The position numbers were made by a program, and so were the translations under genes. Positions 1 to 64,000 of a stretch of DNA of 64,000 nt are shown piece after piece. This DNA comes from Anaerolineae bacterium (GTDB lineage: Bacteria > Chloroflexota > Anaerolineae > DTLA01). Numbering within the stretch: position 1 is the first letter of the stretch; every line of letters begins with the position of its first letter. Location of the stretch: positions 1,208 to 65,207 of the forward strand of contig DAOTVT010000071.1 in assembly GCA_034436295.1 (NCBI GenBank), in the 5' to 3' direction. The notes below the pieces were generated by a model. The model was not told where the DNA came from, made no database searches, and saw only the letters and a program-made list of their open reading frames with translations.

Positions 1-986
1 CCTCCATGAGCATTCAGTACTCGCGGGGGTGCCCGTTCAACTGCGATTTCTGCAACATCACGGCCCTGCTGGGCCACGTGCCCCGCGTGAAGACGCCGGC
101 GCAGATCATCGCCGAACTGGACGGCCTCTACCGCCTGGGGTGGCGCGGGCCGGTCTTCTTCGTGGACGACAACTTCATCGGCAACAAGAAGAGCCTGAAG
201 GCAGAACTGTTGCCGGCGCTCATAGAGTGGCGCAAGGGGAAGCGAGGCATCCCCTTCAACACCGAGGCGTCCATCAACCTGGCCGATGACGAGCCGCTGA
301 TGCACCTGATGGCGGAGGCGGGCTTTGACACGGTCTTCATCGGGATTGAGACGCCCGACGACGACAGCCTGGCCGAGTGCAGCAAGAAGCAGAATCGGAA
401 CCGCGACCTGGTGGCCGACGTGAAGCGCATCCAGCGCGCGGGGCTGCAGGTGCAGGGGGGCTTCATCGTGGGCTTTGACAGCGACGGCCCTTCCATCTTT
501 CAACGACAGGTTGATTTCATCCAGAAGAGCGGCATCGTAACGGCCATGGTGGGGCTGCTGCAAGCGCCGCTGGGCACGCGGCTCTACGAGCGCCTGAAGG
601 GCGAGGGGCGCATCCTCGCGTCCATGTCGGGCGACAACGTGGACGGCACGACGAACATCGTCCCCAAGATGCCCCTGGAAGCCTTGCGGGAGGGATACCG
701 GCACATCCTGTCGCAAATCTACTCGCCCGAACCGTACTACCGGCGGGTCAGGACGTTCCTGCGCGAGTACAAGGCGCCGCGGGTTTCGGTGCCTCTGGAC
801 AGGGAGTACATCCTAGCCCTATTCCGGGCCATCTACCGGTTGGGCGTGGCAGGGAAGGAGCGGCTGCAATACTGGCGGCTGATGGGGTGGACGCTGTTGC
901 GGCGGCCGCGGCTATTCCCGCTGGCCGTTACCCTGTCCATCTACGGGTACCATTTCCGCCGGGTGTGCGAGTTGCACGTGCTGTAA
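1..986 (+). CDS. B12-binding-domain-type radical SAM protein, 5' end truncated by window edge
   Basis: CxxxCxxC radical-SAM cluster motif ([11 protein letters not shown]) at the window start followed by a radical-SAM core; ORF is open to position 1. Confidence 0.7.
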
Positions 987-1002
987 CGGTTGCACCGGCA
1001 CC

Positions 1003-1458
1003 TCACCGTTTCCGCGCCTGCCATGCCGCCAGCACGGCCGCGCCTGCGACGATGCACACGTCGGCCAGGTTGAAGGCGGGCAGCGGGCCGATGCGAATGA
1101 AATCCACGGCGCCGCCGAGCCGCACGCGGTCCAGCAGATTGCCCGCCGCGCCGCCGACGATGAGGCCCAGCGCCGCGGCCATCGGCGCTGCCATCGTCGG
1201 CCGCCGCAGGTACAGCCCCACGATGCACACGATGGCGAGGACCGCCGCCCATACAAAAACCGCCCCGGCCCCCTGAAACAGGCCGAAGGCGGCTCCCGTG
1301 TTCGCCCCGACGCGCAGGTTCAGCCACGCCTCCGCATGCGGAAACGGCGCCCAGACCGCGGCGTCCGGCAGCGCATGGCGCAGCAGGACCTTACTCCCCT
1401 GGTCGGCGGCAAGCGCCAAAACCGAGCACAAGGGCAGTACCCATCTGTGTTTCGTCAA
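1003..1458 (-). CDS. lspA: lipoprotein signal peptidase II
   Basis: LspA-like motifs (DQGSK, NTGAAFGLF, GGAAGNLLDR, VDFI...FNLADV) in the 1003..1605 ORF. Start placed at an in-frame TTG near 1458, just downstream of the dksA-like gene; start position is uncertain. Confidence 0.75.
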   Translation of the reverse strand: MTKHRWVLPLCSVLALAADQGSKVLLRHALPDAAVWAPFPHAEAWLNLRVGANTGAAFGLFQGAGAVFVWAAVLAIVCIVGLYLRRPTMAAPMAAALGLIVGGAAGNLLDRVRLGGAVDFIRIGPLPAFNLADVCIVAGAAVLAAWQARKR

Positions 1459-1483
1459 AGGTGCCAACCTGTTGGCGCGCGGC

Positions 1484-1828
1484 CTACCGTGTTTCCTGCC
1501 GCCGCTGGCAGTGCATGCACAAGGCCGCCTGCGGATGCGCCTCCAGGCGCGCCCACTCAATCTTTTCCCCACACCGCAGGCAGAGGCCGTACGTGCCCTG
1601 CTCAAAGCGGTTCAGCGCCGCCTCCACCTCTTCCAGATTGCGCCACAGACTCTGCAGCAAGGAAACATTCGCCGCCTGGTCAAAAACGTCCGTCGCGTCA
1701 TCTGCCGCGTGATTGCCATATCCGGCGGGAGTGCGTTCCATAACCGGATGCTGCGCAATCGCCGCTTTGAGCCGCTGCTGCTCTTTCAACAACATCGTGC
1801 GCAGTTGCTCGTAACTTCGGACTACCAT
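1484..1828 (-). CDS. DksA/TraR family C4-type zinc-finger regulator
   Basis: 114 aa with a C-terminal CLRCGEKI...CMHC four-cysteine zinc finger and an N-terminal coiled coil typical of DksA/TraR. Confidence 0.8.
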   Translation of the reverse strand: MVVRSYEQLRTMLLKEQQRLKAAIAQHPVMERTPAGYGNHAADDATDVFDQAANVSLLQSLWRNLEEVEAALNRFEQGTYGLCLRCGEKIEWARLEAHPQAALCMHCQRRQETR

Positions 1829-2117
1829 TGTCGTCTCCCCTGATTCTCAGGGCAGGCATCCTGCCTGACTGGCAGGCCCAGGGCCTTCCAGAGGTCGGTG
1901 CCCCCCGACTGGCACGCCTGCTGGCCCGCTTCAGCCGGCGGCCCCGACGTACCCGGCCCCGCAGGCGCAAGCCCCGACGGACGCGATTCAACCGGGCTTC
2001 GCGCCTCCGATAGCCTGGGACTAGGGTTGTTGCGTTGTTCCTGCATGGTTCGCTTCCGCGCGACTTCCCTCCTCTGGATGACCGCCCTTCCCTCTGTCGG
2101 TTGTCGTGTACAGCCTT

Positions 2118-5100
2118 CTACCCTTCTATCCTCAGCAACCCCAAGACCAGGGGTTCGCCGTCCAGGTTGTGCTCCTGCAGGTGGGCGCCCTGTGGGGCGT
2201 CGCCCTCTGCCAGTTCGTCGGCCAGCGTCTCCTGCCGGATGTAGTCGCCGAACTCCGCGAACACCGCCTGCAGCCCCGCGCCGCAGCGGTAGAAAACCCG
2301 AATGTGGTCCTCAATGCGGAAGCCGGCGTCCTTGCGCTGCGTCTGGATGCGGCGCACGACTTCTCGCGCCATTCCTTCGCGCACCAGCGCCTCGGTGAGG
2401 GCCGTGCTCACTGCCACCACCAGGCCGTTCTCCTCGGCGACCGAGAAGCCTTCCTTGCTGTGGACGCGCACCTCCACTTCCTCAGGGAGGAGTTCCACCT
2501 CCTCGCCGTCCACCGAGACGCGCACGCTTCTGCCCGCCTGCAATTCGCGGGCCAGGTGGGCCGCAGGCAGCGCCGCGACCGCCGCGCGGAGTTTCGGGAA
2601 CCGCGCACCGTGCTTCTTGCCCAACACGTTGGGAAGCAGGCCGATCTCGTAGCGCACCAGGTCGTCGGCCTGGGCCACGACCTCCATCGCCTTGACGTTC
2701 AGTTCGTCGGTGATGACCGCCGCCATCCGCTCCACGATGGCCCGTGCGTCGTCATCTCTGGGCTTCACGATGACCTTCGCCAGCGGCTGGCGCACCTTGA
2801 GGTTCGCGGCGTTGCGGGCCGCGTGCCCCAGGCTCACCACCTGCCGCACCAATTGTACATCGGCCACCAGGGTGTTGTCAATTGCGGCGCGGTCGGCGAC
2901 GGGGAAGTCGCACAGGTGCACGCTCAACGGCGCGTTGGGGTCCACGCTCCGCACCAGGTTCTGGTACATCTCCTCGGACAGGAACGGCGTGAAGGGGGCC
3001 ATCAACTTGGCCAGGGTTACCAGGCACTCGTAGAGCGTGAGGTAGGCCGCGACCTTGTCCGTGTCCTCGCCGCTCTTCCAGAATCGGCGGCGGCTACGGC
3101 GGACGTACCAGTTGCTCAGCCCGTCCACGAATGCCTCAATGGCGCGGGTGGCGCCCGTTACGTCGTATGCGTTCAGGGACGCATCCACTCGCTCCACGAG
3201 CAGGTTCAACTCGGCCAGCACCCAGCGGTCCAGTTCCGACCGCTTGTCCAGCGGCATGGTGTGCTCCATCGGGTTGAAGCGGTCAATGCGTGCGTAGGTT
3301 ACGAAGAACGAGTAGGTGTTCCACACCGTGAGCAGGAAGCGGCGCAGGGTCTCGCGCACCAGTTCATTGCCGAAGCGGCGCGGATACCAGGGGGCCGCCA
3401 CCGAGTAGGTGTACCAGCGCAGCGCGTCGGCCCCTTGCTCGTTGAGGATGGGCCACGGGTCCACCACGTTGCCCACGTGCTTGCTCATCTTGGCGCCCTT
3501 CTCGTCGGTGCCGAACTCGGTAACCAGGCAGTTCTTGAACGCCGGGCTGTTGAACAACATGGTGGCCACGGCGTGGAGCGTGTAGAACCAGCCGCGGGTC
3601 TGGTCAATGGCCTCGCAAATGAAGTCGGCCGGGAACTGCTCCTTGAAGATATCCTGGTTCTCAAACGGGTAGTGCCATTGGGCGACGGGCATGGAGCCGG
3701 AGTCAAACCAGGCGTCGGCGACCTCGGGGATGCGGCGCATTTGCCCGCCGCACTCGGGGCACTTGAGGACGACGGCGTCCACGAACGGGCGGTGCGGGTC
3801 CAGGTCCGACAGGTCGCGCCCGGCCATCTGCCCCAACTCGGCCAGACTGCCGACGCAGATGCGGTGGCCGCAGTCCTGGCATTCCCAGATGGGCAGGGGC
3901 GTGCCCCAATAGCGCTCGCGGCCCAGCGCCCAGTCCACATTGGTCTCCAGCCAGTTGCCGAAGCGCCCGTGCTTGATGTGCTCGGGGTACCAGTTGATCT
4001 GCTCGTTGGTCGCCAGCATCTGGTCGCGGACCTTGGTGGTCTCAATGTACCAGGTGGTCTTGGCGTAGTAGAGCAGGGGCTGGTGGCAGCGCCAGCAGAA
4101 GGGATACGAGTGCTCGTACTTGGCCGCGCGGTACAGCAGGCCGCGGGTCTTCAGGTCGTCGGTGATGAGCGGGTCGGCGTCCTTGACGAACATGCCGCGC
4201 CAGGGCGTTACCTCGTTCACGAAGCGCCCGCGCAGGTCCACCGTCATGAGCACGGGCAGGTTGTACTCCTTGCCCACGTCCAGGTCGTCGGCCCCGAAGG
4301 CCGGCGCGATGTGGACGATGCCTGTGCCCTCCTCGGTGTTCACGAAGTCCGCGCCCACCACGTAGGCGTAGTCCTTGTCCACGGGCAGGAAGGTGTAGAG
4401 GGGGCGGTAGTGCTTGCCGATGAGTTCCTTCGCCTTCACCGAACGCAGGACCTGATACTCGCCGCGCAGGGCGTATTCCAGCAGCGCCTTGGCGAGGATG
4501 AGTTTGTCGTCGCCCTGCTGCACCAGGACGTACTCCACATGCGGGTGCACCGCCAACGCCACGTTCCCAGGGAGCGTCCACGGCGTCGTCGTCCACACCA
4601 GGAAATACGTCCCCGGCTCATCGCGCAGGGGGAACTTGACGAATACCGACGGGTCCTGCACGTCGCGGTAGCCCTGGGAGACCTCGTGGCTGGAGAGGGA
4701 CGTGCCGCAGCGAGCGCAGTAGGGCACGACCTTGTACCCCTGGTAGATGAGCCCCTTGTCCCAGAGTTGCTTGAGAATCCACCAGAGCGATTCCACATAC
4801 TCGGTCTTGTAGGTGATGTAGGCGTTCTCCAGGTCAATCCAGAACGCGATGCGCTCCGTCAGTTGCTCCCACTCTTTCACGTAGCGCCACACGCTCTCGC
4901 GGCACTTCTCGTTGAACGCCTCCACGCCATAGGCTTCAATCTCGGCCTTGCTGTTGATCCTGAGTTCCTTCTCCACTTCCAGTTCAACGGGAAGGCCCTG
5001 GGTGTCCCATCCGCCCTTGCGCAGGACGTAGTATCCCTTCATGGTGCGGTAGCGCGGGAAGAGGTCCTTGAGGACGCGCGGCAGGACGTGCCCGGCGTGC

Positions 5101-5261
5101 GGACGGCCGTTGGCCGTGGGCGGGCCTTCGTAGAAGACCCAACGCGGGGCGTCCTTGCGCAGTTCCAGGCTCTTGGCGAAGACGTTGTGCGCCCGCCAGA
5201 ACTCCAAGATGCCCTCTTCCATCTTCGGGAAGTTGACCTGTGGCGAAACCTCACGAAACAT
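2118..5261 (-). CDS. ileS: isoleucine--tRNA ligase
   Basis: 1047 aa with class I aaRS signatures (PPTANGRPHAGH, GWDTQGLPVE, KMSKHVGN) and typical IleS architecture and length. ATG at 5261 is preceded by a GGAGGGG RBS. Confidence 0.95.
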   Translation of the reverse strand: MFREVSPQVNFPKMEEGILEFWRAHNVFAKSLELRKDAPRWVFYEGPPTANGRPHAGHVLPRVLKDLFPRYRTMKGYYVLRKGGWDTQGLPVELEVEKELRINSKAEIEAYGVEAFNEKCRESVWRYVKEWEQLTERIAFWIDLENAYITYKTEYVESLWWILKQLWDKGLIYQGYKVVPYCARCGTSLSSHEVSQGYRDVQDPSVFVKFPLRDEPGTYFLVWTTTPWTLPGNVALAVHPHVEYVLVQQGDDKLILAKALLEYALRGEYQVLRSVKAKELIGKHYRPLYTFLPVDKDYAYVVGADFVNTEEGTGIVHIAPAFGADDLDVGKEYNLPVLMTVDLRGRFVNEVTPWRGMFVKDADPLITDDLKTRGLLYRAAKYEHSYPFCWRCHQPLLYYAKTTWYIETTKVRDQMLATNEQINWYPEHIKHGRFGNWLETNVDWALGRERYWGTPLPIWECQDCGHRICVGSLAELGQMAGRDLSDLDPHRPFVDAVVLKCPECGGQMRRIPEVADAWFDSGSMPVAQWHYPFENQDIFKEQFPADFICEAIDQTRGWFYTLHAVATMLFNSPAFKNCLVTEFGTDEKGAKMSKHVGNVVDPWPILNEQGADALRWYTYSVAAPWYPRRFGNELVRETLRRFLLTVWNTYSFFVTYARIDRFNPMEHTMPLDKRSELDRWVLAELNLLVERVDASLNAYDVTGATRAIEAFVDGLSNWYVRRSRRRFWKSGEDTDKVAAYLTLYECLVTLAKLMAPFTPFLSEEMYQNLVRSVDPNAPLSVHLCDFPVADRAAIDNTLVADVQLVRQVVSLGHAARNAANLKVRQPLAKVIVKPRDDDARAIVERMAAVITDELNVKAMEVVAQADDLVRYEIGLLPNVLGKKHGARFPKLRAAVAALPAAHLARELQAGRSVRVSVDGEEVELLPEEVEVRVHSKEGFSVAEENGLVVAVSTALTEALVREGMAREVVRRIQTQRKDAGFRIEDHIRVFYRCGAGLQAVFAEFGDYIRQETLADELAEGDAPQGAHLQEHNLDGEPLVLGLLRIEG

Positions 5262-5662
5262 GCGACCCCTCCGAGAAAGCCTTTAGCCGTTGGCCGATAG
5301 CCTCTAGCGAGCAGCGGTCAGCGGTCGGCGGACACGGGATTGCCTCGGCGTGCCGACGGCAGACCGCAGTATGCGAACCGCTGCAACAAAAAACTCCCGC
5401 CCCATAGGGACGAGAGCGATCTCCCGCGGTACCACCCTGCTTGACAGGCGAGCCTGTCCACTCTGTGGGTACGTGTTCATACCCCCGCCGCTGTAACGGG
5501 CGCGCCCCGGCCAAGTCTACTGGGAGTTGCCTCCGTTCGGTTGGCGGCTCCGGAAGGATTTTCGTCGGGGTTCGCGCATCCGGCTCCCACCGGCCCCGGA
5601 CTCGCTGGGCGTCTCCGCCCGACTACTCGTTTCCATCACAGCCTTTGGTTGGCGTATTCGGT
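5262..5662 (-). promoter_or_regulatory. T-box riboswitch leader of ileS
   Basis: On the minus-strand transcript: stem-III hairpin GACAGGCUCGCCUGUC followed by the canonical T-box sequence AAGCAGGGUGGUACCGCGGGAG (plus-strand reverse complement at about 5422..5443). This is followed by a 10-bp hairpin (CUCUCGUCCC/GGGGCGGGAG) and a U6 tract ending about 30 nt before the ileS ATG. A candidate Ile specifier (AUC) lies within GAAAAUCC; specifier assignment is tentative. Confidence 0.7.
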
Positions 5663-5669
5663 TGTCCAT

Positions 5670-5698
5670 ATTTTACCACAGGCATGGGTCTATGTCAA
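5670..5698 (-). promoter_or_regulatory. sigma70-like promoter driving the ileS T-box leader
   Basis: Minus-strand TTGACA, 17-nt spacer, TAAAAT (reverse complement of plus-strand 5693-5698 and 5670-5675). Confidence 0.55.
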
Positions 5699-6030
5699 AA
5701 GCAGGCGGGGACCCCCTCACCCTGGCCCTCTCGCCGCAAGGCGGGGCGAGGGGATTGGGCCCCTCACCCTAGCCCTCTCCCCGCGAGCGGGGCGAGGGGA
5801 AGTATTCCCAAGGTGCAACGCACTTCCGGAAGTGCGTTGCACCTTGGCGTGCCCCCGGCTTCGGCGGCTGTGGAAAGCCGCCCTACGTGTCTGCATCCAT
5901 TCTGCCTTCGCGTGGATTCGTGTTATTCGTGGATAGCGGTTAGCGAGCGTAGGGCAGGTTTCCATACCTGCCCCCGGCTTCGGCGGCTGTGGAAAGCCGC
6001 CCTACGTGTCTGCGGACAGCGGGTCTCGGA
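5690..6030. repeat. composite cluster of dispersed MITE-like repeats (families A,B,C,D)
   Basis: Family A is two units of CCCCTCACCCTNGCCCTCTCCCCGCNAGCGGGGCGAGGGGA. Family B is the perfect 40-bp palindrome CCAAGGTGCAACGCACTTCCGGAAGTGCGTTGCACCTTGG. Family C is two copies of CCCCCGGCTTCGGCGGCTGTGGAAAGCCGCCCTACGTGTCTGC. Family D is ATTCGTGTTATTCGTGGATAGCGGTTAGCGAGCGTAGGGCAGGTTTCCATACCTG. The same units recur elsewhere in the window. Confidence 0.85.
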
Positions 6031-6151
6031 TACCCTTGGGGTCTTGGCGTTGCCCCCGAACCGAAATGCAGCGAGCCGGCGGGGCTGTTGCGCTTGGACC
6101 GAAAGCGCGCTATACTGCATTTGTGCGATGATGCACGATCGGCGATGAGGC

Positions 6152-8158
6152 ATGGGAGTGGAACGGATGGCAGAATCGGGGCTTCCGAGTATGAGCCTGG
6201 CCTATTTCGTCTCGGGGTTGGCGTTTTTCGCGCTGGGCCTGGCTGTGGTGTTGCAGATGGGCCGCGCTCAGGATTACCCTTATGGCCGGCCCCTGGCGCT
6301 GTTGGCGGCGGCGGCATTCCTGCGCGCGCTGAAGAAGTGGCTGGATGTGGCGGCGCTTGACCGACTATCGCCCGGGGCGCCGGCGGCCGAGAGCACGGGC
6401 GTGCCGCAACTGGCGCTGCTCGCGGGCGCGTGCCTGTTGCTTGCGGCCTACGGGCTGGTGGTGTGGCGACAGGTGGAGCCGCAGCGCGACAAGCGGCGGT
6501 GGATTCTGCCCGGGCTGACGGCGTTGTGGCTGGTGGGGGCAGTCGTCATGCGCCTGGCCCTGGCGGACACGGGGACCTGGACGCGGGCTGCCGATGTGTG
6601 GGCGCGCTACACGCTGGGATTGCCCGCGGGCGCGCTGGTGGCCTATGCGTTCTGGTTGCAGCGGCGAAAGATGGCCCCCAAACTGGGTGCCGCGTTCGGG
6701 AAGTACATGCTCATTGCCGCCTGGGCGGCCATCTGGTTTGCCATCCTGGACGGCATTACAGGCCCGCGCAGCGTGCTGTGGCCCGCCTCGGTGGTCAACG
6801 AGGTGTGGTTCGTGGGTGTGCTGGGCCTTCCGGTTCAGTACCTGCGGGCGGCGGCGCTCGCCGCGGAGGCATATGGCATCGTCCGCGCGCTGGGGGTGGT
6901 TGAACAGGCCGAACGCCAGGCACTGCGGGACGCGCAATTGGTGGTGCTGCGCGCCGAAGAAGCGCGGCGACGGGAGGCCGAAGAGCACAGCGTCCAGTTG
7001 TCGCGCCTGGCGAGGGAACTGTCGGCCCTGCTGGAGACCACGCGCGTGGTGGCGTCTCACCTGGACATGGACGCGCTCGCAAAGGAAGCGATTGAGCGGA
7101 TTGTGGCGCTGTTTGACGGCGTGGAGTGCGGGTGCATCCTGGTGCTGAATCCATCCACCGGCAAACTGGCGGTCAAGGCGTGCACGGGCATAGATACGCC
7201 CTGCCTGCGGGCGCTGGAAATGGCCGATAGCGTCATGCGGTCGGGGCGGGGCGTTACAACGGGGGGCGAGGAACTCCCCAGCCTGATCTGTGTGCCGTTG
7301 CGCTCCGAGAATTGGGTGCTTGGGGTCATGAGCCTGTCCAACCCGCACGAGGCAGGGCGGTTCACGGATCGGGAACTGCAACAGGCGCAGGCGCTGGCCA
7401 ATCAGGTGGCGGTCGGGATGGAGAAGGCCTGGCTGTACCGCGAGGTGCAGCGCCGCGAGCAGATGCTCCGTCGGTTGCTGGAGCGGGTCGTCGCGGCGCA
7501 GGAGGAGGAGCGGCGGCGCATCGCACGCGAGTTGCACGATGAGATGGGCCAGGCGCTGACCGCGCTGGTTACGGGCATGAGCGCGCTGGAAACCATCGTC
7601 GTGTCGGATCCGCGCCTGGCCGAGCAGCGGCTCAAGGATTTGCTCCGCGTGGGGTTGCAGGCCATGGACGAGATTGACCGGCTCATCGCGGACCTGCGGC
7701 CGACGCTGTTGGACGACCTGGGGCTGGTGGCGGCGCTGCGCTGGCTGGTGGAATCCAACAAGGACCGCCTGCCGCCGGTGGATTTGAACCTTGCGCTGGG
7801 AAAGACGCGCCTTCCCCCTCATCTGGAAGTGGAACTGTTCCGAATCGCGCAGGAATCGGTCAAAAACATCATCCGCCATGCCAATGCCAAGCGCGTTCAC
7901 ATCTCGTTGCGGAGCGAGTACGGGCGGGTGATCCTTGAGGTTCAGGATGATGGCGCGGGGTTTGATCCGGAGGCGGCGATGGATCCGCTGTCGCCGCGAC
8001 CGGCTTGGGGGCTTCTCGGGATGAAGGAGCGCGCCGAGGGGCTGGGCGGGACGATGCTCATTGACTCGCGCCCGGGCGCAGGCACGCGCATCCTGGTGGA
8101 AGTGCCCTTCGCGCAGGAGGTGGGCCATGAGCCCGATACGCATTCTTTTGGTGGATGA
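6152..8158 (+). CDS. sensor histidine kinase, NarL-class (membrane domain + GAF + HisKA_3 + HATPase_c)
   Basis: N-terminal multi-TM region, central GAF-like region, H-box EEERRRIARELHDEMGQ, and C-terminal ATPase motifs (ILEVQDDGAGFD, GLLGMKERAEGLGG). Confidence 0.85.
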   Translation: MGVERMAESGLPSMSLAYFVSGLAFFALGLAVVLQMGRAQDYPYGRPLALLAAAAFLRALKKWLDVAALDRLSPGAPAAESTGVPQLALLAGACLLLAAYGLVVWRQVEPQRDKRRWILPGLTALWLVGAVVMRLALADTGTWTRAADVWARYTLGLPAGALVAYAFWLQRRKMAPKLGAAFGKYMLIAAWAAIWFAILDGITGPRSVLWPASVVNEVWFVGVLGLPVQYLRAAALAAEAYGIVRALGVVEQAERQALRDAQLVVLRAEEARRREAEEHSVQLSRLARELSALLETTRVVASHLDMDALAKEAIERIVALFDGVECGCILVLNPSTGKLAVKACTGIDTPCLRALEMADSVMRSGRGVTTGGEELPSLICVPLRSENWVLGVMSLSNPHEAGRFTDRELQQAQALANQVAVGMEKAWLYREVQRREQMLRRLLERVVAAQEEERRRIARELHDEMGQALTALVTGMSALETIVVSDPRLAEQRLKDLLRVGLQAMDEIDRLIADLRPTLLDDLGLVAALRWLVESNKDRLPPVDLNLALGKTRLPPHLEVELFRIAQESVKNIIRHANAKRVHISLRSEYGRVILEVQDDGAGFDPEAAMDPLSPRPAWGLLGMKERAEGLGGTMLIDSRPGAGTRILVEVPFAQEVGHEPDTHSFGG

Positions 8159-8780
8159 TCACGCCATTGTCCGCGCGGGCGTGCGCATGTTGCTGGAGAC
8201 CGACCCGGAACTCCAGATCGTAGGCGAGGCTGGCGACGGACGCGAGGCGGTGCGTCTGGCCGACGAACTGAAGCCCGACGTGGTGGTGATGGACATCGTG
8301 ATGCCCGACATGGATGGGTTTGAGGCCACGCGGCAGATCAAGAAGAAGCACCCGGAATGCAACATCCTGGTGCTGAGCATGTACGACAACGAGCAGTACT
8401 TCTTTGAGATATTGAGCGCGGGCGCGTCGGGCTATGTGCCCAAGAAGGCCGCGCCCATGGCCCTGGCCGAAGCCGTCCGCGCGGTGCAGAGCGGCGGGGT
8501 GTACCTGTATCCCACGGTGGCGCGCTCGCTGGTGGAAGACTACATGCGGCGCGTGCGCGAAGGGGGCGAGCAGGAGACCTACGACGGCCTGACGGAGCGA
8601 GAGCGCGAGGTGCTCACCCTCATCGCCGAAGGGTACACGACGCAGGAGATCGCCCTGGAACTCCACATCAGCACCAAGACGGTGGAGCGCCATCGCTCCA
8701 ACATCATGGAGAAACTCAACCTGCACAACCGCATTGAGTTGACGAAATACGCCATCCGCAAGGGGCTGATTGAGCCGTAG
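8127..8780 (+). CDS. LuxR/NarL-family response regulator
   Basis: REC domain (ILLVDDH...VVMDIVMPDMDG) plus C-terminal LuxR HTH (LTEREREVLTLIAEGYTTQEIALELHISTKTVERHRSNIM). Overlaps the kinase 3' end, indicating translational coupling. Confidence 0.9.
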   Translation: MSPIRILLVDDHAIVRAGVRMLLETDPELQIVGEAGDGREAVRLADELKPDVVVMDIVMPDMDGFEATRQIKKKHPECNILVLSMYDNEQYFFEILSAGASGYVPKKAAPMALAEAVRAVQSGGVYLYPTVARSLVEDYMRRVREGGEQETYDGLTEREREVLTLIAEGYTTQEIALELHISTKTVERHRSNIMEKLNLHNRIELTKYAIRKGLIEP

Positions 8781-8807
8781 TCCGCGGGGCGTGTGGTTGG
8801 GGCAGCA

Positions 8808-8850
8808 GGAGGAGCGGCGCCGTGTTCGGAGCGCCGCTCCTCGCGCTTTC
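8808..8850. terminator. bidirectional intrinsic terminator between convergent genes
   Basis: GGAGGAGCGGCGC / GCGCCGCTCCTC stem with a 10-nt loop, between the response regulator (+) and the 8853..9293 gene (-). Confidence 0.45.
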
Positions 8851-8852
8851 CG

Positions 8853-9293
8853 TCAGGGCGTCTCGGGGATGATCTGAATCTGCGTGGCGGTCATCGTGTC
8901 GCCCTGGGTCTGGCCGCCGATGATGATGCGGTCGCCCACCTTGAGGTCCGAGAGACTGCCCCGGGTGGTCATCGTGATGCGGGTGTCGGCGGTAACCTGC
9001 ACCTTGAGTTCCTGCTGGGCGGTGCTCACGACGAGGGTGTTGCCGTTGATGGCCTTGATGGTGCCGGTTGCGCCGCGCCCGGGGACGCCGGTGCGACCGG
9101 CCCCGCCCTGGAACATGGCGCCGGGCGTGCCCTGGGCGGCCGGCCCCGTCGCGCCGAACCGCTCGGCGATGAACCGCTCGCGGACGCTGGCCGCCTGGGC
9201 TTTGCCCTGCTCCACGCCGAAGAGGTAGCCGCCCACGCCCGCGCCCACGATCAAGACCACGGCCAATACGATCCACAGGATGTTCTTCTTCAT
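8853..9293 (-). CDS. hypothetical membrane-anchored secreted protein
   Basis: N-terminal signal-anchor (MKKNILWIVLAVVLIVGAGVGGYLF), Gly/Ala-rich linker and a beta-rich C-terminal domain; no confident family assignment. Confidence 0.5.
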   Translation of the reverse strand: MKKNILWIVLAVVLIVGAGVGGYLFGVEQGKAQAASVRERFIAERFGATGPAAQGTPGAMFQGGAGRTGVPGRGATGTIKAINGNTLVVSTAQQELKVQVTADTRITMTTRGSLSDLKVGDRIIIGGQTQGDTMTATQIQIIPETP

Positions 9294-9299
9294 GTGTCC

Positions 9300-9420
9300 T
9301 CCTCGCGCTCCAGCGGTCAGCGGTCAGCGATCAGCAGTCAGTCCCGATCGCTGCCCGCTGCCCGCTGATTGCTGTTCGCTGTTTGCTGATTGCTGATCGC
9401 TGTTTGCTGACTGCTCGCCA
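9300..9420. repeat. inverted array of heptanucleotide repeats (long imperfect hairpin)
   Basis: GGTCAGC/GATCAGC heptamers on the left arm and their complements CTGATTG/CTGATCG/CTGACTG on the right arm. Same family as 51285..51470 and 56826..56975. Confidence 0.7.
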
Positions 9421-9424
9421 TCGG

Positions 9425-10669
9425 CTACTCGTACCTCAACGCCTCAATGGGGTTCAACTCGGCGGCGCGCTGGGCCGGGAAAATCCCGAAGAACAGCCCC
9501 ACCGCCACCGAGAAGAGCGTCGCCAGGAGCACCGAGTCCAGGCCCACGACGGCGCTAATCTGCGTGTTGCCCAGGTTGATGCCCGTGATGAACCGCGAGA
9601 TGCCGTACCCGACGAGGATGCCACCCACGCCGCCAGCCACGCTCAACAGGGTGGCCTCGGTCAGGAACTGCGCCAGGATGTCGCGCTTGCGGGCGCCGAC
9701 GGCCTTGCGGATGCCGATCTCGCGGGTGCGTTCGGTAACGGAGACCAGCATGATGTTCATGATGCCGATGCCGCCGACCAGCAGCGAGATGGCCGCGATG
9801 CCGCCCAGGAACACCGTCAGGATGCCCGTGATCTGGTTCGCGGCCTCAATGGTATCCTTCTGGCTCGTGATGGTGAAATCATCCTGGTAGAGGATGTTGT
9901 GGCGCTCGCGCAGGATGGCGCTGATCTCCTCAACCGCCTGGTCGGTTACCTTCTCGCTGACCACCTGCACGTTGATGGTCTGGATGGTGTTGCCGCCACG
10001 GAACCGCCCGCTGGACGCCAAACGGCTTTGCAGCGTCGTGAGGGGCACCAGGATTCGGTCGTCCACCACGCCGAAGCCGGTGCCGCCTTTGGCTTTCAGG
10101 ACGCCGATGACGCGAAAGTTCTGCCCGTTGATGCGAATGGTCTTATCCAGCGGGTCTTCGCCGTTGAACAGTTCGGCGGCGACGTTGGCGCCGATGACGG
10201 CAACCGGGCTGCGCGCGGCGACATGCTGCGCCGTGATGAAGGAGCCGCTCTCCACCGGCATGTTGCGCACCTGCTCGTACTCGGGCGTAACGCCTGTAAT
10301 CTGGGTGTTGATGTTGTTAGACAGGTACACCACCTGGCCGAAGGCCGACGCCTCGGGCGCAACGGCGGCCACCGAGGGGGCGCGCACGGGGTCGGCCAGG
10401 GCCAGCGCGTCCTCGTAGGTCAGCGTCGCCGCCGATCCCTGCGCCATGCGGACGCCCCCCTGGCTGGCGGCGCCGGGGCGCACGAAGAGCAGGTTGGTGC
10501 CCATGCTGGTAATCTGGCTGGTGATGGCTGCCTGGGCGCCGCGCCCAATGGAGAGCATGGCGATGACGGCGGCCACGCCGATGATGATGCCCAGCATGGT
10601 CAGGAACGACCGCAGTTTGTTGGCCGACAGGCTGGTGATGGCCGTGCGGAGACTCTCTTGCACGTTCAT
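9425..10669 (-). CDS. ABC transporter permease, MacB/FtsX family
   Basis: MacB-type permease with N-terminal TM, large periplasmic domain and C-terminal FtsX 3-TM bundle. Start placed at MNVQESL, preceded by AGGAGGAAG. Confidence 0.85.
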   Translation of the reverse strand: MNVQESLRTAITSLSANKLRSFLTMLGIIIGVAAVIAMLSIGRGAQAAITSQITSMGTNLLFVRPGAASQGGVRMAQGSAATLTYEDALALADPVRAPSVAAVAPEASAFGQVVYLSNNINTQITGVTPEYEQVRNMPVESGSFITAQHVAARSPVAVIGANVAAELFNGEDPLDKTIRINGQNFRVIGVLKAKGGTGFGVVDDRILVPLTTLQSRLASSGRFRGGNTIQTINVQVVSEKVTDQAVEEISAILRERHNILYQDDFTITSQKDTIEAANQITGILTVFLGGIAAISLLVGGIGIMNIMLVSVTERTREIGIRKAVGARKRDILAQFLTEATLLSVAGGVGGILVGYGISRFITGINLGNTQISAVVGLDSVLLATLFSVAVGLFFGIFPAQRAAELNPIEALRYE

Positions 10670-10700
10670 GCGGCTTCCTCCTGTGTGCCGTCGCTGTGTA
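10661..10700. repeat. 32-bp direct repeat, copy 1 (at permease start/RBS)
   Basis: CGTTCATGCGGCTTCCTCCTGTGTGCCGTCGC is identical to 13654..13685. Confidence 0.8.
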
Positions 10701-10761
10701 CCAGCGGGGCGCTGTGCGACTTCAAGTGGCAAGGGTTCATCTGAAACTCCTCGTCATGGGA

Positions 10762-13566
10762 CTAATCCACAATGGTGATTTGCCCGACAACGGCTTGGTC
10801 ATCGGGCAGACGTTCGCCTGAAACCGTCCGCGCGTCCAGGCGCTCCAAATCGTGTGGCTCGTACATGCCTACGGCGATACGGTAGTTGCCGGGCGCGCTC
10901 CCCGCTGGTACCTGGAGGGTGTGCGTGTCGGCCACTACCTCTCCCGTAATCCAGCCCGTAGTTGGGCGTGTCCAGTTGGCGGGGGCAGCATCGCTCTGCG
11001 ACACGATCTTCCCATCGGCGTCAATAAGATGAACGAAAACCTTGTATTCGGCATGGATTATGGTCAGCGCGCGCCAGTAGAGGGTCAACGAAGCCGGCTC
11101 GCCGGCAGACAACACTTCCTTGTCCAGGTCGTAGCCCAACAACTCAATCTGGTTCCCCAGGCGGAACGGTTGGGCCAAAGGATGGCTCATGGGCGGCGGG
11201 GTCATCATCCGTGTAACGCCGGCGATGCGAACCGACCCAAGGGAGACCGCATTGGCCTGCCCAGGCAAGGTCATCATCAACGTGTACACGCCTTCAGCGA
11301 TGTCGGCGGGAAGGCGAAGCAAATAGCGTTGGCGAACCACTTCGCCGACTGCCCAGCCCGCGGCTGGATAGTCCACGGCCAACGGATACTCCCAGGACGC
11401 AGGTACATCCCCCGCCGAGTCAGCCAGCCAGAGACGCGCCGACGTGCGCGAGGTGGTGGGTTGGACGGCTTGCCAATCCACTTCCACGAGAACCGTCTCA
11501 CCAGGGCGCCTCTCCGCGTCTGCCAGCGTCCATCTGGGCACACGCACAGCGCCCAGTGATGGCGCAGAGGCTTGGATCGGCTGTAGCCAACGCTGGCCGA
11601 CGGCGATGGCAACCTCCCCTGCGTCCACATAAACACCCCTCATTGCTCCCTGCGCGTCCCGCACGGGGAGCGGTATGGCATGGTCTCCGGACAGAATCAG
11701 GCGGGCCATGTACGTGCCAGGCGCCAGCCAGAGGTCCAGCGGCACGTCTAGCCACTGCCACACGTGGTCGCCGGGCTGCCACTCGCTTGGCAGGTAACCA
11801 ATCTCATCCGTCTGCGCCCAGAGCAGGTCCTGCGCATCCACGAGATGAACGGCGAAATTCCGCGCGCCACTGGCCGGTTTCAGCACCTCCCACTCTATGC
11901 CCACCCGCAGGGGCTCTCCGCGAGTCGCCTTGCGCGGCACCTGCAGACCCCAGAGTCTGACTTCATCGCCCAGCGTGGCGACCGGGGAGTCGGGATGTTC
12001 TGCGGCTGGCGGCCTGCAGATGCGGTACAGCACCACACCCACGTCTCCGACCCTGTTTCGGAATTCCTCCTTGGAGCATGCGACTCTCTCAATGACCTGC
12101 AACGCAGGCGTGATGGGGTTGGCATGGGCCACCGGCACGAAGTAGTCAATTTCGCGCCCATCCCATGCGGGCAAGACCGCCAGTTTCTTGCCAACCAGCC
12201 ATTTTGCATTGACGGTAACAGGCTCGGTGAAGACTGAGGAAGGATGTTTGTAGTGCTCGGACGCGATGATTACGGTGTGCCCGGCGGTCATTTCCGCTTT
12301 GGCCAGGTGCGCAATCTGGACGTAATCGCTGTGGAACCCGTAGTACACGGTGCGGCTCGGTGCCCAGATGGTGAAGTAGTGGATGCCGTTCCAAATGCCC
12401 TCGGCGGCCAGGATCACCCCCGCGCATAGCGCGGCCGCTTTCCACCACTGGATGTGCGCTTTCAGCCACCCTAGCAGGACTAACATGCCTACTGCTGCGA
12501 GTCCGTAGATGGCGGGAATCACGCCAAACATGCGCTGGCCCACGGGCATGGGCTCGGCCGTCAGAATCGGCGGGAGGCTCATGCCCAGCCACCACAACAA
12601 CAGTATCCCGTATGGTTGCTGTCTCCACCGCCACAGCGCCACGGCCACACCCAGCAGGAAGAATGGCCCGATCAGAATGTCAAAGACCGGCTTGCCTTGC
12701 AGGCTGTAACGGGTACTCATGTTGAGGTGCGGCAGGTAGGTGATGCCCATGTGGTAGATGTTCTCAGCGATGATGGACAACGGGCTACGCTCACCCGCCT
12801 TCGCCCAGACGCCGACTTGATTCGCGCGCTCCCAGAAGTCGTGAGAGTTCCTCAGGTAGTAGATGCCCAGGGGCGCGAAAGTGAGCGCCGCGGATGCCAC
12901 GGCCAGGGTGATGCCCTTCCATTGCGCCCGGAAGCGCTGCCGATCCACGATGAACAGGTACAGCAGGATCAGGAGCATCGTGAGCGGGAAGAAGCGCGCC
13001 GCCAGGTATATGTAGAGCGTGCTTCCGGTAGCGATGCCGCCCAGGATGAACAGCCACTTCTTGCCTTCGTGGTAGCCGCGCCATAGGAAGTAGATCGCCA
13101 TAGTCTCCACAAGCGGCATCAACGTCCAGCAGAAGCCGGTGCGCGTTACGTTGAAGTGCCAATAGGCGGTGGCCGTGATGAAGGCGCCGACAAGTGCCAC
13201 CCAACGGCCGAACATCTGGCGGAATGCCAGGTAGGTTATGGGCACGGTCAACGTCCCAATGAGCGCAGAGGCGAGCCGCAATCCGAACGTGTTGGGCCCG
13301 GTGAACAGATAGACGAGGGCCACCAGATACATATAGAATGGCTCGCGCCCTGTGTACGACTTGAAGAAGATGGGAAAACTACCCCGGTAGATTTCTTCGG
13401 CCTGCAGGCCGTAAACCGCCTCGTCAAAATGGACGCCGGGTGGGAAGACACGCAGCAGGTACGTCCGAAGGAAGGCAGCAACAAGGGTAATGGCTGCCAG
13501 CGCAGCCCATTCCCAACGGGCCCATCTTTTGGGCGTATCCGACGAGGTGGTGAAATCCTGCCGCAT
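10762..13566 (-). CDS. glycosyltransferase family 39 (PMT_2/ArnT-like) membrane protein with large C-terminal repeat domain
   Basis: N-terminal ~450 aa multi-TM domain with an ArnT/PMT-like signature (FHFDEAVYG, YTGREPFYMY). C-terminal ~480 aa extracytoplasmic region with internal W/Y-rich repeats. Confidence 0.8.
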   Translation of the reverse strand: MRQDFTTSSDTPKRWARWEWAALAAITLVAAFLRTYLLRVFPPGVHFDEAVYGLQAEEIYRGSFPIFFKSYTGREPFYMYLVALVYLFTGPNTFGLRLASALIGTLTVPITYLAFRQMFGRWVALVGAFITATAYWHFNVTRTGFCWTLMPLVETMAIYFLWRGYHEGKKWLFILGGIATGSTLYIYLAARFFPLTMLLILLYLFIVDRQRFRAQWKGITLAVASAALTFAPLGIYYLRNSHDFWERANQVGVWAKAGERSPLSIIAENIYHMGITYLPHLNMSTRYSLQGKPVFDILIGPFFLLGVAVALWRWRQQPYGILLLWWLGMSLPPILTAEPMPVGQRMFGVIPAIYGLAAVGMLVLLGWLKAHIQWWKAAALCAGVILAAEGIWNGIHYFTIWAPSRTVYYGFHSDYVQIAHLAKAEMTAGHTVIIASEHYKHPSSVFTEPVTVNAKWLVGKKLAVLPAWDGREIDYFVPVAHANPITPALQVIERVACSKEEFRNRVGDVGVVLYRICRPPAAEHPDSPVATLGDEVRLWGLQVPRKATRGEPLRVGIEWEVLKPASGARNFAVHLVDAQDLLWAQTDEIGYLPSEWQPGDHVWQWLDVPLDLWLAPGTYMARLILSGDHAIPLPVRDAQGAMRGVYVDAGEVAIAVGQRWLQPIQASAPSLGAVRVPRWTLADAERRPGETVLVEVDWQAVQPTTSRTSARLWLADSAGDVPASWEYPLAVDYPAAGWAVGEVVRQRYLLRLPADIAEGVYTLMMTLPGQANAVSLGSVRIAGVTRMMTPPPMSHPLAQPFRLGNQIELLGYDLDKEVLSAGEPASLTLYWRALTIIHAEYKVFVHLIDADGKIVSQSDAAPANWTRPTTGWITGEVVADTHTLQVPAGSAPGNYRIAVGMYEPHDLERLDARTVSGERLPDDQAVVGQITIVD

Positions 13567-13657
13567 AGCGAGTGCACTCCCTGCTAGAGATCGGGCCGAC
13601 GCACGTCCGGATACATTCTACGGGATGAACCTTTCTCCGCCAATCTGGGGTGTGCGT

Positions 13658-14350
<693 letters not shown>

Positions 14351-14399
14351 AGGGCTTTCTCCCGTCGGGCCGCCAGAAGCGGCGCGATGATGCGATCAC

Positions 14400-15806
14400 C
14401 TAAAAAGGCCCCATGGGGCCGCCGACGATGCCGCCCACGCCCGGGATACGGCCGCTGGTGGTTGTGGTGGTGGACACTACCACCGTATCCCCTTCTCGCA
14501 GGCCCGTCCCCGTAACTTCGGTCATGGTGCCGTTGCTCAGTCCGATGGTAACCGGCAACTGGATGATCTGCCCCTCCACCATGACCTCCACGTAGTAGCC
14601 CTGGTTGCGGCCCAGGGAACGGATGGCGCGGTTGGGCACCATGAGCACGTTCTTCCGCTCGTCCACGATGATGTTGATGCTGGCGGTCATCCCGGGCTTC
14701 ACCGGCAGGTCGGTGGGGTCAAGGTTGATGGTTACCGGATAGTTCACCACCCCCTGGGTAACGGTGCCGATGAGGGCGATTTTGGTAACCTGGCCGCTTA
14801 TGGTCTGCGTGGAGATGGCGTCCAGGGTGATTTGTGCGCGCTGGCCCACCTTGACCTGCACGGCGTCCACTTCGGGCAGGTTGGCCTGAATCTGGAGATG
14901 ATCCAGGTCGGCGATGGACATGGCGACGGTGTTCGCTGCCACCGTCTGGCCCGTGATGATGTTGATGGCGGTAATGGTGCCGTCAAAGGGGGCCTTGAGT
15001 GTGGCGCTGTCCAGATTCTTGCGCGCGGTGTCCAGCGCCAGTTTCGCCTGGGTTACCTGGGCCTCGGCGCTGAGGAGTTCCTCCTCGGTGGGCCCCGCCA
15101 TCAACTTGTCATAGGCGTCCTGGGCCTGGAGCATCTGGGCGTAGGCGCTCTTGATGGGCGCGTCGCTCACGCTGGCCATGGCAATGCGGTAGTTGTCCAG
15201 CGCGGTCTGGTAGGCTTCGGTGGCCTGCTGGAGTTGGGTGGCCTGGGGGAGCATGGCGATATTGGGGCGCCACGAGACGGCGTCGTAGGCCGCCTGGGCT
15301 TCCTGGAGCGTCTTGCGGGCCTTCTCCAGGGCGGCCTCGGCCTGGGCGATCTGCCATTCCACTGGCTTGGCCTTGGCGGCCTCGTAGGCGGCCTTGGCGC
15401 TGGCGAGGGCCGCTTCGGCCTGGGCGATTTCCGTCTTCGTGGGCGGGGACTTCAGGTCCGCCAGGTTCTTCTCGGCGAGGCGCAGCGACAGTTCGGCGCT
15501 GGCGACCTGCGCCTCCAGCGTCGTGGTGTCCAGGCGGGCCAGCGGTTGCCCTGCCGTAACCTTGTCGCCCTCGGCCACCAGAATTTCCACCACCGTGCCG
15601 GCGATGCCGAAGGTGAGGTCCATGGACTGGGCCGCGCGCACCGTGCCGGAAGTGCCCACGATGGCCTGCAGGTCTCCGCGTTGCACCGTGGATGTCTGCG
15701 GCGCGGCGCTGCTGGCCTTGCGGGATGCGTTCCAGCGGCTGAATCCGAAGATGGCCGCAGCCACCAACACAATGACCAGGATGATCCAGATGGTTCTCTT
15801 CTGCAT
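14400..15806 (-). CDS. efflux periplasmic adaptor, HlyD/MacA family
   Basis: N-terminal TM anchor, long coiled-coil hairpin (Ala/Gln/Glu-rich), and beta-barrel and membrane-proximal domains typical of MFP adaptors. Start placed at MQKRTIWIIL. Confidence 0.8.
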   Translation of the reverse strand: MQKRTIWIILVIVLVAAAIFGFSRWNASRKASSAAPQTSTVQRGDLQAIVGTSGTVRAAQSMDLTFGIAGTVVEILVAEGDKVTAGQPLARLDTTTLEAQVASAELSLRLAEKNLADLKSPPTKTEIAQAEAALASAKAAYEAAKAKPVEWQIAQAEAALEKARKTLQEAQAAYDAVSWRPNIAMLPQATQLQQATEAYQTALDNYRIAMASVSDAPIKSAYAQMLQAQDAYDKLMAGPTEEELLSAEAQVTQAKLALDTARKNLDSATLKAPFDGTITAINIITGQTVAANTVAMSIADLDHLQIQANLPEVDAVQVKVGQRAQITLDAISTQTISGQVTKIALIGTVTQGVVNYPVTINLDPTDLPVKPGMTASINIIVDERKNVLMVPNRAIRSLGRNQGYYVEVMVEGQIIQLPVTIGLSNGTMTEVTGTGLREGDTVVVSTTTTTSGRIPGVGGIVGGPMGPF

Positions 15807-16005
15807 GCCGCCCTCCATCTCAATCTGGCGCGGGGTTGCTCCCTGCGGCAACACCGCAGCGCGAACTGCTATTATTGTATCATGAATGAGGCGCGGCTAC
15901 ATGAAAGGCAGATTAGAGGCCTGTGGTGAAAGTGTAAAATCCACGCGAAACGGGCGGACAGCCTTTCGTGGGGGCCGTCCGCCCGCAGGAGGGGAAGGTG
16001 GCAAC

Positions 16006-17331
16006 CTAGTGCGTCTCGTGCGCGCCCTCTTCGGGGAAGACGGGCAGGTATTTCGCCGCCAGGTAGAAGGCCAGCACGCCGAACCCCAAGAGGGTAACGG
16101 TTACGACCAGTTCCATCCACGAGGGGCTGTAGATGTTGCCGGTGTACGAGAGCAGGCCGAGCCACGAAACGTTGAGGCGGTTGAGCGCCACGCCGAACAG
16201 AACCACGAGCCACGCCGCGCCGTACAGCACCTTCGGGTTGCGGCGCAGCGATGGCACGGCGAACAGGATCATGGGGGCGATCACGCCCAACGCCATCTCC
16301 ACCCAGAACGTCGCGGCCTGCAGCGTCGGCTCAAAGGCGCGGGGCCACGCGCCGCGCGCCGTGATGTCCACAAACCGCGCCGCCAGGTACACCGCCAGGA
16401 CTACCGAGGCAATCTGTCCCAGTTCGGCCAGCAGGTGCTGCTCCAGTCCGCGCTTGAAGGCGCGGGAACTCAGGTTGGACTCCACGATGGTCATGGCGAA
16501 CCCGACCGCCACCGCCGACAGCCAGAAGAAGACCGGCAGGTACAGCGAGTACCACAGCGGGTGGAGTTTCTGCGGGACGATGACCCACAGGGAGCCGAGC
16601 GACGACTGGTGGAGCGTGGACAGCACCACGCCCAGGATGATGAACACGATGGACACTTTCTTGAGCCAGCGATAGAGGGGCACGGTGGGCAAGCGTCGGG
16701 TAACGGCCTCAATCTGGTTCACGCGCTCCAGGATGACGGGCAGGAACTCCACGAACAGGACGACGGTGTACGTGGCGACGCAGATGCCCACTTCCCAGAG
16801 CACCGAGTGGTACTGCCAGTGCACCAGAGGCCGCCAGACGTTGTAGGGCCGGCCCAAGTCTACCAGGAGCGCGGCGATGACCAGCAGGTAGCCCAGGAAG
16901 GCCGTGAGGATGGCCGGGCGCACCAGTGGCTCAAAGCGGCGGATGCGGAAGATGTGCACCGTGGCGGCCATGACGAACCCGCCCGCCGCCAGCGCCACGC
17001 CGCTCATCACGTCAAACCCGATCCAGAACCCCAGCGCGAAACGGTCGCTGAGGTTGGTTACGGCGCCGAGGCCGAACATGAACCGCACCAGGATGATGGC
17101 GGTGCCGGTGGCCATGACGCCGATGAGCGCCAGGTCGCGCAGCACCTTCCAGGGCGAGCGCACGCGGGGCACCGTGATGACGATGCGCTCGGCAGCGGCG
17201 GTGGCTGCGCCCTGGGAACGCCCTGCCAGGCGCAGGGCCAGGAACCGCGCGCCGACGAGGAACGCCACCGGAATGCCGATGCTCAACGCGGCCACGATCC
17301 AGAACGCGGGGTAGGCAACGATTTCGCCCAT
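16006..17331 (-). CDS. NrfD/PsrC-family quinol-interacting membrane subunit
   Basis: 441 aa with ~10 TM helices and the NrfD/polysulfide-reductase-type fold; directly downstream of the FeS subunit. Confidence 0.8.
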   Translation of the reverse strand: MGEIVAYPAFWIVAALSIGIPVAFLVGARFLALRLAGRSQGAATAAAERIVITVPRVRSPWKVLRDLALIGVMATGTAIILVRFMFGLGAVTNLSDRFALGFWIGFDVMSGVALAAGGFVMAATVHIFRIRRFEPLVRPAILTAFLGYLLVIAALLVDLGRPYNVWRPLVHWQYHSVLWEVGICVATYTVVLFVEFLPVILERVNQIEAVTRRLPTVPLYRWLKKVSIVFIILGVVLSTLHQSSLGSLWVIVPQKLHPLWYSLYLPVFFWLSAVAVGFAMTIVESNLSSRAFKRGLEQHLLAELGQIASVVLAVYLAARFVDITARGAWPRAFEPTLQAATFWVEMALGVIAPMILFAVPSLRRNPKVLYGAAWLVVLFGVALNRLNVSWLGLLSYTGNIYSPSWMELVVTVTLLGFGVLAFYLAAKYLPVFPEEGAHETH

Positions 17332-17334
17332 GGG

Positions 17335-18266
17335 CTACTCCTCCTTGTCCGGGGCATCGGTCGCGGCGTCGGCTTCCACGGGCACGGCAACCGCGGGCTT
17401 CCGATGGGTGTAGAGCGCCGTGCCGGTCATGAACGCGGCCATGCCGAAGATCACGTAGGGGAGTTTGTACAGAATCTTCTCGGTCTGCTTGGGCGGCGCA
17501 ACCAACGGCAGATTCGCCGGAAAGCCGAGCCGATCAAAGGGCACGTCGGAGAGGTAGAGCACCGAGGTGCCACCGACCTCGGATTCTCCGAAGACGTGAT
17601 CCACATAGCGGTCGGGGTGCGAAGCGATGCGGGCATGGGCCTGGGCCAGCAGGTCGTCGCGCCTGCCGAAGCGGATAGCGCCCGTGGGGCAGGCCGCCAC
17701 GCAGGCAGGCTCCTCGCCCTCCTTGAGCCGCTCGTAGCACATCCAGCACTTGTTGATGGTGGGCGTGATGCTGTTGTCCCAGTTGAAGCGCGGGATGGCG
17801 AACGGGCAGGCGACCTCGCAGTAGCGGCATCCCAGGCAGCGGCTGGCGCGGTAGATGACGGGGCCTTCGCCGCTGCTGTGCATGGCGGCGGCAGGACAGG
17901 CCGACACGCACGCGGCTTCCAGGCAGTGCATGCACTGTCGCTTGACATAACGGGTAACGATCTCCCCGCGCAGGTTGGCCACCTGGAACGCCTCCACGAA
18001 GGTGTAGGTGTCGGCTTCCAGGGCGGCGGGCACCTTCCCCGGTATCTGCGGCAGGCCGTTGGCTTCCTTGCACGCCAGCGCGCACGAGTTACAGCCGGTG
18101 CAGCGGGTGAGGTCAATCAGCATGCCCCAGGTGGGGCCTGCGGGCGCTTCGGCGGCCAGCGCGGTGGTCTCGGGCAGCAAGGACGCCGCCGCAGCCGCAG
18201 CCGCGCCCAACCCCAGACTCTTCAGAAAGTCGCGGCGGGAGATTCGGGCTTTGTCTAGATCGTCCA
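17335..18266 (-). CDS. 4Fe-4S ferredoxin-type subunit (NrfC/HybA-like) with Tat signal
   Basis: Starts MDDLDKARISRRDFLKSLG (twin-arginine motif). Contains multiple CxxCxxCxxxCP ferredoxin motifs (CTGCNSCALAC, CMHCLEAACVSACP, CLGCRYCEVACP, CWMC...CVAACP). The 5' part of the longer ORF is antisense noise. Confidence 0.8.
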
Positions 18267-19187
18267 TGGCTTGCCTCTCCTCTGGGCAATGTAGCCAATC
18301 AGCAGGATGGCAACGACACCCAGTACCCCGCCGATGCCCAGGCCCACGCCCAGCGTTACAATCGCTAGGTTGCGCAGGGTGCCGTTGGCGCGCTCCGCGG
18401 CCTCCAGTTGGTCGGCCAGGACTTTGGCGGGATCGGCCTGGGCCGCCGTGCCCGACGTGGTGGGCACGGTGCCTTTGGCATGGCAGCCGACGCAGGATTC
18501 GGCCGGCGGGGCGAAACTGTGGTCGGGCGCGTTGCCCCCGCCTTTGGTGCTCACCAGGCTCACCCCTGCCTCGCGCGAGCGGCCGACGGGGACGTGGCAG
18601 ACCGTGCACGCAATGCCCAGGCTGTCGTGCTCGGTGTGGGGGAACGATTCCAGTTTGGCGCGGTGGCACGACGTGCAGAGTTGCTCTGCCGGCAGCCGCA
18701 GGGCCTGCGAATGGGCGTTGTGGCACCCGATGCACTGGACGTTCATCTGGGCATGGGGCGTGGTTTCCCACTGGTCGTAGGTCTTCGCGTGGCACTCCTG
18801 GCACGCGGCGGAGTCGGTGGGAAGTTTCATCAACGCGCTGCGCGGGTGGCCCTCCACATAGGGCCCGTGGCAGGCTTCGCACTCCACGTCTTTGTAAGCG
18901 CACGTGCCGTCGGATGCGTTGAAGGCGGTGGTGTGGCACCGCAGGCAGGCGCGGTCAGCATCGGGCGGGACGGACGACGTGGCCTTGGCGTGGGTAGAGT
19001 TCTGCCAGGCTCGCGCCTCGGCCGAGTGACATGCGGCGCACTGGTCGGGCCCCTTGTACGTCGGGGCGGGTTCCTGGGCCAGCGCCGCCTGCGAGAGCGC
19101 CAACAGCATGGCCAGAGCAAGGACGCAGCCGACGATCAGCCCATTGAGCAGGGCATGGCTGCGGTACGGATGACAACGAGTGTTCAT
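18255..19187 (-). CDS. multiheme c-type cytochrome with C-terminal membrane anchor
   Basis: Eight CxxCH motifs (CAACH, CLRCH, CEACH, CQECH, CIGCH, CTSCH, CTVCH, CVGCH), an N-terminal signal peptide and a C-terminal TM helix; stop overlaps the FeS gene start. Confidence 0.8.
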   Translation of the reverse strand: MNTRCHPYRSHALLNGLIVGCVLALAMLLALSQAALAQEPAPTYKGPDQCAACHSAEARAWQNSTHAKATSSVPPDADRACLRCHTTAFNASDGTCAYKDVECEACHGPYVEGHPRSALMKLPTDSAACQECHAKTYDQWETTPHAQMNVQCIGCHNAHSQALRLPAEQLCTSCHRAKLESFPHTEHDSLGIACTVCHVPVGRSREAGVSLVSTKGGGNAPDHSFAPPAESCVGCHAKGTVPTTSGTAAQADPAKVLADQLEAAERANGTLRNLAIVTLGVGLGIGGVLGVVAILLIGYIAQRRGKPWTI

Positions 19188-19258
19188 GCAATTCCTCCAT
19201 GTGCAGAATGTAGTGGGTGAGGCCCTTCGCGCTCAAGACCTCGCGGCGCGACTCCCGA

Positions 19259-19381
19259 CTATGCCGGCGAGCGGTCCACGCGATTGAGCAGCACCGCCGC
19301 CAACGCCAGCATCAGGATGGGAACGCCCAAGCGCACGAGCATCATTCCCAAAATCACCAAATCGTCCATTATGGTCATCAT
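19259..19381 (-). CDS. small hydrophobic peptide (40 aa) upstream of cytochrome operon
   Basis: ATG preceded by GGAGGTG. Product MMTIMDDLVILGMMLVRLGVPILMLALAAVLLNRVDRSPA is a single TM helix. Shares the LRLGVPI motif with the N-terminus of the divergent 19681..20031 product. Below the ORF-track size cutoff. Confidence 0.4.
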   Translation of the reverse strand: MMTIMDDLVILGMMLVRLGVPILMLALAAVLLNRVDRSPA

Positions 19382-19680
19382 CTTCCACCTCCTATATGGT
19401 GTGAGGGATCGGTGTCCCTCTTTCTCCACTTCTAGCGTATCACAGCGAACCGTGGAATTCCATACGGAATTGCGTCCATTTTGCAGTGGGAAAACCCCCC
19501 ATTGGTCCTCCCTGTACGCGGGAACTGCCGACGCAGGGCATGGGGAGTTCTGCTCATTGGAGAATGGACATAAGACCCGATAGCCTTTCGCGGCTGCATC
19601 GGGTATCCTATAGGTGGAACAGAAGATTGTAGGCCGTGTAGTGCCCCCTCGGGGGCGGTGAAAGATTAAGGAGGTCGGCG

Positions 19681-20031
19681 ATGGAAACAGTACTTGCGGT
19701 AATCGGGTTGTTTGTGTTGCGGTTGGGGGTGCCCATCGTGGTGATGGTGCTCCTGTCGTGGGGCGTGAGCGCCTACGTGCAACGCGAGGAAGCCCGCGCC
19801 CTGGAGGCCGAGAAGAGGGAGGCCCTGGCCCGCGCGGTGGCCGAGGCTGCAGTGCCCCAGGCGTGCTGGGATGTCAAGGGGTGCAGCGCCGAGGACAAGG
19901 CCGACTGCCCGGCTGTGCGGCGGCCCGACCTGCCCTGCTGGCTCGCCAAGCAACTGGCTGTCGGCAGGCTGTCTCCCGCCTGCGAGGCGTGCCCGATGTA
20001 CCAGAGGAGCCTTGCCGCAGCCCGCGCCTGA
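19681..20031 (+). CDS. hypothetical membrane protein with Cys-rich C-terminal domain
   Basis: AAGGAGG RBS 7 nt upstream; N-terminal TM (VIGLFVLRLGVPIVVMVLL); C-terminal CWDVKGCSAEDKADCP...PCW...CEACP cysteine cluster. Confidence 0.55.
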   Translation: METVLAVIGLFVLRLGVPIVVMVLLSWGVSAYVQREEARALEAEKREALARAVAEAAVPQACWDVKGCSAEDKADCPAVRRPDLPCWLAKQLAVGRLSPACEACPMYQRSLAAARA

Positions 20032-20068
20032 CCTCCTGTTTGGCCATAGCAGTTTGGGCGATGCGCGA

Positions 20069-20104
20069 AAGCAGCCCCGATGCTGGGGGCTGCTTTTGTT
20101 TTGT
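20069..20104 (+). terminator. intrinsic terminator
   Basis: AAGCAGCCCC-loop-GGGGGCTGCTT followed by TTGTTTTG. Confidence 0.6.
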
Positions 20105-20112
20105 CCGGGCAC

Positions 20113-20141
20113 TTGACGATGCTCCCGTCGGGTGGTATAAG
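20113..20141 (+). promoter_or_regulatory. sigma70-like promoter upstream of dppA-family gene
   Basis: TTGACG, 17-nt spacer, TATAAG. Confidence 0.45.
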
Positions 20142-20221
20142 AGAGTTGTGTCGCCGCGAGCGCGGGAACGTTCGCGGGTTCCCGATGGCTTGCGAGTCCC
20201 AACCCTGGGGAGTTGTGTACG

Positions 20222-21034
20222 ATGAACGTTCTGATCTCGGTGGACATGGAAGGCATCTCCGGCGTGGTTACGACCGATCACGTTACCGCCACCCACAAGG
20301 AGTACGACCGCTTCCGCAAGTTGATGACCGCCGACGCCAATGCCGCCGTTGAGGGGGCGCTCGCGGGCGGGGCCACACGCGTGGTGGTCAACGACAGCCA
20401 CGGGGGCATGGCCAACATCTTGCTGGAGGAGTTGAACCCCGCCGCCGAACTCATCTCGGGAAGCCCCAAGCCGTTGAGCATGATGGAGGGCATCGGCCCG
20501 AATGTGGACGCGGTGTTCTTCGTGGGCTACCATTCGCGCATGGGCACGGGCGGGGGTGTCCTGGCCCATACCTACGCAGGGAGCATCGTTACCGAGTTGC
20601 GCCTGAACGGGCAGGCCGTCGGCGAGACGGGGCTGAACGCCGCCGTGGCCGGGGCCTACGGCGTGCCGGTGGTGCTGGTAACCGGCGACCGTGCGGTTAC
20701 CGAGGAGGCCCGCGCGCTGCTCGGCGACATAGAGACGGTCGCCGTCAAGGAGGGCGTGGGGTGGAAAGCCGCGCGCTGCCTGCACCCCGATGTGGCGCAT
20801 CGGCAGATACGGGAAGCCGCCGAGCGCGCCATGCGCAAGAGGGTGGCGCCGTTTGTGGTGGCGACGCCCGTGGAGGTGCGGGCCGTGTTCCAGCGCCTGG
20901 CCCAGGCCGATATGGCCGCGCTGATTCCCGGCAGCCGCCGAACCGACGGCCTGACCCTGGAGTTCACAGCGCCGGACATGGAGACCGCGTACAGGACGTT
21001 CCGCGCGATGGTGGCTCTGGCCGGCACGGTGTGA
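20222..21034 (+). CDS. D-aminopeptidase DppA family (peptidase M55)
   Basis: MNVLISVDMEGISGV...NDSHGGM signature of the M55 D-aminopeptidase family; ~270 aa. Confidence 0.85.
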   Translation: MNVLISVDMEGISGVVTTDHVTATHKEYDRFRKLMTADANAAVEGALAGGATRVVVNDSHGGMANILLEELNPAAELISGSPKPLSMMEGIGPNVDAVFFVGYHSRMGTGGGVLAHTYAGSIVTELRLNGQAVGETGLNAAVAGAYGVPVVLVTGDRAVTEEARALLGDIETVAVKEGVGWKAARCLHPDVAHRQIREAAERAMRKRVAPFVVATPVEVRAVFQRLAQADMAALIPGSRRTDGLTLEFTAPDMETAYRTFRAMVALAGTV

Positions 21035-21088
21035 AGTACGGACAGAGTAGGGATGAAGTCAAGACTTGAAGAGACCGAGGGGAGAGAG

Positions 21089-22090
21089 ATGAAAGGATTA
21101 GCAAAAAAGAAAGCACAGCCACAACCGTCGGCAGAGCAGGAAGAACCCAAGAAATCCAAGCGCCGCGCCCCAAGGGTGGTCGTGGACCCACGCGTGATGG
21201 AACGGTCGCTGGCGCACGTCCACCGCGTGCTGGAGGAAAGGGCTCCCGAGACTCCGGAGGAAGCGCAGGCCATTCTGGACGAGTTGATGGCATCTGGCGA
21301 GATTCCTCAGGTCCCCCCGCGGAGCCCGCTGGAGCAAGCGCAGGAGATCATGTACGACGCGTGGGAGGCGAGGGGCGCCAAGCGGGCCAAACTGGCGCGC
21401 GAAGCCCTGAAAGTCTCGCCCGACTGCGCCGATGCCTACGTGCTTCTTGCGGAGGAAACCGCACGTACCGCGCAGGAAGCGCATGACCTGTTTGAGCAAG
21501 GGGTGAAAGCCGGGGAGCGGGTGCTTGGAGCCCGCATGTTCCAGGAGGAGGCGGGGAACTTCTGGGGGATTCTGGAGACCCGGCCGTACATGCGAGCGCG
21601 CGCCGGCCTTGCCTGGAGCCTGTGGGCGATGGGGAAGCGCCAGGAGGCTATAGATCATCTTTGGGACTTGCTCCGCTTGAACCCCAACGACAACCAGGGG
21701 AACCGTTACGCGCTCATGGCCTGGCTGTTGGCCACGGGGGACGATGCAGGGGCGCGGAGGCTGCTGGATCAGTATGCCGACGACCCCTCGGCTGGCTGGG
21801 CCTACAACCGCGCGATTCTGCTGTTCCGCAAGGTTGGCGACACGGCCAAATCCAGCCGCGCTCTGGACAAGGCGCTGGGCATGAACCCCTTTGTGCCGTT
21901 GTACCTGATTGGGGTGAAGGCGATGCCCTCGCGCATGCCTGGGTTCGTACAACCGGGCGGTGAAAGCGAGGCCATAGAGTATGTGGGCATAACATGGGAG
22001 GTGTGGTTCGAGACCCCAGGCGCGCTGGACTGGCTTGTGAACGCGCTTGACCGCAAGATAGCGGCATTGGAAGCCAAGGTACGCCGTTGA
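21089..22090 (+). CDS. hypothetical helical-repeat (TPR-like) protein
   Basis: GAGGGGAGAG RBS before ATG; lysine-rich N-terminus then alpha-helical repeat region; no confident family. Confidence 0.5.
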   Translation: MKGLAKKKAQPQPSAEQEEPKKSKRRAPRVVVDPRVMERSLAHVHRVLEERAPETPEEAQAILDELMASGEIPQVPPRSPLEQAQEIMYDAWEARGAKRAKLAREALKVSPDCADAYVLLAEETARTAQEAHDLFEQGVKAGERVLGARMFQEEAGNFWGILETRPYMRARAGLAWSLWAMGKRQEAIDHLWDLLRLNPNDNQGNRYALMAWLLATGDDAGARRLLDQYADDPSAGWAYNRAILLFRKVGDTAKSSRALDKALGMNPFVPLYLIGVKAMPSRMPGFVQPGGESEAIEYVGITWEVWFETPGALDWLVNALDRKIAALEAKVRR

Positions 22091-22311
22091 GCAGACGCCT
22101 GGTAGCGCGCCTGGCCGCCTGACCTGCGCGCCCTTGTGCGCGGCTGCGTGGCGGGGCGTGCGCGCGTTGACAATCGGCCCCTCCGCACATATACTTGTGC
22201 CTGACGGGTAGGTGCCTCCTCACGTTGCGCGACGTACCTGGCAGGAATCTGCGGCGTCGTCGTTTGCCCCAGGAGCGCCGATACCCCGCGTGGACCTGTG
22301 CGGAGGGCAGA

Positions 22312-25300
22312 TTGCGTCTCAAGCGGCTGGAACTTCAGGGATACAAGACGTTCGCGTCCAAGACCGAATTCGTGTTCAACGATGGCATCACCGCCATCGT
22401 TGGCCCCAACGGCAGCGGCAAGAGCAACATCGCCGATGCCGTCCGTTGGGTTCTCGGCGAGCAATCCTATCGTCTCCTCCGCGCCAAGCGCACCGAAGAC
22501 ATGATCTTCCACGGCAGTTCCCAGCGCGCCCGCGTCGGCATGGCCCAGGTCAGCATGACGCTGGACAACTCCGATGGCTGGCTTCCTCTGGATTTCAGCG
22601 AGGTTACGATTACCCACCGCGCCTATCGCTCGGGCGAGAACGAGTACACCATCAACGGCAGCCGCGTGCGCCTGAAGGACGTTACGGAACTCCTCGCCAA
22701 GAGCGGCCTGACCAAGCGCAACTCCATCGTCATCGGGCAGGGGCACATAGACGCGGCCCTCTCGCTGCGTCCCGAGGAGCGGCGGACGCTCTTTGAGGAA
22801 GCCGCCAATATCACGCTCTATCAGTCCAAGCGCGACGCCGCCCTGGCCAAACTGGAGGCGACCGAGCAGAACCTGGTGCGCGTGCGGGACATCCTGGCCG
22901 AGATTGAGCCGCGCCTGAAGACCCTGCGCCGCCAGGCGCAGCAGGCCGAGGCGTACCATGCGCTGAACCGAGAACTGGAGGAATTGCTGCGCGTCTGGTA
23001 CGGCTACCGCTGGCGGAAGGCGAGCCGTGCGCTGCAACAGGCCCGCGAAACGCTGAACCAGGCGCGGCAGGCCCTGCAGCAGGCCCAGACGCGGCTAGAA
23101 CGCCTGGAAGCGCAGGCGGCGTCGGCCCGCGCGGATCAGAACGCCCTTCGCCAGCAACTGGCCCAATGGCATCGGGACAGCGCCGAACTGCACACGCGCG
23201 CCGAGGCCGTGCAGCGCGATTGGGCCGTGCGCCAGGAGCGCCTGCGCCTGGTGGGCAGGTTGCTCACGGAAGCGCAGGAGGAGATGGCCCCGCTGGAAGC
23301 CAGCCGCGCCGCCCAGGCCGAACGCCTCCGCGCCGCCGAGTTGCACCTCCAGGCCCTTGTGGCCGAATGGGAGGGTGCGATCGCTGCCCTGCGCCGCGTG
23401 GAGGCCGAGCACGAGTCCCAGCAGCGCGCGCGGCAGGAAATCCTGTCGCAGATCACCGCGCTGCAGAACGAATTGTTTGAGATCGCGACGCAGGCCGCCG
23501 ACCGCCGCAACCGCCTGACACAACTCGCGGAGCGGCGCAAGGAGCAACTCGCCGAGAAGGGGAGCCACGAAGCCGCCATGGCCGCGCAGCAGGGCGAACT
23601 GACGGCGGCGCGCGCCGAGCAGCAGGCGCTGCAGCAGGCGCTGGCCGAGTTGGAGCAGGAAGCCGCCCGCGTGCGCGACGCCGTGGCGCAGGCCCAGCAG
23701 CGCATCCAGGCCGCCCAGGCCCAGGCCCGCCAGGCCGAACAGGACATGGCACGGGTGCGGGAAGAGGCCGCCACCGCCCAGGCGCGGCTGGACATGCTCC
23801 GCCGCATGCAGGACGAGGGCGCGGGGCTGTACGCTGGAACGCGGGCCGTGCTCGCTGCCGCGCGCGAGGGCCATCTGCGTGGCGCGCTGGGCGTGGTGGC
23901 CGACCAGATTCAGGCGCCGCCTGAGTTGGAGAAGGCCATAGAGACGGCCCTGGGCGCTCACGTCCAGGACATCATCACCGAGACATGGGCCGACGCGGAG
24001 CAGGCCATCCAGTACCTGCGCCGCGAATCGGCGGGGCGCGCCACGTTCCTGCCGCTGGAGACGCTGCGCCCGCCTTCGCCCGTGAAGCCGCCCGAATTGC
24101 CGGGCGTGCTGGGCGTTGCGGCGCGCCTGGTGCAGGCGCCGGCGCGGTTGGCTCCCGTGCTGGATTTGCTGCTGGGCCACACCGTGGTGGTGGACGACAT
24201 GAAGGCCGCGCGCGCATTGTACCGCCAGATGCGCGGCGCGTTCCAAATCGTAACCTTGGACGGCGAACTCATCCGCTCCACGGGGGCCATCACTGGCGGG
24301 GCCGAAGCCCGCAAGGCGCCGGGGCTCCTGTCGCGGCAGCGGGAGCGCGCCGAACTGGAGACCGCCCTGCGCGACCTGGGCCGGCGGCGCGAGGCGCTCC
24401 AGTCGGCGCTGCAATCCGCGGCACAGGCCGAGCAGGCCGCCCGCGACCAACTGGCGCAGGCCCAGCGCCAGGTGGACGCCCTCGCCGCCAGGCAGGCGCA
24501 GGCGCGCGCTTCGCTGGCCGCGCTTCAGCGCCAGGCCGACAAGAAGGCCCAGGAAGTGGAATGGCGGCAGGCCCTTGTTCACCAACTGGATCAGAACCTG
24601 GAAGCCCTGGCGGACAAGGAAGCCCAGGCCCACGCCGACCTGGCGCAACTGGCCCAGCGCGAGACCGATGCGCGGGGCCGCCTGGCCCAACTTCAGGCGT
24701 CGCTGGACGCCATGCCCGACTCGTTGGCCGTGCCGCTGGCCGAGGCCAGGGCTGCCGTGTCGCTGGCCGAGCAGAACGTGGAGAACCACAAGGCGATCGT
24801 GCGCGGCCATCAGCAGTCGCTGGCGCAACTGGACGGGCAACTGCACAGTCGCCGCGACCGGTTGCAGGCGTTGCAGACGGAGCGCGACGAACTGGAAGCC
24901 GCCGAGCGCGACCTGCGCGCGCGGGCCGAGGCGCTGGCGGCCCAACTGGAATCCCTCGCGGCGCAGATTGCCCCGGCCGAGGCGCGCCTGGGCGAGATGG
25001 AAGCCGCGCAGATGGATTTGGAAGCGCGCATCCAGAAGGAACGCGCCGCCCTGCGCGAGGCCGAACAAGCCCACAACCAGGCGCTGCTGGAGATGGAGCG
25101 CCGCCGCGACGAATTGGCCGCCCTCAAGCGCCAGATGGAGAGCGACCTCGGCCTGATTGATGTGGAGATCGCCGAGGGGCTGCCCGCCCAGCCCCCGCTG
25201 CCGCTCCGCCCCATCGTGAGTTCGCTGCCCGAGGTGGAGGCCCTGCCCGACGGCCTGGAGGAGCAGATTCAGCAGGTGCGCGGGCAGATTCGCAGGCTCG

Positions 25301-25908
25301 GCGCCATCAATCCCACCGCGCCCACCGAATACGCCGAAACGCTGGAACGCTACAATTTCCTGACCGCGCAGTCCGAGGACCTCCAAGAGGCCGACAAGTC
25401 GCTGCGGGCGGCCATTGCCGAACTGGACCGCATGATGAACGACGAGTTCATCCGCACCTTTGAGGCCGTGGCCGAGCAGTTCACGGTCTATTTCACCCAA
25501 CTCTTTGGCGGGGGCACGGCGCGGCTGACGCTGACCGACCCCGACAACCCGATGGCTTCGGGGGTGGACATCGTGGCGCGGCCGCCGGGCAAGCGCACGC
25601 AGAGCCTGGCGCTCCTGTCGGGGGGCGAGCGCGCCCTGACCGCCGCGGCCCTTATCTTCGCCATCCTGAAGGTCAGCCCCGCCCCGTTCTGCATCCTGGA
25701 CGAGGTGGACGCCATGCTGGACGAGTCCAACGTGCGGCGGTTCCGCGCCGTGCTGGAGGAACTGGCCCGCGAAACGCAGTTCATCGTCATCACCCACAAC
25801 CGCGGGACAATTGAGGCGGCCAGCACCATCTACGGGGTCTCCATGGGCGCCGACAGCGTGTCGCGGGTGCTTTCGCTGCGCCTGGATCAGGTGGAGGCGA
25901 AGGCGTAG
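22312..25908 (+). CDS. smc: chromosome segregation protein SMC
   Basis: N-terminal Walker [11 protein letters not shown], long coiled coils, central hinge, C-terminal [10 protein letters not shown] signature and DEVDAMLDE. Start placed at TTG ([14 protein letters not shown]) with GGAGGG RBS. Confidence 0.9.
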
Positions 25909-26009
25909 CGGGCGGCCGAGTTTCTGACCCGCTGCGCGCGGCCTACTCCACCGCTCGGGCGTTTGACGTTTCCCGTCGGGTTCGCTAGACTTGGCGCAGG
26001 AGGTAGGCG

Positions 26010-26546
26010 ATGGAATTGCCTGCGTACATGCGCATCCCCTCCCGTTTCGGGGCGCTGGGCCTGGTGTGGTTGGGCACTCCGAATGGCCCTCGCGTCCTCC
26101 GCATCTACCTGCCCAACGAATTGCCCCGCGGATTGCCGGCCGTCAAGGCCCCATCCGATTCCCCCATTGCGGAACTGGCCGCTCGCATAAAGGCGTATTT
26201 GGCGGGCGAGCCGGTCGTCTTTGACCTGAGCCTGCTCCTTTTGGAGCAGTGCGCGGAGTTCCAGCGCAAGGTGCTGGTGGCCGAGTGCGGCATTCCGCGC
26301 GGGTGGGTAAGCACCTACGCCCGCATCGCCGCGCATCTGCAAGCGCCACGGGCGGAGCGGGCGGTTGGCACGGCCCTGGCCCGCAATCCCTTTCCCATCG
26401 TCATCCCCTGCCACCGCGCCGTGCGCTCCGACGGGAGCCTGGGCGGCTACCGCGGCGGCCTGCCCATGAAGCGGGCGTTGTTGGAGATGGAGGGCGTGCC
26501 TTTTGAGGACGGGGGGCGCGTGCGGATGGACAAGGTCTGGTACTAG
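26010..26546 (+). CDS. ogt: methylated-DNA--protein-cysteine methyltransferase
   Basis: Active-site PCHRAV motif and a GGYRGG helix region in the C-terminal domain. Confidence 0.8.
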   Translation: MELPAYMRIPSRFGALGLVWLGTPNGPRVLRIYLPNELPRGLPAVKAPSDSPIAELAARIKAYLAGEPVVFDLSLLLLEQCAEFQRKVLVAECGIPRGWVSTYARIAAHLQAPRAERAVGTALARNPFPIVIPCHRAVRSDGSLGGYRGGLPMKRALLEMEGVPFEDGGRVRMDKVWY

Positions 26547-26676
26547 CGCCGGCCCCTGGCCTTGAGTTGGGCCTGTTCGCGCCTTCGCTGTGGCGGCATG
26601 ATGTTGTCCTGTGCCGGTCGGCGCACGCCAGCGCCGCAACCGACGGATTCTTGCAAAGGAGGCAAAGGAGGGAGAG

Positions 26677-28401
26677 ATGGGCGCTATCATGGGTGCTGAT
26701 GTCCTGGTCAAATGCCTGATTCAGGAGAACGTGCGGTTTGTGTTCGGCATCCCGGGCGGGCAGTTGTGTCCCATTCTGGACGCCATACGCCGCTTCGGGG
26801 GCGACGCGGGCCTGCAGTTCATCATGACGCGGCACGAGCAGGCCGCCGCGCACATGGCCGACGCCTACGCCCGCGTTACGGGCGAGCCGGGCGTGTGCAT
26901 GGGCACGGTGGGGCCTGGGGCCGCGGACCTGGTGCCCGGGGTGTACGCCGCCTGGGCCGACTCCATCCCGATGGTGGTGCTCACGGCTCAGAACCAGACG
27001 TGGAAGTCGTATCCGGAGCGCGGCTCCATGCAGTCGCTGGACCAAATCGGCCTGTTCCAGCCCATCACCAAATGGAGCGCGCGGGTGGCCCACTGGAAAC
27101 GAATCCCCGAACTGGTGCACGCGGCCTTCCGCGCGGCGGTGTCGGGGCGGCCCAGGCCAGTGCACCTGGATTTGCACGTGGACGTGATGGTGGGGACCGG
27201 CGACGAGGAGTCGCTGGACATCTCCCCGCCGACCCGCTACCGCGCCGACCGGGGGCCCGTGGCCCAGGCCGATTTGATTGAGCAGGCGGCGCGGATGCTG
27301 GTGGAAGCCGAGCGCCCGCTGATTCATCCGGGCGGCGGCGCGCTCCGTTCGGGCGCGTGGGACGAGGTGCGCGAACTAGCCGAGTATCTGTCGGCGCCCG
27401 TTACCACCAGCCAGGGCGCGTGCGGCGTCATCCCCGAGGATCATCCCCTGTGCCTGATTCCGGGCGGGTTCGGCGCGCTGGGGGCGCAGGCGATGGCCGA
27501 CGTGGTGCTGCTGGTCGGCGGGAGGCTGGGCGATGTGGACTTCTGGGGCCAGCCGCCCTACTGGGGCGAGCCCGACGCGCAGAAACTGATTCAGATTGAC
27601 ATTGAGCCGCAGGTGGTGGGCTTGAACCGTCCGGTGGATTTGGCCCTCATCGGCGATGCCAAGGCGACCCTGCGCGCGCTGATTGACGCGGTCAAGCGCC
27701 TCACGAAGCCCATCCCCGAACGCCCCGACATGGCCGAGTATCGCGCTACGCAGGATGCCTGGCTGTCGCAGTTCGCCGCGGATGCTGCGTCGGACAAGAC
27801 GCCGATACACCCGCTGCGCCTGATGCGCGACGTGCGGGCCTTTTTCCCGCGCGACGCCATCACGGTGGTGGACGGGGGCAATACGAACGTGTGGGCGCAC
27901 TACCTGAACCGCGTGTACGCGCCGAGGTCGTTCCTGTGGGCCGCCGACTCGGGCCAACTGGGCACGGGGCTGCCCTTCGCCATCGGGGCGAAACTGGCCG
28001 CGCCCGACCGCCCGGTCTATGCCATCTGCGGCGACGGGGCCTTCGGCCTCAACATCCAGGAGTTGGAGACAGCGGCGCGGCTGAAGTTGCCGTTCGTCGT
28101 GGTCGTCGTCAACGATGGGCAGTGGGGGATGATCAAGGGCGCGCAGATGGCGGCCTACGACGCGCGCTACATCGGCGTGGACTTTGACGATGTGCGCTAC
28201 GACCTGGTGGCGCGGGCGATGGGCTGCCACGGCGAGCGGGTGGAGGAGCCGTCGCAGATCATGCCGGCGCTGGAGCGCGCCGTCAAATCGGGCAGGCCCG
28301 CCGTGGTGGATGTGGTCGTGGACAAGTGGGCCAACCTGACGCCACCCGACCTGGAGAACCTGGACGCCGTGTGGATGGAGGGCTGCGAACTCCCGTGGTG
28401 A
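26677..28401 (+). CDS. thiamine pyrophosphate-dependent enzyme (acetolactate synthase-like family)
   Basis: TPP_enzyme N, central and C domains (GIPGG...; GDGAF...NDGQWGMI TPP-binding motif). Start placed at MGAIMGADV after an AAGGAGG RBS. Confidence 0.8.
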   Translation: MGAIMGADVLVKCLIQENVRFVFGIPGGQLCPILDAIRRFGGDAGLQFIMTRHEQAAAHMADAYARVTGEPGVCMGTVGPGAADLVPGVYAAWADSIPMVVLTAQNQTWKSYPERGSMQSLDQIGLFQPITKWSARVAHWKRIPELVHAAFRAAVSGRPRPVHLDLHVDVMVGTGDEESLDISPPTRYRADRGPVAQADLIEQAARMLVEAERPLIHPGGGALRSGAWDEVRELAEYLSAPVTTSQGACGVIPEDHPLCLIPGGFGALGAQAMADVVLLVGGRLGDVDFWGQPPYWGEPDAQKLIQIDIEPQVVGLNRPVDLALIGDAKATLRALIDAVKRLTKPIPERPDMAEYRATQDAWLSQFAADAASDKTPIHPLRLMRDVRAFFPRDAITVVDGGNTNVWAHYLNRVYAPRSFLWAADSGQLGTGLPFAIGAKLAAPDRPVYAICGDGAFGLNIQELETAARLKLPFVVVVVNDGQWGMIKGAQMAAYDARYIGVDFDDVRYDLVARAMGCHGERVEEPSQIMPALERAVKSGRPAVVDVVVDKWANLTPPDLENLDAVWMEGCELPW

Positions 28402-28555
28402 GACGCGGAGGCGCAGCAGGCGCACGGGGCGAGAGGGGTTCGGCGCTGTGAGGCGTGGCCCTCGCATCCCGCCTTGCGCGCCGGGTTTTGACGGGTTTGG
28501 CGCTCGCCGCTAGAATAAGTTATCACGGATCGCGCCCGACGCGCCAGGAGCGGCC

Positions 28556-31156
28556 ATGTCCACACCCGTTCGGCGACAGTATCTCGCCATCAAGAAACGA
28601 TTTCCGAATACCATCGTCTTCTTCCGCCTGGGCGACTTCTACGAGACGTTTGACGAAGACGCGAAGACCGTCGCCCAGGTCTGCGACATCGTGCTGACCT
28701 CGCGGCCTGTGGGCAAAGACCAGCGCGTGCCCCTGGCGGGCGTCCCGTATCACGCGGTGGATGGCTATCTGGCGAAACTGATCGGGGCCGGCTACAAGGT
28801 CGCCATCGTGGAGCAGGTGAGCGACCCCAAGGAGAGCAAGGGGCTGGTGGCGCGCGAAGTCGTGCGGGTGGTAACGCCCGGCACCGTGGTGGAGCCGACG
28901 CTGCTGGACGAGCGGCGCAACAACTTCCTGGCGGCGCTGACGCTGGAGGACCGGCGCGCCGGCCTCGCCTACGTGGACATCACAACGGGCGAGTTTGCGA
29001 CGACGCAATTCTCGGGCGACGACGCGGCGCAGGAGGCGCTGCAAGAACTGGCGCGCCTGCAGCCCGCCGAATGCCTCATCCCCGCCCGCCCCGACGCGCC
29101 CGAGCGGGCGGCCCTTCGCGGCGTGGAGTGCCCCATAACGGAATGGGACGCCTGGCGCTTTGACGTGCAGACGGCGCGGGAGGCGCTGCTCCAGCATTTC
29201 GGCGTGGGCACGCTGGCCGGCTTTGGCTGCGAGGGACTCCCCCAGGCCATCCGCGCCGCGGGCGCCATCGTCCAGTACCTGCAGGAAACGCAGAAGGCGG
29301 CGTTGGCGCATCTGGACTCCCTGACGACCTACAGCACCTCGCGCTTTATGACGCTGGACGCTTCCACGCGGCGCAATCTGGAACTGGTGGCGACGATCCG
29401 CACCGGCGCGGTGAAGGGGTCGCTGCTGGGCGTGCTGGACCTGACGCGCACGTCCATGGGCGGGCGCATGTTGCGGCAGTGGCTGCTTCAGCCGCTGGTG
29501 GAGAAGGCGGCCATTGAGCGGCGACTGGACGCGGTGGAGGCGCTGTATAACGCCACGCCGCAGCGCATGAAGATTCGCGAACTGCTGGGCGGGGTGGGGG
29601 ATTTGGAGCGGCTGACCAACCGTCTGGCGCAGGGGATTGCCACGCCGCGCGACTTGCTGGGCCTGGCGCGGGCGCTGCGCCGCGTGCCCGACGTGGCCGC
29701 CGCGCTGGATGCGATTCTGGCGGGGTTGCCCGGCGGCCACCCGCTGGCGGCGCTGCGCGACAGGCTCAACCCATGCCAGGCCGAGGCCGACCTCATTGAG
29801 GCCGCCATCGCCGAGGACGCGCCGGCCACGCTGGCCAACGGCGGGGTGATTCGCCCGGGCTACTCCGACGAGTTGGACGCCATCGCCAGGGCCTCGCGGG
29901 ACGCCAAGCAGTGGGTCGCGGGGCTGGAGCAGCGCGAGCGCCAGCGCACCGGCATCAAGTCGCTGAAGGTGGGCTACAACAAGGTCTTCGGCTACTATAT
30001 TGAGGTCAGCAAGGCCAACATGGACCGCGTGCCGCCCGACTACGTGCGCAAGCAGACGCTGGTCAACGGCGAGCGGTTCATCACGCCGGAGTTGAAGGAG
30101 TACGAGTCGCTCATCCTGAACGCGCAGGAGCGGCGGCTGGAGTTGGAGACGCGCCTGTACAAGGAACTGTGCGAGCGGCTGGCGACGGCGCGGGGGCGCA
30201 TGCTGGACACCGGGCGCGCCCTGGCCGAGTTGGACGTGCTGGCGTCGCTGGCCGAGGTGGCGGTTCGCAACCGCTACACGCGCCCCGAAGTCGCCGAGGA
30301 CGGCATCATTGACATCCGCGAAGGCCGGCATCCCGTCGTGGAACTCACCCAGAAGGACGAGCCGTTCGTGCCCAACGACGTGCGGCTGGTCCCTGGCGAA
30401 GGCGAGATCATCATCCTGACCGGCCCCAACATGGCGGGCAAGAGCACGTTTTTGCGGCAGGTGGCGCTGATTGTGCTCATGGCGCAGGTGGGGAGTTTCG
30501 TCCCCGCCCAGCGCGCGCACATCGGCATCGTGGACCGCATCTTCACGCGCATCGGCGCGCAGGACGAGATCGCCGCCGGCCAGTCCACGTTCATGGTGGA
30601 GATGGTGGAGGTGGCGAACATCCTGCACCACGCCACGTCGGCCAGCCTGCTCATTCTGGACGAGGTGGGGCGCGGCACCAGCACCTATGATGGCATCTCC
30701 ATCGCGTGGGCGGTGGTGGAGCACATCCACAATCACCCGCGCCTGCGCGCCAAGACGCTGTTCGCGACGCACTACCACGAGTTGACGGACCTGGCGGGGA
30801 CGCTGCCGCGGGTGCGGAATTTCAGCATGGCGGTGGCCGAGGAGGGCGACCGGGTCATCTTCCTGCGCAAGGTCATCCCGGGCGGGGCCGACCGCAGTTA
30901 CGGTATCCACGTGGCGCAACTGGCCGGGTTGCCGAAGTCGGTGATCCATCGGGCCGAGGAGTTGCTGCGCGAGTTGGAGTCGGGGCAGAACGGGGCGGCG
31001 ATCAAGCCCAGGGCGCCGCGGGCGAAGCAGTTGAGTTTTCTCACGGAGTCGGACCCGGTGCTGCAGGAGTTGCGCGACCTGGACATCAGCGCCATGACGC
31101 CGCTGGAGGCCATCAACAAGTTGTACGAATTCCAGCGGAGGGTGGGGAAGGGGTAG
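28556..31156 (+). CDS. mutS: DNA mismatch repair protein MutS
   Basis: Mismatch-binding domain (FYETFDEDA), connector/core/clamp domains, Walker A GPNMAGKST, ABC signature, and 866 aa length. Confidence 0.95.
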   Translation: MSTPVRRQYLAIKKRFPNTIVFFRLGDFYETFDEDAKTVAQVCDIVLTSRPVGKDQRVPLAGVPYHAVDGYLAKLIGAGYKVAIVEQVSDPKESKGLVAREVVRVVTPGTVVEPTLLDERRNNFLAALTLEDRRAGLAYVDITTGEFATTQFSGDDAAQEALQELARLQPAECLIPARPDAPERAALRGVECPITEWDAWRFDVQTAREALLQHFGVGTLAGFGCEGLPQAIRAAGAIVQYLQETQKAALAHLDSLTTYSTSRFMTLDASTRRNLELVATIRTGAVKGSLLGVLDLTRTSMGGRMLRQWLLQPLVEKAAIERRLDAVEALYNATPQRMKIRELLGGVGDLERLTNRLAQGIATPRDLLGLARALRRVPDVAAALDAILAGLPGGHPLAALRDRLNPCQAEADLIEAAIAEDAPATLANGGVIRPGYSDELDAIARASRDAKQWVAGLEQRERQRTGIKSLKVGYNKVFGYYIEVSKANMDRVPPDYVRKQTLVNGERFITPELKEYESLILNAQERRLELETRLYKELCERLATARGRMLDTGRALAELDVLASLAEVAVRNRYTRPEVAEDGIIDIREGRHPVVELTQKDEPFVPNDVRLVPGEGEIIILTGPNMAGKSTFLRQVALIVLMAQVGSFVPAQRAHIGIVDRIFTRIGAQDEIAAGQSTFMVEMVEVANILHHATSASLLILDEVGRGTSTYDGISIAWAVVEHIHNHPRLRAKTLFATHYHELTDLAGTLPRVRNFSMAVAEEGDRVIFLRKVIPGGADRSYGIHVAQLAGLPKSVIHRAEELLRELESGQNGAAIKPRAPRAKQLSFLTESDPVLQELRDLDISAMTPLEAINKLYEFQRRVGKG

Positions 31157-31175
31157 GACGCCCCCGGACTGACTA

Positions 31176-31528
31176 GAATTCTCACACAAAGACACAAAGA
31201 CACGGGGAAAAACCTTTGTGTCTTGGTGCCTTTGTGAGGGGTTTTCATTCTCACACAAAGACACAAAGACACGGAGGAAAGAACTTTGTGTCTCCGTGTC
31301 TTTGTGTGCGGATTGATTCTCACACAAAGACACAAAGACACGGAGAAAAACCTTTGTGTCTCCGTGTCTTTGTGTGCGGATTGATTCTCACACAAAGACA
31401 CGAAGACACGGAGGAAAAAACTCTGTGTCTCCGTGTCTTTGTGTGCGGTTTCATTCTCACACAAAGACACAAAGACACGGAGAGAATTCTTTGTGTCTTG
31501 GTGTCTCTGTGTGCGGATTGATTCTCAC
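31176..31528. repeat. tandem array (~5 units) of ~68-bp hairpin repeats
   Basis: Unit GATTCTCACACAAAGACACAAAGACACGGAG-AAAAACC-TTTGTGTCTCCGTGTCTTTGTGTGCGGATT. Each unit is a ~25-bp near-perfect palindrome. Confidence 0.9.
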
Positions 31529-31535
31529 AGGCTGT

Positions 31536-31919
31536 CTATTCTATCGTGCCATTGATGATCCGGTAGATGCCGCCCTTCATTGTGGCTGCGCCAAAGTTGA
31601 GCAGGTAGCCCAATTTCATGCCTGTCAGTTTCAGGTAAGTGAGCACCTGCTTCTGGTGGGCTGGGTGAACCGTCTCAACTGACTTGAGTTCAACGAGCAC
31701 CTTGTCTTCCACCACGAGATCGGCGCGGAAACCCTCATCAAATGTCATCCCGTCGTACTCTATGGGAATCCCGACCTGGCGCTGGACTCGCAGCCCTGCT
31801 TTGCGCAACTCGTGCGCGAGCAGCGTTTCATATACGCTCTCTAGCAACCCAGGTCCCAGCGCCACGTGCAGGCGTACCGCGGAGTCCACGATGATCTTGC
31901 CGATTTCATTTTCGTTCAT
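31536..31919 (-). CDS. GxxExxY family protein (PD-(D/E)XK-like)
   Basis: MNENEIGKIIVDSAVRLHVALGPGLLESVYETLLAHEL carries the GxxExxY motif (GLLESVY) and matches the family in length (~127 aa). The N-terminal extension of the track ORF is repeat-derived. Confidence 0.8.
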   Translation of the reverse strand: MNENEIGKIIVDSAVRLHVALGPGLLESVYETLLAHELRKAGLRVQRQVGIPIEYDGMTFDEGFRADLVVEDKVLVELKSVETVHPAHQKQVLTYLKLTGMKLGYLLNFGAATMKGGIYRIINGTIE

Positions 31920-31931
31920 AGCGGCATGCGC

Positions 31932-32205
31932 TTTCTCACACAGAGGCACAAAGGCACAGGGGAAAACCCTTTGTGTCTTGGTGTCTTTGTGTGCGGATTG
32001 ATTCTCACACGAAGACACAAAGACACAGAGAAAATTCTTTGTGTCTTGGTGTCTTTGTGTGCGGATTGATTCTCACACAGAGGCACAAAGGCACAGGGAA
32101 AACCCCTTTGTGTCTTGGTGTCTTTGTGTGCGGATTGATTCTCACACCAAGACACAAAGACACGGAGAAAATTCTTTGTGTCTCCGTGTCTTTGTGTGGC
32201 CTCCC
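31932..32205. repeat. second tandem array (~4 units) of the same ~68-bp hairpin repeat
   Basis: Same unit family as 31176..31528 with minor variants (CACAGAGGCACAAAGGCACAGGG). Confidence 0.9.
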
Positions 32206-32208
32206 GCT

Positions 32209-33390
32209 CTACGCCTTGAGCCGGAGGAAGCGGCGCTTGCCCACCTGGAGAATGGCCTCGCGCGGCTCCACCAGGCGGTCCACGCTGTCCACCGTGGCAT
32301 CGTCCAGCCGCACGCCGCCTTGCTGGATGAGCCGCCGCGCCTCGCTCTTGCTGCCGGCCACCCCGGCCTGCACCATCAGGTCCACGATGTTGATTCCGCC
32401 CGCGGGCACGGCGAACTCCGGCATGTCCGTCGGCAGTTCGCGGCGCTGGAACACGCGCACGAATTCCTCCTCGGCGCGGGCGGCGGCCTCCGGCGAGTGG
32501 ATGTAGCCCACTACCTCGCGGGCCAGGCGCATCTTCACGTCGCGCGGGTTGACCGTCCCCGCGCGCAGGTCGGTGGCGATCTGCTCCAGTTCCTCGTCCG
32601 GGATGTCCGTAACCAGCGTCAGGTAGTCCATCAGCATCTCGTCGGAGATGGACATGAGTTTGCCGTACATCTGATCGGGCGGCATGCTCAGGTCCACGGT
32701 GTTGCCGAAGGTCTTGCTCATCTTGCGGCCGTCGGTGCCGGGGAGCAGGGGCACCAGGAACACATCCTGGGGCCGCTGGCCGAGCATGGCCTGGAGTTCG
32801 CGCCCGGCCAGGATGTTGAACTTCTGGTCGGTGCCCCCGAACTCCACGTCGGCCTCAATGGCGATGGAATCGTAGGCCTGGAGAAGCGGGTACATGAGTT
32901 CCATGAGCGTCAGCGGCGACCCGCTCTCCCAGCGCTTGCGGAACGTCTCGTGGGCCATCATCTGGGCCAGCGTGAAGCGGCTGGTGAGGTTGAACACGTC
33001 GGCCAGGGTGAACTTGCCAAACCACTCGCTCTGCCAGCGCACCTCGGTGCGGCGACGATCCACGATTTTGAAGAACTGATCCATGTAGGTCTGGGCGTTG
33101 GTTCGCACCTCTTGGGGCGTGAGCATGGTGCGCGACTCGTCGCGGCCCGATGGGTCGCCGATTTGGGCCGTCCAGTCGCCGACGATGAGGATGACCTGAT
33201 GCCCCAGGTCCTGGAGTTGGCGGAGTTTGCGCAGGCCCACGGCGTGGCCGATGTGCAGGTCGGGCTTGCTGGGGTCAAACCCCTGCTTCAGGCGCAGCGG
33301 CCTGCCCGAGCGCAGTTTCTGCAGCAGTTCCTCCTTGACGATGATTTCTGCGACGCCGCGTGTGAGGATCCATTCCAGATTGTCGCGCAT
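32209..33390 (-). CDS. tyrS: tyrosine--tRNA ligase
   Basis: HIGH motif (PDLHIGHAVG), KMSKT motif, and a C-terminal S4 domain. Start placed at MRDNLEWIL. Confidence 0.9.
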   Translation of the reverse strand: MRDNLEWILTRGVAEIIVKEELLQKLRSGRPLRLKQGFDPSKPDLHIGHAVGLRKLRQLQDLGHQVILIVGDWTAQIGDPSGRDESRTMLTPQEVRTNAQTYMDQFFKIVDRRRTEVRWQSEWFGKFTLADVFNLTSRFTLAQMMAHETFRKRWESGSPLTLMELMYPLLQAYDSIAIEADVEFGGTDQKFNILAGRELQAMLGQRPQDVFLVPLLPGTDGRKMSKTFGNTVDLSMPPDQMYGKLMSISDEMLMDYLTLVTDIPDEELEQIATDLRAGTVNPRDVKMRLAREVVGYIHSPEAAARAEEEFVRVFQRRELPTDMPEFAVPAGGINIVDLMVQAGVAGSKSEARRLIQQGGVRLDDATVDSVDRLVEPREAILQVGKRRFLRLKA

Positions 33391-33574
33391 GGTTCCATCT
33401 CCTCGCCAGGGTTGGGTTCGGCAGGACGGCAACGCGCCAGCCCGATGGCTTCATTATAACGACGGGCGCGGGTTTGAGCAAGAGGCCGTCCTCCGCGCTT
33501 GTGATCTGTTCGCGGGTGCGGTATAATACGTATGGTCGGAATTGTCCTTTGCATTGAAACGTCGGGAGGAGAGC

Positions 33575-34627
33575 GTGTCCAAAGATGACATTTTGGCGCA
33601 GAGGCGGCCGGTAACCATCAAAGATGTGGCGCGCCTCGCGGGGGTTTCCCCCAAGACCGTGTCCAACGTGGTGAACAATCGCCCCGTGGTGAAGCCCGCA
33701 ACCCGCCAGCGGGTGCTGGATGCGATTCGCGCGCTGGACTACCATCCGAGCGCCCTGGCGCGGGGGATGGTAACCCGTAGCCGTCGCCTCATCGGCCTGG
33801 TGCTGGCCGACATCACCAACCCCGCATATCCCGAAATGGTGGAAGGGGTGGCGAGTCTGGCGCGCCAGGCCGGCTTCATGGTCATGCTGTGCAACACGGG
33901 GCGCGATCCGGATGAGGAGCAGCGCTACGTGCACCTGCTCATTGAGCAGCGGGTGGATGGGGTGATAATCGCCAGCAGCCGCATGGACAGCCAGGCCGCC
34001 GAGATGCTGACATCGGCGGGCATCAAGGTGGTGCTGTTCAACCGCCACCCGCAGCAATACTCGGTGAGTTTCGTGGGCGTGGACAACGAGGGCGGCGGCT
34101 ATCTGGCGACGCGGCATCTGCTGGACCTGGGCCATCGGCGGATTGCCTTCATTCGCGGGACGCGCGGGGCGTCCACGAGCATTGAGCGGGAGCAGGGCTA
34201 TCGTCGGGCGCTGGCCGAGTACGGGATTGAGCCGGATCCGGAACTCATCGGCTGGGGCGACTATCACCCCGAGGTGGCCCGGACCGCCGCCGACCTGCTG
34301 CTGCGGATGAAGAATCGGCCGACGGCGGTGTTTGCGGCCAACGACGTGATGGCGCTGAGCGTGATTGATGCGGCCACGTCGCTGGGCCTTCGCGTGCCCG
34401 AGGACCTGGCCGTGATGGGGTTTGACGACATTGCCATCGCGTCGCACCGGCTCATCGGCCTGTCCACCATCCACGGCGACCTGGGCCAGTTGTCGCGCGA
34501 GGCGACGACGCTGCTGCTGGAGGCCATCAACGGCAACCTGACCGAGCCGGTGCGCAAAATCCTGCCAGTGTATCTGGTGGTGCGGCGGACCTGCGGGGCG
34601 CAGAGGCTAACCGCTATCCACGAATAA
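33575..34627 (+). CDS. LacI-family transcriptional regulator
   Basis: N-terminal HTH (VTIKDVARLAGVSPKTVSNVVN) plus periplasmic-binding-protein-like sugar-binding core. Start placed at GTG after a GGGAGGAG RBS. Confidence 0.85.
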   Translation: MSKDDILAQRRPVTIKDVARLAGVSPKTVSNVVNNRPVVKPATRQRVLDAIRALDYHPSALARGMVTRSRRLIGLVLADITNPAYPEMVEGVASLARQAGFMVMLCNTGRDPDEEQRYVHLLIEQRVDGVIIASSRMDSQAAEMLTSAGIKVVLFNRHPQQYSVSFVGVDNEGGGYLATRHLLDLGHRRIAFIRGTRGASTSIEREQGYRRALAEYGIEPDPELIGWGDYHPEVARTAADLLLRMKNRPTAVFAANDVMALSVIDAATSLGLRVPEDLAVMGFDDIAIASHRLIGLSTIHGDLGQLSREATTLLLEAINGNLTEPVRKILPVYLVVRRTCGAQRLTAIHE

Positions 34628-34690
34628 CACGAATCCACACGAATGGGGAATAGTAGTAGGGCGGCTTTCCATAGCCGCCGACGGCAAGAG
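34605..34690. repeat. dispersed repeat units (families D and C, inverted orientation)
   Basis: GCTAACCGCTATCCACGAATAACACGAATCCACACGAATGG and GGGCGGCTTTCCATAGCCGCC. Confidence 0.7.
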
Positions 34691-34696
34691 GATGCC

Positions 34697-35674
34697 ATGA
34701 GGGCCACCGCAACCGCAGGCTCCAACATCGCCATCGTCAAATACTGGGGCGCACGGGATTTGGCGCTGAACCTGCCCGCCAACGGCAGCATCTCGCTGAC
34801 ACTGGACGCGGCCCGAACGACGACAACCGTGGATTTCGCCCCCGCCTACGAGGCCGACGCGCTCGTCCTCAACGGGCGCGAGGTGGGCGGCACGGCGCTG
34901 GCCCGCGTCTCGGCCCACTTGGACCGCCTGCGCGCGCTGGCCGGGGTCAACCTGCGCGCGCGGGTGGAGACCGCCAACACCTTCCCCGAAGGGTCGGGCA
35001 TCGCCTCGTCGGCGTCGGGGTTTGCGGCCCTCACGGTCGCCGCGGCTGCCGCGCTGGGCCTGCGCCTGTCGGAGCGGGAACTGAGCCGATTGGCGCGGCT
35101 TGGGTCGGGGTCGGCCTGCCGCTCCATCATCGGCGGGTGGGCCGAGTGGCTGGCGGGCACCTGCGACGAGGACTCGTATGCCGTGCAGGTCGCGCCGCCG
35201 GAGCATTGGAATGTGCGCGATCTGGTGGCAGTCATCAGCGCCGAGCCGAAGGCGGTGCCCTCGGCGAAGGGGCACGAGCGGGCCGCGTCCAGCCCGCTGT
35301 TTGAGGCGCGGCTACGCCAGGTGGAGGAGGCGTTGCCGGCCGTCCGCCGCGCCATCCTGGAGCGCGACTTCCACGCGCTGGGCGTCCTGGCCGAAGCCGA
35401 CGCCCTGTCCATGCACGCGATTATGCTCACTTCGGCGCCGCCCCTGCTCTACTGGCTGCCTGCCACGGTGGAACTCATCCGCCAGGTGTGGCAGTGGCGG
35501 TTGGAGGGGCTGCCGTGCTACTTCACCATAGACGCCGGCCCGAATGTGCACGTTCTGACCCTGCCGCAGGCCGTCGCGCACGTGGCGGAGCGGCTGCGGG
35601 CGCTGCCGTTTGTGCGGCAGGTTATCCCCTGCGGGCCAGGGCCGGCCCCGCGCGTCATCCCTAGCGGTGCCTGA
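34697..35674 (+). CDS. diphosphomevalonate (or phosphomevalonate) decarboxylase, GHMP kinase family
   Basis: NIAIVKYWG motif, the GHMP ATP-binding loop PEGSGIASSASG, and ~325 aa length. Confidence 0.8.
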   Translation: MRATATAGSNIAIVKYWGARDLALNLPANGSISLTLDAARTTTTVDFAPAYEADALVLNGREVGGTALARVSAHLDRLRALAGVNLRARVETANTFPEGSGIASSASGFAALTVAAAAALGLRLSERELSRLARLGSGSACRSIIGGWAEWLAGTCDEDSYAVQVAPPEHWNVRDLVAVISAEPKAVPSAKGHERAASSPLFEARLRQVEEALPAVRRAILERDFHALGVLAEADALSMHAIMLTSAPPLLYWLPATVELIRQVWQWRLEGLPCYFTIDAGPNVHVLTLPQAVAHVAERLRALPFVRQVIPCGPGPAPRVIPSGA

Positions 35675-36809
35675 ACTGGTACGCGCGCCCCTTCCACACC
35701 GTGCCCGCGCCGAACAGCGACGACGCGATGGAGTTGAGGCAGAACAGCGCCGCCATGATGACGGTTAGCCCCACCAGCATGGCGTAGCGCCGAGGAATCG
35801 CGAACCGCCCGTCTATGAACCACATGGCCACCCACGCGAGGATGATCTGCGTGAGGGGGAGCGAGAAGTGCGCCAGGTCGGTCAGCCCGGTGCGCCAGGC
35901 CTGGTACACCAGCGCGTAGGGCCACAGGAACAGCGCCAAGAAGGCGGTGATGGCGGCCAGCGTGCCCACGAGCGAGTAGTCAAGGGCGGCGAAGGCGCTC
36001 TTGCTCAGCCCGTTCCACGTCTCGCGGAAGCCGTTGTAGAAATCCACGCGCAGGGTGTCCACGCCGTCGGCTAGGGCGATGCGCCCGCCCACGCGCTTGA
36101 CCCAGCGCGCGATGAACACGTCTTCCACGATGTCGCTGCGCACCGCCTCGTGGCCGCCGAAACGCTCGTAGGTCTCGCGGCGGAACAGCATGAACGGCCC
36201 GATGGCCCCCGCCAGGACGGGCTGGCGCGTCCGAGTGAACACGAAGTGCGGCACGCACCCCACGAACACCAGGGGAATCACCGACATCATCACCCGCTCC
36301 CAGAACCCCTTGAGGCCCATGTCGGGGATGAGGCTCAGGAGGTCCAGGTTGCGCCCGCGCACCATCGCCAGCGCCGACGAGACCGAGTCGGGGCGATGGC
36401 GGGTGTCGGCGTCGGCGAACAGGAGCCACTGGCCGCGCGCCGCCTGGGCCAACTGGTGGCAGGCCCACGCCTTGCCGTGCCAGCCGGGTTGCAGGGGCTG
36501 GCCGCGCAGGAGCCGAATGCGCCCGTCCCTTCGCGCCATTGTCTCCACGATGGCCGCCGTCGCGTCGGACGAATCGTCGTCCAGCACCAGTATCTCCAGG
36601 TTGGGGTAGTCCTGGGCCGCGAGGGATGCCAGGCACGCGCCGATGTTCCGCTCCTCGTTCCGCGCCGGCACCAGCACCGATACCAGCGGCGCGGGTTCGG
36701 GCAGCGGATCATCGCCAGGGAGGCGCGGCATGTAGCGCAGGTTGTACAGCGTGGTCAACAGGATGTAGAGCATGACGACGCTGGCGAACGCCTGATACCA
36801 CAGGAACAT
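35661..36809 (-). CDS. glycosyltransferase family 2 membrane protein
   Basis: VSVLVPARNEERNIG...LVLDDDSSD...FADADT GT2 signatures with a C-terminal TM region. Paralog of 61064..62221. Confidence 0.75.
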   Translation of the reverse strand: MFLWYQAFASVVMLYILLTTLYNLRYMPRLPGDDPLPEPAPLVSVLVPARNEERNIGACLASLAAQDYPNLEILVLDDDSSDATAAIVETMARRDGRIRLLRGQPLQPGWHGKAWACHQLAQAARGQWLLFADADTRHRPDSVSSALAMVRGRNLDLLSLIPDMGLKGFWERVMMSVIPLVFVGCVPHFVFTRTRQPVLAGAIGPFMLFRRETYERFGGHEAVRSDIVEDVFIARWVKRVGGRIALADGVDTLRVDFYNGFRETWNGLSKSAFAALDYSLVGTLAAITAFLALFLWPYALVYQAWRTGLTDLAHFSLPLTQIILAWVAMWFIDGRFAIPRRYAMLVGLTVIMAALFCLNSIASSLFGAGTVWKGRAYQFRHR

Positions 36810-36820
36810 GGCCGGGTCTC

Positions 36821-37459
36821 CTATCCGCGTCGTGCATGCTGGTTGCGCCGCTCGCGCACATGATCCAGCCCCTCAATCCACCCGCTCTTGGCGCGGATGG
36901 CTCGCTCGTGGGGCAGGTCTATGACCTTCTTGAGGCCGGCGATGCCCAGGAACAGCACGATGAACAGCAGCCCCTGGAGATTGTTGCCTTCCAGGAACGT
37001 GAGGATGGGGAGCGCGACCCCCGCCACGGTGAACGCCAGGTTGAAGTCGGGGATGAAGAAGCGGGCCACCAGGAACACGGCCCCCGCGCCCAGCACCGAG
37101 TAGGGCCACATCTGCAAGAGGAAGCCCGCCGCGGCTGCCAGACCCTTGCCCCCGCGCCATCCAAGCCACACGGGGAACCCATGCCCGAACATGACGGCGA
37201 ACCCCGTCAGGTAGAGCGCCATGTCGCTGGAGCCGAAGCGTCGCGCCACCCAATAGGCTGCCGCGCCCTTGGCCGCGTCCAGGAACCCCACCAGGAACCC
37301 GGGCCCGCGCCCTACGACGTACATCACGTTGCGCGACCCTACGTTCCCCTCGCCCTCATAGCGAATGTCCTTGCCCGTGAGGGCGCGCGTAACCAGATAG
37401 GCGAACGGGATGGAGCCGAGGAGATAGCCCGCGGCGATGACCAGGAGATCCGTCCACAT
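36821..37459 (-). CDS. PlsY-family acyl-phosphate:glycerol-3-phosphate acyltransferase-like protein
   Basis: LLGSIPFAYLV, GEGNVGSRN and FKGGKG-like (WRGGKGLA) motifs of PlsY/DUF205. Confidence 0.8.
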   Translation of the reverse strand: MWTDLLVIAAGYLLGSIPFAYLVTRALTGKDIRYEGEGNVGSRNVMYVVGRGPGFLVGFLDAAKGAAAYWVARRFGSSDMALYLTGFAVMFGHGFPVWLGWRGGKGLAAAAGFLLQMWPYSVLGAGAVFLVARFFIPDFNLAFTVAGVALPILTFLEGNNLQGLLFIVLFLGIAGLKKVIDLPHERAIRAKSGWIEGLDHVRERRNQHARRG

Positions 37460-37600
37460 GATTCCGTCCCTCCGCTGATGAGTTTGGCCTGGCGACTGTG
37501 GCTCTCAATATAGCAACACCGCGGAATAAGGCAAGTTGCGCCTGGGTGGAATCGCGCGCTGGCCCCGCGCAACCCGCCAGGCCGCTTCGGGGATTCGCGC

Positions 37601-38257
37601 CTAGGGCTTCTCCAACTCGCGGATTACATCGGCGGCGATCCAGCGCGCGGGTTTGGCGTCCATCTGGCCGATCTCGCGGGCGGTGTCCAGGGCGGCGCGG
37701 CGCAGGTTGGCGTTGCGCTTGCCCGCCTGCCGCAGCGCCCATGAGACCGCCTTCTTCACGAAGTTACGGCCATCGGTCGCGCCCGCCTTGATGACGGGGA
37801 ACAAGCGGATGAACGCCTCGTCGGGGGCCGCCTTGTCGTGCCAGGCCAGGCAGGCGATAAGGGCAAACGCGGCTCGGCGCACGAATTCCTCGTCGCGCCG
37901 CGCCCACTCGCCCACCTTCTGCCAGGCCAGGGGGCTTTTGTCAAACAGGTTCATGCACACCTGGTCGCACACATCCCACGAGTTGAAATCGGCGACCCAG
38001 GCTTCCATCTGGCTGTCGGTCAGTTGGGCGGGGTCGTCCACCATGGACGCGAGGATGCGGGCCTCGGGAATGCCCGTCTCCCACAGGGCCAGGGCGAGCG
38101 CATGATCCCTGCCGACAGTCTTGGCGATGCGGCGCATGTCGGGGACCGACACGCCCATGCGGGCGTCGGGCGTCATGCCGAAGCGGGCCATGCCCTCCAC
38201 GTTGTCGGGGTGGGCGTGGGACTGGAGCATGTGGAGCACGTCATGGACAGACGCCAT
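37601..38257 (-). CDS. DNA alkylation repair enzyme (AlkD-like HEAT-repeat glycosylase family)
   Basis: All-helical protein with the W/D-rich DNA-alkylation-repair signature (WVADFNSWDVCDQVC). Start placed at MASVHDVL. Confidence 0.7.
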   Translation of the reverse strand: MASVHDVLHMLQSHAHPDNVEGMARFGMTPDARMGVSVPDMRRIAKTVGRDHALALALWETGIPEARILASMVDDPAQLTDSQMEAWVADFNSWDVCDQVCMNLFDKSPLAWQKVGEWARRDEEFVRRAAFALIACLAWHDKAAPDEAFIRLFPVIKAGATDGRNFVKKAVSWALRQAGKRNANLRRAALDTAREIGQMDAKPARWIAADVIRELEKP

Positions 38258-38304
38258 GGTGGCCTCCTTCGGGGGCTGCGCGCGGGTCGCCCGCTGCGCC
38301 CCTC

Positions 38305-38664
38305 TCACGATTGCATCTCACGGAACAGGAACCACTGCCCCTTGCGGTCGTCCGGACCGCCAGGAGCGCGGTCGTAGTACAGGTCAAAGATGCGGCCCGC
38401 GTCGGTGCGCACGCGGAAGTAGAATCGGCCCACGCCCCAGGAGCCTCGCGCCGTGGCGGTGGCTGCGTGGCGCGGGCTCATGTTGCGGGCCATGCGTCCG
38501 CGGCGGGTGTAGTCGTGCCAGGCGGCGAGTTCCTCCGCGACGCGGTAGGATTCGCCGCGCCACACGAACCCTCTGGGGCAGTCGGGTTTCTTCTCTAGCG
38601 CGGGCGGCTCGTCAAAGACGACTTCTATCGGTTCGCCGATGAACCGCAGCGGTTTGACATCCAT
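38305..38664 (-). CDS. conserved hypothetical protein
   Basis: 120 aa; no assignable domain; coding periodicity and conservation-like composition. Confidence 0.5.
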   Translation of the reverse strand: MDVKPLRFIGEPIEVVFDEPPALEKKPDCPRGFVWRGESYRVAEELAAWHDYTRRGRMARNMSPRHAATATARGSWGVGRFYFRVRTDAGRIFDLYYDRAPGGPDDRKGQWFLFREMQS

Positions 38665-38754
38665 AAGCGCCTCACCGCCAAAGGGCACGCGCTCGGGCGC
38701 GGGTGCAGGTCACAGCAGGCTGCGGCCTTGTAGGCGCGGCGGGGCTGGCTGCGC

Positions 38755-39306
38755 TCACGCCTCGGCGACCACCGCGTTCATCTTCTCGTAGCACTCGCCG
38801 CAGATGCCGTGGGAAATGGCCGGCAGGCTGCGTCGTTGGAAAAGCCGCAGCCGTTGGATGGCTTCCTCTACCTCCACCCATTCGCCGCCCACGAAGAACT
38901 TCTTGCACCAGCCGCATGAGCGCAGCAATTCGTCGGACCGGTCGGCCTGGGGGTCTAGCAACAAAGGCGCTGGCCGCTCCTGTTCCAGGAGCGTGCGGGT
39001 GCGGAACTCCACCGCGCCGCCTTTCTGGCCGACGATGATCATCTCCAGAAACCGCCGTCGCCAGGGGGCGTCGCAGCGGAAGGTGAATTGGATGACGCGG
39101 CCCGCACGGGCCTTTTGCAAGAGCAGCCGATAGATTTCCTGCGTGGACAGGTCCGTGATGAAGTCCCAAAGTGGGCGATGGAGAACCTGTTCGGAAACGA
39201 CGCTCTCCCCGCCATTGGCTGTGGCGAACTGGTCCCAGTCTTCGCTCACGAAGACAATCTCGTCGTTCTCGTTGACCCTGTAGACGAGGTCTGGCGTTTC
39301 GGACAT
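38755..39306 (-). CDS. PAS-like sensor protein with C-terminal CxxC...SHGICxxC zinc-ribbon-like module
   Basis: GGGGAGGGG RBS; N-terminal PAS-like fold; C-terminus CGWCKK...EWVEVEEA...SHGICGEC shares its motif with the 44849..45484 product. Confidence 0.6.
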   Translation of the reverse strand: MSETPDLVYRVNENDEIVFVSEDWDQFATANGGESVVSEQVLHRPLWDFITDLSTQEIYRLLLQKARAGRVIQFTFRCDAPWRRRFLEMIIVGQKGGAVEFRTRTLLEQERPAPLLLDPQADRSDELLRSCGWCKKFFVGGEWVEVEEAIQRLRLFQRRSLPAISHGICGECYEKMNAVVAEA

Positions 39307-39514
39307 TGTCCCCTCCCCAAATGGAAATGCGCCACGGCCGGGCGGAAACGCATGACCATACCGCGTGGCTAGCATGTGCATTATACGTGTCGCCGACGCC
39401 CCCGGCAAGAAGGCTGGCCGCAAGGTTCGGGTTCGTCTTGCATCGGCGACGCGAGGTGCGACGCACCTTCCACAGTGCGCCGCACCTATCACGCGCACAG
39501 CGCCAGAGCGCCCG

Positions 39515-40159
39515 CTACCGCAGTTGTTTCCACACTTCCTGGACGAACAGGGGTTCGGGGTAGGCGCCCTCCACCGCGATGGTCTCGTTGATGACGGAGC
39601 GCGGCACGCCCTGCACCTGGTACTTGATGGCCAGGTCGGGGAACTCCATCGCCTCCACCATGTCGGCGCGGACGCGGTCGCTCTCCAGCGCCATCTGGAA
39701 CGCGAGCAGCACGGCTCGCGGGCAGTACGGTCAGGTGGGGGTTACGAACACCTGGATGTGCAGGTCTTGCTTCAGTTCCGCCAGGGCCTTCTTGGTGGCG
39801 TCCTTCAGCCCGCTCTCGCGCCGCGATACCATCATGATGCTTTCCACCAGCGACGAGAACTCGTACCCCGACGGGATGCCGTAGAAGCGGATGCCGTAGT
39901 CCTTCTCGCCGATGACCGCGATGGCGGGGATTCGCGCGATGTTGTACGGCGCGATCTTGTCCTTGTCGGCGACGAAGTCGTACACCTCAGCGGTGATCTT
40001 GTCCGAGAGTTCGGCCAGTTCCTCCACGATCTCGCGGGTTTCCTTGCAGAAGTCGCATTCAAAGTCCTGGGTTACCATGATGAGTTTCACGGGATGTACC
40101 AGTTTGGCCGCGAACTCCTTTTGCAGGTACTCGCGGTCTTTGGGTTGAATCATCGGCAT
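39515..40159 (-). CDS. thioredoxin-fold (glutaredoxin-like, two-domain) candidate selenoprotein with in-frame UGA at 39731..39733
   Basis: Track ORFs 39731..40159 and 39515..39712 are in the same frame, separated only by TGA. Reading through gives ...HIQVFVTPT-U-PYCPRAVLLA..., i.e. UxxC at the CxxC position of the second Trx-like half. The first half has CDFC. GAGGAGGG RBS sits before the ATG at 40159. A 7-bp hairpin (CGCGAGC-CGUGCU-GCUCGCG) lies 10 nt downstream of the UGA. Confidence 0.6.
39701..39720 (-). promoter_or_regulatory. candidate bacterial SECIS hairpin
   Basis: Perfect 7-bp stem with a 6-nt loop starting 10 nt 3' of the in-frame UGA. Confidence 0.35.
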
Positions 40160-40238
40160 GTGTTGCCCTCCTCACAGAATGTTGTGGGCGCAGAAACACG
40201 GGGAGTTGGAGATTCCCCGTGTTCCTGCGCGGGTTGCG

Positions 40239-40652
40239 TCATTTGGTCGCGATGCTAATCTTGCGCGGCTTGAGTTCCGGCGCCTTGGGCAGGGTGATCT
40301 TCAGGATGCCGTCCTCGTAGTGGGCCTCAATGTTCTGGGCGTCCACCTCCATGGGGATTTGGATGACACGGCGGTAGGTGCCGCTGGTGCGTTCGCAGCA
40401 CAGGTAGTCGGCCTCCTCGGGATACGCCTTGCGCTCGGCGCGCAGGGTGAGGGTGTCGCCCTCCAGCGTAACGTCAATGGAGTCGCGGTCCACGCCGGGG
40501 AGGTCCGCGTAGATGACCAGTCGGTCGCCCAGGTCAAAGATGTCCACCGGCGGCGCCCAGGTGCGCTCCTCGGGTTCTTCGCCCCAGGGTTCGCCGAACT
40601 CGCCCCAGGGGCCTCGCCGCGCCCATCGCGGTCGGAACAACGGGTACCACAT
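40239..40652 (-). CDS. Hsp20/alpha-crystallin family small heat shock protein
   Basis: Alpha-crystallin domain (PPVDIFDLGDRLVIYADLPGV...AHYEDGILKITLPK). Confidence 0.9.
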   Translation of the reverse strand: MWYPLFRPRWARRGPWGEFGEPWGEEPEERTWAPPVDIFDLGDRLVIYADLPGVDRDSIDVTLEGDTLTLRAERKAYPEEADYLCCERTSGTYRRVIQIPMEVDAQNIEAHYEDGILKITLPKAPELKPRKISIATK

Positions 40653-40882
40653 ACAACCACCTCCTGCATGTAATCCCAGCGTTGCGCAGCGCGCAGGCGC
40701 TGGAGAGTATTCTGAAATTTAGATGCAGGAGGGAGCGAAAGGATTCAGGAGGCGGACACAGAACGAACCACAAATGGACGCGAATCTTCGCGAAGATTGA
40801 TCCACGAATAACACGAATCTGACAAATGCTCCTGGTCGTGCGCCTGGCGCTTCGCAACTGCGGCCGGTGGCAGCGATCCCTG

Positions 40883-41629
40883 CTAGATCACGCACTCGGC
40901 TCGCTCCACCTCGCGCTCGTACAGTCGGATCAGCGCCTCGTAGTCCAGGAACTGCATTCTGTCCCTGATGGGCTCAAAGGCGCTGCGCCGCTTCTTGTCT
41001 TCAAACTCGCGCCTGCGCCTTGCGTCTGCGACGATCACCATCCGCACGTGAAAGTCCTGCAATTCGTAGAACTTGAGCATGGCATTCTGCATGTCCGTGG
41101 AATGCTCCACCTCAAAGAGGCTGTGCGGCATCTGTCGCGAATTGAGCCAGACAACATCTATCGTCTCGCAGTAGTGCATCAGGTGATCGTAGGTAAACCG
41201 CGGGAGCGTTTGGAGCGTCGGCACTTCTCCGAGGCGCTTGTTGAGGAACGGCTTGTTCCTGTCCTGCTGCGGGATGTACGTGCCCAGGTTGCGGAGATTG
41301 CCGATGGTGGCGAGGATTCCCTGGTAGTAGGCGTGGCCCTGCTCATCGGGTGCGATTTCCCTGGCCTTCCCGTACTCCGTCAGGCCCAGTCTCTGCTGGT
41401 ACGCGCGAAGCGCCCAGAGACCCGGGCGCACCTTGAAGATCTCGGGGCGGGTCTGAACAATGCGGCGGATGGAGGCGAAGGGGGTCTTTGTGCCCCAGAC
41501 GCACCCTTCCAATTTCATAACCTCTCGGTACAACTGCTCCAGGGTGGCCTGTCCGCCAAGCCGCTCCAGCGCGAGGATCACGGCCTCGTATTGCTTCATG
41601 CTCTCATCCCCGTGGTGTTCTGCCATCAT
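40883..41629 (-). CDS. hypothetical protein with N-terminal winged-helix and C-terminal PD-(D/E)XK-like (restriction-endonuclease-like) region
   Basis: wHTH-like N-terminus (YEAVILALERLGGQATLEQLYREV) and C-terminal EVEHS...K motif; flanked on both sides by dispersed repeats; start uncertain. Confidence 0.45.
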   Translation of the reverse strand: MMAEHHGDESMKQYEAVILALERLGGQATLEQLYREVMKLEGCVWGTKTPFASIRRIVQTRPEIFKVRPGLWALRAYQQRLGLTEYGKAREIAPDEQGHAYYQGILATIGNLRNLGTYIPQQDRNKPFLNKRLGEVPTLQTLPRFTYDHLMHYCETIDVVWLNSRQMPHSLFEVEHSTDMQNAMLKFYELQDFHVRMVIVADARRRREFEDKKRRSAFEPIRDRMQFLDYEALIRLYEREVERAECVI

Positions 41630-41659
41630 TATACACCCGCCCCGCCTGTTGTCCAAGCC

Positions 41660-42065
41660 CCCGCCGCGTATGGATTCGGTTCCGCCTCGTGTTGGCGTGC
41701 CCCCTGGCTTCGGCGGCTACGGAAAGCCGCCCCACGTGTCTACTGTAACCGCGAATCCACGCGAATCCACGCGAATGGAGAACAGCCCCTATCCTCCATT
41801 CGTGTGAATTCGTGTTATTCGTGGATAGCGTTTAGCGAGCGTGGGGCGGGTTCCCATACGTGCCCCCTTCGTCCGGCGGCTATGGAGAGCCGCCCTACGT
41901 GTCTACTGTAACCGCGAATCCACGCGAATCCACGCGAATGGAGAACAGCCCCTATTCGTGTGAATTCGTGTTATTCGTGGATAGCGTTTAGCGAGCGTGG
42001 GGCGGGTTCCCATACGTGCCCCCTTCGTCCGGCGGCTACGGAAAGCCGCCCTACGTGTTTGGGTC
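41660..42065. repeat. tandemly duplicated composite repeat (families E, C, D; two ~185-bp copies)
   Basis: CCCCCTGGCTTCGGCGGCTACGGAAAGCCGCCCCACGTGTCTACTGTAACCGCGAATCCACGCGAATCCACGCGAATGGAGAACAGCCCCTAT...ATTCGTGTTATTCGTGGATAGCGTTTAGCGAGCGTGGGGCGGGTTCCCATACGTGCC is repeated twice. Confidence 0.85.
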
Positions 42066-42132
42066 AAGCCCGCTTGACACGCCGCCCCGCCGCCCGTACA
42101 ATGCCGGCGAAGAATCCCGTCGGAGAGGCGCA

Positions 42133-42945
42133 GTGAAATCCCCGCGAACGCATATCCTCACCGTGGCGGCGTGGCTGGCGCTGGGCGCGGCCCTGGCGCC
42201 CTGGGTCGGCCCCTTCGGCCGAACGATGCAGGGCGCGCTCGGCAAGGTCTCGTGGGACTTCACCCTGTGGGCCACGCCGGTGTGGGCGCTGGCGGTGGCG
42301 GCGTGCGCGGCGCTGGGCACCCATGAGGTCATCGCGGCCCACCCCAAGGCGCGCCGCGGCGAGTTGAGCCACACCGCCCACTACTGGCCCACCCCTGCCC
42401 TGGTGGCGGCTGCTGCGGTCGTCCATGCGGCGCGGCTGCGGTCGGGGGCGGCTGTGGAGGGGCTGGCCGTCGGCGTCGGCGCGGCCGTGGCCGGCGTCCT
42501 GTGGCTGGAGTGGGCCACGGTGGACGCCGCCGAGCGGCCTTATGCCCGCGCGCGCTGGGCGCTGAACGTGGCCGACTACGCGGCGGCACTGGCGGCGTTC
42601 ACGGCGGCGCTCACCGGCAACCCGACGCCCGCGCAGGCCGGCGCGTTGTGCGGGGTGGCGGCGGGACTCGGGACGCTGGACCTGCTGCGACTGCCCGACC
42701 GCACGCCCGACTCGGTGGCTCTCTACGCGCCCCTCGTGGGGGCCATCGTTGGGGGCGGGGCGAGTCGGATGGCGCAAGGGGGGCTTTCCCCGACGGGCGC
42801 GGCGCTCATCTTGCTCCTCGTGGCCTATGCGCTCACGGGCATCCTCCAGCACCACCTTCGCCAGCAGTTGACATGGCGGGTGCGGCTGGAGTACTTCGGG
42901 CTTCTCGTGCTGGGGACGCTGGCGCTGCTGCGCTGGGTGGCGTGA
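42133..42945 (+). CDS. hypothetical polytopic membrane protein
   Basis: ~270 aa, Ala/Leu-rich with ~8 predicted TM segments; GTG start inferred. Confidence 0.5.
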   Translation: MKSPRTHILTVAAWLALGAALAPWVGPFGRTMQGALGKVSWDFTLWATPVWALAVAACAALGTHEVIAAHPKARRGELSHTAHYWPTPALVAAAAVVHAARLRSGAAVEGLAVGVGAAVAGVLWLEWATVDAAERPYARARWALNVADYAAALAAFTAALTGNPTPAQAGALCGVAAGLGTLDLLRLPDRTPDSVALYAPLVGAIVGGGASRMAQGGLSPTGAALILLLVAYALTGILQHHLRQQLTWRVRLEYFGLLVLGTLALLRWVA

Positions 42946-42951
42946 ACGGCG

Positions 42952-43983
42952 CTACGGCAACCGCCGCGCCGCCCCGATGTTGGCGCGCAGAAACGGCTCC
43001 TCGGCGCGCAGGTCGCCGTAGCACACCTCGGCGGCGGCCTTGCACCCGCCCTGGCATGTGTCGCGCAGGGGGCACGGCTGGCAGAACGCCGGAGTCGCCG
43101 CCGCGAAGGCTGCCATCGCCTCGCCGCCGATGATGTCCGCGAAAGGGCGCTCCCACACATTACCCAGCACCGTCGCGCTGTGGTTGCACGGGCGGACGTG
43201 GCCGGCGCGGTCCAGGGTGTAGTAGGCGCGCTCCGTGCCGGCAGCGCAGAAGCCGAAGTTCAGGTGGGGATAGGCATCCAGGGCCACCAGGCACGGCTGG
43301 ATGGGGATGGAGACCGCCACCGAGAGGCCCAATTCGGCGGCCAGGGCATCGGCGACGGCGAGGGCATCCCGCACCTGCTCCAGCGTGGGGAGCAGGTCCA
43401 GGTGGGCCGCGCCGCGCCCGCCTGGGTTGAAGCGGTTGAACTGCACGCCCCGCGCGCCAAAGGCGAAAGCCAGCCGTAGGGTATCGCGCAGGTCGGCGAT
43501 GTTGAGGCGGGTGGCAACGAAGGCGACGGCGGCGGCGCCGCGATGGGCGCGGATGTGGGCCAGAGCGGCCAGCGCGGCGTCAAAAGCGCCCGCAGCGCCG
43601 CACAGGGCGTCGTGCGTCTCGCGGCGATGGCTGAGCAGGGGCACGGCGAACAGGCTCACGCCGCGCTGGATGAGTTCGGCGGCGCGGGCGTCCGTCAGGC
43701 GGTGGCCGTTGGTGATGACGTTGACGCGCACGCCCCGCCGCGCAAGGAAGCCCACCGTTTCTTCCAGGTCCTCGCACAGGAGCGGCTCGCCGCCCGTGAG
43801 GGTTACGTGGCCGCAGTCCACCTGGGCCAGCACATGGGCCAGGAGCGCGGTCGCGTCGGGTTGGGGTCGAGCGGGAGCGGGCCGCGCGCCTGGATGCCGC
43901 CACGGGTTGTAGCAATACAGGCACGCATGGTCGCAGTCCTGGGTCATTTCCAGGATAAGGGTCTGAAGGCGGGGTCTGCCCAT
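42952..43983 (-). CDS. radical SAM/SPASM-domain maturase
   Basis: N-terminal CDHACLYCYNPW (CxxxCxxC) radical-SAM cluster motif. C-terminal auxiliary cluster cysteines (CAAGTERAYY...PCNH...CQPCPLRDTCQGGCKAAA) typical of the SPASM/twitch domain. Confidence 0.85.
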   Translation of the reverse strand: MGRPRLQTLILEMTQDCDHACLYCYNPWRHPGARPAPARPQPDATALLAHVLAQVDCGHVTLTGGEPLLCEDLEETVGFLARRGVRVNVITNGHRLTDARAAELIQRGVSLFAVPLLSHRRETHDALCGAAGAFDAALAALAHIRAHRGAAAVAFVATRLNIADLRDTLRLAFAFGARGVQFNRFNPGGRGAAHLDLLPTLEQVRDALAVADALAAELGLSVAVSIPIQPCLVALDAYPHLNFGFCAAGTERAYYTLDRAGHVRPCNHSATVLGNVWERPFADIIGGEAMAAFAAATPAFCQPCPLRDTCQGGCKAAAEVCYGDLRAEEPFLRANIGAARRLP

Positions 43984-43988
43984 GCGCG

Positions 43989-44633
43989 CTACTTCTTGCC
44001 CAGCAGAATGTCCACCAGCAGGCTCGCCGCATCTACGGCTTCGGGCGGGATGTCCAGTTGGAGTTCTTGCAGCGGGGGGTACTGGCCGCTTTCGCCCGCA
44101 CTCTGGCGCAGGGCTTCAATGAGCGCCTTCTCGTCCTCGTCGGTCAGCGACAGGATGGCCATGTCGCGCTGGATGGAGGTCTGGGCCAGGGCGACGGTGG
44201 CGGGGTCAATGGCGCTGCGCTGGGCCATCTCGGCCAGGATGTCGGCCTGGTGGGCCAGGTCGCTGGCGCCCATGATGCGATACTGCGGGTAGGGCGCGGG
44301 GACGTAGCACGTGATGGGGGCGTTGGCGCGCCAGACGTGCTGGGCCGCTGCCTGGAAGGCCACGTGGATGTCCTCGGCCTGGGCCGCGCCGATAAGCCCC
44401 GCGCGCACCAGATTATCCAGCGCGGCCAGGTGGTCGGCGACGAGTTGATCGCGGGTTTTCTGGCCGCGATCCAGGTCCTTGGCGTCCTGGGCCAGGCGGT
44501 CCAGGCCGTACCAGGCGTCGCGGACGCGGTCCCAGTCGTCTTTCTGGGCGGCGGGCGGTCTGCACCGCGACAGCACAACCGATGCCAGGGCGATGCCCAG
44601 CCCCTCCAGGAATTTCCGTCGGTTCCACTGCAT
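43989..44633 (-). CDS. Tat-signal protein of unknown function, co-operonic with radical SAM/SPASM gene
   Basis: AAGGGGAGG RBS; N-terminus MQWNRRKFLEGLGIALASVVLS carries a twin-arginine motif; 214 aa mature helical protein; its stop is 5 nt upstream of the SPASM gene start. Confidence 0.6.
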   Translation of the reverse strand: MQWNRRKFLEGLGIALASVVLSRCRPPAAQKDDWDRVRDAWYGLDRLAQDAKDLDRGQKTRDQLVADHLAALDNLVRAGLIGAAQAEDIHVAFQAAAQHVWRANAPITCYVPAPYPQYRIMGASDLAHQADILAEMAQRSAIDPATVALAQTSIQRDMAILSLTDEDEKALIEALRQSAGESGQYPPLQELQLDIPPEAVDAASLLVDILLGKK

Positions 44634-44792
44634 GTTCGTCCTCCCCTTGCGGGCCTTTGCGCGGAGCGCGCATGATCGCCGCATGTGGAATGATAGCCAA
44701 TTTCGCGCCGCCTGTCCAATGGCGGTGCGCGAGGCATCGGCTGTACGCGGTTGCCAACACAAAATGAAACCGAGGCGAATGAAAACGAATAT

Positions 44793-44821
44793 TTGACTTC
44801 AGGAGCATAAGTGCACATAAT
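44793..44821 (+). promoter_or_regulatory. sigma70-like promoter for PAS gene
   Basis: TTGACT, 17-nt spacer, CATAAT. Confidence 0.5.
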
Positions 44822-44848
44822 ACGGCGCGCCATTTCGCTTGAGAAAGG

Positions 44849-45484
44849 TTGTCCATGGAACAAAACCAACTCCAGGTGAATGACTATGTCCGCACCGTTC
44901 TGGATGCCATTCCGGCGGCAGTGTTCGTCGTGGACAGGCGCGTGCAGATCTTGGATTGCAACGCGGCCGGTCTGGAAATGCTGGGCACGTCGGGGAAGGA
45001 CAGCCTTCCCAAACTCTGCGGGAACGCGTTGCAGTGCGTCCACGCGCTGGAAAGTGCGGGGGGATGCGGTACGAGTCCGTTCTGCGCCAACTGCGCCCTG
45101 CGCAATGCGGTCAGGGAAGCCATGGAGGGCGACCGCGTGATTCGGCGCAAGACCGAGATGCTGCTGGTGCGACAGGGCCAGCCGCAGGAGTTTCACCTGC
45201 TCATCAGCACGGCGCCGTTTGAGTACAAGGGGCGGCGGCTCGTCCTGGCGACGTTGGAGGACATCACCGAACTGGAAGCGTTGCGCCGCATTGTGCCCAT
45301 CTGCGCCAACTGCAAGCGCGTGCGCACCGATGAGGAGTACTGGGAGAGTGTGGAAGCCTACGTCGCCAAGCACTCCAACCTGGATTTCAGCCACGGCATT
45401 TGCCCCGACTGCGCCAGGATGCTGTATCCCGACCTGTTCCTCGGCGAGGACGATCGGCCGCCGGATCCTGCCCATTCGCAATAG
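44849..45484 (+). CDS. PAS-domain sensor protein with C-terminal CxxC...SHGICxxC zinc-ribbon-like module
   Basis: PAS fold (LDAIPAAVFVVDRRVQILDCNAA...) followed by ICANCKRVRTDEEYWESVEAYVAKHSNLDFSHGICPDCARML. Paralog of 38755..39306. Confidence 0.65.
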   Translation: MSMEQNQLQVNDYVRTVLDAIPAAVFVVDRRVQILDCNAAGLEMLGTSGKDSLPKLCGNALQCVHALESAGGCGTSPFCANCALRNAVREAMEGDRVIRRKTEMLLVRQGQPQEFHLLISTAPFEYKGRRLVLATLEDITELEALRRIVPICANCKRVRTDEEYWESVEAYVAKHSNLDFSHGICPDCARMLYPDLFLGEDDRPPDPAHSQ

Positions 45485-45514
45485 CCCCCTGCGCGGCCAA
45501 AGCCCCGCACGGCG

Positions 45515-45870
45515 GAGGGCTGGCAGTAGGGCGGCTCTCCGTAGCCGCCGAAACCGGGGGCACGCCCAGGTGCGACGCACTTCCCAAAGTGCGTCGCACC
45601 TGGGCGCCAACACAAGACGGAGCCGAATCCTGCCGCCCCGTATGCTTTTGACAGCCGCCATAGCCGGGTGGCAGGTACGGAAACCTGCCCTACACTCGCT
45701 AACCGCTATCCACGAATAACACGAATCCACACGAATGGAGAATAGACCCCCAACGGTCTCCGAGGCCCGTTGTCCGCAGACACGTAGGGCGGCTCTCCGT
45801 AGCCGCCGGACGAAGGGGGCAGGTATGGAAACCTGCCCTACACTCTGCTGCCGGACTTGCGCCAATTTCC
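45515..45870. repeat. composite dispersed-repeat cluster (families C, B, E, D, C)
   Basis: GGGCGGCTCTCCGTAGCCGCC; palindrome CCAGGTGCGACGCACTTCCCAAAGTGCGTCGCACCTGG; ACACAAGACGGAGCCGAATCC; CGCTAACCGCTATCCACGAATAACACGAATCCACACGAATGG. Confidence 0.85.
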
Positions 45871-45972
45871 GATTCTCGGCCTGTGATCTCTGCGCGCTGC
45901 ATGACCGAAAGCGCCCAGACGCGGCGTTTTGCATACGGCCGCGCGCGGGTATAATACAGGCGAGGTGAGCGC

Positions 45973-46965
45973 ATGACCGAAGGCCCATCGCCAACGGTTT
46001 CTGTCATCATTCCGGCCCGCAACGCGGCGGCCACGCTGCGTGCCTGCCTGGACGCCTTGCGCGGCCAGGTGGGAGGCCCGCCGGACTTTGAGGTCATCGT
46101 GGTGGACGATGGCTCCACCGACGACACGGCCGCCATCGCCGAGGCGGCAGGGGCGCGGGTGGAGCGCACGGCGCACGGGGGCGCTGCCGCCGCCCGCAAT
46201 CGCGGGGTGGCCGTGGCGCGCGGGTCGCTGCTGCTGTTCACCGACGCGGACTGCGAGCCCACCCCCAACTGGATGGCGCGCATGGTCGCGCCCTTTGCGG
46301 ATGCGTCGGTCGCGGGGGCGCGGGGCGTGTACCGCACGCGCCAACGGTCGCTCGTGGCGCGCTTCGTCCAACTGGAGTACGAGGACAAATATCGGCTGCT
46401 GAAGCCGCTTCAGGACATTGACTTTGTGGACACCTACTCGGCCGCCTACCGCCGCGACGTGTTCGTGCAGGGCGGCGGGTTTGACCCCTCCGTGCGGTTC
46501 GTGGAGGATCAGGATTTCTCGTTCCGCCTGGCCAATCGGGGATACCGCCTGGTGTTCGTTCCCGATGCCATCGTCTATCACCGCCACGCCGACTCGCTGC
46601 GCGCCTATGCGCGGAAGAAGTATCACATCGGGTTCTGGAAGGCGCGGATTGTACAGACCCACCCCAACAAACTCGCCCGCGACACCCACACGCCGCCATC
46701 CCAGCGCGCCCAGGTGGCGCTGTTCTACCTGGCGTTGGCGTTGTGCGTGCCTGCGGCGGCGGGGCTGGTGTCTTTCTGGTGGCCTGGGGCGGCGGCCCTG
46801 GCGCTGACGGCCACGACCCTGCCGTTCGCGTGGTGGGCGGCTCGCAAGGACTTCCCCGTGGCTGTGGCGTCGCCGGCGCTCCTCTGGGTGCGCACGGCGG
46901 CGCTGGGCGTGGGGCTGGCCGTGGGCATGGCGCGATTCCTGCCAGGGAGGCTGCGGCGGAGATGA
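45973..46965 (+). CDS. glycosyltransferase family 2
   Basis: VSVIIPARNAA...VVDDGSTDDT...FTDADC GT2 motifs with a C-terminal TM segment. Confidence 0.85.
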   Translation: MTEGPSPTVSVIIPARNAAATLRACLDALRGQVGGPPDFEVIVVDDGSTDDTAAIAEAAGARVERTAHGGAAAARNRGVAVARGSLLLFTDADCEPTPNWMARMVAPFADASVAGARGVYRTRQRSLVARFVQLEYEDKYRLLKPLQDIDFVDTYSAAYRRDVFVQGGGFDPSVRFVEDQDFSFRLANRGYRLVFVPDAIVYHRHADSLRAYARKKYHIGFWKARIVQTHPNKLARDTHTPPSQRAQVALFYLALALCVPAAAGLVSFWWPGAAALALTATTLPFAWWAARKDFPVAVASPALLWVRTAALGVGLAVGMARFLPGRLRRR

Positions 46966-48491
46966 GACGCGGCTCCGGCGGCCTATCCTCACCCCGTGGC
47001 GCGCGCGCGGCGGAGATGCTGGTCTTCGCGGCTCCGCTGGCCGTGTATGTGGCCACGCTGCCGGCGGGATTGACGTGGGCGCACGAGGGCGCCGACGGCG
47101 GAGACCTGGTCGCCGCGGCCCGCACGCTGGGCATTCCCCATCCGCCTGGGTATCCGCTGTACACGCTCCTGGCGCGGCTGTTCCTGCTGATGGGCTGGAG
47201 CACGCCTGCGCACCGCGTGGCGCTCCTGTCGGCGGTGGCGGGCGCGGGGGCGGCCTGGGCGCTGTTCCGGTTGTGCCTGGCGCTGGTCGGCCGGTCGCGT
47301 TGGCCGCTGGCCCTGTCGGCCTCGCTGATGTGGGCCTTCGCGCCCATTCCGTGGGGCCAGGCGGTGATCGCCGAGGTGTACGCCCTGGGTGCGCTGTTGG
47401 CCGTGGCGTTTCTGGCCGCGTTGCTCCATTGGCGCAACACGGCGAGCAGGAGAGCATGGCGGGCCGCGTGGCTGCTGTTCGGGTTGGGCATGGCCCACCA
47501 TCCGCTCATCGCCGCATGCCTGGTTCCCGCGGGCGTGTGGGCGTGGCAGCAACGCCGCCGCGCCGACAGGCGAAGTTGGGGCGAGGCGGTCGGGCTGGTG
47601 GCGCTGGGCCTGGCCTTCTACATCTACCTCCCGCTGCGGGCGGCGGCGTCTCCGCCCATCAACTGGGGCGAGCCGCGCACCCTGGCGGGGTTCTGGTGGG
47701 TGGTGTCGGCCGCGCCGTATCGGCCGTATGTGTTCGGCCTGCCGCTCGGGGAGTGGCCGTCCCGCCTGGGCGCGTGGGCCGCGCTCCTGCTGGGCCAGTT
47801 CAAGGTGTGGGGCGTCGCGCTGGGGCTTTGGGGGGCGCTGGCCCTTCACGAGCGGGACAGGGCCGCGTCGTGGGGGCTGCTGGGTCTGTTCGGCCTCATC
47901 ACGGTGTACGCCATCGGGTACGATACGACGGACTCCTTTGTGTATCTGCTGCCGGCGCTGGCCGTGTTTGCCGCCTGGATCGCGACGGGCCTGGGGGACA
48001 TCGCGGATCGCGTCGCGGCGCGAAGGGCGGGGCTGACCCGCGCGGCGCAGGTGGGCCTCGTGGTCGCGCTGGTGGCGCTGCCTGCGCTCTCCCTCGGCAT
48101 GGACTGGGCGGCGTGCGACCTGCGCGGCGACCGCGAAGCCCAGGCGTATGTGGATGCGTCGCTGGCGGCGCTGCCCGCAGACGCCCTCGTCCTGGCCGAC
48201 GGCGACCGCCAGACCTTCGCCCTGTGGTACGCCCGCTGGGCGCTGGATGGCGCATTCCACGGCGAGGTTCTGTCCATCCCGCTGTTGCGGTTGGACTGGT
48301 ACCGGGCGCAGGTGCTGCGTCGCAACCCCCATCTGGTTCTGCCCGACGCGAACCTGCCCCAGGAAGCGTTCCTGGCCCAACTCATCGGCGGGAACGTGGA
48401 TGACCGCCCGATTTTCGTTACCGCGGAGTACCTTGCGCCTGGGGGCTGGAAGGTGGAGCCTGCCGGGCCTCTGTTGAGGGTGAGCCGATGA
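46963..48491 (+). CDS. DUF2723-family membrane protein (TMEM260-like putative glycosyltransferase)
   Basis: Multi-TM protein with the characteristic GIPHPPGYPLY motif; ATGA overlap with the upstream GT2. Confidence 0.75.
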
Positions 48492-50356
48492 ACGTTGACG
48501 CCACGCCGCGCCGTTTCTATCGCGCGCCGCTGTTCTGGATCGTCGCGGCCCTGCTGGCGGGGCTGCTGGTTGCCTTTGGGCCGCGGGTCGCGCGCCTGCC
48601 GGGACTGATTCGCCAGGCGCGGGCCGAGGCGGCCTACTGGAGCGCCGTGCGTAGCGGCGGGCTTCGGGCGTTGAGCCGTGCCGGCGCTGCCGACGAACTG
48701 GGGGCGCATCTGGACGCCGCCCGCCGCCTGGTGGCCTCGGCGCGCCGCGATTGGGGGTTCGCCGTGGAGGCGGCGGCGTGGTTCGGCTGGGTTCCCGGCA
48801 TCGGGGGCGACCTGGCGGCGCTGCCCCACCTGGCGAACGCGGCCCAGAACGCGCTGGACGGCGGCGCGCTCCTGTACGGTGAGGTGAAGCTGGCGGTGGC
48901 GGCGCTGCCCGATGGCGCGGGGGCGATGCTGGCCGCGCTGGCGACGCGCACGCCGGGCGACCCGCAGGCCCTGCGGCAGGCGGAAGAGGCGCTGCGGCGG
49001 GCGTCGGAGGCGTGGGGCAGGGTGGACACGCGCCGCTTGTCGCCCAGGCTGGCGCGGTTCGTCCCGCTGGTGAATCGGGCGCTCCCCGTTTTGGCCGCCG
49101 CGCCCGACCTGCTGCGGGCGGCGCCGGAATTGCTGGGGGCCGACGGCCCGCGCCGGTATCTCATCCTGGCGCAGAATAGCGATGAAATCCGCGCCACGGG
49201 TGGGTTCATCAGCGGCGTGGGCATCGTGGAGGTCAATCGCGGCGAGATCACGTCCGTTACCTTCGCCGACAGTTACTCGGTGATGGATTTGACCAAGCCG
49301 CATCCCATCCCGCCCGTCGCGCTGGAGACCCACATGTGGGCGCAGATTCTCCTGCTGCGCGACGCCAACTGGTGGGCCGACTTCCCCACGTCGGCGCGCA
49401 AGGCCTGGGAACTGTACGAGCAGGACACCGGCAAGAAGGTGCACGGGGTTGTCGCCATAGACACGCCCGCGCTGCAACTGCTGGTCGCGGCGGCAGACCC
49501 CATCCGCCTGGAAGAGTACAACGACACCATCACCGCCGACAACCTGCTGGAGCGCATCCAGCACTACTGGGCGTCGCCGGTGGGCGGGCCTGACATCGCC
49601 AGCAACGACCCGCAATGGTGGAAACTCCGCAAGAACTTCATGGGCGTCCTGGCGAAGTCGGTCATAGAGCGCCTGATGAAGCACACGGGCGACTTGGACA
49701 TGGCGGAAGTGGCGCAGACGACGCTGCGCCTGTTGAACGAGCGCCACCTGCTGCTGTTCCTGCCGCCTGTGCAGGACGCGCTCCATCGGCAGAAGTGGGA
49801 TGGCGCCATCGTGCCGGCGCAGGGCGATTACCTGTTCGTGGTGGACAGCAACGTGGGGTTCAACAAGGTGAACCCCATGATCCGCCAGAGCATCACGTAC
49901 ACGGTCAACCTGGCCGACGCCACGGCGCTGTTGCAGATCGGCTACGCCCACGGGTCGCAGGCCCGCCTGGACGTGTGCGTGCACGAATCGCGCTACGGGG
50001 ACACATACCAGGACATGATGGATCGCTGCTACTGGGACTATGTGCGGGTGTTCGCGCCGGCGGGGGCCGAGTTGCTGGCCCGCGAGGGGCTGGAGGACGG
50101 CGATCTGGCCGAATCGGAGGCGGGCCTGGCGGTGTGGGACGGGCTGCTGGTGCTGAAGCCGGGCGAGGCGCAGGAAGTTACGTTCCGCTATCGGTTGCCG
50201 GCGTCGGTGGCGCAGAGCGCGTACCGCCTGTACGTGCAGAAGCAGCCGGGGACGTGGGGCATCCCGCTGCGGGTCGTCATCAGGGGTGGGGGCGGCCAGG
50301 TGCGCGAGTTCCAGACCGACCTGGCCGAGGATCGGGAGTTCGTCGTCGGCCCGTAG
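48488..50356 (+). CDS. DUF4012-domain protein
   Basis: N-terminal TM anchor and a large extracytoplasmic domain with the DANWWADFP signature; ATGA overlap with the upstream gene. Confidence 0.7.
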   Translation: MNVDATPRRFYRAPLFWIVAALLAGLLVAFGPRVARLPGLIRQARAEAAYWSAVRSGGLRALSRAGAADELGAHLDAARRLVASARRDWGFAVEAAAWFGWVPGIGGDLAALPHLANAAQNALDGGALLYGEVKLAVAALPDGAGAMLAALATRTPGDPQALRQAEEALRRASEAWGRVDTRRLSPRLARFVPLVNRALPVLAAAPDLLRAAPELLGADGPRRYLILAQNSDEIRATGGFISGVGIVEVNRGEITSVTFADSYSVMDLTKPHPIPPVALETHMWAQILLLRDANWWADFPTSARKAWELYEQDTGKKVHGVVAIDTPALQLLVAAADPIRLEEYNDTITADNLLERIQHYWASPVGGPDIASNDPQWWKLRKNFMGVLAKSVIERLMKHTGDLDMAEVAQTTLRLLNERHLLLFLPPVQDALHRQKWDGAIVPAQGDYLFVVDSNVGFNKVNPMIRQSITYTVNLADATALLQIGYAHGSQARLDVCVHESRYGDTYQDMMDRCYWDYVRVFAPAGAELLAREGLEDGDLAESEAGLAVWDGLLVLKPGEAQEVTFRYRLPASVAQSAYRLYVQKQPGTWGIPLRVVIRGGGGQVREFQTDLAEDREFVVGP

Positions 50357-50434
50357 CGGCGGGAAACGGCAAGTCCGTGCGATTGCTTGCGCTGACCCAG
50401 AGGCATATCCCCAAGGGCACAGCACGCTGTACCC

Positions 50435-51268
50435 CTAAGGCACCTCGGTGGGGGTGAAGTTCGTGATGACCAGGGCGCGCTCCAGGCTGCCGAAGTCCAC
50501 CGTCGGCTGCACCTCGGCCTCTTGGTACAGCCCCACCTCGTCGCGGATGACTTTGGACACCTGCCCGATGATGAGCGCCTTGGGGAACATGCCTCCCAGG
50601 CCCGACGTGATGACCACATCGCCCTCGGCCACGCTGCTGTCGTGGGGGATGCGGGTCATGACGAGTTTGCCGCCGGGGCGTCCCTCCACCAGGCCGGTAA
50701 CGCGGTTGCGCTGGATCATGGCGTTCACCGAACTGCGCGCGTCCACGATGAGCAGCACGCGGCACGCGTTGGGGTACACGTCCAGCACGCGGCCCACCAG
50801 CCCGCGCTCGGTTACGACGGGCATGTTGCGGCGGATGCCGTCGCGCGCGCCCACGTTCAGCACCAGGTCGGGGAACAGGTTGGACGCGCCGCTGCCGACG
50901 ACGTAGCCCACCACCTCTGCGCCCTTGAACTGATAGGCCGGATACGTCTGGGTGAAGTTGAGCAGCGCCCGCAGGTGCTCAATCTCCTTGTTAGCCTCTT
51001 CCAACTGGAGCAGTTGCACCGACAGGCGGTCCACCTGGGCGCGCAGGTCGCGGTTCTCCTCGCGCAGCGCCACCATGTCGCGCCCGCCCTGTATCCAGTC
51101 GCTCACGGTGCGGCTCAGGCGGGAGAACTGATCCTGCACCGGCGCGAGCAGCGTCGTCGCCAGGTCGCGCACGGGGCGAAACAGGCCCGTCTGGGAGACC
51201 AGAAAGGCCACGATGAGGACGATGATGGCGACGATAAGGGCAGTGGGTGTGTCCGTCCGCGAATGCAT
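50435..51268 (-). CDS. mreC: rod shape-determining protein MreC
   Basis: N-terminal TM, coiled coil (LREENRDLRAQVDRLSVQLLQLEE) and beta-rich MreC domains. Confidence 0.9.
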   Translation of the reverse strand: MHSRTDTPTALIVAIIVLIVAFLVSQTGLFRPVRDLATTLLAPVQDQFSRLSRTVSDWIQGGRDMVALREENRDLRAQVDRLSVQLLQLEEANKEIEHLRALLNFTQTYPAYQFKGAEVVGYVVGSGASNLFPDLVLNVGARDGIRRNMPVVTERGLVGRVLDVYPNACRVLLIVDARSSVNAMIQRNRVTGLVEGRPGGKLVMTRIPHDSSVAEGDVVITSGLGGMFPKALIIGQVSKVIRDEVGLYQEAEVQPTVDFGSLERALVITNFTPTEVP

Positions 51269-51284
51269 GGGAATCTCGCTTTGG

Positions 51285-51470
51285 GCTAGTAGCCTTTAGC
51301 CTACAGCCTTTAGCCTATAGCCTTTGGCCTTGGTGCGATGGCACTGCCCAACGCCTCCCAACCCAGGCGAATGGCCCGCTGCCAGAGGCTAAAGGCTATA
51401 GGCCAATGGCTAATGGCTACAGGCTAATGGCTAGCGGCTAACGGCTAACGGCCAAACACCAATGGTTTCT
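51285..51470. repeat. inverted arrays of heptanucleotide repeats forming a long hairpin between mreC and mreB
   Basis: Left arm TAGCCTT/TAGCCTA heptamers; right arm GGCTAAA/GGCTATA/GGCTAAT/GGCTAAC heptamers (reverse complements), in total ~20 heptads. Confidence 0.8.
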
Positions 51471-52529
51471 CTACCGCTTTCTTGGCCGGCGGCTATCGGC
51501 CAGGACTTTGCGCAAGGAATCCAGGTTTTCCAGCACCTTGCCGGCCCCCAGCGCCACGCACCACATGGGGTTTTCGGCCACATAGACGCGCATGTGGGTT
51601 TCCTCGCTCAGGCGCGTGGCCATTCCTTGCAGCAGCGCGCCGCCCCCGGCCAGCGCGATGCCGTTCTCCATCAGGTCGGCCACCAACTCGGGCGGGGTGT
51701 CGTCCAGCGCCTCTTTCACGGTGTTGACGATGGTGGCGACGGACCCCGCGAGGGCCTCGCGAATCTCAATGCTGGAGACTTCCACCTCTTCGGGGAGGCC
51801 CGTAACCAGGTTGCGGCCCCGCAGGGTCATGGTCTTCTCTTCGGGCAGCGGGTATGCCGATCCGATGGCGATCTTCACCCGCTCGGCCATGCGCTCGCCG
51901 ATGAGGAGGTTGTACTTCTGGCGCGCGTAGTTGATGATGTCCTCGTCCATCTCGTCGCCGGCGACGCGGATGGAGCGGCTGACCACGACGCCGCCCAGCG
52001 AGAGCACCGCCACCTCGGTGGTGCCGCCGCCGATGTCCACGATCATGCTGCCGACGGACTCGGTGATGGGGAGGCCCGCGCCGATGGCCGCCGCCTTGGG
52101 TTCTTCAATGAGGAACGCCTCGCGCGCGCCCGCGCTCAGGCAGGCGTCGGACACGGCGCGCTTTTCCACCTCGGTAACGCCGCTGGGAATTCCCACGACG
52201 ACGCGCGGCCGCGGCACGCTGAAGACCATCTTCTCGTGGGCCTTGCGGATGAAGTAGTGAAGCATCCGCTCGGTAACGACGAAATCGGAGATGACGCCGT
52301 CGCGCAGGGGGCGAATGGCGATGATGTTGGCGGGCGTGCGCCCGACCATGTCCTTCGCCTCGCTGCCGATGGCCAGCACCTGCTTCGTTCTCTTGTCCAC
52401 AGCCACCCAGGACGGCTCGTTGATGATGATGCCCTTGCCTTTGACGTAAACCAGCGTGTTGGCCGTTCCCAGGTCAATGCCGATGTCCAGGGAGAATAGC
52501 CCCAGGAAGGCGGCGATTGGGTTGAACAT
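51471..52529 (-). CDS. mreB: rod shape-determining protein MreB
   Basis: Actin-fold motifs (IGIDLGTANTLVY, GVVVSRSIRVAGDEMDE, ALAGGGALL); start placed at MFNPIAAFLG. Confidence 0.95.
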   Translation of the reverse strand: MFNPIAAFLGLFSLDIGIDLGTANTLVYVKGKGIIINEPSWVAVDKRTKQVLAIGSEAKDMVGRTPANIIAIRPLRDGVISDFVVTERMLHYFIRKAHEKMVFSVPRPRVVVGIPSGVTEVEKRAVSDACLSAGAREAFLIEEPKAAAIGAGLPITESVGSMIVDIGGGTTEVAVLSLGGVVVSRSIRVAGDEMDEDIINYARQKYNLLIGERMAERVKIAIGSAYPLPEEKTMTLRGRNLVTGLPEEVEVSSIEIREALAGSVATIVNTVKEALDDTPPELVADLMENGIALAGGGALLQGMATRLSEETHMRVYVAENPMWCVALGAGKVLENLDSLRKVLADSRRPRKR

Positions 52530-52710
52530 GGACCTCTCCTCGTGCTTGGTGTGGCTTGGAGCCGCGCCCATTATAGCACAGCGGGTGAAATTGGCAATTT
52601 GCAACGCCGGAGGGCGCGCCTGGACGCGGTGCAAGAGCGGGTTGGCGCTTTTCAGGAATCGTGGTATAGTGCGGTGAGAATGCAGTTCATGGCTAGGGAA
52701 GGAGGCTGCA

Positions 52711-53451
52711 ATGGCCCCACAAGTTGTGTCTTACGGCAAATGCTTCTTGTGCGGCGGGACATTCGCCAAGAACACCATGACTCGCCACCTCAAGGCCTGC
52801 GTGCGGAAGCATGAGACGGCACAAAAGGGGAGGCCCGTTCGGCTCTTTCACCTGCGGGTTGAGGGGAAGTATGCCCCCGAGTACTGGTTGCACTTGGAAA
52901 TCCCCGCCAGCGCCACCCTTGCCGCGCTGGATGACTTCCTGCGCGCCATCTGGCTGGAATGCTGCGACCACATGAGCGCCTTCACGATCCGGGGCGTCGA
53001 TTACGAGAGGGATACGGGCGCGGAGCATGCCATGTGGACGGGTTTCTTTGGCTCGCCCCTGCCAACGGAGAGCATGAGTCGCAAACTTTATTCGGTACTC
53101 TCCCCGGGCGTCGTTTTCGTTCACGAGTACGACTTTGGCACGACGACAACGCTGACACTGAAAGTCGTCGGCGAGCGGCAGGGCAGCGTGCCAGAGGAAA
53201 AGATTCGGGTCCTGGCGCGCAACTACGCCCCGGCCATCCCGTGCGCGCTATGCGACAAGCAGGCCGATTGGATCTACACGTTTGAATTCCCCCCCACACC
53301 CTATTGCGCGGCCCACGCGGAGGAGCACGAGGATTGGGAGGAAGGCTTCCTGCCCGTCGTAAACTCGCCGCGCGTGGGACAATGTGGCTACACCGGGGCC
53401 GGGGATAAAAGATTGGTATTTGAGGAGCAAGCGCCAGCGGTTCAGGATTAG
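52711..53451 (+). CDS. hypothetical protein, possibly pRiA4b ORF-3-like family with N-terminal zinc finger
   Basis: N-terminal CFLCGG...C zinc ribbon and a C-terminal region with a VHEYDFGTTT motif resembling plasmid pRiA4b ORF-3 family; weak assignment. Confidence 0.5.
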   Translation: MAPQVVSYGKCFLCGGTFAKNTMTRHLKACVRKHETAQKGRPVRLFHLRVEGKYAPEYWLHLEIPASATLAALDDFLRAIWLECCDHMSAFTIRGVDYERDTGAEHAMWTGFFGSPLPTESMSRKLYSVLSPGVVFVHEYDFGTTTTLTLKVVGERQGSVPEEKIRVLARNYAPAIPCALCDKQADWIYTFEFPPTPYCAAHAEEHEDWEEGFLPVVNSPRVGQCGYTGAGDKRLVFEEQAPAVQD

Positions 53452-53564
53452 CCCGGGCCTGTGTCCTCATGGGGCCGGGCCAGTCGGGAAGCGCGCCCGT
53501 TCAGCGTCTGGCATGGGCGTGGTTGCCCCGGCCGCTTTGGCGTCAATCGTGTGTGTTTGTGGTG

Positions 53565-53602
53565 CAAGACCGCGAGACTCCTCGCGGTCTTGTGCTTCTT
53601 GG
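53565..53602 (+). terminator. intrinsic terminator
   Basis: CAAGACCGCGAG-ACTC-CTCGCGGTCTTG followed by a T-rich tail. Confidence 0.6.
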
Positions 53603-53655
53603 GCCTGTGCGCGGGCGCCACGTCGCCCGATTGAGGCGGCCGAGGCCGCGCCGCC

Positions 53656-53684
53656 TTGACGTCCGCGGGGCGTTGCGCTACACT
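53656..53684 (+). promoter_or_regulatory. sigma70-like promoter
   Basis: TTGACG, 17-nt spacer, TACACT upstream of the creatininase-family gene. Confidence 0.5.
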
Positions 53685-53725
53685 GGCCCCGCTCGTTCGC
53701 TGCCATCTTTTCCGAGGAGGTGCGT

Positions 53726-54649
53726 ATGGCCGGAACCGTTTACCGCTACGCCGAACTGACCCAACCCCAACTGCTGGCCCTGGATAGAAGCCGCACGCTG
53801 GCCGTCATGGCGCTGAGTCCGCTGGAGACGCACGGCCCTCATCTGCCGCTGGGCACCGATGTATTCGTGGCCGAGGCGCTGCGCGACCGTGTGATACGCA
53901 AACTCCAGTCGGCCATGCCCGAACTGGACTATCTGGTCTTTCCCAGCGTCGCGCTGGGCGCGGACCCGATTCCGGCGCCCGGGTCTGTGAAGATTGACAG
54001 CAGGGCCATCCACCTGCTGCTGGTCTCCACGGCGGCCAGCCTTGCCGGTCTCGGGTTCAAGTGGATGCTGGTAACCGACAATCACGGCGGGGCGCGCCAC
54101 CAGGCGGCCATTGAGAAGGCGGTGCGCAAGGCTTGGAAGAAGCACCGCTTTGCGCTCATCTGCCCGTTTCTCAACTTCTACCGCCGCATGGTGGAACACG
54201 ACCCGGCCCTGCTAGAGGCGACCGGCACAGCCCCGCGCTCGTGCGGCGACATTGACGACGCGCACGCCGGCACCAACGAGACTTCGCTCATGCTGGCCAT
54301 CGCCCCCGACCGCGTCGCGCCCGATTGGCGGCAGGTGCCGCCCGCGACCATCAACCGCGACAACCGTTTGTACCGCGTGCTGTCGCTGCTGGGCAGCGTC
54401 ATCGGGCTGCTGGGCGCCGACACGCTGGGGCGCGACCTGGAGTACATGGGGTCGGGGCTGTCGTGGCAGAATGCCAACCCGATGCCGCCCTATATGGGCG
54501 CGCCGGCCGAGGCCGACCCCGATCGCGGGCGGCGCATGTTGGATGCGCACGCGGACGAGGCCGTGGCCCAGGTGCGGCGCGCGCTGGAAGGCCAGCCGCC
54601 TTTCAGCACGCCGCTCCTCTGGGGGCTGCGCTTCGCCGAGCCCAGTTAG
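53726..54649 (+). CDS. creatininase-family amidohydrolase
   Basis: SPLETHGPHLPLGTD metal-binding signature of the creatinine amidohydrolase family. Confidence 0.8.
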   Translation: MAGTVYRYAELTQPQLLALDRSRTLAVMALSPLETHGPHLPLGTDVFVAEALRDRVIRKLQSAMPELDYLVFPSVALGADPIPAPGSVKIDSRAIHLLLVSTAASLAGLGFKWMLVTDNHGGARHQAAIEKAVRKAWKKHRFALICPFLNFYRRMVEHDPALLEATGTAPRSCGDIDDAHAGTNETSLMLAIAPDRVAPDWRQVPPATINRDNRLYRVLSLLGSVIGLLGADTLGRDLEYMGSGLSWQNANPMPPYMGAPAEADPDRGRRMLDAHADEAVAQVRRALEGQPPFSTPLLWGLRFAEPS

Positions 54650-54747
54650 CGCGCAAGTGGGACTTTTGTTACAGCCACGCGCGGGGTCTTCGCCTATAAT
54701 CAGCGCCGCTGAACGATGGAACGACGTTATCTTTTGTGGAGGGGGTC

Positions 54748-55953
54748 ATGAGCGAACTGTTCGGCAATCAGAAGGAAATGTTGAAGCAACTCATCAAGGC
54801 GCTGCACCTAGGGGCGGATCCCGAGATGCTCAAGAGCCGATTCCGGACGCTCCTGGGCGAAATCGGCCCCGCCGACATCGCCAGGGCCGAGCAGGAACTC
54901 ATCGCCGAGGGGATGCCGGCGGAGGAGATTCACCGCCTGTGCGATGTCCATCTGGCCGTGCTGCGCGAGGCGGTGGAGAAGGAGAAGCCAGGCGAAGGCC
55001 CTGGGCATCCAATCCACATCCTGCTCAAGGAGCACGAATACGTCAAGGGCGACGCGCGCGATCTGGCCGAGGTCATCGGACTCCTGGAGCGGGCGACGGA
55101 TTGGAGCGCCGTGGAAGGGGAACTGGAGCGCCTGGATGCGCTGCTCCGCGACTTCCAGGAGTACAACAAGCACAAGGTCCGCGAGGAGAACTGCTTGTTT
55201 CCGGTGCTGGAGAAACACGGGGTAACCGGCCCGCCGTCCATCATGTGGATGGAGCACGACCAGCAGCGCGCTGCCGTCAAGGCGGCTGCCGAGGCGCTGG
55301 CGCAGCGGGGGACGCGCGCCTTCGCCGAGTTCAAGGCGGCCATCCTGCCCCATCTGCGCGCGCTGGCAGAGGGCGTGCCCAGCCACTTCTACAAGGAAGA
55401 GAATATCCTGTTCCCCACCGCCCTGCGCCTGATTTCTGACGAGGAGTTCAAGGCGATCAAGGCGTCCATGGACGATTTGGGCTACTGCTATTTCACGCCG
55501 CCGGAGGTCATCGGCGCGCGCGAAGAATTGGAGGCGCAGGTCGGCGAGGGCGAGATTCGCCTGCCGTCGGGCGCGCTGACGCCTGCCGAACTGGAGGCGG
55601 TGCTCAACACGCTGCCCGTGGACATCACGTTTGTGGGCGCGGACGACACGGTGCGCTATTTCAGCATGGGCCGCGAGCGAATTTTCCCCCGCACGCCCGC
55701 TATCATCGGCCGCTCCGTCCAATTGTGCCACCCCCAGAAGAGCGTCCACGTGGTCAACCGCATCCTGGAGGATTTCAAGGCGGGGCGGCGCGAGGTGGCC
55801 GAGTTCTGGATTCAGATGAACGGGCGTCTGATTCACATCCGCTACTTCCCCGTGCGGGGCAAGGATGGGCGCTACCTGGGCACGCTGGAGGTAACCCAGG
55901 ACATCACGGACATCCAGAAGATCACGGGGCAGAAGCGGCTGCTGGACGACTGA
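54748..55953 (+). CDS. DUF438-domain protein with hemerythrin-like and PAS regions
   Basis: Hemerythrin HHE-like helices (EHEYVKGD, HKVREENCLFP) followed by a DUF438/PAS-like C-terminal half (VDITFVGADDTVRYFS). Confidence 0.7.
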   Translation: MSELFGNQKEMLKQLIKALHLGADPEMLKSRFRTLLGEIGPADIARAEQELIAEGMPAEEIHRLCDVHLAVLREAVEKEKPGEGPGHPIHILLKEHEYVKGDARDLAEVIGLLERATDWSAVEGELERLDALLRDFQEYNKHKVREENCLFPVLEKHGVTGPPSIMWMEHDQQRAAVKAAAEALAQRGTRAFAEFKAAILPHLRALAEGVPSHFYKEENILFPTALRLISDEEFKAIKASMDDLGYCYFTPPEVIGAREELEAQVGEGEIRLPSGALTPAELEAVLNTLPVDITFVGADDTVRYFSMGRERIFPRTPAIIGRSVQLCHPQKSVHVVNRILEDFKAGRREVAEFWIQMNGRLIHIRYFPVRGKDGRYLGTLEVTQDITDIQKITGQKRLLDD

Positions 55954-55979
55954 GGCGGCGCCGGGGCGCACCCGAAAGA

Positions 55980-56050
55980 ATGGATTCGGTTCCGTCTTGT
56001 GTGGACGACCAAAGTGCGACGGACTTCCGAGAGTGCGCCGCACCAACAAA
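55980..56050. repeat. dispersed repeat units (families E and B)
   Basis: ATGGATTCGGTTCCGTCTTGTGT followed by the imperfect palindrome GTGCGACGGACTTCCGAGAGTGCGCCGCAC. Confidence 0.7.
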
Positions 56051-56078
56051 CTTTGGACCGAGTCAAGAGCGCGCCAAA

Positions 56079-56107
56079 TTGACAGGCGTCTGCTCTGTTC
56101 ATATACT
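56079..56107 (+). promoter_or_regulatory. sigma70-like promoter upstream of hicB
   Basis: TTGACA, 17-nt spacer, TATACT. Confidence 0.55.
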
Positions 56108-56158
56108 GGAAGCGGCTGCGGTATTCGTGGGGAGTAGGCAAACGCCGGAGGAATCTCC

Positions 56159-56365
56159 ATGAAGTTCTACGTTACGCTGGAACGCGACGAAGACGGCATC
56201 TGGGTGGCCGAGTGTCCCGCGATCCCTGGCTGTGTGAGCCAGGGAAAGACGCGAGAAGAGGCGCTGACCCACATCAAAGAAGCCATCCGACTTTGCCTGG
56301 AAGTGCGCGCTGAGAAGGGCTTGCCGCTAACCGTTGAAATGCACCAGGTAGAGGTCTTGGCGTGA
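56159..56365 (+). CDS. hicB: HicB-family antitoxin (UPF0150)
   Basis: MKFYVTLERDEDGIWVAECPAIPGCVSQGKTREEALTHIKEAIRLCLE is a typical HicB/UPF0150 RNase-H-like fold. Confidence 0.8.
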   Translation: MKFYVTLERDEDGIWVAECPAIPGCVSQGKTREEALTHIKEAIRLCLEVRAEKGLPLTVEMHQVEVLA

Positions 56366-56583
56366 CGCGCGTGGTTCCTGTGCTCAGCAGCAGGCAGGTG
56401 GTGAAGGCGTTTGAGCGACTTGGGTCGGCTGACGTAGCGACGGATCCAGGAAGGCAAGCATCATCCGCGCGTCGGGTTCGGAAGGAGGTGGTGCGCGGGA
56501 TTACGCAAACGGCGGGTTCATCGGGGAGAGTAGCGCCTGGACTGGGCGGTGAGGGCCACTTCATGAGCCGCCTGCCCAGTTGA
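56362..56583 (+). pseudogene. probable decayed HicA-family toxin gene
   Basis: First ~20 codons (PVLSSRQVVKAFERLG) match HicA. The continuation lacks the GSH/VPxH motifs, and a GKHH-like fragment appears only in the +1 frame. The 3' end overlaps the glmS ribozyme P1. Confidence 0.35.
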
Positions 56584-56770
56584 CGAGGACGGAGGTTCCT
56601 CACCTCGCGGTGAGGCTAACCGGCACGCGCCGGGAAAATCGGAAGATCGGCGGAAGCCTCCGGGGGCGATCCCGCCCCCACAACTCCCCTCCAAAACGAG
56701 CGCGTCCCCAAATCCGCGCGGGCGACCGCCGGGACAAAGGGCCGCGCAGGGATCGGGCGAGACTCATCGT
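56530..56770 (+). ncRNA. glmS ribozyme (glucosamine-6-phosphate-activated)
   Basis: Cleavage-site sequence UAGCGCC at 56531-56537. P1 is CUGGGCGG...CCGCCUGCCCAG. Core GACGAGGACGGAGGUU and AUCGGCGGAAGCCUCCGGGGGCGA match the conserved GACGAGGAUGGAGGUU and UCGGCGGAUGCCUCCCGG elements. Located upstream of glmS. Confidence 0.6.
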
Positions 56771-56825
56771 CCCGCGAAGTATCCGCATGGAGGGGCCTCG
56801 CGCGCTCTTGTTGCGCATGCCCCAT

Positions 56826-56975
56826 GGTTAGCGGTCAGCGAGCAGCAGTCAGCCGTCAGCGGTCTGCGATCAGCGAGCGACGGATGCCGCTAACGGCTAA
56901 CGGCTAACGGCTGACCGCTAAAGGCTAGAGGCTAACGGCTGACGGCTAAAGGCCAACGGCCAACGGCTATCATCA
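56826..56975. repeat. inverted arrays of heptanucleotide repeats (long hairpin) between ribozyme and glmS start
   Basis: Left arm GGTCAGC-type heptamers; right arm (GGCTAAC)n with variants GGCTGAC/GGCTAAA/GGCCAAC, ~11 heptads. Confidence 0.8.
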
Positions 56976-56989
56976 CTGGAGGAACGCTT

Positions 56990-58825
56990 ATGTGCGGGAT
57001 TGTGGGATACATCGGCCCCCGCGACGCGACGCAAATCATCATGGACGGCCTGCGCCGTCTGGAGTACCGCGGCTACGACTCGGCCGGCATCGCCGTGCTA
57101 CAGGAGGGGCGCCTGGTCGTCCGCCGCGACGCCGGCAAACTGGCCAACCTCGCCGCCATCCTGGAGCGCGAGCCGGTGCACGGCCCCGTCGGCATCGGCC
57201 ACACGCGCTGGGCCACCCACGGCCGGCCCAGCCAGCGCAACGCCCATCCCCACACCGATTGCACGGGCGAGATCGTGGTCATCCACAACGGCATCGTGGA
57301 GAACTTCATGGCGTTGAAGGCGGAACTGCAGGCCGAAGGGCACCGATTCCGCTCGGATACCGACACGGAAGTAATCGTGCATCTTGTGGAGAAGTACTAC
57401 CAGGGCGACATCGCCGAGGCGGCGCGGGCGGCCTTCCAGCGGCTGCGCGGCGCCCACGCCATTGTCGTCATGACGTCGCGCGAACCCGACCGACTTGTGG
57501 CGACGCGCATCGGCAACGCGGGAGGCGTAACGGTGGGCCTGGGCGACGACGAGATGTTCCTGGCCTCGGATATCCCTGCGATTCTGGAGCACACGCGCCG
57601 CATGGTCTTTCTGGAAGACCGCGAGATGGCCGTCGTAACGCGCAGCGGCGCGCAGTACTACCGCCTGACGGGCGAGCCGGTGTCCAAGACGCCCCACACC
57701 GTGCCCTACGATCCGGTGGCGGCGGCCAAGGGCGAGTACAAGCACTTTATGCAGAAGGAAATCTACGAGCAGCCCCGCGCCGTAACCGACACCATTCGCG
57801 GGCGCATGGACTTTGAGACCGGCGAGGCGATCCTGGCGGACGTAGGCATCGGGGAGGACGAGGCGCGCGCCCTGGATCGGGTCGTCATCGTGGCGTGCGG
57901 CACGTCGGCCTACGCGGGCCTGGTGGGCAAGTTCATGCTGGAATCGCTGGCGGGCCTGCCGGTGGAGGTGGACTACGGCTCCGAGTTTCGCTACCGCGAC
58001 CCTCACATCACCCCGCGGACGCTGGTGGTGGCCATCACCCAGTCGGGCGAGACGGTGGACACGCTGGCGGCCATGGACGAGGCGCGGCGCAAGGGGGCCA
58101 GGATCGTGAGCATCGTCAACGCGGTGGGGAGCATGGCAGCGCGCGTGTCCGACGGCGTTATCTACATGCAGGCAGGCCCCGAAATCGGCGTGGCATCCAC
58201 TAAGGCGTTCACCACATCGCTGGTGGATTTGTACCTGCTGGGCACGTACCTGGGGCAGAAGCGCGGGCGGCTGGACAGGGAGCGGTCGCTGGCGCTGGCC
58301 CAGGATTTGGCCGAACTGCCCAATCTGATGGGGAGCGTGCTGGCCAACGGCCACGAGTACGAGGCGCTGGCGCAGTTGTACTACGAGAAGGCCGACTTCC
58401 TGTACCTGGGGCGGGGCATCAACTACCCCATCGCCCTAGAGGGCGCGCTGAAACTCAAGGAAATCTCGTACATCCACGCCGAAGGCTATCCGGCGGGCGA
58501 GATGAAGCATGGTCCCATCGCCCTGATTGACGACCACATGCCGGTCATGATCATCGCCATCCGCGACCGCGTGTACGAGAAGATCATGGGCAACGTGGAG
58601 GAGGTCAAGGCGCGCAACGGGATCGTGCTGGCGCTGGGCACGCAGGGCGACGCGCACCTGGCCGAGAAGGCCGATCATGTGATTTATGTGCCCCCGCTGC
58701 CGGAACTCCTGTCGCCGGTGGTTACGGTCATCCCGCTGCAACTGTTCGCGTACCACATGGCGGTGCGCCGCGGGTGCGATGTGGATCAGCCGCGCAACCT
58801 GGCGAAGAGCGTAACGGTGGAGTGA
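56990..58825 (+). CDS. glmS: glutamine--fructose-6-phosphate aminotransferase (isomerizing)
   Basis: N-terminal MCGIVGY Ntn-amidotransferase start, two SIS domains, 611 aa. Confidence 0.95.
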   Translation: MCGIVGYIGPRDATQIIMDGLRRLEYRGYDSAGIAVLQEGRLVVRRDAGKLANLAAILEREPVHGPVGIGHTRWATHGRPSQRNAHPHTDCTGEIVVIHNGIVENFMALKAELQAEGHRFRSDTDTEVIVHLVEKYYQGDIAEAARAAFQRLRGAHAIVVMTSREPDRLVATRIGNAGGVTVGLGDDEMFLASDIPAILEHTRRMVFLEDREMAVVTRSGAQYYRLTGEPVSKTPHTVPYDPVAAAKGEYKHFMQKEIYEQPRAVTDTIRGRMDFETGEAILADVGIGEDEARALDRVVIVACGTSAYAGLVGKFMLESLAGLPVEVDYGSEFRYRDPHITPRTLVVAITQSGETVDTLAAMDEARRKGARIVSIVNAVGSMAARVSDGVIYMQAGPEIGVASTKAFTTSLVDLYLLGTYLGQKRGRLDRERSLALAQDLAELPNLMGSVLANGHEYEALAQLYYEKADFLYLGRGINYPIALEGALKLKEISYIHAEGYPAGEMKHGPIALIDDHMPVMIIAIRDRVYEKIMGNVEEVKARNGIVLALGTQGDAHLAEKADHVIYVPPLPELLSPVVTVIPLQLFAYHMAVRRGCDVDQPRNLAKSVTVE

Positions 58826-58835
58826 TGCGCCCATC

Positions 58836-59010
58836 GGGTGGGGCCCCTCACCCTGGCCCTCTCCCCGCAAGGCGGGGCGAGGGGATTGCCCCCCTCACCC
58901 TAGCCCTCTCCCCGCGAGCGGGGCGAGGGGATTGCCCCCCTCACCCTAGCCCTCTCCCCGCAAGGTGGGGCGAGGGGATTGCACTACGGTTCTGGCCGCG
59001 AGCGGGGCGA
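58836..59010. repeat. four tandem units of dispersed repeat family A
   Basis: CCCCTCACCCTNGCCCTCTCCCCGCNAGNGGGGCGAGGGGATTGC x4, same family as 5697..5800. Confidence 0.85.
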
Positions 59011-59100
59011 GGGGACGGGCTTCGCTTTGGCAATACCCAGGGGCTGGCATATACTGTATCCATCGTGCGTTCTCTCACAAGGCAGACTTCGGGAGGCAAA

Positions 59101-59538
59101 ATGACGAACAATGCAGACGCCGTGGTGGAACATGCCCGACAGGTTTTTCTCTCGTGCCATCACTGATCCGAGACGATTGTGATCGCCGTGGGCGATTACT
59201 ACTTCGGCAAGGCGCCCGAGATTCTCATCCGCGCCGCGTGTCCGCTGGCCGGCGGCGCGGGGTGCTCGTACCAGGAAATGTGCGGGCTGCTCAGCGGCGG
59301 GCTGATGGTGATGGGCGCGCTGCTGGGCCGCGTCTCCATCTCGGAGAGCGACGAGGCGGTGCAGGCGCTGGGCCGCGAGTTTCGGGAGCGGTTTCGCGCG
59401 CTGGCCGGACACACGCAATGCCAGGCCATCCGCGACAGCCTTCCGGAAAAGGACAAGCGGTGCGAGCCGATTGTCGTGGGCACGGTGCGCATCCTGTTGG
59501 AACTGCTGGCGACGCAGGGCGTGGCGCCCAGGGCGTGA
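59101..59538 (+). CDS. C_GCAxxG_C_C-family putative redox protein, candidate selenoprotein with in-frame UGA at 59164..59166
   Basis: ATG at 59101 preceded by GGGAGG. A 21-codon N-terminus (MTNNADAVVEHARQVFLSCHH) ends at TGA, then continues in the same frame into track ORF 59179..59538. The read-through FLSCHH-U-SETIVIAV aligns to the family motif nCAESVL with U at the conserved first Cys. Downstream CPLAGGAGC...EMCG completes the GCAxxG_C_C pattern. Total ~145 aa matches the family size. Confidence 0.6.
59179..59199 (+). promoter_or_regulatory. candidate SECIS-like hairpin
   Basis: GUGAUCGCC-GUG-GGCGAUUAC: 9-bp stem (one G.U), 12 nt 3' of the UGA. Confidence 0.3.
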
Positions 59539-59556
59539 TGCGCGACGACGCGCCGC

Positions 59557-60549
59557 CTAGCCCAGCAGTCGCCTGCGCATCCAGACGTACATCGCAGCGG
59601 GCAGCAGCACCATAAGCGCAAGGGTCAGCAGGAACGCCGGATTGTCCGTCCAGGGGGCAAGACCGGTGGCGACAGGCCCAAAGAAGTTCATGCCGAAGAA
59701 ACTGGCGATGAACGAGATGGGCATGAACAACGTGGTGATGAGGGTCAGGGTTTTCATCACGTCGTTCAGGCGATTGTTGACGACGGACAGGTAGGTATCC
59801 AGCACGCCGCTGACCAGGTCGCGCATGGATTCGTTGATGTCGTGCAGGCGCACCAGGTGGTCGTACACGTCGCGGAAGTAGAGGCGGCCGCGGGCATCTA
59901 CCACCTCGTAGTCGTCGCGGGCCAGTTTGTTGAGCACCTCGCGCTGGGGCGCGATGATGCGTCGCAGGTTGAGGAGCGCCCTCTTGAGCGCCAGGAGCCG
60001 CTCCAGCGTGGCCGTGCGCAGCGACCCCGCCAGCACCTGGTCTTCCAGTTGGTCTATGGCGACGTCAATCTCCTCAAAGACCGGCATGTAGCCCGCGACG
60101 ATCTCGTCGGCGATGCGGTAGGCGAGGTAGGGGGCGCCTCGCGTCGTGTGGCGTTCGTCGCGCTGGCACGACGTCCACACGCGGTCCAGGGCCGGCACGG
60201 GCATGTCGCGATGGGTTACGACGTAGGTCTTGCCCAGGAAGACATCCACCTCTAGCGTGTCCACGTGTTCGCCGCCGTCGGTGTCAAAGGCCACAGCGTG
60301 CAGGACGATGTAGAGATAATCGCCCCAGTCATCCAGTTTGGGCACGTGGGACTCTTGCAGCGCGTCGTCCACAGCCAGCGGATCAAAGCGGAAGACGTTG
60401 CGCAGGATAGGCTCGCAGTCTTCGGGCTTTTCGCCGACGAAATCGGCCCAGAGCAGGCCGCCGCCGTCGGCGAGAATTGCGGCGAATTCCTCTGGGCGCA
60501 CGTCGGTGCGCAGTTGGCCGTCGCGCGGACGGTAGAGTGTTCGGATCAT
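59557..60549 (-). CDS. corA: magnesium/cobalt transporter CorA
   Basis: Cytoplasmic funnel domain plus two C-terminal TM helices and the GMNF signature (FGMNFF). Confidence 0.9.
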   Translation of the reverse strand: MIRTLYRPRDGQLRTDVRPEEFAAILADGGGLLWADFVGEKPEDCEPILRNVFRFDPLAVDDALQESHVPKLDDWGDYLYIVLHAVAFDTDGGEHVDTLEVDVFLGKTYVVTHRDMPVPALDRVWTSCQRDERHTTRGAPYLAYRIADEIVAGYMPVFEEIDVAIDQLEDQVLAGSLRTATLERLLALKRALLNLRRIIAPQREVLNKLARDDYEVVDARGRLYFRDVYDHLVRLHDINESMRDLVSGVLDTYLSVVNNRLNDVMKTLTLITTLFMPISFIASFFGMNFFGPVATGLAPWTDNPAFLLTLALMVLLPAAMYVWMRRRLLG

Positions 60550-60624
60550 GGCGCCTCCTGAGCGATAGGGGAGATGCGGGGGAAGTTTACCACAAGCAAG
60601 CGGGAAGTTCAATTTGCGCGCCGG

Positions 60625-60675
60625 CCGTACATCCAAGGCGCGGCGCACTTCCGAAAAGTGCGTCGCATCTATGCT
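60625..60675. repeat. dispersed repeat family B (imperfect palindrome)
   Basis: GGCGCGGCGCACTTCCGAAAAGTGCGTCGCATC. Confidence 0.6.
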
Positions 60676-60810
60676 CGTGGCGCGGCCAACAACCCTGGAA
60701 CCGAGGCCTGGCCGTAGTACCTTATTCCTATTGCGGGGGCCGGTATATCCTCGTATAATGGCGGTAGATTATCGGAGTAACCACCATTTAGTTTGAAAGG
60801 AGATGTCAAG

Positions 60811-60957
60811 ATGTTCTACTTGCCGCGGGAGAAAGGCCAGGGGTTGGTTGAGTACGCTCTGATCCTCGTGCTGGTGGCCGTGGTCGTGATCGCTGTGCTG
60901 TTGCTGCTTGGCCCGGCGGTCGGCAACGTGTTCAGCCAGATCATCTCCAACCTGTAG
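60811..60957 (+). CDS. flp: Flp/Fap-family type IVb pilin
   Basis: 48 aa. AAAGGAGATG RBS. The GQGLVEYALILVLVAVVVIAV processing/TM motif (G/xxxxEY) is typical of Flp prepilins. Below the ORF-track cutoff. Confidence 0.75.
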   Translation: MFYLPREKGQGLVEYALILVLVAVVVIAVLLLLGPAVGNVFSQIISNL

Positions 60958-61002
60958 GTCGCGACACTCGGAAACCCACCTCTACAACTGAATAGCCGAG
61001 GA

Positions 61003-61033
61003 GGCCCCGCTGTGGAAGCGGGGCTTTCTTTTG
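61003..61033 (+). terminator. intrinsic terminator after flp
   Basis: GGCCCCGC-TGTGGAA-GCGGGGC followed by TTTCTTTTG. Confidence 0.65.
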
Positions 61034-61063
61034 CGCTTGGGCGGCAGGACAGGCCCCGAGGCG

Positions 61064-62221
61064 CTACCCGCCGCCAGGCGCGCGAGCAACCCTGCGCCCC
61101 TTCCACTCGGCGCCGCCGCGGCGCGCCAGCACCAGCGATCGGACGGCAATGGCGAACGCGATGGGGATGGACACGGGATAGAGCAGGGCGACATACAGGG
61201 GGAACTTGAAGCGGGCGCACGCGATGGCCCAGGTGGCGAGCATCTCGGCCACGACGACAATGGCGGGGCCAGGGGCGAATGCGGGAGGCAGCATGCCGAG
61301 GCCCGCAGCCACCAGCACGAGGATGGGCTCCCACGCCAACACCAGCAGGTAGGTCCAGACGAACAGGAGCAGGGCCGTGTTGTAGCGGAACGCGGCGTAC
61401 AGATTCTTGCTGAAGCCGGTCCAGGCTTCGCGGAAGTTGCGGTACATCCGACATTGAACGCGGTCCGTCCCATCCGCGAGCCGCAGCCGCAGGCCAGCCG
61501 CCTTGATTCGCGCGGCGAGAGCCAAGTCGTCCACCACATTGTCGCGGATGGCGGCGTGCCCGCCGATGGCCTCGTAGGCTGCGCGGCGGAACAGCATGTA
61601 CTGGCCTATCGCCACCGAAAGATCGGGCGCAAGCCGACTGTGCGCCAAGGGGACCGAGAGGTACGAGTGGATGCTCCAGTACATGACCGGCACCACCAGC
61701 CGCTCGCCCCAGGTAACCGCCTGCTCTTGCGGGAACACCGAGAGCAGATCGGCGCCGGTCGTCTGCATCGTGGCCACGGCCTCGCGCAGCGCGCTCGGGT
61801 GATGGCGGGTGTCGGCGTCGGTGAACAGGAGGAGCGACCCCTCGGCGGCCTGTGCCAGTTGGGCGCAGGCCCAGTGCTTTCCGATCCAGCCGTCGGGGCG
61901 CGGTTCGCCCTTGAGCACGCGAAGCCGTGGGGATTCGGCTGCCAACGCCTGCAGGCAAGCCAGCGTCCCGTCGGTGGACTCGTCGTCCAGGACCAGCACC
62001 TCAAAGTCGGGGTAGTCCTGCGCCAGGAGGTCGCGGACGCACGGGCCGATGTTGTGCTCCTCGTTGCGGGCGGGGACGAGCACGGAGACCCGCGGGGCCG
62101 TGCCGACCAGGGGGTATTGGCCGATCTTGCGCAGCGCCCACAGGTTGCCCAGGGCGTTCAGCAGGATGATGGCCAGGAAAACCGTCAGGCTATACTGGTG
62201 CTGGGGCCAGAACCCGTTCAT
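61064..62221 (-). CDS. glycosyltransferase family 2 membrane protein (paralog of 35661..36809)
   Basis: VSVLVPARNEEHNIG...VLVLDDESTDGT...FTDADTRH and a C-terminal TM region. Start at MNGFWPQ; its ATG overlaps the TGA of the upstream PlsY-like gene. Confidence 0.75.
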   Translation of the reverse strand: MNGFWPQHQYSLTVFLAIILLNALGNLWALRKIGQYPLVGTAPRVSVLVPARNEEHNIGPCVRDLLAQDYPDFEVLVLDDESTDGTLACLQALAAESPRLRVLKGEPRPDGWIGKHWACAQLAQAAEGSLLLFTDADTRHHPSALREAVATMQTTGADLLSVFPQEQAVTWGERLVVPVMYWSIHSYLSVPLAHSRLAPDLSVAIGQYMLFRRAAYEAIGGHAAIRDNVVDDLALAARIKAAGLRLRLADGTDRVQCRMYRNFREAWTGFSKNLYAAFRYNTALLLFVWTYLLVLAWEPILVLVAAGLGMLPPAFAPGPAIVVVAEMLATWAIACARFKFPLYVALLYPVSIPIAFAIAVRSLVLARRGGAEWKGRRVARAPGGG

Positions 62222-62805
62222 CGCGAGCCTCGCAGCCGCCGTTGCAGCCAGGGGCGGAACCGAATGGGCTGCCGAAGGTCCGCGCGGTGCTTCCAGGCGA
62301 GGATGGCGGTGTTGCCAGCCCAGACCGCCAGGAGCACAGGCGGATGCCCGCGCAGCAGGAGATGCGCCAGCAAGCCCGCCATCCCCAGCATGGCCGACCA
62401 GGCGTCCACCGCGATCGTGAAGTAGAACACCCCGAGCAGCGCGCCGAGGATGATGGGCACTTCGCCCACGGTAAGCCCCGTCCAGATGCCGAAGGTTACG
62501 GCCACCGCCTTTCCCCCGCGGAAGCGCAGGAAGGGCGAGAAGGCGTGTCCCAGAACCGGCGCTAGCGCCGCGGCAACGAGCGCGGGGCCGTCCATGCCCA
62601 GACGGAAATAGGCGAAGCCTACAGGGATTGCGCCCTTGAGGTAGTCCAGCAGGCCCGCCAGCAGGCCCACGGGCCAGCCGCCGGCGCGCCAGGCGTTGGC
62701 CGCGCCTGGGTTCCCATCGCCGTAGCGGCGGATGTCGGCGCGCAGCAGGAGGCGGCCGATCCAAACGGAGAACGGAATGGAACCTGACAGGAAGCCGACT
62801 GCCAT
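62218..62805 (-). CDS. PlsY-family (DUF205) acyltransferase-like membrane protein
   Basis: FLSGSIPFSVWIG, GDGNPGAAN and FRGGKAVA motifs. Second GT2 + PlsY-like pair in the window. Confidence 0.7.
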   Translation of the reverse strand: MAVGFLSGSIPFSVWIGRLLLRADIRRYGDGNPGAANAWRAGGWPVGLLAGLLDYLKGAIPVGFAYFRLGMDGPALVAAALAPVLGHAFSPFLRFRGGKAVAVTFGIWTGLTVGEVPIILGALLGVFYFTIAVDAWSAMLGMAGLLAHLLLRGHPPVLLAVWAGNTAILAWKHRADLRQPIRFRPWLQRRLRGSR

Positions 62806-63111
62806 CCAGAAGAGTGTACCCACACGCCGCCTCTGACGGGCGCATCGTACCGAGAGTGCCGCGGTTGCCCGAATTCGGGGCCAGTATAGCAGAGTTGCCG
62901 CCACGCGCAAGATTGTCCCCGCGGCTCGGTTCTATCGCGCTGGTGCAAGGCGCGACACGCTTCTACAAGCGCGTCGCTCCTGTGCCCATGCCGCGACGGA
63001 CACTATCCGAAACCGTGTCGTCCCGCCATCCCCCTTGACGCCGCGCGGGACCTGGCTACAATTGCGCTGCGTCGGCACTTCGGCGCGCAAACGAAAAGGG
63101 GAGGTGGCAAG

Positions 63112-63555
63112 ATGCTCAAAGAGTTCAAGGAATTCGCGATGCGGGGCAACGTGGTGGACATGGCGGTGGGCATCATCATCGGGGCGGCCTTCGGGAAGAT
63201 CATTACGTCGCTGGTGAACGACATCATCATGCCGCCCATCGGGTTGCTGCTCGGCGGCGTGGACTTCTCCAACCTGTACCTGAACCTGTCGGGCGGGTCG
63301 TATGCTTCGCTGGCCGAGGCCAAGGCCGCGGGCGCAGCCACCATCAACTACGGCGCGTTTCTCAACACCGTGATTGACTTCATCATCGTGGCCTTTGCCA
63401 TCTTTCTGGTGGTGCGCGCTATCAACCGCATGAAGCGTCAGCCCGCGCCCGCCGAGCCGACGACGAAGGAATGCCCGTTCTGCCTGTCCAAGATTCCGGT
63501 CAAGGCGACGCGTTGCCCGTTCTGCACCTCGGAGTTGGGTCGCCAAGGCGCATGA
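63112..63555 (+). CDS. mscL: large-conductance mechanosensitive channel MscL with C-terminal zinc-ribbon extension
   Basis: [31 protein letters not shown]...[14 protein letters not shown] canonical MscL plus a C-terminal CPFC...CPFC extension. Confidence 0.9.
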
Positions 63556-64000
63556 AAAGGCTGAGAGCCATCTGGCGGGATTTGCGGATCGTCGTCCGCG
63601 CCGTGTCGGGCAACCTGGCGCTGTTCGCGGCGCTCCTGGTTGGCGCGGCGGTCGTGATGCGCCTGGCCGGTTCGTACCCGCACGAGAGCCTGCTGGATCT
63701 CATCGTGCGCGCGTTTCACATGGCCTATCTGGAGGCGGTGGTGGAGCCAGGGGATGGGTGGCTGCCCGACGCGCTGGCGTTCGTTGTCCCCGCGCTGACC
63801 TTTCTTATCCTGGGCGAGGGGGCTTTGCGCGTGGTCGCCGTCTATGTGCGGCGCGATGAGTACCGAGAGGAGTGGGATCGGTTGGTTGCGAGAACATTCT
63901 CCGGACATACCATCATCTGCGGTGTCGGCGAACTGGGGCGCGCGATGTGTCGCAAACTGCTCGCGGTGAACCCTGATGCGCCCATCGTGCTGGTGGACGT
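63552..64000 (+). CDS. ion-channel protein with RCK/TrkA-N domain (potassium channel family), 3' truncated by window end
   Basis: ATG overlaps the mscL stop (ATGA). N-terminal TM/pore-like segment followed by [17 protein letters not shown], a Rossmann GxGxxG of the TrkA-N/RCK domain. Open to the window end. Confidence 0.55.

Follow-up and report, generated by a model that had tools for sequence, protein, structure and literature searches.

The locus lies near the middle of a window of 64,000 nucleotides (64 kb), the window being the whole stretch of DNA that was analysed. Its features are given below by coordinates and strand, with the two flanking genes, mutS and tyrS, included for context only.

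28556-31156, plus strand: mutS, the left flanking gene; an 866-aa ORF, with MutS_I-V Pfam domains on identical metagenome contigs
31178-31529, no strand assigned: Array A; 5.1 tandem copies of a 69-bp hairpin unit, 89% matches (Tandem Repeats Finder; repeat families)
31522-31529 and 31933-31940, no strand assigned: 8-bp direct repeat TTCTCACA bounding the gene cassette (direct sequence reading)
31530-31932, minus strand: unique 403-bp gene cassette, comprising 6 nt, the GxxExxY ORF and a 13-nt leader (AGCGCATGCCGCT ahead of the ATG, minus strand)
31536-31919, minus strand: GxxExxY / PDDEXK_3 gene, 127 aa
31933-32198, no strand assigned: Array B; 3.9 tandem copies of a 68-bp hairpin unit, 86% matches (Tandem Repeats Finder; repeat families)
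32209-33432, minus strand: tyrS, the right flanking gene, from the ORF list; tRNA-synt_1b and SYY_C-terminal Pfam domains on identical contigs

The genes mutS and tyrS are convergent, and the GxxExxY gene is located in the spacer between them, as the initial annotation had placed it and as the ORFs and the TIGR04256 and PF13366 scores confirmed. The first hairpin unit begins 21 nt past the mutS stop codon, and Array B stands directly after the tyrS stop; the tyrS start was called at about 33390 by the gene caller and at 33432 in the ORF list. Units of Array A start at approximately 31178, 31247, 31316, 31384, and 31453, with a truncated unit (ATTCTCACA) after them that ends at 31529, and those of Array B start at approximately 31933, 32001, 32069, and 32138. 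About five and four tandem copies of a 66-68-bp unit had been annotated initially, in agreement with the 5.1 x 69 bp and 3.9 x 68 bp found here. The counts had been assigned to upstream and downstream positions, however, and this orientation is reversed: because the gene is on the minus strand, Array B (3.9 copies) is upstream of it and Array A (5.1 copies) is downstream. The 403-bp cassette is placed exactly at a unit boundary in a tandem array of nine hairpin units, and the junction between the cassette and the 8-bp repeat was invariant in nine strain variants. The family of spurious repeat-encoded ORFs (MSLCENQSAHKDTETQ...) that had been pointed out earlier is present in the ORF list. Over 10 kb to the left and to the right, the called genes belonged to housekeeping Pfam families, except for two genes with no hit on record, and the Pfam hits in this 20-kb neighbourhood included no transposase, integrase, recombinase, HUH protein, or cas gene. 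The GxxExxY gene is the only ORF of the element, which encodes no DDE or other known transposase.

When folded, each 68-69-bp unit forms a hairpin with 21-26 pairs and an energy of approximately -23 to -41 kcal/mol. The unit, annotated initially as a palindrome with a stem of about 25 bp, is not a single palindrome, each hairpin arm being composed of three tandem 8-nt sub-repeats (CACAAAGA, CACGGAG, and similar) with the core CRCNRAG. The sub-repeat pattern CRCNRAGNCRCNRAG had 33 matches in the window, all of them inside 31185-32196, against a shuffle expectation of 0.43 (maximum 3), and no further copies of the hairpin unit were found elsewhere in the window. Adjacent units abut, and the linkers between hairpins, 8-14 nt in length, are identical throughout. 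Other sub-repeat hairpins, built of different k-mers, were observed in the window at 9356-9415, 41696-42058, 51290-51456, and 56826-56969.

The 127-aa protein scored 140.7 bits with TIGR04256 GxxExxY (cutoff 35; residues 7-122) and 138.6 bits with PF13366 PDDEXK_3 (cutoff 22). The N-terminal GxxExxY motif, G24-L-L-E27-S-V-Y30, is invariant in both family alignments. The alpha-beta-beta-beta-alpha-beta core fold of the PD-(D/E)XK superfamily is present in a Cas4/RecB-like form; D67 and E77-x-K79 are invariant, Q91-xxx-Y95 (QxxxY) is conserved as well, and the fold also carries E27. Judged from these residues the PD-(D/E)XK active site is intact, and the protein is a predicted nuclease. Its nearest folds were the Cas4, restriction-enzyme, and HsdR nuclease domains, of which Cas4 was the closest structural neighbour, and reading of the alignment placed no Cas4 Fe-S cysteines in the protein. 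Profile searches and fold comparison gave no match to an HUH family, and no solved structure was found by sequence search. With PADLOC and PHROGs there was no known defence system above noise, the matches to Cas4-like and DRT-associated PDDEXK profiles being weak or marginal. Identity of the protein was 74-77% when sequences from Chloroflexota, Verrucomicrobiota, Planctomycetota, a Brocadiia MAG, and Deltaproteobacteria were compared. The family comprises 25,142 clusters at 50% identity (E<=1e-3); it occurs patchily and in multiple copies, with duplications in tandem. In a survey of the PD-(D/E)XK superfamily, its function is listed as 'Unknown' (PMC3424549). Searches with the family names, accessions, and arm sequences retrieved no published description of the genomic context of PF13366/TIGR04256 or of a link with the arms.

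Regularly spaced, palindromic repeats next to a protein whose closest structural neighbour is Cas4 could be taken for a CRISPR-like array or for integron cassettes. We regard this as exceedingly improbable, and the initial annotation had likewise set CRISPR aside: the arrays contain no unique spacers but the same 8-14 nt linkers throughout, the 20-kb neighbourhood holds neither a cas gene nor an integrase, and the protein is without the Fe-S cysteines of Cas4.

The flanks of GxxExxY genes were surveyed in a sample of 80 diverse metagenomic loci, 70 of which could be tested on both sides. With a strict definition, arms were found within 120 nt of the gene in 62 of the 80 loci. With a relaxed definition they were found in 77 of 80, on both flanks in 64 of 70, and at a median distance of 20 nt from the gene. 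Arm density was about 6.6 per kb in the flanks and 0.08 per kb at more than 600 bp away, or approximately 80 times background. The initial annotation had counted as a refutation a unit found only here and not associated with GxxExxY genes elsewhere; with arms at 77 of 80 diverse genes, this refutation fails. Of the arm pairs, 64 had a GxxExxY ORF between them; 38 of these were of C-arm/G-arm and 16 of G-arm/C-arm order, and in 54 the ORF was at the palindrome centre. No other protein family recurred inside arm pairs; at one locus (L150), a single toxin-antitoxin pair was enclosed by arm-derived repeats. Alignment of loci L172 and L179 gave 81.5% identity confined to the ORF and about 50 bp on each side. 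The unit of homology is the arms plus the ORF.

The arms were also found apart from the gene. An exact 19-mer, CACAAAGACACAAAGACAC, occurred at no fewer than 120 loci in at least 14 phyla, where chance alone would give about 4 occurrences; complete hairpins made up at least 39 of 114 such loci, and 7 of 120 abutted a GxxExxY gene. Genes adjoined by this 19-mer were present in Bacteroidota, Alphaproteobacteria, and Chloroflexota. Hairpins that bear these arms but no gene were found in at least 14 phyla, and several loci per MAG were seen in other MAGs, consistent with dispersal of the repeat. A flanking direct repeat was detected at the window locus (8 bp) and at L131 (7 bp) only, being absent from 7 other loci of the same layout, so that no general target-site duplication of fixed length was apparent in the sample. 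A phage origin was considered and rejected, as 2.9 million viral contigs yielded only 3 matches, all of them weak.

Two discrete arm types were distinguished, 14 loci being CAC-only, 41 CGC-only, and 1 mixed. Arm type was uncorrelated with the GC content of the locus (r=0.01) and tracked the protein tree: in 59 of 70 cases, arm type agreed with that of the nearest protein neighbour (permutation p<0.0005). This co-segregation could alternatively reflect plain linkage instead of recognition of the arm by the protein.

It may be asked whether the association is incidental, the hairpins being low-complexity repeats generated by slippage, or generic intrinsic terminators of convergent spacers, among which the gene merely landed. 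The other sub-repeat hairpins of the window, with their different k-mers, and the terminator-like sites called in the arrays by a consensus scan agree with such an origin. This explanation is nevertheless very unlikely and is already contradicted by the arm density beside GxxExxY genes, by the arms at 77 of 80 loci, and by the fact that arm type and protein co-segregate; the occurrence of the same core in at least 14 phyla also counts against it. As for termination itself, the T-rich 'tails' from which the terminator calls stem are the 3' arm, with no separate U-tract, and a Rho-independent terminator is unlikely. Moreover, a 78%-identical copy with three such hairpins is co-directional inside an mnh operon, where the downstream genes must be transcribed through the hairpins.

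A role at the RNA level, as an intervening sequence or in expression control, deserves closer attention. Under this explanation the arms would be transcribed with the gene and the 5' and 3' arms would pair around the ORF. The resulting long stem might be a substrate for processing, by RNase III for instance, might protect the mRNA, or might mask the purine tracts AAGG and GGAG to which ribosomes bind. Hairpins without a gene would then stabilise RNA or mark sites of processing, and the element could still be selfish. With a median distance of only 20 nt between arms and start or stop codons, a promoter would not fit between arm and ATG, and the consensus scan called no sigma-70-like promoter in 31000-32400. 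Upstream and downstream flanks are strongly complementary across loci, at -40 to -90 kcal/mol. Units of Array A fold at -27 to -41 kcal/mol on both strands, while in three of the four units of Array B, because of G-U pairs, the plus-strand RNA folds at -35 to -39 kcal/mol and the minus-strand RNA at -23 to -31 kcal/mol, a difference of 8-15 kcal/mol in favour of one strand. By direct reading, the arm units include the Shine-Dalgarno-like sequences AAGG and GGAG. The 23S rRNA intervening sequence of Coxiella, described as selfish and ORF-bearing (PMC4990558), offers a precedent.

Several results from the family argue against an RNA-level role. Position 4 of the core, the sole freely variable position of the unit, was Watson-Crick paired between arms in 50% of cases, in comparison with 92-97% for five of the six others and 86% for position 5; 132 position-4 pairs were observed, against 117 expected under independent arms. 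Since position 4 shows no covariation between arms, the arms behave as arrays of a recognition motif. There was no family-wide strand bias, the sense strand folding better in 42 loci and the antisense strand in 25, with G-U counts of 315 and 328. No Rfam family was matched at gathering thresholds, and a permissive search returned only sub-threshold matches to generic long hairpins (miRNA precursors). Conserved 23S motifs were present in none of the sampled GxxExxY loci, none of whose genes lies in a 23S rRNA gene, and an RNA helix does not require a discrete arm type that tracks the protein clade. The structured-RNA array that the initial annotation had offered as an alternative received no support from Rfam matches, from arm covariation, or from a family-wide G-U strand bias, and we consider an RNA-level role unlikely, though it retains appreciable weight.

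Comparison of strains showed that the arrays expand and contract. In other strains of the window lineage, Array A had 2-6 units and Array B had 2-4, and at one orthologous site two loci (L147 and L154) carried one cassette and a third (L150) carried two. Four relatives with MutS proteins 82-94% identical had no cassette or repeats beside mutS; in three of them tyrS was not beside mutS, and in the fourth the contig ended 81 bp past mutS. Examination of the mutS-tyrS interval in relatives, as had been suggested, therefore gave absence of the element beside mutS and not a clean insertion junction: around mutS in the nearest relatives, no clean empty site or precise junction was recovered because the synteny is broken there. 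Identical proteins always occupied a single genomic position, either tyrS-mutS or the inside of one mnh operon, and comparison of their contexts disclosed no recent jump.

This stable position in all strains sampled, together with the very strong conservation of the protein, would suit a domesticated, non-mobile host factor for defence, repair, or nucleoid organisation, for which the CRCNRAG arrays would be genomic binding sites and the gene's own flanking sites would serve autoregulation. The Cas4, restriction-enzyme, and HsdR nuclease domains, as closest folds, and the weak Cas4-like and DRT-associated profile matches point in the same direction. We judge such a factor improbable. No known defence system rose above noise, the neighbours are housekeeping genes, and the gene is missing at the site in relatives with 82-94% identical MutS. 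It occurs in patches, with several copies and tandem duplicates, and non-coding flanks whose nucleotides are conserved between phyla typify mobile DNA and not host regulons.

The reading that we favour, to which we give about an even chance, is that the window carries one copy of a selfish element, compact and palindromic, with a distribution across bacterial phyla; the class appears to be widespread and is apparently undescribed. The selfish cassette proposed in the initial annotation is the best-supported reading, but mobility itself gained no support from a clean empty site, a general target-site duplication, or a recombinase. The data show the architecture and its near-universality in the family, the inheritance of arm type together with the protein, the intact active site, and the polymorphism in copy number; binding, cleavage, and mobility are inferred. 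The full element is approximately 480 bp in length and consists of an arm, a spacer of about 20 nt, the 127-aa nuclease gene, a second spacer of about 20 nt, and an inverted arm, each arm being about 24 nt and made of two to five tandem 8-9-nt units with the core CRCNRAG. The gene-less version, arm, short loop, and arm, corresponds to the hairpin units of the window and would multiply and disperse through intergenic regions in much the manner of REP/BIME or MITE sequences. In the window, the gene sits at a unit boundary inside a nine-unit array of gene-less hairpins that expands and contracts between strains. The GxxExxY protein, probably a dimer or higher oligomer, would recognise inverted CRCNRAG arrays and cut at or near the palindrome or a cruciform, after which host repair or recombination would copy or move the element. 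A gene at the palindrome centre would keep the half-sites apart, much as the gene of a homing endonuclease interrupts the target of its enzyme. To our knowledge, a 127-aa PD-(D/E)XK protein is able to cut DNA, and we know of no strand transfer by such a protein.

More tentatively, and with somewhat less than even confidence, we propose that GxxExxY (PF13366/TIGR04256) proteins are the enzymes of an unrecognised palindromic mobile or homing class, a PD-(D/E)XK counterpart of REP/RAYT. Its cis code would be the 7-nt CRCNRAG core in an 8-9-nt register, arranged in inverted arrays with CAC and CGC specificities. The 25,142-cluster family and the very numerous gene-less hairpins of at least 14 phyla would then form one system, with a short-period tandem code in DNA that is read by the protein. 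Because the link to inverted arrays of a 7-nt core is sequence-specific and nearly universal, it gives the family a concrete candidate substrate. The link would explain the conserved intergenic hairpins of Chloroflexota, Cyanobacteriota, Bacteroidota, Planctomycetota, Acidobacteriota, Proteobacteria, Chlamydiota, and others, the frequent short contigs with GxxExxY genes, which may reflect assembly breaks at the repeats, and the spurious repeat-encoded N- and C-terminal extensions produced by gene callers. We know of no nuclease with a PD-(D/E)XK fold that reads an 8-9-bp tandem code; should such reading of an 8-9-nt tandem code, in two discrete specificities, prove true of the protein, it could be interesting as a programmable DNA-recognition module.

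Several known systems resemble the locus in part. Unlike the Cas4 and RecB nuclease domains, the GxxExxY protein is a stand-alone 127-aa core without Fe-S cysteines and without a CRISPR or helicase partner. The cyanobacterial STRR heptamers are short-period tandem repeats that form inverted arrays in intergenic DNA, and STRR-like heptamer arrays are also present within the window; in contrast to the arms of GxxExxY genes, they have a period of 7 nt and no CRCNRAG core, and we know of no linkage of STRR heptamers to a protein gene. The ORF-bearing 23S rRNA intervening sequence of Coxiella burnetii, as described in PMC4990558, likewise has a small ORF of unknown function within inverted repeats and is regarded as selfish. 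The window locus, however, lies between protein-coding genes, and the S23p ORF of the intervening sequence encodes a different protein from GxxExxY. S23p is a four-helix-bundle protein of family PF05635.

In transposons with terminal inverted repeats (TIRs), the autonomous form and the MITE correspond to the filled form, with inverted repeats and gene, and the gene-less form described here, and broken assemblies and variable copy number are common to both. The differences are that no DDE transposase and no consistent target-site duplication accompany the present element and that its gene-less copies are only about 55-70 bp in length. Homing endonuclease genes, whether free-standing or borne on introns and including those with a PD-(D/E)XK fold such as I-Ssp6803I, are similar in that a small nuclease gene lies amid symmetric sequence and splits its own putative target, and in a distribution that is patchy and horizontally acquired in appearance. 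Since 54 of the 64 arm pairs hold the ORF at the centre of the palindrome, the architecture is compatible with a homing endonuclease gene, cleavage of the target being putative. There is no intron or intein here, however, and the putative target is a palindrome that occurs many times per genome instead of a single conserved host gene.

The REP/BIME sequences with their RAYT proteins share further features with the element. In both systems, short intergenic palindromes are clustered in tandem, with variable copy number, and are found between convergent genes and inside operons; dispersal, a feature of REP sequences, is seen for the present element in other MAGs with several loci each. The same palindromes stand on both sides of a single small gene of nuclease type, and there is no target-site duplication. 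The enzymes differ, RAYT being an HUH/Y1 protein related to the IS200/IS605 TnpA and the GxxExxY protein having a PD-(D/E)XK (Cas4/RecB-like) fold. Each REP sequence is specific to a species, but at least 14 phyla have the CRCNRAG core in common, and, unlike REP, the arms described here are built of 8-9-nt tandem sub-repeats. Finally, the RAYT gene is located between two REPs, whereas the GxxExxY gene is usually inside a palindrome, often in several copies.

In an uncultured bacterium of the Chloroflexota/Anaerolineae, a single GxxExxY gene was located between the convergent genes mutS and tyrS, where it is enclosed by two arrays of hairpin repeats. The features of the locus were as follows.

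28556-31156, plus strand, mutS (ORF; Pfam domains on identical contigs), convergent with tyrS
31178-31529, array A, the mutS-side repeats, 5.1 copies of a 69-bp unit (Tandem Repeats Finder)
31530-31932, unique cassette of 403 bp, placed exactly at a repeat-unit boundary
31536-31919, minus strand, GxxExxY gene (127 aa), the only ORF between mutS and tyrS
31933-32198, array B, the tyrS-side repeats, 3.9 copies of a 68-bp unit (Tandem Repeats Finder)
32209-33432, minus strand, tyrS (ORF; Pfam domains on identical contigs), convergent with mutS

The position of the gene and the approximately five and four flanking tandem copies given in the initial annotation were confirmed, as was its description of the unit as a palindrome with a stem of about 25 bp, and every unit of both arrays folded into a hairpin of 21-26 pairs. 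In gene orientation, a linker TCAATCCG leads into the 5' arm CACACAAAGACACGGAGACACAAAG of the unit, which is separated from the 3' arm CTCCGTGTCTTTGTGTCTTTGTGTGAGAA by a loop of about 7 nt, and each arm is made up of three 8-nt sub-units in tandem. The sub-repeat pattern CRCNRAGNCRCNRAG occurred 33 times in the window, all within 31185-32196, against 0.43 occurrences expected. An 8-bp direct repeat, which reads TGTGAGAA on the strand of the gene, bounds the cassette at both ends. The identical protein was found on nine metagenome contigs, always in the tyrS/mutS interval and with cassette junctions that did not vary; between these strains, array length ranged from 2 to 4 units on the tyrS side and from 2 to 6 on the mutS side, and the arrays are therefore dynamic. 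The surrounding genes are housekeeping genes, with no recombinase or Cas gene among the neighbours of the GxxExxY gene, and a CRISPR array was excluded, as had been stated initially.

The window protein genuinely belongs to the GxxExxY/PDDEXK_3 family: profile searches matched it over its full length to TIGR04256 ('GxxExxY protein') at 140.7 bits, where the cutoff is 35, and to Pfam PDDEXK_3 at 138.6 bits, where it is 22. Because homologues and gene callers place the start at MNENEIG, a longer ORF of 160 aa with a repeat-encoded N-terminus was not accepted as the gene; the repeat-derived ORFs previously called spurious were indeed artefacts of the ORF list. The catalytic motifs are intact. In the alignments, G22-P-G-L, E27, Y30-E31, D67, E77-x-K79, and Q91 were invariant and Y95 nearly so, and the AlphaFold2 model was confident (pLDDT 93.5). 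No solved structure matched the protein by sequence, PADLOC and PHROGs searches returned only marginal Cas4-like matches, and a survey of PD-(D/E)XK enzymes gives the function of GxxExxY/PDDEXK_3 as unknown (PMC3424549). The family comprised 25,142 clusters at 50% identity (E<=1e-3). Homologues 74-77% identical to the window protein were present in Verrucomicrobiota, Planctomycetota, a Brocadiia MAG, and Deltaproteobacteria, which points to horizontal spread, to very strong constraint, or to a combination of the two.

The key result for the association between arms and gene was obtained from the flanks of 80 diverse metagenomic GxxExxY loci, which were selected solely by protein similarity (53-99% identity to the window protein). 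Strict arms, for which two or more tandem units C[AG]CN[AG]AGN, in either orientation, had to lie no more than 120 nt from the ORF, were present at 62 of the 80 loci. When a spacer of 1-3 nt and one substitution were allowed, arms were found on at least one side at 77 loci and on both sides at 64 of the 70 with both flanks evaluable, the median gap to the ORF being 20 nt on each side. Arm density was approximately 6.6 per kb in the flanks vs 0.08 per kb at distances above 600 bp, and between two unrelated loci (L172 and L179) homology ended about 50 bp outside the ORF. Chance association of arms and gene was excluded. In the commoner layout, a CAC-type arm precedes the ATG and a GTG-type arm follows the stop codon, so that a split hairpin carries the ORF as its 'loop'; in the second layout, that of the window, a complete hairpin stands on either side of the ORF, which occupies the centre of an everted inverted repeat. 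Classification by nearest arms gave 24 split-hairpin and 9 two-hairpin loci among the 80, and the 64 arm pairs enclosing a GxxExxY ORF gave 38 and 16, respectively. Gene callers often ran the ORF into the arms, and in family representatives unrelated to one another the N- or C-terminus was extended by the repeat-encoded peptides HKDTKA, SHAKPQSRE, and SPRLRVN, which provides independent evidence for the generality of the arms. Some representatives of 275-295 aa, among them P0255, P0257, P0260, and P0261, contain two full GxxExxY domains and are probably read-through fusions of tandem cassettes, comparable to the hairpin-gene-hairpin-gene order at locus L153.

The exact 19-mer CACAAAGACACAAAGACAC was scanned against 596 Gb of sequence (one genome per species) and was found at no fewer than 120 loci, against about 4 expected by chance for a random 19-mer. 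These were spread over at least 14 phyla, with carriers in Chloroflexota, Cyanobacteriota, Bacteroidota, Planctomycetota, Acidobacteriota, Alpha-, Gamma-, and Deltaproteobacteria, Chlamydiota, Latescibacterota, Nitrospirota, Omnitrophota, and Synergistota. Nearly everywhere, CACNAAGR-type octamers formed a run that recurred in inverted orientation beyond a short loop, and a strict partner arm lay within 110 nt at 39 or more of the 114 usable sites. A GxxExxY gene was within 135 bp of 7 of the 120 loci listed (Bacteroidota, Alphaproteobacteria, and Chloroflexota), and no other protein family recurred beside the motif among the matches listed. Together with the flank test, these loci bear out the supposition that the repeat is tied to GxxExxY genes elsewhere.

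Arm flavour was discrete, with 14 CAC-type loci, 41 CGC-type loci, and only one mixed locus. It was unrelated to the GC content of the locus (r=0.01) and followed the protein phylogeny; in 59 of 70 cases, the nearest protein neighbour shared the flavour (permutation p<0.0005). At L213 (2840-3570), an IMG/VR contig carrying one of three viral-contig GxxExxY genes, the arms are 9-nt units CGCAGATAA with the core CGCAGAT in place of CRCNRAG; similar CGCAGAT runs occur near CACAAAG arms at loci L009 and L019, which suggests further specificity variants.

Polymorphism was observed in one orthologous kinase-CheY spacer, which holds one cassette in two genomes and two in a third (L150). The latter also has extra hairpins and a toxin-antitoxin pair within an arm-derived inverted repeat, so other cargo can occasionally occupy such arms. 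This pair (1455-2285) lies between the two cassettes and was assigned as Phd-like/PIN-like from sequence; the inverted repeat consists of CGC-type arm units broken by the same 24-nt insert, CATGTCCTGAGCGAAGTCGAAGGG. Beside mutS, comparison with the nearest relatives (MutS 82-94% identical) agreed in part with the insertion proposed in the initial annotation: both repeats and gene were missing, but no exact empty site was found in the mutS flanks of the four relatives and tyrS synteny was lost, tyrS being missing in the three contigs extending past mutS while the fourth ends 81 bp after it.

The main rival reading is an RNA-level role, in which the stem encloses the ORF as in an rRNA intervening sequence. 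The tight arm-ORF spacing is in its favour, as is the fact that no promoter was found. Units 1-3 of array B (31933-32137) also folded 8-15 kcal/mol better as RNA of the plus strand than of the minus strand, a consequence of arm mismatches that are all G-U on the former and A-C on the latter. Since units 1 and 3 are nearly the same in sequence, the number of independent events behind this difference is small, and array A folded symmetrically. Across the family, however, neither G-U pairs nor folding energy favoured one strand, and covariation between arms was missing. Among 94 non-redundant hairpins with short loops, pairing was seen in 92-97% at core positions 1-3, 6, and 7 and in 86% at position 5, whereas the free position 4 was Watson-Crick paired in only 50% (132 observed vs 117 expected with independent arms), which indicates that complementarity arises from two inverted arrays of one conserved core and not from selection for a perfect helix. 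Transcription terminators are unlikely, since at L217 (2920-3545; also L216 and L218-L225) such hairpins lie within an mnh/mrp Na+/H+ antiporter operon. There, a GxxExxY gene 78% identical to that of the window, with almost the same CAC-type arms, is placed co-directionally between mnhA/B and mnhC with one complete hairpin upstream and two downstream, and the preceding gene stops in a hairpin loop.

Other repeats in the window were also recorded, and sub-repeat hairpins belonging to several sequence families are unusually abundant in this genome. At 41696-42058, a 156-bp unit (2.3 copies) contains two hairpins, one with arms of three tandem 10-mers CGCGAATCCA, inverted as TGAATTCGTG; the design matches the GxxExxY-flanking arms and the core CGCGAAT resembles CRCNRAG, with no GxxExxY gene nearby. 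Inverted heptamer arrays, (TAGCCTT)x6 and (AGGCTAA)x10 around a 54-bp spacer, lie at 51290-51456 in the gap between minus-strand ORFs 50435-51268 and 51471-52634, which by sequence look like mreC and mreB. Short-period repeats comprise GCTGATT heptamers (9356-9415, 7.4 copies) and three copies of a 46-bp palindromic unit, CCCCTCACCCTAGCCCTCTCCCCGCAAGGCGGGGCGAGGGGATTGCC (58844-58982). Two RNA features were identified.

5403-5648, minus strand, T-box leader (Rfam RF00230, 105 bits), unrelated to the GxxExxY locus
56521-56757, glmS ribozyme (Rfam RF00234)

Between the ribozyme and the start codon at 56991 of an ORF beginning MCGIVGYIG, presumably glmS, inverted heptamer arrays (56826-56969; GGTCAGC, then GCTAACG/GCTGACC) lie inside the riboswitch-controlled leader.

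The best-supported reading is that arms and ORF form one compact selfish element. The data show the architecture and how general it is, the joint inheritance of arm type and protein, intact catalytic motifs, and polymorphism in the numbers of hairpin copies and of cassettes, whereas binding, cleavage, and mobility are inferred; the selfish or mobile cassette of the initial annotation is supported in part. The GxxExxY nuclease would recognise and bind inverted CRCNRAG arrays and cleave there, and the gene-less hairpins, including the nine units of the window, would be non-autonomous copies of the element or its targets. For a nuclease-only protein, a cut-and-repair (homing/gene-conversion) or REP/RAYT-like route would fit better than classical transposition, in keeping with the lack of any general target-site duplication. 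Alternatively, the protein may be a host factor that was domesticated and has binding sites of its own.

The association was undescribed in the full-text literature searched by family names, accessions, and arm sequences, and database family annotations may carry a remark. Compared with known systems, the proposed selfish element is closest in its working to REP/BIME sequences with their RAYT, where palindromes, both scattered and in clusters, likewise go together with a dedicated gene that they flank. By definition it falls outside REP/RAYT, which requires an HUH enzyme, and it differs further in a core common to several phyla and in arms built of sub-repeats. As with a homing-endonuclease gene, the ORF occupies the midpoint of a symmetric site, and as with TIR elements and their MITEs, filled forms exist alongside gene-less ones, but the element has neither a transposase nor a target-site duplication. 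Palindromic selfish elements served by a nuclease of their own are a known kind; here, the enzyme class and the repeat code are unexpected.

Follow-up and report, generated by a model that had tools for sequence, protein, structure and literature searches.

The nearest described concept to the domain analysed here is HalOD2, a C-terminal output domain of unknown function that is linked to REC domains in a few halobacteria and in which two CxxC motifs, spaced by 20-25 residues and predicted to form a Zn finger, come after a helical N-terminal part (Galperin et al. 2018, PMC5847659). Like HalOD2, the module described below is a small C-terminal domain found attached to REC, with a helix followed by two CxxC motifs. 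It is nevertheless not HalOD2, as the spacing between its motifs is 29 residues, or 34-35 in a subtype that we refer to as A type, its second motif reads [ST]HGIC-x2-C, and it belongs to a very large bacterial family that is paired with all sensor types. Searching Pfam at E<=10 returned no HalOD2 match to the modules, provided that the Pfam copy used contains a HalOD2 model. In its placement the module resembles the HisKA/DHp, GGDEF, and MCP signalling domains, as it lies C-terminal to PAS, GAF, HAMP, REC, or transmembrane (TM) sensors and is joined to them by a predicted coiled-coil helix in fixed register. Unlike these domains, it is ~45 residues long and based on four cysteines (Cys4), it contains no recognisable catalytic or phospho-acceptor machinery, and it has no sequence or fold relation to any of them.

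Among structural Zn(Cys)4 sites and treble-clef or zinc-ribbon fingers, the module can be compared with the C-terminal site of Fur/PerR, the N-terminal ZBD of ClpX, and the GATA and RING fingers, as it has two CxxC pairs, a predicted knuckle with a beta-hairpin, and a second ligand pair predicted at the N-terminus of a helix. Two further small zinc/thiol domains of bacterial signalling proteins, ZAS, which acts by binding a partner, and CZB, which is found at the C-terminus of sensors, are conceptual analogues for partner-switch and redox-switch readings of the module alike. ZAS is an N-terminal helical anti-sigma domain with the motif H-x3-C-x2-C, and CZB forms a bundle of four helices that holds a His/Cys site, whereas the module carries H-x2-C-x2-C in a C-terminal beta/alpha mini-domain. 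The modules had no Pfam matches to ZAS (zf-HC2) or CZB, and ZAS was rejected as the identity of the module on the grounds of its motif, its C-terminal location, and the lack of a zf-HC2 match.

The window, by which we mean the whole 64-kb stretch of DNA that was analysed, contains two genes encoding such a module, whose products we call protein A and protein B. Their features are as follows.

38755..39306, minus strand: protein A gene, ATG start, 183 aa, encoding a PAS-fold domain and a divergent A-type Cys4 module
38977..39288, minus strand: PAS-fold sensor domain of protein A, residues ~7-110
38758..38940, minus strand: A-type C-terminal Cys4 module, residues ~123-183
38791..38916, minus strand: Cys core of the A module, C131-x2-C134 ... 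H166-G-I-C169-x2-C172
44849..45484, plus strand: protein B gene, TTG start, 211 aa, encoding a PAS domain, a short helix, and a canonical Cys4 module
44900..45277, plus strand: PAS domain of protein B, residues 18-143 (Pfam PAS_4 1.2e-9, PAS_8 2.7e-9, PAS_9 3.4e-7)
45017..45094, plus strand: second Cys cluster, inside the PAS domain of protein B, C57, C63, C73, C79, and C82 in the 211-aa numbering
45266..45439, plus strand: canonical module and short linker helix of protein B, residues 140-197
45302..45412, plus strand: Cys core of the B module, C-x2-C-x29-C-x2-C, 37 residues

Both open reading frames and their Cys motifs are present as they had first been described. The motif of protein A, CGWCKKFFVGGEWVEVEEAIQRLRLFQRRSLPAISHGICGEC (38791..38916, minus strand), and that of protein B, CANCKRVRTDEEYWESVEAYVAKHSNLDFSHGICPDC (45302..45412, plus strand), are exactly the two copies of the module pattern that the six-frame scan found in the 64-kb window, and in 200 shuffles a loose form of the pattern arose 0.01 times on average and the strict form 0 times. 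The 183-aa form of protein A is 100% identical to a database protein called by independent gene callers on four contigs, and its orthologs are likewise 183 aa; a longer ORF that begins with GTG and extends to 39498 is therefore probably not used as the start of protein A. The orthologs of protein B, which are 73-99% identical to it, are 209 aa long, and the true start of protein B is thus probably the ATG at 44855, giving 209 aa, rather than the TTG at 44849. A and B are small cytoplasmic PAS sensor proteins whose sole further domain is the Cys4 module. The first-pass annotation had stated that neither protein carries a transmitter, HTH, or enzymatic output, and indeed no output domain was detectable in A or B with Pfam or NCBIfam.

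The two proteins had also been described as paralogs. Aligning A with B by BLASTP paired their C-terminal 42 residues (33% identity, E 0.002) and nothing else, and comparison of the A-type and canonical module alignments by hhalign returned a probability of 98% and an E-value of 1.4e-13. An HMM built exclusively from canonical modules, with the A type left out, recovered protein A of the window (22.6 bits) together with all 108 A-type modules. The A type differs from the canonical form by an insertion of 5-6 residues after the central helix, and its first and last cysteines span 42-43 residues versus 37. These alignments indicate that the A and B modules are homologous and that the module of A is a divergent subtype; the description as paralogs thus applies to the module, whereas the remainders of the two proteins cannot be aligned by BLASTP and belong to separate families.

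The N-termini of both proteins had been proposed to be PAS-like sensors, which for B was borne out by sequence and for A by predicted structure. The N-terminus of B scored above the Pfam gathering thresholds (GA) of PAS_4 (38.8 bits, GA 23.1), PAS_8 (37.0, GA 21.8), and PAS_9 (30.9, GA 27), and it also matched TIGR00229 (4.2e-7, 30.1 bits, cut-off 22.9). With an HMM made from 264 canonical modules, protein B scored 104 bits, and in its AlphaFold model (pLDDT 81) the module runs in the order helix, beta-hairpin, helix, knuckle, and helix. Protein B is a canonical family member with a shortened helix. Its own full-length family comprises proteins of ~190-240 aa, with members in Anaerolineales, Deltaproteobacteria, and Desulfobulbaceae, in which the last four cysteines of the PAS-domain cluster (C61, C71, C77, and C80 in the 209-aa numbering) are invariant. 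This cluster may serve as a further site at which a metal or Fe-S is sensed.

The N-terminus of protein A matched only PAS_9 among the Pfam PAS models, and did so below threshold (E 0.14, 12.9 bits, GA 27), and a precomputed PAS match was present for two of 120 listed members of its family. Its predicted structure is a PAS fold, with a five-stranded antiparallel sheet flanked by helices, and the AlphaFold model of the whole protein has a pLDDT of 93.7 and a pTM of 0.85. Within the PAS-fold domain, an FRCDAP motif that includes Cys78 is invariant across the A family. In the same model, the C-terminal module is formed by a strand (123-131), a hairpin (137-144), a helix (146-152), a further strand (161-167), and a final helix (170-182). 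The A family, which is separate from that of B, is tightly conserved at ~183-190 aa and ranges over Anaerolineae, Bryobacteraceae, Acidobacteriota, Planctomycetota, and Gemmatimonadota (Gemmatimonadales); its named members are all labelled 'hypothetical', and almost none has a Pfam match. Protein A does not possess a long coiled-coil linker helix, and this, together with the pTM of its model, suggests that the module and the PAS domain make up one compact unit. Protein A may therefore work by direct domain coupling, and a mechanism in which a helix acts as a lever may not apply to it.

The canonical module is ~45 residues long, with the consensus P-I-C-x2-C-K-x-[IV]-R-x-D-x-G-x-W-x3-E-x-Y-x8-F-[ST]-H-G-[IL]-C-P-x-C-x4-Y-P. 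Numbered from the first cysteine, the N-terminal part reads L(-7) x G(-5) [LI][LI] P(-2) I(-1) C1 x x C4 K5, continues as x [IV]7 R8 x D10 x G12 x W14 x x x E18 x Y20, and ends as F29 [ST]30 H31 G32 [IL]33 C34 P35 x C37 ... Y42 P43. In 93 sequences filtered to <70% identity, these consensus positions are conserved at 80-100%. The four cysteines and one histidine are invariant, and conservation extends beyond them to K5, R8, D10, W14, E18, Y20, F29, S30, H31, G32, P35, Y42, and P43. The core is mildly acidic, with a mean net charge of -1.6, and the pattern of conservation is unchanged whatever sensor lies upstream.

The predicted topology begins with a strand or helix that leads into the first CxxC knuckle and a beta-hairpin (K-x-I-R / G-x-W), and it proceeds through a helix (W...E.Y) to a strand ending in [ST]HG and a second C-x2-C that opens a C-terminal helix. 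In the AlphaFold models, which we call confident, Cys1 and Cys2 lie on the knuckle after the strand, and Cys3 and Cys4 lie at the start of the C-terminal helix. As the second ligand pair is located at the start of this helix, the predicted arrangement appears closer to a treble clef than to a textbook zinc ribbon. The term zinc-ribbon-like, used in the first-pass annotation, fits only loosely: a classical ribbon has two zinc knuckles, each on a beta-hairpin, that form a three-stranded sheet, whereas here the first pair is predicted on a knuckle with a hairpin and the second at a strand-to-helix junction, and no zinc-ribbon Pfam model scored above threshold for the modules. A module-only profile found no relative among PDB sequences, the best match (E 0.66) being a 'GICPDC' knuckle from the structural Zn(Cys)4 site of PerR, and Foldseek against the PDB gave no significant fold match, with RING, GATA (E about 7-9), and E7 as non-significant neighbours. 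The Cys pairs, being invariant, and the topology predicted for them lead us to infer that the four cysteines converge on one site and that the module binds a metal, most likely as Zn(Cys)4.

Although the first-pass annotation regarded the module as unusual, it is very common and has simply escaped annotation. Searching 1.84 billion representative proteins (50%-identity clusters) exhaustively with a module profile retrieved 26,424 representatives at E<=1e-3 and 20,166 at the stricter E<=1e-10; family size is taken from this search, as a word-indexed query with the module alone gave 11 short fragments, an apparent length bias. In a scan of one genome per species, at least 585 loci were confirmed, in Desulfobacterota, Spirochaetota, Bacteroidota, Nitrospirota, Nitrospinota, Verrucomicrobiota, Chloroflexota, Acidobacteriota, Gemmatimonadota, Ignavibacteriota, Zixibacteria, Cloacimonadota, Calditrichota, and others. 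The module is thus among the larger unannotated domain families. Neither Pfam (2025 copy) nor NCBIfam (2026) has a model covering it, and only scattered sub-threshold zinc-knuckle matches were obtained; a match to an already described Pfam domain, which the first-pass annotation had named as the outcome that would refute it, was looked for and not found. DUF7558 was rejected as the identity of the module, as its best score was 21.5 bits against a gathering threshold of 27, in one tandem-module protein and over the linker and first knuckle only, and it matched two of 12 modules, at E>=0.011. DUF3039, zf-C4pol, and zf-FLZ were likewise rejected, their matches being sub-threshold, partial, and inconsistent. 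Public names of carrier proteins are 'hypothetical', 'PAS domain-containing', or 'PAC domain-containing'. No description of the module was found in the literature, including an archaeal two-component census and the signalling-helix paper, from whose text the words 'zinc', 'cysteine', and 'ribbon' are absent (Anantharaman et al. 2006, PMC1592074), although a prior mention elsewhere is possible; searching for literal motif strings (HGICP, SHGIC, and similar) yielded only noise. The module therefore appears to be an undescribed domain family within known frameworks, those of small Cys4 metal fingers and of modular bacterial signalling proteins.

Within its carriers the module is strictly C-terminal. 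A median of 15 residues separates its end from the C-terminus of the protein, and this distance is at most 30 residues in 92% of copies. Partner domains were tabulated in two independent samples. The first, 92 high-scoring carriers, contained PAS (48), REC (17), GAF (5), and HAMP (4), plus MASE6, dCache, and TPR. The second, 73 carriers from species-representative genomes, contained REC and PAS (12 each), Reg_prop+Y_Y_Y (5), and HAMP (4), with VUPS, Tll0287-like, MASE3, MASE11, HisKA_7TM, SBP_bac_3, CHASE, sCache, dCache, GAF, and TPR as further partners. HisKA, HATPase, GGDEF, EAL, and HTH domains were not among the 25 most frequent families of either sample, on which the absence of outputs was judged, and rare carriers may combine the module with another output. 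These partners make up the usual set of input and receiver modules found upstream of histidine-kinase, GGDEF, or MCP transmitters. In alignments, the REC domains fused to the module retain the acidic pocket, the phospho-acceptor Asp, and the conserved Lys. Minimal carriers also exist, composed solely of TM helices followed by the helix and module, as do proteins with a tandem [TM+module]x2 arrangement. The module was thus found to occupy the C-terminal slot behind input and receiver domains, where it replaces other outputs.

The segment that links the module to the upstream domain has a regular pattern of its own. In 226 non-redundant proteins, hydrophobic residues occupy positions -24, -21, -17, -14, -10, -7, and -3 from Cys1, Pro and Gly are nearly absent between -28 and -6, where no position exceeds 9%, and Fourier analysis gives a peak at 3.5 residues. 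Where a PAS domain precedes the linker, its 'DIT.RK' end typically falls at ~-35 from Cys1. The linker thus carries the heptad of a signalling-helix coiled coil, in fixed register with the module, and carriers would accordingly be expected to dimerise as a parallel coiled coil.

Taken together, we propose that the module is a metal-stabilised output head, likely Zn(Cys)4, on a dimeric signalling helix, and that it binds a common partner whose gene lies elsewhere in the genome, a proposal to which we give about an even chance of being correct. The argument for an output role is one of domain architecture and draws on the C-terminal position, the lack of an alternative output, the fusions to receiver domains, and the fixed heptad register. 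In the proposed mechanism, a signal would reach the upstream domain, either as a ligand or redox state at a PAS, GAF, or Cache domain or as phosphorylation of REC, and would shift or rotate the helix. As a parallel coiled coil in fixed register would place two heads side by side, this movement could alter how the two heads are presented at the end of the dimer, and thereby switch the binding of this one common cellular partner. The mini-domain would be held together by a metal ion, most likely Zn, and the conserved polar surface formed by K5, R8, D10, E18, S30, and H31 would engage a target common to all paralogs. The partner-switch step specifically is more doubtful than not. A common protein or ligand target is favoured over DNA by the acidic charge, the lack of diversification among paralogs, and the many membrane-anchored carriers, and the conservation of the module, which is the same behind different sensors, is more in keeping with a single shared target than with DNA sites that have diversified. 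The earlier suggestion of an uncharacterised output or protein-interaction domain is supported, as neither Pfam nor NCBIfam has a model for the module, the PDB yielded no relative, and the module fills the output slot. No homolog with a characterised function came to light, the role itself is one that we infer, and a head of ~45 residues might just as well serve for sensing or for stability.

Should the module be an output domain, a single signalling route would unite tens of thousands of proteins that currently go by the names 'PAS domain-containing', 'response regulator', or 'hypothetical'. This route would include response regulators that appear to consist of a receiver only, as well as membrane sensors with CHASE, Cache, MASE, or Reg_prop domains, and it would be concentrated in environmentally important and poorly studied phyla, namely Desulfobacterota, Spirochaetota, Bacteroidota, Nitrospirota, Chloroflexota, and Acidobacteriota. 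A further-reaching version, that the helix and Cys4 module together constitute an unrecognised major class of bacterial output, on a par with histidine-kinase, GGDEF/EAL, MCP, and HTH modules, through which thousands of sensors and response regulators in most non-model phyla would act on one common hub, either a protein or a small ligand bound by the dimer, and hence a new pathway, strikes us as rather doubtful. Naming the domain would bring an immediate gain in annotation. Once identified, its partner or ligand could turn out to be a new regulatory hub and account for the action of many 'output-less' sensors. Its small size, sharp definition, and strong conservation make the module easy to test.

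The alternative that survives best places the module on the input side, as a redox or metal sensor, which we consider unlikely. The module would then be an Hsp33/RsrA-type thiol/zinc switch or a rubredoxin-like iron site, and oxidation or metal loss would alter the protein, with the PAS or REC domains signalling onward. The invariance of the four cysteines and the histidine is in keeping with such a role, as is the second Cys4 cluster in the PAS domain of B, which would point to a protein built around thiol/metal chemistry. The canonical spacing C-x2-C-x29-C-x2-C equals that of rubredoxin, but the likeness is one of spacing alone: rubredoxin knuckles are C-x2-C-G and C-P-x-C-G around Fe, neither rubredoxin nor any other Pfam metal-sensor model matched the modules at E<=10, and rubredoxin was rejected as their identity. 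Many carriers come from anaerobes, yet others occur in Chitinophagaceae, Gemmatimonas, and Bryobacterales, which we take to be aerobic lineages. The gene for A lies on the same strand as, and just downstream of, those for a thioredoxin-fold candidate selenoprotein and Hsp20, but this stress-gene neighbourhood is not conserved elsewhere. Architecture also argues against a sensor, as the module always follows the signalling helix at the C-terminus, the position of a transmitter or output, and proteins composed of REC and the module, or of a periplasmic sensor, TM helices, and the module, would be left with no output.

That the module is a nucleic-acid-binding zinc finger, which would make its carriers transcriptional or RNA regulators, seems to us distinctly improbable. 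Small Cys4 fingers are often DNA or RNA binders, HalOD2 with its two CxxC motifs is a predicted nucleic-acid binder (PMC5847659), and the first knuckle is followed by conserved K5, K6, and R8. Against these basic residues stands an acidic core overall, and the putative recognition surface is near-identical over hundreds of paralogs from many phyla, unlike what would be expected for diversified target sites. GATA fingers do appear among the weak Foldseek neighbours noted above, but no significant similarity to any DNA-binding finger emerged from the PDB, Foldseek, and Pfam searches, and many carriers are integral membrane sensors (MASE, 7TM, CHASE, Cache, and Reg_prop).

A third alternative, which we judge highly unlikely, is that the module is a structural cap, either a stabilising or dimerising zinc clasp or a tag for localisation or proteolysis, with carriers signalling via hetero-oligomers formed by their PAS or REC domains. 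No catalytic features can be detected in this tiny module, its sole sequence echo in the PDB is the structural PerR site, and the model of protein A, with its high pTM and no long linker helix, suggests a compact unit with the PAS domain. A clasp would not, however, need surface-type polar residues (K5, R8, D10, E18, S30, and H31) to be conserved like ligands, and it is difficult to reconcile with proteins made up only of TM helices and the helix and module or of the tandem [TM+module]x2; the heptad register fixed to the module is, moreover, typical of functional outputs. Finally, covalent signalling, in which the His of F-S-H-G would be an HPt-like phospho-acceptor from REC or a kinase, or the module a minimal enzyme at the dimer interface, has very little likelihood. 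In its favour, the Ser/Thr before the invariant His is a superficial echo of the 'SHE' of the kinase H-box, the module resembles DHp in sitting on a predicted dimeric helix, and REC is a frequent partner. Against it stand the lack of similarity to HisKA or HPt models, the location of the His three residues before a putative metal ligand, such that it may itself be a ligand, and a size of forty-five residues, very small for catalysis, with no ATP-binding domain.

For the output head that we favour, gene neighbourhoods did not point to a partner: across 80 genomic loci there was no recurrent partner, and the commonest unrelated neighbour cluster occurred at four of the 80. Neighbourhoods of the A family were the same only in near-identical contigs and differed in four distant lineages, and those of the B family were variable, with no conserved neighbour. 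In the window, the genes for Hsp20, the thioredoxin-fold candidate selenoprotein, A, DUF6504, and a DNA-alkylation-repair protein follow one another on one strand, and the gene for B adjoins a radical-SAM gene. The observation in the first-pass annotation that the two copies flank a radical-SAM/selenoprotein region is positionally true, but as the context varies around A- and B-family members elsewhere, the arrangement is specific to this lineage and the flanking looks incidental; a functional link of A and B to the intervening radical-SAM/selenoprotein/repeat region was rejected for the same reason. A 34-nt palindrome near both genes was considered as a shared regulatory site and rejected, as this REP-like element is dispersed and further copies of it lie elsewhere in the window.

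An exhaustive profile search with the module, the ~45-residue C-terminal four-cysteine domain of these sensor proteins, returned top-scoring database matches (P0252-P0293) that carry two module copies per protein. In P0252 this arises from an internal tandem duplication of a polytopic membrane domain, helix and module, which shows that the unit formed by the module and its preceding coiled-coil helix duplicates along with its sensor.

Protein B (44849..45484, + strand) contains a second cysteine cluster, distinct from its C-terminal module:

45017..45094, + strand, inside the PAS domain: C57-x5-C63-x9-C73-x5-C79-x2-C82

The last four cysteines of this cluster (C63, C73, C79 and C82) are invariant in 57 members of the B family, the full-length relatives of protein B, and the cluster may form a sensing site, of Zn or Fe-S type, inserted into the core of the PAS domain.

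Gene A, which encodes the other PAS-fold protein (38755..39306, - strand), lies among the following genes:

40239..40652, - strand, Hsp20 gene
39515..40159, - strand, thioredoxin-fold ORF interrupted by one in-frame TGA (39731..39733)
38305..38688, - strand, DUF6504 gene, adjoining gene A on its downstream side
37601..38308, - strand, DNA_alkylation (PF08713) repair-like gene

The thioredoxin-fold ORF, directly upstream of A and downstream of the Hsp20 gene, is called as two genes by gene callers, with Thioredoxin_3 matches on them. Its TGA sits exactly within the redox motif (...VFVTPT-TGA-PYCPRAV) and, read as U, gives T-U-P-Y-C-P, a CPYC motif in which the first Cys position is replaced, making this codon a strong selenocysteine candidate. 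The 3' end of the DUF6504 gene overlaps the start of the DNA_alkylation gene by 4 nt, suggesting that hsp20, trx(Sec), A, DUF6504 and alkylation repair, which follow in this order on one strand, are co-transcribed. This neighbourhood is not kept in distant A-family members.

Four genes separate A from B, with annotations taken from identical contigs:

40883..41656, - strand, NmeDI_C-like (restriction-endonuclease-like) protein
42016..42945, + strand, DUF5656 membrane protein
42952..43983, - strand, radical-SAM enzyme, rich in cysteine over its C-terminal half
43989..44633, - strand, 214-aa protein without Pfam match

A 34-nt element, composed of AGGTGCGACGCACYT twice in inverted orientation, has a copy upstream of gene A, another downstream of gene B and further ones elsewhere:

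39454..39487; 45568..45601; ~5811..5844; ~60636..60670, copies of the palindromic element

Allowing ≤2 mismatches, 13 matches were found versus 0.5 expected, and the element is a dispersed REP-like palindromic repeat. It is not specific to the two genes, and its reading as a regulatory site shared by them was rejected, as copies occur elsewhere in the window. Longer intergenic repeats are also present:

41696..42058 and 45653..45845, tandem or dispersed repeats of ~100-160 nt (families D1, D2 and D4)

Copies of these are 82-96% identical to one another, and they give rise to spurious look-alike ORFs, such as '...SCYSWIAFSERGAGSHTCPLRPAA...'.

Follow-up and report, generated by a model that had tools for sequence, protein, structure and literature searches.

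The stretch of Anaerolineae DNA analysed here (64 kb, hereafter the window) contains a reading frame for a redox protein that is broken by a single in-frame UGA, raising the question of whether this codon ends the protein, reflects an error or a decayed gene, or is translated. The earlier note on this DNA, made from the sequence alone, proposed a candidate selenoprotein. Our analysis agrees with this proposal: the UGA (39731..39733, minus strand; codon 143) is very probably decoded as selenocysteine (Sec) under the direction of a SECIS element, in a protein of the protein disulfide oxidoreductase (PDO) family. This reading draws on sequence comparison and on analogy to known systems, and is supported by the alignment of the UGA with Cys, the recurrence of the TGA, the selection acting past it and a hairpin specific to the UGA-containing forms.

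Reading frame and gene signals

On the minus strand, one frame runs over 214 codons from the ATG at 40159 to a TAG at 39517..39515, and the TGA at codon 143 is its sole interruption. The coding sequence, read through the UGA, thereby covers 39515..40159, a single frame whose assignment is backed by TIGR02187, the 1A8L structure and a structural model, all discussed below. The ORF listing yields two segments, 39731..40159 (142 aa) and 39515..39712 (65 aa, GTG start), which, as had been noticed at the outset, share one frame and are parted by this one TGA; the read-through product counts 214 residues rather than the ~ 208 given at the time. Both redox motifs described earlier are present in the translation. 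The first thioredoxin-fold unit carries C-D-F-C at codons 35-38 (40046..40057, minus strand), and the second reads VFVTPT-[TGA]-PYCPRAV at codons 137-150, with the proposed U-P-Y-C motif at 39722..39733 (minus strand). The ribosome-binding site reported ahead of the gene corresponds to a Shine-Dalgarno sequence, GAGGAGGG, at 40173..40166 of the minus strand, spaced 6 nt from the ATG. A promoter and terminator scan near the gene returned no terminator-like site, and the sole promoter-like match (39408..39380, minus strand) is located 3' of the stop codon.

Directly upstream lies a gene for an HSP20-family small heat-shock protein (40239..40652, minus strand). This neighbor is conserved on the same strand in all close loci whose contig extends far enough; in locus L012, the gene upstream of the oxidoreductase gene is truncated by the contig end. 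This constant pairing with HSP20 hints at a function under heat or oxidative stress.

The use of TGA throughout the window can offer further detail. Stops of the 49 predicted genes are distributed over TGA (22), TAG (25) and TAA (2), at an overall GC content of 66%. Over the 71 codons past the TGA of the oxidoreductase gene, GC at codon positions 1/2/3 amounts to 0.72/0.37/0.93. Within the 64 kb, a coding-like in-frame extension follows two TGA-terminated genes, the oxidoreductase gene and the gene at 20213..21034, and in the latter case the extension is the next gene (21053..22090), which happens to lie in the same frame. A six-frame scan for TGA within open coding-like sequence returned the oxidoreductase site together with two artefacts upstream of gene starts. 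Genome-wide reassignment of TGA was rejected on these counts, as the codon terminates many genes of the window and a coding-like extension other than a neighboring gene is found solely in the oxidoreductase gene.

Protein family and fold

For HMM scans, Cys was put in place of the UGA-encoded residue. The product matches NCBIfam TIGR02187.2 'PDO_seleno_TRX' with 281.5 bits (E 3e-84), the curated cut-off being 185; the match spans profile positions 2-208 of 209, and in Pfam the product matches Thioredoxin_3. Structure searches and an AlphaFold model were based on the closest Cys-containing relative, P0001, which is 97% identical. P0001 aligns end-to-end with the PDO of Pyrococcus furiosus (1A8L, E 1e-52) and with the homologues of P. 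horikoshii (1J08, E 1e-48), Aquifex aeolicus (2YWM and 2AYT, E about 1e-38) and Aeropyrum pernix (2HLS, E 6e-34). The model, built from a 27-sequence alignment, has a pLDDT of 94 and a pTM of 0.91, and Foldseek superimposes it on 1A8L with a TM score of 0.94 and an rmsd of 1.9 over 226 columns; over this set of PDO structures, TM scores range from 0.89 to 0.94. In the model, residue 143 is flanked by strand 133-139 and helix 146-159, which is where the CxxC of a second thioredoxin-fold unit is canonically found, and C35, C38, C143 and C146 are invariant in the alignment of homologues (A1).

The product displays the sequence and predicted-fold features of a PDO, two fused thioredoxin-fold units with one CxxC-type motif in each, the C-terminal one being U-P-Y-C. 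The TIGR02187 score above the cut-off and the full-length homology to 1A8L bear out the two-domain, PDO-like protein that had been recognized from the sequence alone. The structurally characterized PDOs share the two fused units, a CxxC in each and a C-terminal CPYC, but all of them use Cys throughout, whereas the window gene encodes the first Cys of CPYC by UGA. Judged by its sequence, the locus comprises one gene, whose product is a two-unit protein of the PDO or 'AhpF N-terminal domain homolog' family (TIGR02187).

The N-terminal domain of AhpF itself (1ZYN, 1HYU, 4O5Q) resembles the product in its double thioredoxin fold (TM 0.79-0.88, E 1e-10 to 3e-17) and in the redox-active CxxC of its second unit. 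In AhpF, however, the module is fused to a flavoprotein reductase domain, and the first unit is devoid of a CxxC. Identity as AhpF was rejected for the window gene, whose 214 residues include no reductase domain and score far under the cut-offs of the AhpF and AhpF-homolog HMMs (TIGR03140, 75.9 against 502.9; TIGR03143, 104.9 against 687.65).

Position and recurrence of the UGA

A motif search matched 110 of the best 120 homologues, 109 with TPTCPYCP and one with TPMCPYCP, and 3 of the 10 unmatched ones among these best 120 are 142-aa forms truncated at the TGA. Cys is found at this position in the nearest two full-length relatives (97% and 94% identity), while three clusters with 94-96% identity consist of 142-residue proteins that end exactly at TPT. 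We extended the comparison to the GTDB species, scanning a single genome for each; this returned 80 loci and allowed the PDO gene to be identified by motif in 76. TGA occupies the Cys column in 11 of these 76 species-level relatives and TGC or TGT in the other 65, and the protein sequence downstream of column 143 is conserved in all of them. The column check proposed in the earlier note therefore places the UGA on the first Cys of CPYC. Sec forms are nearly all from Chloroflexota, with one Zixibacteria MAG in addition; the species representative of the window's own lineage is 'Chloroflexota bacterium isolate Tumba.bins.16'.

A TGA miscalled for TGC or TGT during sequencing or assembly would leave a comparable break in the frame, and this possibility had been raised from the start. 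However, at least 17 contigs, assembled from independent samples (NCBI, ENA, JGI and Logan), encode an N-terminal product identical to that of the window gene, and other samples contribute three more TGA haplotypes. Hot-spring samples such as JGI 3300027863 and 3300031463 are among the sources. Assemblies with the TGA allele include GCA_014874485.1 (Tumba.bins.16), GCA_036172365.1 and a MAG whose locus tags read Kow00123_07610/07600, while GCA_029907165.1 has the TGC allele. Altogether, eight distinct haplotypes of the gene carry TGA in six cases and TGC in two, with the downstream frame intact in all. As the same TGA recurs in independent assemblies, in diverged haplotypes and in diverged species, sequencing error is excluded, its residual probability being practically nil.

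Selection past the UGA

Nei-Gojobori dN/dS ratios were calculated for TGA-TGA haplotype pairs over the 71 codons past the TGA. They range from 0.02 to 0.07 at dS of 0.27-0.62 and are indistinguishable from the values upstream (0.00-0.09), so that the thioredoxin-fold continuation seen past the UGA is under purifying selection equal to that on the first part of the gene. In the six codons leading from the TGA to the GTG, the second active-site Cys included, there are two changes, both synonymous. Together, the low dN/dS and the exclusively synonymous changes ahead of the GTG rule out a decaying pseudogene.

More generally, the TGA might be a nonsense allele that abolishes function and leaves the N-terminal unit alone, or nothing, functional. 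An intact TGC allele in closely related strains and the CDFC retained by the N-terminal unit would both fit such a loss. We regard it as exceedingly unlikely, since the TGA is common to six haplotypes with dS up to about 0.6, none of which has acquired a frameshift or an extra stop under the selection described above, and since the same pattern is present in eleven species-level lineages. In addition, it is the Cys alleles that sit within TGA clades, and not the reverse.

Purifying selection on the downstream ORF would also agree with a split gene, in which a 142-aa protein ending at the UGA and a 65-aa protein starting from the GTG at 39712 act apart or reassemble, and public gene callers give precisely these two ORFs. 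Several observations nonetheless make this reading very improbable. The GTG lies inside the loop of the hairpin described below and is not preceded by a purine-rich Shine-Dalgarno sequence, and 5 of 11 more distant Sec forms encode the corresponding Val by GTC or GTT, neither of which is a start codon. The six codons between the TGA and the GTG, including that of the second active-site Cys, have changed at synonymous sites only. Relatives with Cys also speak against it, because the two halves form one gene in every one of them, in contrast to the separate genes that the earlier note had considered as a refutation. Its further statement that neither half makes a complete fold holds in part. According to the model, the unit in the 65-aa piece would have neither its strand 1 nor its active-site turn, whereas the 142-aa piece would comprise the whole first unit with its CDFC, followed by strand 1 of the second.

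A hairpin associated with the UGA

Location and predicted fold confirm the perfect 7-bp hairpin that had been noticed 10 nt past the UGA. Its stem, CGCGAGC/GCUCGCG, closes a 6-nt loop, CGUGCU, in which G22 and U23 are counted from the U of UGA; the hairpin takes up nt 14-33 on the same count (39701..39720, minus strand) and forms the core of the minimum-energy fold. We consider it the upper stem-loop of a candidate SECIS element. An extended stem, predicted in both the minimum-energy and the centroid structures, begins right after the UGA and surrounds the upper hairpin (39691..39730, minus strand), but sites inside this lower stem vary and comparison does not support it. Compared to shuffles, the segment past the UGA has a folding energy that is ordinary for such GC-rich sequence (z = -0.61), and minimum free energies do not differ significantly between Sec and Cys forms (Mann-Whitney p = 0.15). 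As generic folding energy is unexceptional, the significance of the hairpin rests only on comparative tests.

A position-specific test, requiring a hairpin of 6-7 bp with its 5' arm from nt 14-15 and its loop from nt 21 after the U, separates the two groups. Of the 11 Sec forms, 10 have the positioned hairpin, L077 being the one in which it is absent at the tested position; of the 65 Cys forms, only 5 have it (Fisher p = 3e-8). Loops of the Sec forms read CGUGCU, CGUGC, GGUC, AGUUC or GGUCA, and pairing is kept across the stem variants CGCGAGC/GCUCGCG, CCAGGC/GCCUGG, CCGGGC/GCCUGG, CAGGGC/GUCCUG and CGGCAC/GUGCUG. These variants are listed in place of column covariation because the 3' arm shifts by 1-2 nt, with loops of 4-6 nt, while the reading frame forbids indels. 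Two of the five Cys forms with a hairpin, L017 and L018, are immediate sisters of the Sec forms L021 and L028, and judging from their sequences, these two hairpins look like fossil SECIS elements.

At closer range, 43% of third-codon positions vary gene-wide among the six close TGA haplotypes, compared to none of the seven inside the hairpin, a level of invariance reached in only 2 of 208 segments of equal size. The hairpin has a single substitution, in the TGC allele L004, where CGA is replaced by CGC, a synonymous change at the cost of one A-U pair. On these comparative grounds, the locus is best described as one gene whose translation is predicted to continue past the UGA, and whose RNA hairpin appears to be selected only in the presence of the UGA.

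The candidate can be compared with the SECIS element of E. coli fdhF, which has the loop GGUC with G23 and U24 counted from the U of UGA, and whose minimal hairpin begins 11 nt past the UGA. The fdhF element comprises codons 141-153. Both are stem-loops within the coding sequence after the UGA (UGA140 in fdhF), with a loop GU some 22-24 nt from the U and an upper hairpin that begins 10-11 nt after the UGA. They differ in that the stem of the window gene is without a bulged U and that its 6-nt loop, CGUGCU, is not the GGUC of fdhF, although some relatives of the window gene do have GGUC. Rfam yielded no SECIS-type match, whether the window was scanned at the gathering threshold or 39500..40300 permissively; it apparently includes no suitable bacterial SECIS model. 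Published criteria for bacterial selenoproteins (PMC1088965) ask for Sec/Cys pairs, for conservation of the TGA in two or more sequences and for a hairpin that follows the UGA directly and has G in its small apical loop, and all of these are found for the window gene.

Proposed mechanism of Sec insertion

Searches for the insertion machinery covered the window and 93 fetched loci, which represent a small fraction of each genome. Within this scope, tblastn with approximate E. coli queries gave no match to SelA, SelB or SelD, and ARAGORN detected no tRNA-Sec, nor any tRNA gene at all in the window. This result would also be expected if the UGA were read independently of Sec, through suppression by a near-cognate tRNA (Trp, Cys or Arg) aided by the UGA-C context and the hairpin. 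UGA-C is a leaky termination context in E. coli, and a C follows the UGA in all forms. We nevertheless assign Sec-independent read-through little probability. The UGA falls exactly on the catalytic Cys of CxxC in a family with known Sec forms, and Trp or Arg at position 143 would destroy the active site. Moreover, the hairpin has a SelB-type loop GU and spacing, conserved with changing stems across 10 diverged Sec forms.

Sec insertion as such is on record for the phylum: three selenoprotein families have been recorded in Chloroflexi (Zhang et al. 2006), and the tRNA-Sec of Chloroflexi has an 8/4 structure of acceptor and T-stem (Mukai et al. 2016). In two of the relatives, L029 and L076, a neighboring Grx-PDZ gene also contains TPT-TGA-PYC followed by a hairpin. 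L076 carries UGA in both genes, while the PDO gene of L029 is a Cys form. Given these Grx-PDZ genes, at least some Chloroflexota relatives seem to have two or more selenoprotein candidates.

For Sec decoding of codon 143, we propose that the hairpin 10 nt past the UGA, with its GU-containing loop, serves as the SECIS element, which brings SelB-GTP-Sec-tRNA(Sec) to the ribosome when the UGA occupies the A site. This recoding step is modeled on comparative sequence data and on the mechanism established in E. coli and Moorella. The 214-residue product would then have U-P-Y-C instead of C-P-Y-C in its C-terminal active site, with the N-terminal CDFC remaining thiol-based. From what is known of the family, Sec143 would be the attacking nucleophile at the N-terminus of the active-site helix and would form a selenenylsulfide with Cys146. 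By analogy to the PDOs characterized in thermophiles, the protein is probably reduced by a thioredoxin reductase and in turn reduces, oxidizes or isomerizes protein disulfides. Failed Sec insertion would lead to termination at the UGA and release of a 142-residue fragment. In E. coli, Sec insertion is merely 30-40% efficient, termination being the alternative outcome (PMC4513850), and such a by-product can therefore be expected from the window gene as well.

Relation to known selenoproteins

The prediction of this family as a selenoprotein reportedly dates back to 2004, in work by Kryukov and Gladyshev that is said to be reference 12 of two later reviews. In both reviews, TIGR02187 appears among the selenoproteins of the UxxC type, with credit to their reference 12. 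Zhang et al. 2006 report TIGR02187 selenoproteins in Carboxydothermus hydrogenoformans and Symbiobacterium thermophilum, and the 2026 one of the two reviews also names Asgard archaea. As the NCBIfam name itself contains 'seleno' and these sources list TIGR02187 selenoproteins, the window gene is a new member of a known family: it belongs to an already recognized selenoprotein family and represents no new mechanism or family.

The published examples, such as ABB15282.1 of C. hydrogenoformans, share with the window gene the HMM family, the evidence from Sec/Cys pairs and a hairpin, and the UxxC motif, this last likeness being one of motif type and not of which CxxC holds Sec. The hosts are different: Firmicutes, Symbiobacterium and Asgard archaea in the published cases, as opposed to uncultured thermophilic Chloroflexota of the Anaerolineae for the window. 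The predicted family is thereby extended into thermophilic Anaerolineae-like Chloroflexota. A further difference to the published TIGR02187 selenoproteins is that Sec and Cys alleles of the window gene segregate among near-identical strains.

Current annotation conceals the gene. The public record divides it between GAB4400106.1 and GAB4400102.1 ('hypothetical protein'), and the JGI annotation likewise breaks it up into a 'glutaredoxin-like protein' and a 'predicted DsbA family dithiol-disulfide isomerase'. About one in seven PDO genes of the Chloroflexota relatives studied suffers from the same splitting. A corrected annotation restores a complete redox enzyme and marks the lineages concerned as probable selenium users.

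Apparent switching between Sec and Cys

In the haplotype tree, each of the two TGC alleles is nested in a TGA clade, L004 with L008 and L005 with L002, and differs from its TGA partner by 23-26 of 645 nucleotides. One of them keeps the perfect hairpin as a putative fossil SECIS element, whereas that of L004 is broken by the single synonymous change mentioned above. The nested position of both alleles points at no fewer than two recent replacements of Sec by Cys within one population, or at recombinational exchange of alleles. On a larger scale, the neighbor-joining tree of the species-level relatives displays Sec forms in scattered positions, mostly nearest to a Cys form.

Taken together, the nested alleles and the scattered Sec forms across Chloroflexota indicate that Sec/Cys switching at residue 143 is very frequent, as far as can be read from sequences and their trees. 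Such frequent exchange agrees with the 'dynamic evolution' described by Zhang et al. 2006. Whether the Sec/Cys state of this residue is a fast-switching polymorphism rather than a fixed trait is a bolder proposition, which we put forward tentatively and consider possible but somewhat doubtful. If the alleles were to track selenium supply or strain-level Sec machinery, they might, speculatively, offer a natural system for studying the trade-off between Sec and Cys at population scale. The near-identical strains that alternate between Sec and Cys belong to one hot-spring Chloroflexota population.

Predicted Sec and Cys Forms of the PDO Gene

The Sec/Cys state of the two-unit protein disulfide oxidoreductase (PDO) gene differs between near-identical strains, with the close relatives L004 (GCA_029907165.1) and L005-L007 on one side and the window, L001-L003, L008 and L011 on the other. 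Two TGC alleles are found among these strains, and each is enclosed by a TGA clade, the L004 allele grouping with the TGA gene of L008 and the L005 allele with that of L002. One of them retains the perfect hairpin, while in the other, that of L004, a stem pair is broken by a synonymous change.

Among the wider relatives, a hairpin is still present at the SECIS position, just 3' of the codon in question, in the Cys-form genes of L017, L018, L019, L045 and L089. L021 and L028, both Sec forms, have L017 and L018 as their nearest sisters, and because of this close kinship these hairpins look like fossil SECIS elements.

A Candidate Second Selenoprotein Gene

In two Chloroflexota relatives, the PDO gene is adjoined by a glutaredoxin-like gene (L076, 3925-4434; L029, 4382-4939), which combines a glutaredoxin-like domain with a fused region that appears PDZ-like by eye. 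At about codon 11 this gene reads TPT-TGA-PYC, and a GCGAAAG/CUUUCGC hairpin begins 18 nt 3' of the UGA. These features point to a candidate second selenoprotein. The 64-kb window holds no counterpart of this TGA-containing gene.

Annotation and Genomic Surroundings

Public gene calls split the PDO gene of the window (39515-40159) into ORFs of 142 aa and 65 aa (GAB4400106.1 and GAB4400102.1); such split ORFs are entered as 'hypothetical protein' or, at JGI, as 'glutaredoxin-like protein' and 'predicted DsbA family dithiol-disulfide isomerase'. Directly upstream on the same strand lies an HSP20-family gene (40239-40652, minus strand), an arrangement shared by all close relatives whose contigs reach far enough. 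The 79-nt spacer between the two genes in the window contains an inverted repeat, CACGGGGA...TCCCCGTG.

Further upstream, two direct repeat units of ~160 bp each occupy 41696-42058, in the intergenic region flanked by ORFs 40883..41656 (minus strand) and 42016..42945 (plus strand). Pieces of 97 and 110 nt match between them at 93-96% identity, and the units carry an internal AACCGCGAATCCACGCGAATCCACGCGAA motif along with imperfect inverted repeats. A partial copy is located at 40766-40794.

Elsewhere in the window, a T-box leader (105 bits; 5403-5648, minus strand) precedes a 1047-aa ORF (2118..5261, minus strand), and a glmS ribozyme (42 bits; 56521-56757, plus strand) precedes a 611-aa ORF (56990..58825, plus strand). 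Both are ordinary riboswitch-type leaders.

Follow-up and report, generated by a model that had tools for sequence, protein, structure and literature searches.

What does a radical SAM/SPASM enzyme act on when its gene directly follows that of an exported-looking protein of no known family? The initial annotation of the window, the 64,000-nucleotide stretch of Anaerolineae DNA analysed here, described such a pair: a 214-aa twin-arginine protein ending 5 nt before a radical SAM gene. It suggested that the two form an undescribed protein-maturation system. The features of the locus are as follows.

42952..43983, minus strand: gene of the radical SAM/SPASM enzyme, the proposed maturase (open reading frame, 343 aa)
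43984..43988, minus strand: 5-nt spacer separating the signal-bearing gene's stop codon from the radical SAM start
43989..44633, minus strand: gene of the signal-bearing protein, the proposed substrate (open reading frame, 214 aa, helical, with a predicted twin-arginine signal)
44640..44646, minus strand: Shine-Dalgarno sequence GGGGAGG, 6 nt before ATG 44633 (sequence reading)
44690..44718, minus strand: promoter-like site TGGACA-17-TATCAT, 5' of the signal-bearing gene (consensus scan, 10 of 12 matches; a consensus match only)

The open reading frames, their coordinates, and their junction prove exact to the base: the signal-bearing gene stops with TAG at 43991..43989, the radical SAM ATG lies at 43983, and the sequence between them reads as exactly 5 nt. 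With a TTG start instead of ATG 44633, the signal-bearing frame would span 43989..44762. Because a Shine-Dalgarno sequence sits 6 nt before ATG 44633, however, we favor the latter start, which gives the 214-aa protein beginning MQWNRRKFLEGLG. Both genes carry a coding signature (GC3 of 0.875).

The pair does lie between two dispersed-repeat islands, as had been noted, but this setting is incidental. The repeats, inverted relative to each other, occupy 41696-42058 and 45526-45845. A 25-mer of the repeat recurs at 5862, 5981, and 34656 of the window, indicating a genome-wide intergenic repeat rather than a feature of the operon. Four genes are found between the repeats, encoding a DUF5656 protein, the radical SAM enzyme, the signal-bearing protein, and a PAS protein. 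A mobile cassette bounded by inverted repeats was considered and discarded, since copies of the repeat are scattered over the window, there is no transposase gene, and close relatives keep the synteny with DUF5656, HARE-HTH, and Hsp20 genes without the repeats. A link to the neighboring genes (PAS, DUF5656, glycosyltransferases) was likewise rejected, as these are conserved in the closest relatives only. An Rfam scan of the region returned only sub-threshold hairpin matches.

The signal-bearing protein has 47 close clusters and 474 representatives at 50% identity, and is labeled 'hypothetical protein' by both NCBI and JGI. No Pfam or NCBIfam family describes it, its sole NCBIfam match being a TAT signal model below cut-off. 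This agrees with the earlier statement that it lacks a recognizable catalytic domain, and the profile searches of Pfam and NCBIfam that had been proposed revealed no known family with a characterized SPASM partner. A sequence profile search of the PDB gave chance matches only (E ≥ 0.03), and its fold matches are generic helical bundles. The AF2 model is all-helical with a mean pLDDT of 66.9, the C-terminal half being of low confidence. Conserved positions are spread over the full length of the protein, among them L126, Q129, L133, R156, D157, A202, and L206 in the C-terminal helices as well as His68, His99, Trp101, and Arg102.

The N terminus of this protein resembles a Tat signal. Such signals combine an S/T-R-R-x-F-L-K motif with an h-region of moderate hydrophobicity and a basic c-region, and they direct TatABC-dependent export.

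44562..44633, minus strand: signal region, residues 1-24, with an N-R-R-K-F-L motif, a hydrophobic stretch rich in Gly/Ala/Ser, one basic residue, and Cys24 in a lipobox-like L-S-R-C

The window protein reads N-R-R-K-F-L-E, with Arg23 as its basic residue, and the family consensus is T-R-R-E-F-[MIL]-[RK]. R5 and R6 are near-invariant in alignment A1, and RR-x-[FLIVM] occurs within the first 45 residues of 119 of 150 representatives. From this motif we predict a Tat substrate, although the TAT signal model TIGR01409 scores the window protein at 13.9 bits, below its cut-off of 16.7. C24 is invariant in the same alignment and throughout the core clade, where the residue before it is mostly Arg (LSRC, LTRC, LARC). 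In bacterial lipoproteins (Lgt/LspA substrates), the signal peptide closes with a lipobox, [LVI]-[ASTVI]-[GAS]-C, for which Arg at position −1 is atypical. Canonical lipoboxes (LSGC, LPGC, VAGC, AAGC) are found in a minority of members, and some remote members have no Cys at this position.

A second conserved cysteine forms part of a short, proline-flanked sequon, [V/I/P]-T-C-Y-x-P-x-P, which is new here and is carried on a loop predicted to be disordered.

44262..44321, minus strand: loop, residues 105-124, predicted from pLDDT to be disordered, between helices 4 and 5, carrying the sequon
44304..44312, minus strand: Thr108-Cys109-Tyr110, the sequon core and proposed modification site, invariant in alignment A1

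In 150 representatives, eight positions reach 90% conservation or more, C109 and Y110 among them. In the AF2 model, pLDDT falls below 50 at residues 107-124 and averages about 33 at residues 111-120, whereas the adjoining helical hairpin is at 86-95. Tyr directly follows Cys at 196 of 511 cysteines, against a Tyr background of 2.3%, and translating the window in all six frames gives no other TCY. Roughly one homologue in three repeats the sequon, one to three times, in the Pro/Thr-rich linker that follows the signal peptide, and two or more CY pairs occur in 39 of 119 signal-bearing members. The 40 extra sites found in these linkers share one logo, T-C-Y-x-P-x-P-P. An example of the sequon peptide is RANAPITCYVPAPYPQY, and one of a linker sequon is PTPTCYTVVPPT.

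The enzyme encoded downstream has the features of a minimal radical SAM/SPASM protein.

43912..43935, minus strand: C17-x3-C21-x2-C24 (CDHACLYC), predicted to bind the SAM-cleaving [4Fe-4S] cluster (sequence reading)
43021..43293, minus strand: SPASM auxiliary-cluster region, residues 231-321, with C231, C246-x14-G-x4-C266, C301-x2-C304-x5-C310-x3-C314, and C321

Pfam assigns a Radical_SAM domain (6e-19) and, over residues 252-305, the C-terminal SPASM domain that had been claimed (PF13186, 25.0 bits against a cut-off of 21.5). The CX3CX2C motif, with C17, C21, and C24 invariant in 44 orthologues, places the enzyme by sequence in the radical SAM superfamily (PF04055), whose members carry this motif in a partial TIM-barrel core. 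SPASM proteins are recognized by CX9-15GX4C ... CX2CX5CX3C ... C and hold two auxiliary [4Fe-4S] clusters. The seven-Cys motif of that subfamily (PF13186 / TIGR04085) is present here, with a predicted cluster content to match, and all eight C-terminal cysteines of the region are invariant in alignment A3, suggesting that both auxiliary clusters are fully Cys-ligated. The radical SAM core starts at residue 12, so the enzyme would have no RRE domain.

The enzyme reaches none of the curated NCBIfam subfamily cut-offs. It scores 95.2 bits with the PqqE model (TIGR02109; equivalog cut-off 381), 79.6 bits with the MftC model (TIGR03962; cut-off 265), and 78-90 bits with the AhbC, AhbD, and NirJ models (cut-offs 500-650), which leaves it outside each of these families. 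MftC works with an MftB partner and an MftA peptide that ends in Val-Tyr, and AhbC, AhbD, and NirJ belong to siroheme-dependent heme or heme d1 pathways. In a profile search, PqqE (PDB 6c8v) aligned over the full length (9.4e-17). Most of the nearest folds belong to SPASM/twitch enzymes that modify peptides or proteins (SkfB, SuiB, anSME, ChlB, TigE, CteB, and PqqE), with fold scores for the small-molecule enzymes BlsE and viperin in the same range.

A connection between the two proteins comes from gene neighborhoods, where the co-occurrence that the initial annotation had asked about is near-universal in the Chloroflexota clade. One or more signal-bearing genes lie directly 5' of the radical SAM orthologue at 18 of 18 genome or assembly loci, at L023/L024, and at 24 of the 25 metagenome loci with enough 3' sequence, the metagenome loci coming from a scan with a 19-sequence alignment. 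In orthologues, the spacing of the two genes varies between a 4-nt overlap and a gap of about 24 nt. A single radical SAM gene follows one to four tandem paralogues of the signal-bearing gene, as is usual where several precursors share one maturase. Genes flanking the pair differ and are unrelated between loci. Across about 45 loci, the pair has no protease, transporter, PqqD/RRE protein, or other accessory gene as a conserved companion, and no pqq, mftA/mftB-like, ahb, or nir genes turned up in the neighborhoods. A literature search found no description of the pair. The strong co-occurrence and the lack of a known partner family thus support the idea of an undescribed protein-maturation system, with the modification itself inferred.

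Our proposal, which we consider probable, is that the two genes form a self-contained module for sequon-directed modification of Cys and/or Tyr in the cytoplasm, followed by Tat export. We infer the target, chemistry, export, anchoring, and function. The two genes would be co-transcribed and closely coupled through the 5-nt spacer. The cytoplasmic enzyme, with one SAM cluster, two fully Cys-ligated auxiliary clusters, and no N-terminal RiPP-recognition domain, would recognize the short linear sequon in its flexible loop and, in many orthologues, the extra copies in the Pro/Thr linker as well. Our best guess is that radical oxidative modification of Cys and/or Tyr would then yield a small thioether or carbon–carbon crosslink, or an oxidized Cys side chain. 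The modified and folded protein would leave by the Tat pathway, and the pairing of an oxygen-sensitive cytoplasmic enzyme with a folded-protein export substrate is consistent with what is established for Tat. Once exported, the protein may be held at the outer face of the membrane by an N terminus that is lipidated or uncleaved at the conserved Cys24. There, the modified Cys-Tyr pair, together with His68, His99, Trp101, and Arg102, could form a functional site, for instance a metal site or a cofactor derived from the protein itself.

SPASM enzymes also act on small molecules, as AhbC, AhbD, and NirJ do on tetrapyrroles and BlsE and BtrN on sugars, and the enzyme described here is about equidistant, at 80-95 bits each, from peptide-modifying (PqqE, MftC, GeoRSP) and tetrapyrrole-modifying (AhbD, NirJ) members. 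It is conceivable, if unlikely, that the enzyme makes a cofactor and that the signal-bearing protein is the apoprotein receiving it, possibly covalently through Cys109, before Tat export. Such a route would sit poorly with the neighborhoods, where no other cofactor-biosynthesis gene is conserved and where several tandem paralogues per enzyme gene better match a substrate relationship. TCY repeats in disordered Pro/Thr linkers fit an enzyme recognition site, not a cofactor pocket, and the cut-offs of the curated tetrapyrrole-enzyme models are all missed more than 5-fold.

Could the two genes simply share an operon, with Cys-Tyr an intrinsic functional site, for instance a metal ligand or a self-processing crosslink? 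Remote homologues outside Chloroflexota (29-32% identity) keep Cys-Tyr without an adjacent radical SAM gene: none lies within 4-6 kb at L019 and L025/L026, and none directly downstream on the short contig of L020/L021. The motif may thus have a role of its own that is independent of the enzyme. Within the core clade, L050 has no radical SAM gene downstream, and L040 and L043 tolerate a toxin-antitoxin insertion that separates the two genes. Adjacency without a substrate relationship is nonetheless quite unlikely in our estimation, because the pairing persists across 30-87% sequence divergence while the flanks are shuffled, start and stop codons are closely spaced or overlapping, and no alternative substrate is encoded nearby. 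Long-term coupling of an exported protein to an unrelated cytoplasmic Fe-S enzyme would also be unusual.

A further alternative concerns only the chemistry. An anSME-type oxidation could convert the sequon Cys to formylglycine, making this a new, non-sulfatase formylglycine protein, an outcome that we regard as rather improbable. T-C-Y-x-P-x-P differs from C/S-x-P/A-x-R; the C/S-x-P-x-R motif is absent from the partner, as the initial annotation had stated in setting sulfatases aside, and so is a sulfatase domain or fold. The anSME model is outside the best 25 NCBIfam matches of the enzyme, and the profile search finds anSME through the SPASM region only (1.5e-8; residues 251-319 onto anSME 258-332). 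Nor do multiple linker sites have an obvious use in a protein with a catalytic aldehyde. Least probable of all, and very unlikely, is a classical secreted RiPP in which a small modified TCY peptide is excised from a long 214-aa precursor and released as a natural product: tandem precursor copies before a radical SAM/SPASM gene, a short conserved core motif, and nearest folds that are mostly RiPP maturases speak for it, but the enzyme lacks an RRE domain, no RRE, protease, or transporter/exporter gene is conserved in the loci surveyed, and conservation of the precursor throughout its length, with confident helices beside the site, points to a folded, functional protein. Leader-dependent RiPP systems have short precursors with a leader or follower peptide, a PqqD-like RRE domain within or next to the maturase, and in most cases a protease or exporter.

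Sequon-directed modification before Tat export remains our preferred reading, and it would matter for several reasons. New crosslink chemistry on peptides comes chiefly from radical SAM/SPASM enzymes. To our knowledge, nearly all characterized cases involve short, leader-bearing peptides, and protein-modifying examples (anSME, QhpD) are few. The signal-bearing family, with about 470 clusters at 50% identity, a clean and repeatable sequon, no accessory genes, and a built-in predicted Tat signal, offers a two-gene system in which a new modification is directly testable, and the sequon could serve as a portable Cys-Tyr tagging motif. Such a modification would also assign a function to two conserved hypothetical proteins that occur as a pair in Anaerolineae, an abundant but little-studied group. 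More tentatively, and with less confidence than we place in the module itself, the modification may be unprecedented: a crosslink or protein-derived cofactor that a radical SAM enzyme installs at Thr-Cys-Tyr, one to four times in each protein, in a family of Tat-exported, membrane-anchored helical proteins of Chloroflexota. If so, this would be new chemistry on adjacent Cys and Tyr residues and the first multi-site, sequon-directed radical SAM system, with Tat in place of leader peptide, protease, and exporter.

Several known systems come close to the pair. The sactipeptide and ranthipeptide maturases SkfB, CteB, and PapB differ from the present enzyme in having an RRE or in acting on leader-bearing peptides of 30-60 aa. 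Auxiliary cluster I of CteB keeps an open site for a substrate Cys, whereas the eight invariant cysteines here suggest full ligation. PqqE, which acts on PqqA with PqqD, is the best sequence match, and its chemistry involves Tyr; its substrate, however, is a peptide of about 23 aa rather than an exported protein of 214 aa, and the present locus has neither an E-x-x-x-Y motif nor pqqA-pqqD genes. QhpD installs Cys thioether crosslinks in QhpC, the gamma subunit of quinohemoprotein amine dehydrogenase, as part of a protein-derived cofactor site, and like the present pair it joins a radical SAM/SPASM enzyme to a periplasm-destined protein subunit. The substrate described here is unrelated and larger, though, and has its own predicted twin-arginine signal in place of a dedicated ABC exporter; there are no QhpA, QhpB, QhpE, or QhpF genes nearby, and the QhpD model is outside the top matches.

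Another close system is anSME, also a minimal radical SAM/SPASM enzyme without an RRE and with two fully Cys-ligated auxiliary clusters (predicted here). Its target too is a short linear Cys sequon of a full-length protein that is modified in the cytoplasm and exported later (proposed here), with neither protease nor transporter needed. The present system differs in its T-C-Y-x-P-x-P sequon, its all-helical substrate of about 190 aa without a sulfatase fold, and its linker-repeatable sites, and the two enzymes resemble each other in sequence weakly and in the SPASM region only. Bufferins and oxazolins offer a comparison on the substrate side. Their precursors have Cys motifs modified by MNIO enzymes and a general-secretion signal replacing the leader peptide; lipoproteins occur among them, as do long or duplicated forms, stand-alone precursor genes exist, and cytoplasmic modification is followed by export through a housekeeping pathway (PMC12452194). 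In contrast to that system, whose enzyme is an MNIO with a DUF2063 partner, the proposed maturase here belongs to the radical SAM/SPASM class and has neither a partner nor an RRE protein, the signal is predicted to be Tat-type rather than Sec-type, and the taxon is Chloroflexota. The cassette would then be the radical SAM equivalent of the MNIO substrates with signal peptides that were described recently.

The two ORFs lie on the minus strand exactly where the initial annotation had placed them, separated by the 5-base spacer that it had read between the stop codon of the upstream gene and the ATG of the radical SAM gene:

43989–44633, minus strand: gene for the signal-bearing protein, the proposed substrate (214 residues, N terminus MQWNRRKFLEGLG); ATG at 44633, with the ORF extending up to a TTG at 44762
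42952–43983, minus strand: ORF for the radical SAM/SPASM enzyme, the proposed maturase (343 residues, motif C17-DHA-C21-LY-C24)

The sequence GGGGAGG is found six bases 5′ of the ATG at 44633, and a promoter-like site lies upstream at 44718–44690 (minus strand). Both genes have a third-position GC of 0.875, as expected for coding sequence in a genome of about 65% GC.

Searches begun from the signal-bearing protein or from orthologues of the enzyme at about 60% identity returned the same gene arrangement every time. The immediate 5′ neighbor of the radical SAM gene encodes a protein of about 215–250 residues with no Pfam match, a twin-arginine N terminus, and the motif HVWR-N-P-TCY. Co-occurrence, the lack of which had been named beforehand as refuting the idea, was found by tblastn at 18 of 18 loci; the junction between the genes varies from an overlap of 4 nt to a gap of about 24 nt. 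Scanning metagenomes yielded 33 further loci, and the radical SAM gene is downstream in 24 of the 25 that are informative (at least 250 nt 3′ of the last paralogue), the sole exception being L050. In two metagenome loci, L040 (about 2100–2500) and L043 (3709–4349), a toxin–antitoxin-like pair (RelE/HigB-like plus HTH antitoxin) sits between the two genes; the cassette evidently tolerates the loss of tight coupling. Two to four diverged signal-bearing paralogues stand in tandem before one radical SAM gene at loci L014 (4280–6346), L013 (4246–5648), L023 (3315–5741), L037, L045, and L053, each paralogue with a twin-arginine signal and a Thr-Cys-Tyr sequon variant of its own (for example, HVQRQQATCYFALPPEY and HIWMLNSGVTCYKPSPGPVY). 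L023 and L024 form a divergent branch (30% identity) in which three tandem paralogues are followed by an enzyme 53% identical to that of the window. A sulfatase with a twin-arginine signal is encoded two genes upstream of the L023 cassette (1561–3171); its proximity is probably coincidental, though relevant to the anSME-like chemistry considered below. The flanking genes vary by lineage (tRNA synthetase, NUDIX, kinase, PIN, FAD oxidase, sialidase-like, M23 peptidase, and others), and the DUF5656, HARE-HTH, and Hsp20 genes downstream in the window are common to its closest relatives only (79% identity). No recurring protease, transporter, PqqD/RRE protein, or further enzyme was seen in the examined neighborhoods. 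Because the pair recurs and its flanks differ, what is conserved is a unit of a single radical SAM gene together with between one and four signal-bearing genes.

As first described, the signal-bearing protein is without a recognizable catalytic domain: it has no Pfam match, and its only NCBIfam match is to the TAT signal, at 13.9 bits against a cut-off of 16.7. A word-indexed search gave 47 clusters, none of them named beyond "hypothetical" and every one from MAGs and metagenomes of Anaerolineae or Chloroflexota, and an exhaustive profile search gave 474 representatives at 50% identity, 275 of them with E ≤ 1e-10. In the family alignment, after the signal (M-x-x-T-R-R-E-F-[MIL]-[RK]-x-x-G-[VI]-x-L-A-S-L) come a basic residue and Cys24, which is invariant. 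A helical hairpin with invariant His68 and His99 leads into an invariant H-V-W-R-A-N-A-P-I-T-C-Y, and the C-terminal half is helical, with Leu126, Gln129, Leu133, Arg156, and Asp157 conserved. Some members have a canonical lipobox at Cys24 (LSGC, LPGC, or VAGC), but Arg precedes this residue in most, which makes membrane anchoring uncertain. Fused two-domain proteins (P0169, P0185, and P0216) occur as well.

Cys109 and Tyr110 of the main site, Thr108-Cys109-Tyr110, are among only eight positions conserved in at least 90% of 150 representatives. At least one Cys-Tyr pair is present in 141 of these 150, most of the other nine being fragments or frameshifted, and of the 511 Cys residues in these sequences, 196 have Tyr as the next residue, where the background frequency of Tyr is 2.3%. 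Among the 119 members in which an RR motif is recognizable, 39 carry from two to four Cys-Tyr pairs. All 40 extra sites fall in a linker rich in Pro and Thr that joins the signal to the first helix (for example, PTCYTVVPPT, VTCYVPPPPP, and PTCYAPMPP), and their logo, [V/P/I]-T-C-Y-x-P-x-P-P, is that of the main site. In P0197 the Cys of the main site is gone, but a TCY in the linker remains. Judged from these alignments, selection on a three-residue core within an otherwise fast-evolving disordered linker points to a site recognized by an enzyme rather than to a structural or ligand-binding pocket.

Pfam bears out the domains assigned to the downstream enzyme (Radical_SAM, 6e-19; SPASM, 25.0 bits against a cut-off of 21.5). 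NCBIfam matches several SPASM families at similar scores (PqqE, 95 bits; AhbD, 90; GeoRSP, 86; NirJ2, 83; MftC, 80), all far below their equivalog cut-offs of 265–650 bits. The radical SAM core starts at residue 12, and the enzyme therefore has no N-terminal RiPP-recognition element. Eight C-terminal cysteines (Cys231, Cys246, Cys266, Cys301, Cys304, Cys310, Cys314, and Cys321) are invariant across 44 orthologues and match the SPASM pattern plus an additional upstream ligand; by analogy with anSME, we predict two auxiliary clusters, both fully ligated by cysteine. Hundreds of close relatives likewise come from Chloroflexota. The enzyme is a true SPASM-type member of the radical SAM proteins, yet lies outside every characterized subfamily, and in membership tests the cassette fell outside PqqE, MftC, anSME, AhbD/NirJ, and leader-dependent RiPP systems.

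Together, the sequon, the tandem precursors, and the conserved pairing support the protein-maturation interpretation first proposed, with the cassette comprising a putative radical SAM/SPASM maturase and its proposed cognate substrate; the defined sequon, the tandem precursors, and the co-occurrence counts are new to that interpretation. We consider the following scheme the most likely one, with moderate confidence. In the cytoplasm, the enzyme would bind the T-C-Y sequon, which is exposed and flanked by proline, on the freshly synthesized protein and modify Cys and/or Tyr by 5′-deoxyadenosyl-radical chemistry, with the auxiliary clusters taking the electron away. Leading options for the chemistry are a thioether or carbon–carbon crosslink within the motif, or anSME-like Cys oxidation. 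The folded, modified protein would then exit via Tat, with Cys24 probably serving as a lipidation or cleavage point. Tat accepts folded and crosslinked cargo, which would explain why a dedicated exporter or protease is dispensable. The conservation of His68, His99, Trp101, and Arg102 close to the site suggests that Cys-Tyr, once modified, could be part of a functional centre.

The main residual risk is that enzyme and signal-bearing protein are co-located without a substrate relationship. Remote homologues (29–32% identity) keep the Cys-Tyr at L019 (4001–4666, on a contig of 54% GC), L025 (6001–7404; L025/L026, 69% GC, with a fused tandem protein), and L020 (31–855), and no radical SAM gene was seen in the 4–6-kb flanks of L019 and L025 or on the short L020 contig. 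These genomes may carry the enzyme gene at another place, or the motif may function without modification; set against mere co-location is the pairing itself. The remote contigs (54% and 69–73% GC) do not resemble Chloroflexota, and the neighboring genes encode secreted Cys-rich or CAP-domain proteins. A role for the enzyme in cofactor synthesis, as in AhbD, NirJ, or BlsE, is compatible with the sequence scores but disfavored by the sequon repeats in the linker, the tandem paralogues, and the lack of other pathway genes nearby. A classical RiPP, with a peptide excised from the signal-bearing protein, is likewise disfavored, as that protein is conserved over its whole length, no protease or exporter recurs in the examined neighborhoods, and the enzyme has no RRE domain.

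The surroundings of the maturase–substrate cassette contain the following:

41696–42058: left repeat island, units of about 160 nt, with inverted copies at 45526–45845
42016–42945, plus strand: DUF5656 ORF, convergent with the radical SAM gene and syntenic only in relatives of about 79% identity
45563–45606: inverted repeat, perfect over 20 bp and with a loop of 4 nt, inside the right-hand island and some 80 nt 3′ of the PAS gene
45973–50356, plus strand: envelope glycosylation cluster (GT2 glycosyltransferase, TMEM260-like protein O-mannosyltransferase, DUF4012), on the other side of the cassette from DUF5656

Repeat islands do lie on both sides, as noted initially, but they belong to a dispersed intergenic repeat, with units of about 100–160 nt, that has nothing to do with the cassette: a diagnostic 25-mer recurs at 5862–5886, 5981–6005, and 34656–34680, and the repeats are absent from close relatives with shared synteny. 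Their arms near the cassette are inverted and 80–91% complementary, the hairpin-prone core reads GTAGGGCGGCT(C/T)TCC(G/A)TAGCCGCCG, and eight copies occur in 64 kb, with none expected by chance. The inverted repeat at 45563–45606, for which Rfam gives only sub-threshold miRNA-like hairpin matches, could act as a terminator or belong to the repeat element. For the DUF5656 ORF, the annotated start is a GTG within the left island, and a strong promoter-like site at 42074–42102 suggests that the true start is further downstream. The proteins at 44849–45484 (plus strand), with an N-terminal PAS domain, and 38755–39498 (minus strand), with no Pfam match, have in common a C-terminal module rich in Cys (C-x2-C-K ... 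SHGIC-x2-C) that looks like an uncharacterized four-Cys, zinc-ribbon-like output or sensor domain.

Full-text literature searches found no description of the pair, in keeping with the initial suggestion that the system may be undescribed, and the cassette is a strong, cheap target for experiments. Closest in logic is anSME with its sulfatases, a sequon-directed system with no RRE domain that has a full-length exported protein as its substrate. QhpD and QhpC are also alike, in that crosslinks are put into a periplasmic cofactor subunit. An architectural parallel is offered by the bufferins, MNIO substrates described recently, whose precursors have Cys motifs and, instead of a leader peptide, a Sec signal (PMC12452194).
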